Source: Anaerolineae bacterium (GTDB lineage Bacteria > Chloroflexota > Anaerolineae > S140-20). From it: a stretch of DNA of 13,492 nucleotides. The DNA lies in NCBI GenBank assembly GCA_027021705.1, contig JALUTT010000046.1:1-13492 (forward strand), written 5' to 3'. A program made the position numbers and the translations under genes. Below, piece by piece: positions 1 through 13,492 of this stretch; position 1 is the first letter of the stretch; every line of letters begins with the position of its first letter. Under the pieces are notes generated by a model. The model worked only from the letters and a program-made list of their open reading frames with translations. It was not told the DNA's origin and made no database searches.

Positions 1-2
1 CC

Positions 3-137
3 TCAAGTCCCGAAAAGTGGCCTGAAGGGGCCTTCTCGGCTCGGTTGTTGCGTTATGAAGGTGCTTCATCACCCCGGCCCGCAAACCGGGGATGGGGCCT
101 TATTGTCTCTTGTTGTCAAAAGTCCAAAAAGGAGTGA
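3..137 (+). CDS. Possible 3' end of an upstream CDS, truncated at the window start; cmr3 is the positional candidate
   Basis: Frame 3 is open from base 3 to TGA at 135-137 (SSPEKWPEGAFSARLLRYEGASSPRPANRGWGLIVSCCQKSKKE*). The stop overlaps the cmr4 RBS (AAGGAGTGA). RGWGLIV resembles the C-terminal G[FWY]G loop of Cmr3, which normally precedes cmr4. The segment could instead be structured non-coding DNA (see findings). Confidence 0.35.
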   Translation, partial: SSPEKWPEGAFSARLLRYEGASSPRPANRGWGLIVSCCQKSKKE

Positions 138-142
138 TTCCC

Positions 143-1015
143 ATGAATGCCAAACTGCTTTTCCTGCACGCACTCTCTCCCTTGCACGCAGGCACCGGCC
201 AGGGTGTTGGTGCGATTGATCTGCCTATCGCGCGGGAGAAGGGAACTGACATCCCCATCGTGCCTGGATCGAGTGTGAAAGGTGTGCTGCGCGATGCCTG
301 CGATGTCTCTAAGCGCACCCGCATCTTCGGCCCGGATACTGCCAACGCTGCTGCTCACGCTGGGGCGATTCAGATTTCCGACTTGCGTATGGTGGCGCTG
401 CCCGTGCGCAGCTTAGCAGGCGTCTTCGCATGGGTGACGTCACCACTGCTACTCCAACGTCTATCCCGCGATGCCCAGATGGCTGGGCACGAAAGCCTGC
501 CTTCCACACCCTGGATCAGTGATACTGCAGGATGCTGCGTAGCCAGCCAGAGCGCGTTGAGACTCTCTTCTGGAGATGTGGTATTGGAAGATGTAAAGCT
601 CACGCCCACCGATGAAAACGCTGATGGCTGGGCCGAGTGGCTAGCCAGAGCAGTTTTCGAGGATGACTGGCAAGAGGCTTTCAAAGCACGCCTCTGTATA
701 GTGCACGATGACGTTATGTCTTTTCTGTTGCAAACCGGCACAGAGGTAACGGCACGCATTCGCCTGCAGGATGAGAAGAAAACTGTCGCCAAAGGAGCCC
801 TGTGGTACGAAGAAGCGCTGCCCACTGAAAGCTTACTCGTAGGTCTGGTAGTAGCTGCCCCAGTGCAAGTGAACAACTCTGTCGTCCAGCCAGAGGAAGT
901 CTTCGAAACCGTAGCCCAACTGGTCCAGAGACCACTCCAGATCGGCGGCAATGCCACCGTCGGGCGCGGCATCTGCTGTCTGCGTATGGTGGAGGTGAAC
1001 AATGCTAACGCTTGA
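143..1015 (+). CDS. cmr4: Type III-B CRISPR RAMP backbone/RNase subunit Cmr4 (Cas7 family), 290 aa
   Basis: N-terminal LHALSPLHAGTGQGVGAIDLPIAREKGT..P.VPGSSVKGVLR, then LPVRSLAGVFAWVTSP, GALWYEEALP.ESL and the C-terminal G-rich loop LQIGGNATVGRG. The catalytic Asp in IDLP is intact. Start moved from 92 to the ATG at 143 because RBS AAGGAG lies at 129-134. Confidence 0.96.
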   Translation: MNAKLLFLHALSPLHAGTGQGVGAIDLPIAREKGTDIPIVPGSSVKGVLRDACDVSKRTRIFGPDTANAAAHAGAIQISDLRMVALPVRSLAGVFAWVTSPLLLQRLSRDAQMAGHESLPSTPWISDTAGCCVASQSALRLSSGDVVLEDVKLTPTDENADGWAEWLARAVFEDDWQEAFKARLCIVHDDVMSFLLQTGTEVTARIRLQDEKKTVAKGALWYEEALPTESLLVGLVVAAPVQVNNSVVQPEEVFETVAQLVQRPLQIGGNATVGRGICCLRMVEVNNANA

Positions 1016-1379
1016 ACAACAATTCGCCCGAACAATTTACGCACAGATAGCCCGGATTGAACCAAAGTCACAGCAGGCTAAAGAGTACGGCAGCATGGCA
1101 CACAAGCTGCCCGTACTGATTCGCCAGGCCGGACTAGCACAAGCGTTAGCCTATGTCTCAGCACGCGGGAAACCGGGGGCGAAGCAATTGCTGGATGATC
1201 TGGCCATGACCCTCGGGCTTGAGGGAGGTAATCGGGGAGAACAGTTACTTGCCCGAAGCCGTGAAGCGAGCCTACTTGACTATATGCGTCTGACCCGAGA
1301 GGCAATCATAGCACTCACCTGGTACAAACGCTTTGCCCAGTCAATGCTGGGTATCGGGCCTACAGAGAAGGGAGACTGA
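1002..1379 (+). CDS. cmr5: Type III-B small subunit Cmr5 (Cas11), 125 aa
   Basis: Helical protein with YGSMAHKLPVLIRQAGLAQALAY and Y..LTREA..AL.WYKRFAQS signatures. It overlaps cmr4 by 14 bp, has RBS GGAGGTG at 991-997, and sits in the expected position between cmr4 and cmr6. Confidence 0.95.
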   Translation: MLTLEQQFARTIYAQIARIEPKSQQAKEYGSMAHKLPVLIRQAGLAQALAYVSARGKPGAKQLLDDLAMTLGLEGGNRGEQLLARSREASLLDYMRLTREAIIALTWYKRFAQSMLGIGPTEKGD

Positions 1380-1381
1380 CT

Positions 1382-2419
1382 ATGCAAGCACGACGAAACG
1401 ACCTGCGTGGTATTCAACTAGAAAAGCCTCTGCTTCCCCACACAAGTCTCTGGTTAGACAAATTTCTGCCTGAGCAGAGCGAACAGGGTGGAAACAACGT
1501 CTACAAGCCACACTTTAAACAAGCGACCACCATTCCTATCTCTCCGCTCTACCACGACTTCTATGCACGCTGGCAGGCCATGCTCGACACCGTAAGCGCA
1601 CACATAGCCATCGCCACTGCGCGCGGCCGTCTTGTTGTCGGCCTAGGGGCAGACAGCGTGCTCGAAAATGCCATCACTCTACACCGCACTTACGGCGCGC
1701 CCTACATCCCAGGGAGCGCCTTGAAGGGACTGGCAGCACACTACGCTCATAACCACCTCGATCATCCGGATTGGCGGAAAGGCGGCCAAGCGCACAAGAT
1801 CCTTTTCGGCGATACTACCTCATCGGGATACATGACGTTCCTCGACGCGCTCTATGTGCCCAAAAGCGCACCAGACGACAGACCACTGGTGATCGACGTG
1901 GTGGCTGTGCACCATCCCGAATACTACCGTGGCGAAGGCAAACCTCCTGCTGACTGGGACAGTCCCAATCCCGTGCCTTTCGTGAGCGCCCGTGGAAAGT
2001 TTCTGATGGCCTTAGTCGGACCAGATGAATGGGCAGAGGCCACTTTCCAAATCCTGGCGCTGGCGCTTGGCGAGATCGGAATTGGTGCAAAGACTTCCAA
2101 TGGATACGGGCGGATGGAACTGGAAATCCTGGGAGACCAGAGAGGAGAAGAGCAATTCGGCTCAACGTCAAAATATAATGAAGTGGAACGCTTTCGCCAA
2201 TGGCTAGCAAATATGGCAATCAAGGATGTAGCTGGACAAATCCACGGTGTTTATGAAGCGTGGAAGAGCCTCGAAGCTGCCCCAGAAGTCAAGAGAGCAA
2301 TCGCGCAAGCTATTCTGGACAAGATTGAGGAAGCAAAGCGAACAAAGAAAACGTCAAAGAAAGCATGGTATCAGGAACTGGTTGCCTTTGTAAAGAGTAC
2401 CTCGATAGATGGGGAGTAA
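1382..2419 (+). CDS. cmr6: Type III-B RAMP subunit Cmr6, 345 aa, with a ~95-aa helical C-terminal extension
   Basis: Motifs RLVVGLG..SVLENAITLHRTYGAPYIPGSALKG, FLDAL, DV...HHPEYY, PPADWDSPNPVPF and GIGAKTSNGYGRM. Starts 2 bp after the cmr5 stop. Confidence 0.96.
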   Translation: MQARRNDLRGIQLEKPLLPHTSLWLDKFLPEQSEQGGNNVYKPHFKQATTIPISPLYHDFYARWQAMLDTVSAHIAIATARGRLVVGLGADSVLENAITLHRTYGAPYIPGSALKGLAAHYAHNHLDHPDWRKGGQAHKILFGDTTSSGYMTFLDALYVPKSAPDDRPLVIDVVAVHHPEYYRGEGKPPADWDSPNPVPFVSARGKFLMALVGPDEWAEATFQILALALGEIGIGAKTSNGYGRMELEILGDQRGEEQFGSTSKYNEVERFRQWLANMAIKDVAGQIHGVYEAWKSLEAAPEVKRAIAQAILDKIEEAKRTKKTSKKAWYQELVAFVKSTSIDGE

Positions 2420-2426
2420 CTGACCA

Positions 2427-2533
2427 TTGAGCTTGCATTTCGCAGCTTAAGAACCATACGTCAAGGACCGAATAGAGTGAACGACTCTTCCACCTGCTCC
2501 CCAATGTGCAAATATGGTGATATGCAAGCCCAA
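2427..2533. repeat. Imperfect 17-bp inverted repeat bracketing the cmr6-card1 intergenic region
   Basis: TTGAGCTTGCATTTCGC (2427-2443) versus GTGATATGCAAGCCCAA (2517-2533): 14/17 identical to the reverse complement, with a perfect core GCTTGCAT/ATGCAAGC. An internal hairpin AGAGT-gaacg-ACTCT lies at 2474-2488. Confidence 0.45.
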
Positions 2534-2567
2534 AACCTATGTATATGTGCTCAGGGAGGTTCTTCTA

Positions 2568-3455
2568 ATGAAAACGATGATCTTGCTAGTCGGTGAACAG
2601 CCTGTGCCCAACTTATTGCCCGTACATCGTATTCGTCCTGATGCTGTTGTCCTCGTCTACACACCGCTTACTAAGCAAAGGGCGCAGAATCTAAAGAAAG
2701 TAATTGCCGTAGACCAATGTTATATGTGCGAGGTAGATCCTTACACAGTTCCAATAACACAGAAACAGCTTGAGCAGTTCCTCCAAGAAAAATGCTCTGA
2801 CCACACCCTGGTCTTTAACGTCACCGGAGGCACAAAACCAATGGCCTTTGCGGCTTTCTCGATTGCACAAAAGCACAATGCTCCGTTGGTATATCTACAG
2901 ACCCAAGAAGAGCAAAGTCTATTGTACGAATATGAGGTTGACAATTGTTCCCTGCGCTTAAAGGCCGGTACACCTATTTCTCTGCCACCATCAGTCACCA
3001 TTAAGGATTATCTCACTCTCTATCTAGGGGATTACCAAGTTGCAGGGTTCGAGAACGAGTTTGAGAAGGCCGTATACAATGCCTTGCAGCCTTATGTGGA
3101 TGAAATCCTGGCAGGAGTAAGGAAAGGAGGAGCACTACAAATTGATCTAGTGATTCGATGTGGCAATAGAGTGGGTATAGCCGAGGTCAAGACTGGCGGG
3201 AAAGCTGGAAAAAAGGAGGGAATAGATCAATTGAACACCGCTGGTGGACGAGAGTTTCTTGGTATATACACAAAAAAGTTTTTAATTGTGGATAGACCTT
3301 GGGACACCCTCTCTAATCTGCGTGAGTTGGCCGAAGCGCGAAGCATCACTGTTGTCGAGGTTCCTAGTTATGGAAAGAGAAAGGAGATTTCGGAGGAAGA
3401 CCAGAGGGTATTGGTTGAGAGAATCCAACAGGTCCTACGGTGCTCCAGGGACTAA
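2568..3455 (+). CDS. card1: CRISPR ancillary nuclease of the Card1/Can2 (DUF1887) type: N-terminal CARF domain plus C-terminal PD-(D/E)xK restriction-endonuclease-like domain, 295 aa
   Basis: CARF strand-1 motif MILLVGEQPVPNLLP and motif II FNVTGGTKPM (TGGTK at 2823-2837). Nuclease motifs FE..FEKAV, QIDLVI and IAEVKTG (E-x-K at 3183-3191). RBS GGGAGGT at 2554-2560 supports the ATG at 2568 rather than 2514. Lies directly downstream of cmr6. Confidence 0.85.
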   Translation: MKTMILLVGEQPVPNLLPVHRIRPDAVVLVYTPLTKQRAQNLKKVIAVDQCYMCEVDPYTVPITQKQLEQFLQEKCSDHTLVFNVTGGTKPMAFAAFSIAQKHNAPLVYLQTQEEQSLLYEYEVDNCSLRLKAGTPISLPPSVTIKDYLTLYLGDYQVAGFENEFEKAVYNALQPYVDEILAGVRKGGALQIDLVIRCGNRVGIAEVKTGGKAGKKEGIDQLNTAGGREFLGIYTKKFLIVDRPWDTLSNLRELAEARSITVVEVPSYGKRKEISEEDQRVLVERIQQVLRCSRD

Positions 3456-3499
3456 CACTGCCCCATCAGCGTCAGACCCCCTGCTTCCCCTGCCAATTG

Positions 3500-3540
3500 C
3501 CTTAGATCTCCGAGGTCTGCGAGACCTCGGAGATCTGAGG
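3500..3540. repeat. Perfect palindrome, REP-like extragenic element
   Basis: AGATCTCCGAGGTCT (3504-3518) - GCG - AGACCTCGGAGATCT (3522-3536) is a perfect 15-bp inverted repeat, extendable to 3500/3540 with one G:T pair. It is intergenic and has no U-tail. Confidence 0.8.
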
Positions 3541-3569
3541 TGCAAGCCACCATCAGGAGGACACAGGAT

Positions 3570-4421
3570 ATGCTGAATTTAGAAGCTCTCCAGGTCATTG
3601 ATCGGGTCGAGGCGGAGGACGGTACGGTCGTTGAGGTCGTCCAGTACCCCGAACTCAAGGGCTCCGCCGACGTTCGCACGGCGGAGGTCCTCTTCTTCGC
3701 CAACCAGAGCGGGATGCGCCTGAAGATGGTCCGCATCCGGCTGAACGGCTCCTCCGTCCGGGTCGAACCGGGGGCCCTCTACTTTATGAAAGGCAATCTT
3801 ACGATGAAAGCCAGCACCGGAGGCGGGCTGCTCAAGGGGCTGGCCCGCAAGATGGTCTCAGGAGAGACCTTCTTCGTGAACGAAATCCACGGCCGGGGAG
3901 AGGTCTACCTGGAGCCCACCTTCGGCCACTTCCTCCTCCACCACATCAGCAAAAAAGAGGGCGGGGTGATTGTAGATCAGGGACTCTTCTTCGCCGGGAC
4001 GGCCGGGCTCGACATCTCGGCCGTGGCCCAGAAACACCTCTCCTCCGCCCTCTTCGGCGGCGAAGGGCTCTTCCAGACGCGGATCGCCGGCTCGGGGGTG
4101 GCCGTGCTCTACTCCCCCGTCCCCAAAGAAGAAGTGATCCGCTACGAACTCGCCGGCGACCGGCTGGCAGTAGATGGGAACTTCGCCCTGATGCGCAGTG
4201 AGAAGGTCGCCTTCAAAGTGGAGAAGAGCAGCAAGAGCTGGATCTCCACTGCCGTCTCCGAGGAAGGGTTCCTCCAGGTCTTCGAGGGCACCGGATCCGT
4301 CTGGATCGCCCCGACGCAGGGGATCTACGAGAAGCTGGCCCGTCCGGAGGGGTTGCGGGCGCTGGCCGGGCCGCCGGGGTCCATCCAAACCCAGACAAAG
4401 AGCTCGTCGAAGAAACGGTGA
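3570..4421 (+). CDS. AIM24 family protein (DUF124/TIGR00266-like, TRAP-like beta fold), 283 aa
   Basis: Three beta-rich repeats with family-type motifs: VRVEPGALYFMKG, RKMVSGETFFVNEIHGRGEVYLEPTFGHF, LFGGEGLFQTRIAGSG, LAVDGNFALMRS..V.FKVEKS and SEEGFLQVFEGTGSVWIAPT. RBS AGGAGG at 3555-3560 supports the ATG at 3570. Confidence 0.88.
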   Translation: MLNLEALQVIDRVEAEDGTVVEVVQYPELKGSADVRTAEVLFFANQSGMRLKMVRIRLNGSSVRVEPGALYFMKGNLTMKASTGGGLLKGLARKMVSGETFFVNEIHGRGEVYLEPTFGHFLLHHISKKEGGVIVDQGLFFAGTAGLDISAVAQKHLSSALFGGEGLFQTRIAGSGVAVLYSPVPKEEVIRYELAGDRLAVDGNFALMRSEKVAFKVEKSSKSWISTAVSEEGFLQVFEGTGSVWIAPTQGIYEKLARPEGLRALAGPPGSIQTQTKSSSKKR

Positions 4422-4455
4422 GCCTGCATTCCCCTGCCGTTAAAGGACCTTCTCT

Positions 4456-4523
4456 GCCGCCGAGACGCCGAGGGCGCAGAGGAATCTCCGGGTTCTCTCG
4501 GCGTTCTCCGCGCCTCGGCGGTG
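4456..4523. repeat. Imperfect long hairpin built of CGCNGAG 9-mer units (REP-like element); may also act as a terminator or stabiliser after the AIM24 gene
   Basis: Left arm GCCGCCGAGACGCCGAGGGCGCAGAG (4456-4481) pairs with right arm CTCTCGGCGTTCTCCGCGCCTCGGCGGTG (4495-4523). Each arm has three CGC[ACG]GAG units at 9-nt spacing. Confidence 0.7.
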
Positions 4524-4647
4524 GAAAGAGCGCCGTCGAGCGGGCCGGCCCGATAAGGGAGAACCGCCCACGCCAAGCAGCCAAGGCCCTCCTATCCTCG
4601 GCCCGACCTCGAAATGCAGGACGCAGAGAAACACCGAGCAAGACCAC

Positions 4648-4683
4648 ACCCCCACGGATGTGGGGGTATCGTTGTGGTACAAT
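4648..4683 (+). promoter_or_regulatory. Putative extended -10 sigma70 promoter for the DruH-like/DruE-like/CARF operon, with a palindromic operator over the -35 region
   Basis: TG-G-TACAAT at 4675-4683, about 105 bp upstream of the ATG at 4788. A perfect 8-bp inverted repeat ACCCCCAC-ggat-GTGGGGGT (4648-4667) covers the position where -35 would fall. Confidence 0.5.
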
Positions 4684-4787
4684 AGCAGAGAAGTCTCTCG
4701 GAGCGGAGCAGCGGGCGGCCGACCGCTCATCCGTCCTCACGCCTAGCGGCGAAGCGTCGTATCGGCAATCTGTCGAGGTGATGGAAG

Positions 4788-7700
4788 ATGGCAAACAACA
4801 ATCCCCCCCAATCCCTGGACGACTGGGAGCGCGAGCTCCGGCCCCGTATGGACCGCATCGAGCTGATCGGCGAACTGGACCTGTCGGAAGCAGAGACGGC
4901 CGCTATCGGCGACCATATTCGGACACGGATCCGCGTTTTGGGCGCCCGACGGGCCACCCGGCAACTCCGGGAGCGCTACCCCTGCACCTTCGTCACCTAC
5001 CTCGTCTTCCAAGGCATCTACGGTTACGAAAGCGGCGACTACTGGTCCGCCGTCTGTCGGGCCACCGGGCTCCCCGACGATCCCAACCACACCCGGGAGT
5101 GGGGCTGGCTTTTCGAGACGATTGTGAAGAAGCTGGGGCTGTACCACGAATTCCCCGGCCACCGCTACGTGGGGGCCATCCTGGGACACGGCGGCATCCC
5201 CAAAGCCTCCCTTCCCGATTTCTTCGAGCACATGCTCCAGCCCTCCGTCACCAAGCCGGAGTTGGCCGGCCTCCCCACGCCGGAACTCATCTCCGAGTGG
5301 GTAACCCGCTCACCCCGTCACTTCGTGGACAAACCCGTGCTCCGCTTCCTGGAGCGCGGGGAGCGGGTGGCCGAGGAGTTCGTCGAGCGGTGCCGCCGGA
5401 TGGCTGCCGACACTTTGGAGAAAGGGGAGGTGCCATCCGCAACAGAGGTTGGGCTCCCCACCTTCGTCGTAGAGCACTATCGGCGATGGGTAGAGGCTCC
5501 CCATCGGCCGGAGCTCAAATCTACGACCGGACCGCGCTGGCGCCGTCCCCGCCTCTTTCTGGACCCGTGGGGCGACGGCGTTCAGATTCACCTCCCTGCT
5601 CAGCAAATCCCCGAGGCGTCAAAGGGGGCGGAGGTGCGATGGGAGGTGCAGATGGGGGAAACGGTTCCCCCACAGCTCGTGCCCGTCCGGCTCCGGCCGA
5701 CAGAGCGGGGTTGGGAGACCGAGGAGGTCTTCCTTCGCCTCCCGCACCCCGCGCCAACATACCGCTGCCGGCTCCTCGTGGGCGACCAGCCCCAGCGCGA
5801 GTGGTCCCTCAGAGGGCCGGATGACGACCATCCGTGGCTCGCCTTCGACGCCGAGGCCGGCCGCCAGTTGAACTCCCGAACGCGCCTGCCGGCCCGCCCC
5901 CTCTGGCTCCTGATCGCACCGGAGGTGACCCTGGAGGCTGTGCCGCCCAACCCCCTCTTCATCCGAGAGCGGCTGCCGGAGCTTCCCGGAGGCTGGTACG
6001 GGTGGCAAGCCTACGAGGTGGACCTGGCGCGTGTTACCTCGCTCATCCTGCACTCCCCCCAAGGAAATCCGAGGGTCTCCGTGCGTCAGGAGGCCACACC
6101 CCTCCGGCTCAAGCTGGTAGGCGGCAGACGGTGGTCTCCCCCCGACGCAACCGTTCCCCTTTACAGCGGCGAGCCCCCTCGCCTGCGCATCCCGTGGGTG
6201 CAAGATGCCGATCCCCGTCAGCTCTCCCGCTGGCGCCTCGAACTCCGGCCCGAGGGGAGGGCTCTGCCTGCTGAGCCCGTGCAGACCACCTTCGAGGCAT
6301 TGGCCGACCGGTTGACCTCGACGCCATCCTCCGGGAAGCCCGCGTCTCAGAGAGCGCTGGAGCTCCCCCTGACCCATCTGTTGGGGGAGCGCCCCATAGG
6401 ACGGTATCGCTTGCGTCTGCGCGATCCACGGGGCCGCAGCGCCACCCTGCGCTTCGGCATCGTGCCCTATCTGCGCATCACCGGCCACGAGCCCCTCTAC
6501 CTGCCCGATCCCCAACAGGGCGGCCCCCGGGTATCGCTTGTCGTGGAGACCGATGCCTGGACGAAGGCAGAACTCCGATCCCCAAACCCCGATCTGGGCT
6601 TAACCCTGGTGGACCGTGGTAAGGGAACCCACCGCTATCAGGTGAAACTGCCCCCCGACTGCACGGAGATTTCCCTGCGCTTGGTACGTCGCCTTCCCCA
6701 AGAAGACTCGGTTTCCTTCTCCCTGCGGATTCCCATCCACCGCCTGCGCTGGCAGTTGGTCCTCCACCCGGACTCGGCCGTCTCCTCTCCCTGGCGCGAT
6801 CGGACGGTCTCCGTCGGCCTGGATGAGTTGGCGCAGAGCGCCTCGCCCTACTTGCTGGTGGACCTCCCCGGCCCGGGGATGGGAGCCCGCCTGCGGCTGC
6901 ACCTGCTGGACGCCGACGACACCCTCCTCTCTCTGCCAGAGGTCCCCCAATCATCCCGCCGTCCGTCCCGCTCCCGCCGCTTCGACCTCCGCCTGGTCCA
7001 GGACACGCTGCGCCAATCCCGGTCGCCGGCGATCCGGGGTGAGCTGATCATCGAGGGGCTGCCGGATCGGGAGGGGCCGGTGACGCTGCCGGTGCTGCAC
7101 TTCGCCCGCGGCATCCACGTGGACCGGGTGCGCGTCACGCGCCGGCAGGAAGGGGGGAAGACTTACGTGGACCTGGCCTGGGAGCCGGAGGTTCCCCTGA
7201 ACAAGCGCCGCGTCCGCCTCTGGCCGCTGACCCGCCCCTGGGCGAAACCGGTGTCCGTCCCCATCCCCGACGCGGCCCGATCCCGACATACCTTCTCGAC
7301 CGAGGATGAGGTCCTGCCGGCGGGGGAGTACCTGGTGGAGTTCACCGTGGATGATCCCTGGGCTCCCCGGCCGGCGCCGGAGCGACCTCCCTCCACCGAC
7401 GATGGGGGCCTCCGCGTCCGCTTGGGGACCTTGGAGGAGCGGCTGGCTTGGCTCGACGCGGCCATCGCCCGCGAGGGGGAGCGCTTCGACTACCTGGGCG
7501 AGCAAGCTTTGCTGTGGCAGGCTCTGGGCGACGAGGCTCAGGTCGCCCAGACCTTACGACGCTGCCTGGCCCGAGCCAAGGATGCCCCAGCAGACCAGGT
7601 GATCGCTCTGGCCGGCGCGTTCAACGATCATTCCATCGCTGATGCCCTCCGATCAGGCCTCTATCAACCACACCGGATCTGCGCTGTGCGAGAAGCCCGC

Positions 7701-8450
7701 CAAGCCGGGCGGCTGAGCGATCCCGACTGGCAAGCCTACCTGAACGGACTGCGCCGGCACGCCCCCCAACTCCTGGCCGTCCCCCAAGCGTGGAAAGTGC
7801 TCCTCGAAGTTTCGGATGAAGGGGTCCGCCAGGCAGCGGCACGACAACTCATCGTTCACAAGGATCTCGCCGGCCTCGAAGCGCTCCTGAAATGGGTCAG
7901 AGAAGGCGAACTCTCCGAGACCGCGGCCTTGGAGACCTTGGAGAAAAACCTGGACTTTGCCGCCCGCGCCCTGGGGGCGCGAGCTGCCGATCCCACCGCC
8001 TTGCGCTTATTGAACGGCCTGGCTGCGAAGTATCCCGGCCAGGTGCCCATCCTCTACGTGCAGCGGGGATACTGGGTCCGCTGCCAGGTCGGCTGGGGGC
8101 GCATCGAGCGCATCGAGGACACAGACGGGCGCGAGGTCCCCTACGTCCATCGGAAGGAACTGTCCTGGGGCTACCGGCTGTGGATCGCGCTGCGTCCTGA
8201 CGAGGACGCAGAGCTGGTGGTGCTCGACTTGGATCGGGGCGAAATCCACTTTCTTCTCCCATCCCGACACTATCTCTGCACCAAATGCGGCCAGTTCGCC
8301 GCCCGGAGGCACGGATGGATCACCGGTCGCCACGAGCGGTCCGCCCACGAAGGGTGGCATCCTCGATTCCTCATCTTAGAGACCCTGTTCCTTCCCCAGC
8401 AAGCCGATCTCCGGTTTGCGATACGGCGTCCATCCGACATCTGGCAGTGA
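4788..8450 (+). CDS. Large (1220 aa) multidomain partner of the DUF1998 helicase; putative remote DruH-like (Druantia type III-like) protein
   Basis: RBS GAGGTG at 4775-4780 and strong GC3-biased coding. The helical N-terminal domain YPCTFVTYLVFQGIYGYESGDYWSAV...WGWLF...RYVGAILGHGGIP..SLPDFF resembles the F.LY.....Y...W / FLG.L..EGG[LI]P pattern I recall for DruH-type N-termini. It is followed by a long beta-rich (Ig-like) middle, helical repeats and a C-terminal C2H2-like motif. Size and position 19 bp upstream of a DruE-like helicase fit DruH. The CDS is certain; the family call is inference. Confidence 0.6.
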   Translation: MANNNPPQSLDDWERELRPRMDRIELIGELDLSEAETAAIGDHIRTRIRVLGARRATRQLRERYPCTFVTYLVFQGIYGYESGDYWSAVCRATGLPDDPNHTREWGWLFETIVKKLGLYHEFPGHRYVGAILGHGGIPKASLPDFFEHMLQPSVTKPELAGLPTPELISEWVTRSPRHFVDKPVLRFLERGERVAEEFVERCRRMAADTLEKGEVPSATEVGLPTFVVEHYRRWVEAPHRPELKSTTGPRWRRPRLFLDPWGDGVQIHLPAQQIPEASKGAEVRWEVQMGETVPPQLVPVRLRPTERGWETEEVFLRLPHPAPTYRCRLLVGDQPQREWSLRGPDDDHPWLAFDAEAGRQLNSRTRLPARPLWLLIAPEVTLEAVPPNPLFIRERLPELPGGWYGWQAYEVDLARVTSLILHSPQGNPRVSVRQEATPLRLKLVGGRRWSPPDATVPLYSGEPPRLRIPWVQDADPRQLSRWRLELRPEGRALPAEPVQTTFEALADRLTSTPSSGKPASQRALELPLTHLLGERPIGRYRLRLRDPRGRSATLRFGIVPYLRITGHEPLYLPDPQQGGPRVSLVVETDAWTKAELRSPNPDLGLTLVDRGKGTHRYQVKLPPDCTEISLRLVRRLPQEDSVSFSLRIPIHRLRWQLVLHPDSAVSSPWRDRTVSVGLDELAQSASPYLLVDLPGPGMGARLRLHLLDADDTLLSLPEVPQSSRRPSRSRRFDLRLVQDTLRQSRSPAIRGELIIEGLPDREGPVTLPVLHFARGIHVDRVRVTRRQEGGKTYVDLAWEPEVPLNKRRVRLWPLTRPWAKPVSVPIPDAARSRHTFSTEDEVLPAGEYLVEFTVDDPWAPRPAPERPPSTDDGGLRVRLGTLEERLAWLDAAIAREGERFDYLGEQALLWQALGDEAQVAQTLRRCLARAKDAPADQVIALAGAFNDHSIADALRSGLYQPHRICAVREARQAGRLSDPDWQAYLNGLRRHAPQLLAVPQAWKVLLEVSDEGVRQAAARQLIVHKDLAGLEALLKWVREGELSETAALETLEKNLDFAARALGARAADPTALRLLNGLAAKYPGQVPILYVQRGYWVRCQVGWGRIERIEDTDGREVPYVHRKELSWGYRLWIALRPDEDAELVVLDLDRGEIHFLLPSRHYLCTKCGQFAARRHGWITGRHERSAHEGWHPRFLILETLFLPQQADLRFAIRRPSDIWQ

Positions 8451-8469
8451 AAATGCGAGGAGGCTGACG

Positions 8470-11400
8470 ATGCCCCAACCGATTCACCCGCTGGAGGCCG
8501 CCCGGCGCATCCGCGATGACTACGTCCGCTACCTGCGCACCACCTACTTCTTCCGCGATGAGGCCCTGCGCCGTCAGTTCGTGCAAGCCCTGGAATCCCC
8601 CGGCTTCCTCGTCCAAGGCCCCATCCTGGAAGCGTCCCCTCCCTTCCGGCGAGGCCGCTCCATTGCCGAGCTCATCGCCGAAGGAATCCTACATCCTGAC
8701 TTCCGGGCGCTCTGCTCGGAGGCACTACCCCTGGATCGGCCTCTCTACCTGCACCAGGATCGCGCCGTCGAGAAGGTCGTGGCCCAAGGACGCAACATCG
8801 TCGTCGCCACCGGCACGGGCAGCGGCAAGACCGAGGCTTTCCTGATCCCCATCCTCGACCACCTGCTCCGGCAGCGGGAGCGGGGAGAACTCCAACGGCC
8901 AGGGGTGCGGGCGCTATTGCTCTACCCGATGAACGCCCTGGCCAACGATCAACTCAAGCGGCTGCGCCGGGTCTTGGCCGCTTTCCCGGAGATCACCTTT
9001 GGCCGCTACACGGGGGAGACCAAGGAGACATCCCACGAGGCCGAGGCCCTCTTCCGAGAACAGTTCCCCGAAGAGCCCCTCCTGCCCAACGAGCGGATCA
9101 GCCGGGAGCAGATGTGGGAGAGCCCCCCCCATATCCTGATCACCAACTACGCGATGCTGGAGTACCTCCTGCTCCGCCCCAAGGACAGTGAGTTCTTCGA
9201 CGGCGAGACGGGGCAGTTCTGGCGCTTCATCGTGCTGGACGAGGCCCACACCTACAACGGGGCCCGGGGGATCGAGATCGCGATGCTCCTGCGCCGCCTC
9301 AAGGACCGGGTGGTGCGCAGTGAGCCGGGCCGTCTGCGTTGCATCGCCACCAGCGCCACGCTGGGGCAGGGCCGCCGGGATTTCCCGGATGTGGCCCGCT
9401 TCGCCAGCGCCCTCTTCGGTGAACCCTTTGAGTGGGACGCGCACGACCCCCGGCGCCAAGATGTGGTCGAGGGCGTGCAGGCGGAGATGGCAGCCCTGGG
9501 TGCGCTCTGGGGAGAGGGCACCGACGCCCTCTACGCCGACCTGACCACGGCGATTGCCCGGGGCGAGCCTCTGGACCGGCTGGCCCAGGTGGCCGTGGAC
9601 CAGGGCGTACCGGTATCGGTCGTCCAGAAGGCCCTGGAAGCCGCCGGCCGCGAGGAACAGGTCCGCGATGCCACAAACCGCTTCCTGTATGAGTTGCTGC
9701 GGGGCGACCGCCGCTTGCACCGCTTGCAGGAGGCGCTGTCGGAGCCCCGCGACCTCTCCGAACTGGCCGACGAGATCGCCCCCCACGGGGCGCCGGATGC
9801 CGTCATCCACCTGGTGCGGCTGGCCGTGCGAGCCCGTCCCCGGCCCGATGCCGTCTCCCTACTGCCGGCCCGCTACCACCTCTTCGCCCGGGCACTGGAA
9901 GGAGCCTTCGTCTGCCTGAACCGAGATCATCCGGCCCACGCCGAGGCGAAAAAGCCCTATCTCTTCCTGAGCCGCCACGAGGTCTGTCCCCACTGCGGTG
10001 GCCGCGTCTTCGAGTTCGCCGCCTGCCCCCGCTGCGGCACGGCTTACCTCATCGGACGGGAGGGGCGGGGGCCCTCTGAGGAGGACCGCCGCTACCCCGT
10101 TTTGCGCCACCCCATCACGACCGTCGAGGATGTCTCGACCGGCCTGATTTACTTCGTCCTGACGGGAGAGGTGCTCCGGCCCGACGAGGATGAGGCCGTG
10201 GTGATGGGAGAATCCGTGGAAGCGCTGGAGGGGGAACGGCTGGAGCCCTACACGGTCTGTCTGGGATGCGGTGCCCTCAGCCCGGGCAGGGAGAAGCCCC
10301 CCTGCGACTGCCCGGCGACCACCCCCATCGCCCGCCTACAGCGGGTCGTCTCCGAACCGGCGGGGAAGCCATCGGGGGGGCTACGGCGCTGTGTGACCTG
10401 TGGGGCCAGGCGACACGACGGCGTCGTGTCCCGCTTCCTGACGGGCCGGGATGCGCCGGTGAGCGTGCTGGCCACCTCGCTGTACCAACTGCTGCCCCCG
10501 GCCGAGGAGGGCCGGGCCTCGGAACTCCCCGGTCAGGGCCGCAAGCTCCTCGTCTTCGCCGACAGCCGGCAGGATGCCGCTTTCTTCGCCCCCTACCTGG
10601 AGCGCACCTATAGCCGAATCCTGCGCCGCCGCCTCATCCTGAAGGCGCTGACCGAGGACCCCGGCGGTCGTACCGGTCGTCTGCGGCTCCAGGACCTGGT
10701 GCCCCGGGTGCTGGAGGAAGCCGAGGAGGCCGGCGTCTTCACCGCCGGCCAGAGCTTCGACGAACGGACCCGCCAGGTAAGCCGGTGGCTGATGCAGGAG
10801 TTCATCGCCCTCGACTACCGCATCGGTCTGGAGGGGCTGGGGCTGCTCCACTTCCGCCTGATCCCTCCCCGGGGTTGGACGCCTCCCGCCCCCCTGCTGG
10901 CTCCGCCCTGGAACCTGACCGACGGAGAGGTATGGGACCTGCTGGTGGTCCTGCTCAACACCCTGCGTCGGCAAGGCGTGGTGACCTTCCCACCCTATGT
11001 GGATCCTCGCGATCCCGCCTTCGAGCCGCGCAACGTGGAACTCTTCGTGGGGGAGTACGCCATCGCCAAGCATTGGGTGTTGGGCTGGTTGCCCAAGCGG
11101 GGCAGCAACCGACGGATGGATTACCTGGTGCGGCTCCTGCACCGTCGGGCCGGCCTCCCCCCGACCGAAGCCGAGGCTGTCGCCCGGGGGACGATGCAGG
11201 GGCTCTGGCGCCACCTCACCGATCGCGCCTCGCCGTGGCGCAGCCACCTGTCCGTCGAGCACCCTCCCTCGGCCGGCGTGGCCTACCGCCTCAGTCACCG
11301 CTTCTGGGAGTGGGTGCCCGTGACCGAAATGAACCTCCCCGTCTACCGTTGCAACCGCTGTTTCAACGTCACTTACGTGAACCTGGACGGCGTCTGCCCG

Positions 11401-13395
11401 ACCTACGGCTGCGATGGGACCCTGGAGCGGGTGGACGGGCAGGCCGGGGCCTGGGAAGGGAACCACTACCGCCACCTCTACCGGACGCTAACCCCCATCC
11501 CCCTGAGCGCCGAGGAGCACACCGCCCAGTGGACCCCCCAGGCGGCCGGGGAGGTCCAGGACCGCTTCATCCGGGGAGAGGTCAATGTCCTCAGTTGCTC
11601 AACCACCTTTGAGCTGGGCGTGGATGTGGGGGACCTGCAAGCGGTGCTGATGCGCAATGTGCCTCCCACCACCGCCAACTACGTGCAGCGGGCCGGACGG
11701 GCCGGGCGTCGAACCGACTCGGTGGCCCTGGTGCTGACCTATGCCCAGCGTCGGTCCCACGACCTGACCCACTTCAGGAACCCTCGGCGGCTGGTGGCCG
11801 GTTCCATCCGGCCGCCGGTGGTGGTCGTCGCCAACGAGAAGATCGTGCGTCGTCACGTCCATTCCGTCCTGCTGGGCGCCTTCTTCCGCTGGGCACGGGA
11901 TCACCACGGGCGGCTCTTCCCCACGGTGGGGAGCTTCTTCGCCCCGGAGGATGGGGAGGTGTCCGGGCCGGAGCTGCTGAACCGCTACCTGCGCCAGCGC
12001 CCCCGCGCCGTCCAGGAGGCCCTGCAACGCATCGTTCCCCCCGAACTGAAATCCGTCCTGGGGATCGCCGACTGGGGATGGTTGCCCCGGTTGACCGACG
12101 AGAAGGGGAAGGGGATCCTCGACGCCGTCGTCGAAGAAGTCCTCGGCGACCTGGCCCAATACCGGGAATTGGAGCAGGAAGCGGTACAGGAGCGCAACTA
12201 CCGTCGTGCAGAGCACTTCCAACGGGTGGCGGCCACCGTGCGTCGCCGTGAACTGCTGGGCTTCCTGGGCGCCCGCAACGTGTTGCCCAAGTACGGTTTT
12301 CCCACCGACGTGGTCGAGTTGCGCACCCACCACGTCTATCGGTCCGAGGCAAGGCGGGTGGAGTTGCAACGGGACCTGCGCATCGCCATCTCCGAGTACG
12401 CGCCGGGGGGAGAGGTGGTGGCGGCCAAGCGCATCTGGGTCGGCGGGGGGCTCTACCGCAGGTCGGGCCGCGAATGGCAGGTCGTCCATTACGCCGTTTG
12501 CCCCCAATGCGGCCGCTTCCACCGGGACCTCCGGCCGCTGAACAGGCGATGTACCGTCTGCGGAGCGGACCTCTTCGGTTGGCCTCGGCGGCCCGTTCGG
12601 TTCGTGATCCCTGAGTGGGGGTTCCTGGCCAGCAGCAAGACCCGCGATCCGGGGGAGCGCCGGCCCCAACGCATCTACGCCTCGCGGGTCTTCTTCTCCG
12701 AGTATGTGTCGGAGGGGGCAGGGGGGGGTGCCGGCTTGGAGGAGGTTCCCCGGCTATCGGGCGAGGCCGTCCGGGTGGCCCGACGTTACTCCCGCTACGG
12801 CAGGCTGGCCGTGGTCAACGCCGGTGTGGGCGGCGCAGGGTTCCGCCTCTGCACCCGCTGCGGATGGGCGGAAGCGGCGCCCTCGACGAGGCCCGGACGG
12901 CGCTCGCACCGTCAACGGTCTCACACCAATCCGCGCACCGGACGGCCCTGTCACGGCACCATCGAGACCTATCACCTGGGCCACGAGTTCATCACCGACG
13001 TGCTGGAACTGCGCTTCACAGGCCCCCTGGCCCCGGCCGACGACCGCGACCTCTGGCTCTCCACCCTCTACGCCCTGCTGGAGGGGGCCAGCGAGGCGCT
13101 GGGCATCGCCCGGGATGACCTGGACGGGACCCTCTACCCCTACCGGGTTGGCTCACCGCCGGCCTTGGTCCTCTTCGACAACGTGCCCGGCGGCGCGGGC
13201 CACGTGCGTTGCATCGCCCAAGCCCTTCCCCGGGTCGTCCAGGCGGCCTGGGAGCGCGTGGCCCGCTGCGAGTGCGGTGAGGAGACCAGTTGCTACGAGT
13301 GCCTGCGTAACTTCTACAACCAGCACGTCCACGACCGGCTCCGCCGCGGCCGAGCGCGGGACCTCCTAGGGGTGTTGATAGAGAGGCCGGGATGA
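8470..13395 (+). CDS. Giant SF2 DEAD/DEAH-box helicase with C-terminal DUF1998 (MrfA-type Zn-binding) domain; DruE-like anti-phage helicase, 1641 aa
   Basis: Q motif LYLHQ, Walker A ATGTGSGKTE, Ia LLYPMNALANDQ, ITNYAMLEYLLLRP, Walker B LDEAH, III SATL, IV LVFADSRQDAA, EEHTAQ, V STTFELGVDVGDL, VI NYVQRAGRAGRR, LPKYGFP, and DUF1998 FDNVPGGAG...CEC....SCYECLRNFYNQ..H..L.R. RBS GAGGAGG at 8457-8463 supports the ATG at 8470 rather than 8416. Confidence 0.9.
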   Translation: MPQPIHPLEAARRIRDDYVRYLRTTYFFRDEALRRQFVQALESPGFLVQGPILEASPPFRRGRSIAELIAEGILHPDFRALCSEALPLDRPLYLHQDRAVEKVVAQGRNIVVATGTGSGKTEAFLIPILDHLLRQRERGELQRPGVRALLLYPMNALANDQLKRLRRVLAAFPEITFGRYTGETKETSHEAEALFREQFPEEPLLPNERISREQMWESPPHILITNYAMLEYLLLRPKDSEFFDGETGQFWRFIVLDEAHTYNGARGIEIAMLLRRLKDRVVRSEPGRLRCIATSATLGQGRRDFPDVARFASALFGEPFEWDAHDPRRQDVVEGVQAEMAALGALWGEGTDALYADLTTAIARGEPLDRLAQVAVDQGVPVSVVQKALEAAGREEQVRDATNRFLYELLRGDRRLHRLQEALSEPRDLSELADEIAPHGAPDAVIHLVRLAVRARPRPDAVSLLPARYHLFARALEGAFVCLNRDHPAHAEAKKPYLFLSRHEVCPHCGGRVFEFAACPRCGTAYLIGREGRGPSEEDRRYPVLRHPITTVEDVSTGLIYFVLTGEVLRPDEDEAVVMGESVEALEGERLEPYTVCLGCGALSPGREKPPCDCPATTPIARLQRVVSEPAGKPSGGLRRCVTCGARRHDGVVSRFLTGRDAPVSVLATSLYQLLPPAEEGRASELPGQGRKLLVFADSRQDAAFFAPYLERTYSRILRRRLILKALTEDPGGRTGRLRLQDLVPRVLEEAEEAGVFTAGQSFDERTRQVSRWLMQEFIALDYRIGLEGLGLLHFRLIPPRGWTPPAPLLAPPWNLTDGEVWDLLVVLLNTLRRQGVVTFPPYVDPRDPAFEPRNVELFVGEYAIAKHWVLGWLPKRGSNRRMDYLVRLLHRRAGLPPTEAEAVARGTMQGLWRHLTDRASPWRSHLSVEHPPSAGVAYRLSHRFWEWVPVTEMNLPVYRCNRCFNVTYVNLDGVCPTYGCDGTLERVDGQAGAWEGNHYRHLYRTLTPIPLSAEEHTAQWTPQAAGEVQDRFIRGEVNVLSCSTTFELGVDVGDLQAVLMRNVPPTTANYVQRAGRAGRRTDSVALVLTYAQRRSHDLTHFRNPRRLVAGSIRPPVVVVANEKIVRRHVHSVLLGAFFRWARDHHGRLFPTVGSFFAPEDGEVSGPELLNRYLRQRPRAVQEALQRIVPPELKSVLGIADWGWLPRLTDEKGKGILDAVVEEVLGDLAQYRELEQEAVQERNYRRAEHFQRVAATVRRRELLGFLGARNVLPKYGFPTDVVELRTHHVYRSEARRVELQRDLRIAISEYAPGGEVVAAKRIWVGGGLYRRSGREWQVVHYAVCPQCGRFHRDLRPLNRRCTVCGADLFGWPRRPVRFVIPEWGFLASSKTRDPGERRPQRIYASRVFFSEYVSEGAGGGAGLEEVPRLSGEAVRVARRYSRYGRLAVVNAGVGGAGFRLCTRCGWAEAAPSTRPGRRSHRQRSHTNPRTGRPCHGTIETYHLGHEFITDVLELRFTGPLAPADDRDLWLSTLYALLEGASEALGIARDDLDGTLYPYRVGSPPALVLFDNVPGGAGHVRCIAQALPRVVQAAWERVARCECGEETSCYECLRNFYNQHVHDRLRRGRARDLLGVLIERPG

Positions 13396-13492
13396 ACACG
13401 CCGGAGGTGTTGATCGCCACGCTGGGAACCGAATCCCAGGTCGTCACCCTCTCCCTCCTGGAACTGGAGCGGATGGGGTTCGACGTTGGGGA
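13392..13492 (+). CDS. 5' end of a CRISPR-associated CARF protein of the NE0113/Csx14 (Crn1-like ring nuclease or Csm6-type CARF) family; truncated by the window end and absent from the ORF track
   Basis: The ATG at 13392 overlaps the helicase TGA (ATGA), with a GAGAGG RBS-like motif at 13381-13386. Translation MNTPEVLIATLGTESQVVTLSLLELERMGFDVG matches the CARF strand-1/helix-1 pattern L[IV]ATLG.[SE]PQVVT..L..L...G. Only 33 codons are visible. Confidence 0.75.
   Translation, partial: MNTPEVLIATLGTESQVVTLSLLELERMGFDVG

Follow-up and report, generated by a model that had tools for sequence, protein, structure and literature searches.

Does a Druantia-like gene pair that lies nested among type III CRISPR genes, and runs directly into a CARF gene, work together with these neighbours? 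The question is raised by a 13,492-nt stretch of DNA (the window, meaning the whole stretch analyzed) from an uncultured hot-vent bacterium with a genome GC content of 66%. The window holds, in order, an insertion sequence (IS) end and then, on its plus strand, to which the genes and motifs described for it belong, cmr4-5-6, a card1-like gene, an AIM24-family gene, a druH-like gene, a druE-like gene and a gene for a CARF-HTH protein. An earlier note on this DNA had proposed a hybrid system in which the pair is tied to cyclic oligoadenylate (cOA) signalling. We consider it likely that the pair is instead a compact Druantia III-B-like module residing in a mosaic island, and that its link to the CARF gene is peculiar to this lineage rather than part of a conserved hybrid.

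Layout and composition of the island

The locus is a mosaic defence island: a 38-kb CRISPR/defence region with one insertion sequence copied at both boundaries. The pair has type III-associated genes on both sides, cmr4-6/card1 to the left and the CARF-HTH gene and csx15 to the right, and the nesting described in the earlier note is thus real. The contig extension proposed there showed the 286-aa CARF-HTH gene to be complete on contig C158, where csx15, the cas genes of a type I-D operon and an array of 63 repeats come after it. An abrupt shift in composition was observed at ~3500 of the window, GC3 being 0.47-0.60 in the genes from cmr4 to card1 and 0.80-0.89 in the AIM24 gene, the pair and the CARF-HTH gene.

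The left terminus (1..127) was assigned to a multi-copy IS-like element on the basis of shared contig ends and sequencing depth. The same 126 nt start contigs C51, C114 and C155 (reverse complement) and are internal in C9, and the depth is 509 over 1-127 versus ~67 over the remaining window. Unique sequence begins at 128, 12 nt 5' of the start of cmr4 (140..1015; TIGR02580 Cmr4 1.3e-72, above cut-off; PADLOC Cmr4 3.4e-73), which encodes a type III-B Cas7-like RAMP and is followed by cmr5 (1002..1379; PF09701 Cas_Cmr5 1.1e-27) and cmr6 (1382..2419; TIGR01898 Cmr6 1.9e-38; PADLOC Cmr6 2e-45). The next gene (2568..3455) encodes a Card1/Can2-like effector with CARF and PD-(D/E)xK domains (PF23400 CARF_Card1 4.5e-13; PADLOC CARF4--CARF_PDDEXK 4.5e-98, with the entire model covered). 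Its reading frame is open from 2514, with family similarity only from the Met at 2568, and its GC3 is 0.47 versus 0.80-0.89 in the genes rightward. Family models thus bear out the cmr4-5-6 and Card1/Can2-like genes that the earlier note had read upstream of the pair. Cmr2 with a GGDD motif and another RAMP are encoded on contig C59 of the same genome, which starts with the other end type of the IS adjoining cmr genes; the 6-bp direct repeat AAAGGA is present on both flanks. The cmr4-6 half and the C59 half are linked solely via the multi-copy IS, a link deduced from the matching 6-bp flanks. Judged from its sequence, the cmr4-card1 block is of foreign composition and appears to have been horizontally acquired and split from cas10 by the IS.

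The AIM24-family gene (3570..4421, alternative GTG start 3540; PF01987 AIM24 1.8e-45) sits between the card1-like and druH-like genes; like the IS end and the composition shift, it had escaped the earlier note. AIM24 matches were found at none of 14 + 68 + 20 related loci, and in relatives the gene does not belong to the pair. In another study, the contigs of related strains align to the window from 3570 rightward only and carry different letters left of this position. Together with the foreign GC3 and the IS with its 6-bp target duplication, this difference points to a mosaic origin.

The spacer between the AIM24 gene and the druH-like gene is 366 bp long. Directly 3' of the AIM24 stop, RNA folding predicts a long imperfect hairpin (4453..4525), the fold of 4422-4560 reaching -70.9 kcal/mol (z = -2.25 vs shuffled sequences). 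No T-run follows the hairpin, which could mark a boundary of transcripts or represent a REP-like element. Reading by eye, we noted an extended -10-like motif, TGGTACAAT (4675..4683), ~105 nt 5' of the druH-like start. We infer that it is a candidate promoter of the pair itself; it is not among the results of a consensus promoter scan requiring both hexamers. No operator for the CARF-HTH regulator was identified on reading the spacer.

The druH-like and druE-like genes

The two co-directional genes described in the earlier note, of 1220 and 1641 aa and 19 bp apart, are present as intact reading frames at 4788-8450 and 8470-13395. The druH-like gene (4788..8450) was assigned from its ORF and remote DruH homology. 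Its 1220-aa product gave no matches to Pfam, PADLOC or NCBIfam models, with nothing at E<=10 against PADLOC DruH3 (PDLC00038) or Pfam YjiT_N and YjiT_2nd, and its relatives are likewise without Pfam families; among the matches listed, 42 of 43 E. coli DruH relatives carry PF27205, and most of them PF27201 too. Homologues of the druH-like protein amount to 1111 cluster representatives at E<=0.001. Aligning this family with the E. coli DruH/YjiT family using hhalign gave a probability of 93.6% (E 2.1e-07, 726 aligned columns), while the profile against a lone E. coli DruH sequence reached just 0.3%, and the GG[IL]P motif at about residue 135 is common to the two family alignments. The AF2 model (mean pLDDT 87.2) starts with a helical/globular N-terminal domain, continues through ~6-7 Ig-like beta domains and helical repeats, and ends in a C-terminal CxxC...H...H module. 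In the ESM Atlas, YjiT domains occur in the clusters nearest to the protein (score 0.89, with 191 features shared), which we treat as a lead only. The cryo-EM description of DruH comprises an N-domain, an Ig-like run and a C-domain (10.64898/2026.05.12.722862). The family alignment, together with the agreement between the modelled plan and this description, argues for the 1220-aa protein being a remote DruH homologue.

The druE-like gene (8470..13395) encodes a compact YprA-family helicase of 1641 aa with DEAD (3.1e-24), Helicase_C (6.9e-10) and MZB/DUF1998 (MZB 1.4e-14) domains in Pfam, and matches DruE1 (1.8e-208) and DruE3 (4.4e-190) in PADLOC. The ATG at 8470 was taken as its start because homologues align from residue 1-5 of that form. 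Walker A, DEAH, motif VI and the MZB cysteines are all readable in the translation. MZB covers residues 1534-1612 and the protein ends 29 residues later, and both the domain scan and the alignment end show the absence of a C-terminal nuclease or two PLD-like domains. Identity to DruE of E. coli ATCC 8739 is 27-28% in two blocks (E 7e-55), the alignment ending at residue 1712 of the 2104 in the E. coli protein, and the chain in PDB 9tu7 is matched at E 5.3e-95. With DruE1 and the DruH family both recovered, the earlier designation of the pair as Druantia III-like stands, and its predicted domain content places it as a compact Druantia type III-B-like system.

The CARF-HTH gene and the neighbourhoods of homologous pairs

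The last 101 nt of the window (13392..13492) hold the first 33 codons of the CARF-HTH gene, whose start overlaps the helicase stop. Positions 13392-13395 read ATGA, the ATG (13392-13394) overlapping the TGA (13393-13395), and a ribosome-site-like GAGAGG is found 5 nt 5' of the ATG, within the helicase gene. The letters thus agree with the overlap and the NE0113-type CARF start reported earlier. The 33 residues match CARF3 models (4.4e-06), and the complete gene, recovered from C158 via a unique 127-nt overlap, encodes a protein with Pfam Cas_NE0113 (1.9e-30) and a GerE/LuxR HTH (1.9e-06). No terminator was predicted at the junction. The overlap, the ribosome-like site and the missing predicted terminator suggest that the gene shares an operon with the pair in this DNA; the stop/start overlap fits the translational coupling proposed earlier, and co-transcription in the present lineage is possible. 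In a second study, the contigs of two runs, from strains ~98% identical, retain the junction, and the GC3 of the CARF-HTH gene (0.89) is like that of the pair, which suggests that the fusion is not very recent. Directly after the CARF-HTH stop begins a 41-codon remnant of a NERD helicase, pointing to local rearrangement.

In 18 of 20 loci with CARF-HTH homologues, type III genes (cas or accessory) lie no more than 3-4 genes away, and Cas10 or a RAMP is among them in 15. None of the 20 gave a DruE-like or DruH-like match. The CARF-HTH paralogue of this genome itself stands first in the cmr2 operon of C59. The gene next to the helicase is thus predicted to encode a Csa3-like regulator normally belonging to type III loci.

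Homologous pairs were collected from 81 loci in 67 clusters, comprising 3 loci from a set of genome contigs, 11 loci found in 10 genomes among 400 others from the phylum, and 67 metagenome loci; many of the latter are short, and 39 of the 67 clusters include a locus of at least 10 kb. A DruE-like gene directly follows the druH-like gene in 51 of the 67 clusters, and in 38 of those 39. A tblastn panel (Cas10, RAMP, CARF effector, AAA-Csx3, Csx15 and CARF-HTH), which divergent cas/CARF genes can escape, gave matches near the pair in 0 of the 67 clusters. PADLOC scans of 36 of the 81 loci likewise found no type III or CARF-domain genes among 138 neighbour ORFs at 14 genome loci and 133 at 22 metagenome loci. 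By these counts, the type III/CARF link appears to be a single case in the present lineage rather than a conserved hybrid system.

BREX genes (BrxC, PglX, BrxA or BrxF) were found in 33 of the 67 clusters, with BrxC, PglX and BrxA all present in 8, and a NERD helicase, directly 3' of DruE-like genes in relatives, in 17. Among the 39 clusters represented by a locus of at least 10 kb, 16 are free of any BREX gene, and stand-alone pairs thus seem to be common. The closest relatives, L011 and L102 (druH-like 45% identity), have BrxF-BrxC directly upstream, and downstream of the L011 pair come a NERD helicase and PglX as well. At another relative (L035) type I-G cas genes lie ~5 kb away, and near a further one (L032) PADLOC gave a weak Csa3-type HTH match.

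A true hybrid, in which the pair works with type III CRISPR by, for example, supplying single-stranded DNA to the Card1-like nuclease or being gated by cOA via the CARF protein, would find favour in the same-strand nesting between cmr4-6/card1 and CARF-HTH/csx15, and Card1-type enzymes are reported to act on single-stranded DNA. However, the cmr4-card1 block is foreign in composition and apparently separated from cas10 by the IS, the AIM24 gene, the hairpin and the 366-bp spacer lie between this block and the pair, related strains have other DNA left of 3570, and the co-occurrence is seen in none of the 81 related pair loci or the 20 CARF-HTH loci. The comparative counts show the lack of association with type III/CARF genes that the earlier note had itself named as refuting; they appear largely to refute the hybrid cOA-linked system proposed there, and we regard it as very improbable. 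We give equally little credence to the pair being a decaying remnant of a BREX-type-3-like cassette (BrxF-BrxC-...-NERD helicase-PglX) that has lost its defence function. The surroundings of L011 and L102 would suit such an origin, as would the retention of just the 41-codon NERD fragment and a genome without a full BrxC, PglX or BrxA of that kind, but both giant ORFs are intact with their helicase motifs and MZB cysteines readable, the 16 BREX-free clusters with long loci are set against it, and two-gene III-B systems are reported to defend on their own in M. smegmatis (PMC13316683).

Lineage-specific recruitment, in which the co-made CARF-HTH protein senses type III cOA and switches the druHE promoter and/or the csx15/type I-D operon, is unlikely in our judgement, and if true would tie Druantia expression to type III alarm signalling in the present organism only. 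It draws on the ATGA overlap with GAGAGG 5' of it, the junction retained in the related strains of the second study, a protein with a full CARF and a LuxR-type HTH, a Cas10 with a GGDD motif encoded in the genome, and a published precedent, CARF-HTH-headed superoperons with Druantia III (PMC11090510). Against it, the arrangement is unconserved outside the lineage (0 of 67 pair clusters, 0 of 20 CARF-HTH loci), the spacer yielded no operator on reading, the regulator comes 3' of the pair instead of heading it, and the NERD-helicase remnant suggests accidental insertion.

Under the preferred reading of a compact III-B-like module in a mosaic island, the druE-like helicase would, by analogy with Druantia III systems already studied, load where phage DNA is exposed in single-stranded form and unwind with 3'->5' polarity; its DruH-like partner would bind DNA or sense infection. 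A local rearrangement would have put the CARF gene precisely at the helicase stop codon, and in the present lineage its product is probably co-transcribed and co-translated with the pair.

Comparison with known systems

BREX type 3, reportedly described by Goldfarb et al. in 2015, is said to comprise BrxF, BrxC, PglXI, BrxHII, PglZ and BrxA. The pairs of relatives occupy the PglXI-BrxA interval, the expected place of BrxHII and PglZ. In the window, by contrast, BrxC, PglX and BrxA are absent beside the pair, whose neighbours are AIM24 and CARF-HTH, and a search elsewhere in the genome gave only a partial, 35%-identical BrxC-like match on C66 and weak PglX-like matches, with no full BrxC, PglX or BrxA. 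In E. coli Druantia III-A, where DruH belongs to the YjiT/STY4851 family, the helicase core is homologous and the partner remotely homologous with the same plan of N-domain, Ig-like run and C-domain, but the E. coli DruE bears two PLD domains that the present helicase does not have, and neither PADLOC DruH3 nor Pfam YjiT_N/YjiT_2nd picks up the present partner.

Druantia type III-B is described as DruH with a compact DruE without PLD domains (10.64898/2026.05.13.724758; PMC12458937). In M. smegmatis MSMEG_1253/1254, DruH has 1132 aa and DruE 1667 aa (PMC13316683). In both loci two giant genes run in one direction; the first encodes the partner (1220 aa here) and the second the helicase (1641 aa here), which has DEAD, Helicase_C and DUF1998/MZB domains and no nuclease tail. 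This likeness is one of gene order, sizes and domains. The present locus differs in having a 19-bp gap instead of a gene overlap, and a CARF-HTH gene next.

The CARF-HTH protein resembles Csa3-type regulators in its N-terminal CARF (Cas_NE0113), its C-terminal HTH and the cas genes downstream (csx15, type I-D), but its HTH is of the GerE/LuxR type and its gene follows a Druantia helicase instead of heading a cas10 operon. The earlier note knew of no description of a coupling between a Druantia pair and a CARF gene. In this general form the coupling is published: in Bell et al. (2024), CoCoNuTs-associated superoperons, Druantia type III included, have an RtcR-like CARF-HTH regulator at their head (PMC11090510). 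The two arrangements agree in combining, within a single predicted operon-like array with other defence genes, Druantia type III and a regulator of the CARF-HTH type. In the superoperons the regulator is an RtcR-like CARF-ATPase-HTH protein, located at the 5' end and recurrent, whereas the present regulator, a small CARF-LuxR protein of the NE0113 kind, lies 3' of the pair and is seen once in this form.

Gene layout, assembly and composition of the locus

In the window, which is an entire contig (C46), belongs to a metagenome-assembled genome of 5.19 Mb (completeness 94.9%, contamination 4.5%) and has its relatives among the Chloroflexota (record titles Caldilineales and Ardenticatenaceae), all genes lie on the + strand, and their families were assigned via Pfam, PADLOC and NCBIfam. 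The genes cmr4 (140-1015), cmr5 (1002-1379), cmr6 (1382-2419) and a Card1-like CARF-PD-(D/E)xK gene (2514/2568-3455) are followed by an AIM24-family gene (3540/3570-4421; PF01987 at 1.8e-45), the druH-like ORF of 1220 aa (4788-8450), the druE-like helicase gene of 1641 aa (8470-13395; Pfam, PADLOC) and, from 13392, the first 33 codons of a CARF-HTH gene. The earlier note had described cmr4-5-6 and the Card1-like gene upstream on the same strand, a 19-bp gap between the 1220-aa gene and the DUF1998 helicase, and an ATGA overlap of helicase stop and CARF start at 13392-13395. This layout was borne out, with gap and overlap exact, and GAGAGG is located 5 bases 5' of the ATG. The AIM24-family gene, which sits between card1 and the pair and has host-like codon use, had been overlooked. 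It was found at none of the related pair or CARF-HTH loci checked, and the term AIM24 did not occur among the matches listed in a literature search for AIM24 with CRISPR or CARF.

An assembly chimera was ruled out, because contigs of the likely source run reach from 100 to 8092 and from 8063 to 13429, and another study supplied a contig that covers 11866-13492 and beyond. Contigs of public runs were also aligned to the window for strain comparison, and two runs of that other study gave ~98%-identical contigs over the pair. Records 14 and 21 span the helicase-CARF junction and extend past the window. In records 10 and 15 the match sets in only at 3570, exactly at the AIM24 ATG, and continues rightwards; to the left of it these contigs have 499 and 365 extra letters that disagree with the window. 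The card1/AIM24 junction is thus strain-specific, and the helicase-CARF junction common to the species-level lineage. Runs X3 and X4 gave little or no cover of the cmr4-card1 part and were not counted as evidence.

The contig could be extended, as the earlier note had proposed, through unique 127-nt overlaps of contig ends to C158 (reverse complement) and from there to C155. The ORF starting at 13392, proposed to be a CARF gene, is complete on C158 and encodes 286 aa with a Cas_NE0113 CARF domain (1.9e-30) and a GerE/LuxR HTH domain (1.9e-06). Downstream of it we identified csx15, assigned by NF040560 (1.2e-07 on the C158 fragment, below the cut-off) and by tblastn to relatives' PADLOC-typed Csx15 genes, and then type I-D-like genes, including Csc2 (3.1e-101), a Cas3-type helicase, two Cas6, Cas4 and Cas1. 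The region is closed by a CRISPR array of 63 repeats that reaches the contig end. Further type III material is present elsewhere in the genome, as Cas10-like matches on two contigs, C85 and C83, and as RAMP genes, again on C85 and also on C104; a cyclic oligoadenylate (cOA) signal could therefore stem from other loci.

The genome has a GC content of 66%, and only 0.3% of its 1-kb windows fall under 48%. The GC3 values of cmr4 through card1 are 0.47-0.60, whereas those of AIM24, both large genes and the CARF-HTH gene are 0.80-0.89. The GC content of the cmr4-card1 block is 46-57%, with a break at ~3500 in the window, and part of the type I-D region (C155, ~5.5-12.5 kb) has 51-57%; the first 5 kb of C59, a contig carrying cmr genes, are low in GC too. 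The type III-B block therefore has a foreign composition; the helicase pair and the CARF-HTH gene, by contrast, appear to be resident.

Genomic neighbourhoods of the helicase pair and of the CARF-HTH gene

In total, 81 loci with homologues of the pair were collected, three from genome contigs, 11 from 10 of 400 other genomes of the phylum and 67 from metagenomes. The metagenome loci were obtained via alignment A3, with L101 (identical to the window) and L169 (no panel match) excluded, and the whole set was grouped into 67 clusters at a nucleotide identity of at least 95%. A gene of the pair was present in none of three same-family genomes and in only one of 60 relatives. With a tblastn panel, a DruE-like gene was seen near the pair in 51 of the 67 clusters (the rest being cut by contig ends; 38 of 39 where the locus was at least 10 kb), any of the BREX genes BrxC, PglX, BrxA and BrxF in 33, and a NERD helicase in 17. 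The same panel gave no Cas10, RAMP, CARF effector, AAA-Csx3, Csx15 or CARF-HTH match near the pair in any of the 67 clusters, and the link of such pairs to type III and CARF genes that the earlier note had proposed is thus not conserved among them. The sole cas matches were type I-G cas7/cas5-6 ~5 kb off at one locus (L035) and two matches to a Cas3 query, which may reflect generic helicase similarity. Among 138 neighbour ORFs at 14 genome loci and 133 at 22 metagenome loci, PADLOC identified BREX, type I R-M, AbiE, CBASS, RmrA, SoFic and dGTPase genes. Type III or CARF-domain genes were not among them, the one exception being a weak Csa3-type HTH match (L032).

The CARF-HTH protein was matched in 81 of the 401 genomes sampled from the phylum, the genome studied here included, although many matches covered the HTH only, among them those in G038 and G272, two genomes flagged unpublished. 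In the best 20 full-length CARF-HTH loci, Cas10 or RAMP genes were located within 3-4 genes in 15 and type III accessory genes (AAA-Csx3, Csx15, Card1-like) in three more, while a DruE-like or DruH-like match occurred in none. Four genomes contain both the CARF-HTH gene and a gene of the pair, each time on different contigs. In a same-class genome (L088, on G031:C56) the order is cmr4-cmr5-cmr6-CARF-HTH-csx1-csx15-cas8b-cas7b, which is the backbone of the window minus card1, AIM24 and the pair. The CARF-HTH start abuts the cmr6 stop at this locus, and at other loci too the regulator is tightly packed behind the preceding gene.

What the analysis shows is gene content, homology, a predicted fold and the absence of conserved linkage. 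One reading of the junction at 13392 is that a type III CRISPR-associated CARF-LuxR regulator was taken up at the 3' end of a Druantia III-B-like operon, so that its dose would follow druHE transcription and cOA from the type III systems of the genome would set expression of the pair and of the csx15/type I-D operon, which would naturally connect an innate helicase defence with the CRISPR alarm signal. The pair is preceded by its own 366-bp spacer, with a hairpin after AIM24 (z = -2.25) and a TGGTACAAT motif, and its transcript probably includes the CARF-HTH gene. A scan of the + strand near the pair for promoter and terminator consensus gave nothing above shuffle expectation. We regard this regulatory reading as improbable; if true, it would be a first example of a Druantia-type helicase system under the control of cOA signalling. 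According to the comparison of loci, the type III/CARF coupling of the pair is instead a chance arrangement within a defence island, and as a one-off the arrangement is of limited value. The earlier note had known of no description of such a coupling. A full-text literature search gave no paper in which translational coupling joins a Druantia pair to a type III CARF-HTH gene, but CARF-regulated superoperons containing Druantia III are in print, according to the available part of PMC11090510.

Insertion sequences and a putative remnant of a Druantia/BREX cassette

In the relatives (L011, L029, L030, L033, L118, L121, L137-L139, L152 and others) the pair is mostly embedded in a cassette of the order (NERD helicase)-BrxC-PglXI-[DruH-like]-[DruE-like]-BrxA, and BrxC, PglX and BrxA occur jointly in eight clusters. 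PglZ was not seen in the fetched stretches of these cassettes. Judged by gene order, the cassette is a BREX type-3-like operon in which the Druantia pair occupies the position of BrxHII/PglZ. Such an embedding, which bears on the relationship between Druantia and BREX, is not described for the family in the consulted running text of PMC12458937.

In the two closest relatives, L011 and L102, BrxF-BrxC lie right upstream of the pair, and in L011, the closest, a NERD helicase gene immediately follows the DruE-like gene. Beyond the window end, on C158 (reverse complement), a fragment of 41 codons begins in frame 16 nt past the CARF-HTH stop and matches the L011 helicase within its N-terminal region with the NERD motif, at 22 of 41 residues (tblastn E 2e-09 against the whole genome). 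This putative NERD-helicase remnant marks a rearrangement of an ancestral Druantia/BREX cassette. The simplest reading would be that a cassette of the type BrxF-BrxC-DruH-DruE-NERD helicase-PglX lost its partners and that the CARF-HTH gene, followed by csx15 and the type I-D genes, came to lie at the stop codon of the helicase.

A multi-copy IS-like element has one of its ends at positions 1-127 of the window. Identical letters start C51, C114 and the reverse complement of C155, and C9 also holds the element, which collapsed to a 1,525-nt contig in the source run; read depth over 1-127 is 509 against ~67 (~7-8x). The terminus of C155 is the same element, inverted, and two copies therefore bound a region of ~38 kb. 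This CRISPR/defence region between inverted IS copies resembles a composite transposon. C59 starts (1-128) with the other type of IS end, adjoining a RAMP gene, and near it are also a 614-aa Cmr2 with GGDD, a CARF-HTH paralogue and an AAA-Csx3 gene. AAAGGA directly precedes the element on C59 and directly follows it in the window. Judging from these flanks, across a join bridged by no contig, the cmr operon was most likely split just 5' of cmr4, between the RAMP gene of C59 and cmr4, by an IS that duplicated a 6-bp target. The reshuffling of CRISPR and other defence genes by IS elements and foreign modules is clearly illustrated by this locus.

The pair as a Druantia III-B-like system

The helicase contains DEAD, Helicase_C and MZB/DUF1998 domains, and its C-terminus lies 29 residues past the MZB. 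The best PADLOC models are DruE1 (1.8e-208) and DruE3 (4.4e-190), and DruE from E. coli ATCC 8739 (NC_010468) aligns in two blocks at 27-28% identity (E 7e-55), as far as the expected start of the E. coli PLD domains.

The 1220-aa protein gave no match in Pfam, NCBIfam, PADLOC (the DruH3 model PDLC00038 included) or PDB, the latter searched with the single sequence and with the profile of its own family (A1), nor in a tblastn search of plasmids. Profile A1 aligned to the single E. coli DruH sequence with a hhalign probability of 0.3%; the informative comparison was that of family with family, in which the alignment of the 1220-aa family and 28 DruH/YjiT relatives matched with a probability of 93.6% (E 2.1e-07, 726 columns). 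The two families share a GG[IL]P motif close to residue 135, and in the ESM Atlas the protein is nearest to clusters with YjiT domains (score 0.89), which is a lead only. From remote homology and architecture, the 1220-aa protein is a probable DruH homologue. Its "motif-less" family, which comprises 1111 cluster representatives at E<=0.001 and is missed by current DruH models, now has a connection to DruH through the profile comparison and the predicted architecture. Some DruH-like relatives (P0018, P0020, P0023, P0024, P0053, P0057, P0117, P0153, P0198, P0199 and P0207) are fused to transcription-related DNA-binding modules, either N-terminal RNA polymerase alpha-CTD repeats with sigma-70 region 4, a C-terminal whole sigma-70 (regions 1.2-4), or a Rex-like repressor domain. 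The fused modules hint that the family may act at DNA or RNA polymerase.

Druantia III-B is already known in print, and is defined in the text available to us as DruH with a compact DruE without PLD domains (10.64898/2026.05.13.724758; PMC12458937); the M. smegmatis system comprises proteins of 1132 aa and 1667 aa, as far as the consulted part of PMC13316683 goes. Because of the DruE models, the lack of PLD domains, the family-level DruH match and this definition, the pair, which the earlier note had called Druantia III-like, was filed as III-B-like, with a DruE-type helicase and a remote DruH homologue as its partner. By analogy with the accessible portions of published Druantia III work, the helicase would engage exposed ssDNA and unwind it 3'->5', DruH would bind ssDNA or act in sensing, and both proteins would be needed for defence.

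The AF2 model of the 1220-aa protein, built on 47 sequences (mean pLDDT 87.2), predicts a helical N-domain (~1-236), ~6-7 Ig-like beta domains (~255-880), helical repeats (~882-1081) and a small C-terminal beta module, in which a CxxC...H is invariant and a second His nearly so. With Foldseek against PDB, the model matched only generic tandem-Ig proteins (titin etc.; TM 0.09-0.19), and the cited DruH coordinates were not among the matches. DruH as seen by cryo-EM is described, in the part of the report available, as a globular N-domain, six Ig-like subdomains and a C-terminal domain (10.64898/2026.05.12.722862). Compared by description, the predicted architecture of the 1220-aa protein is alike in plan, with an N-domain, an Ig-like run and a C-domain.
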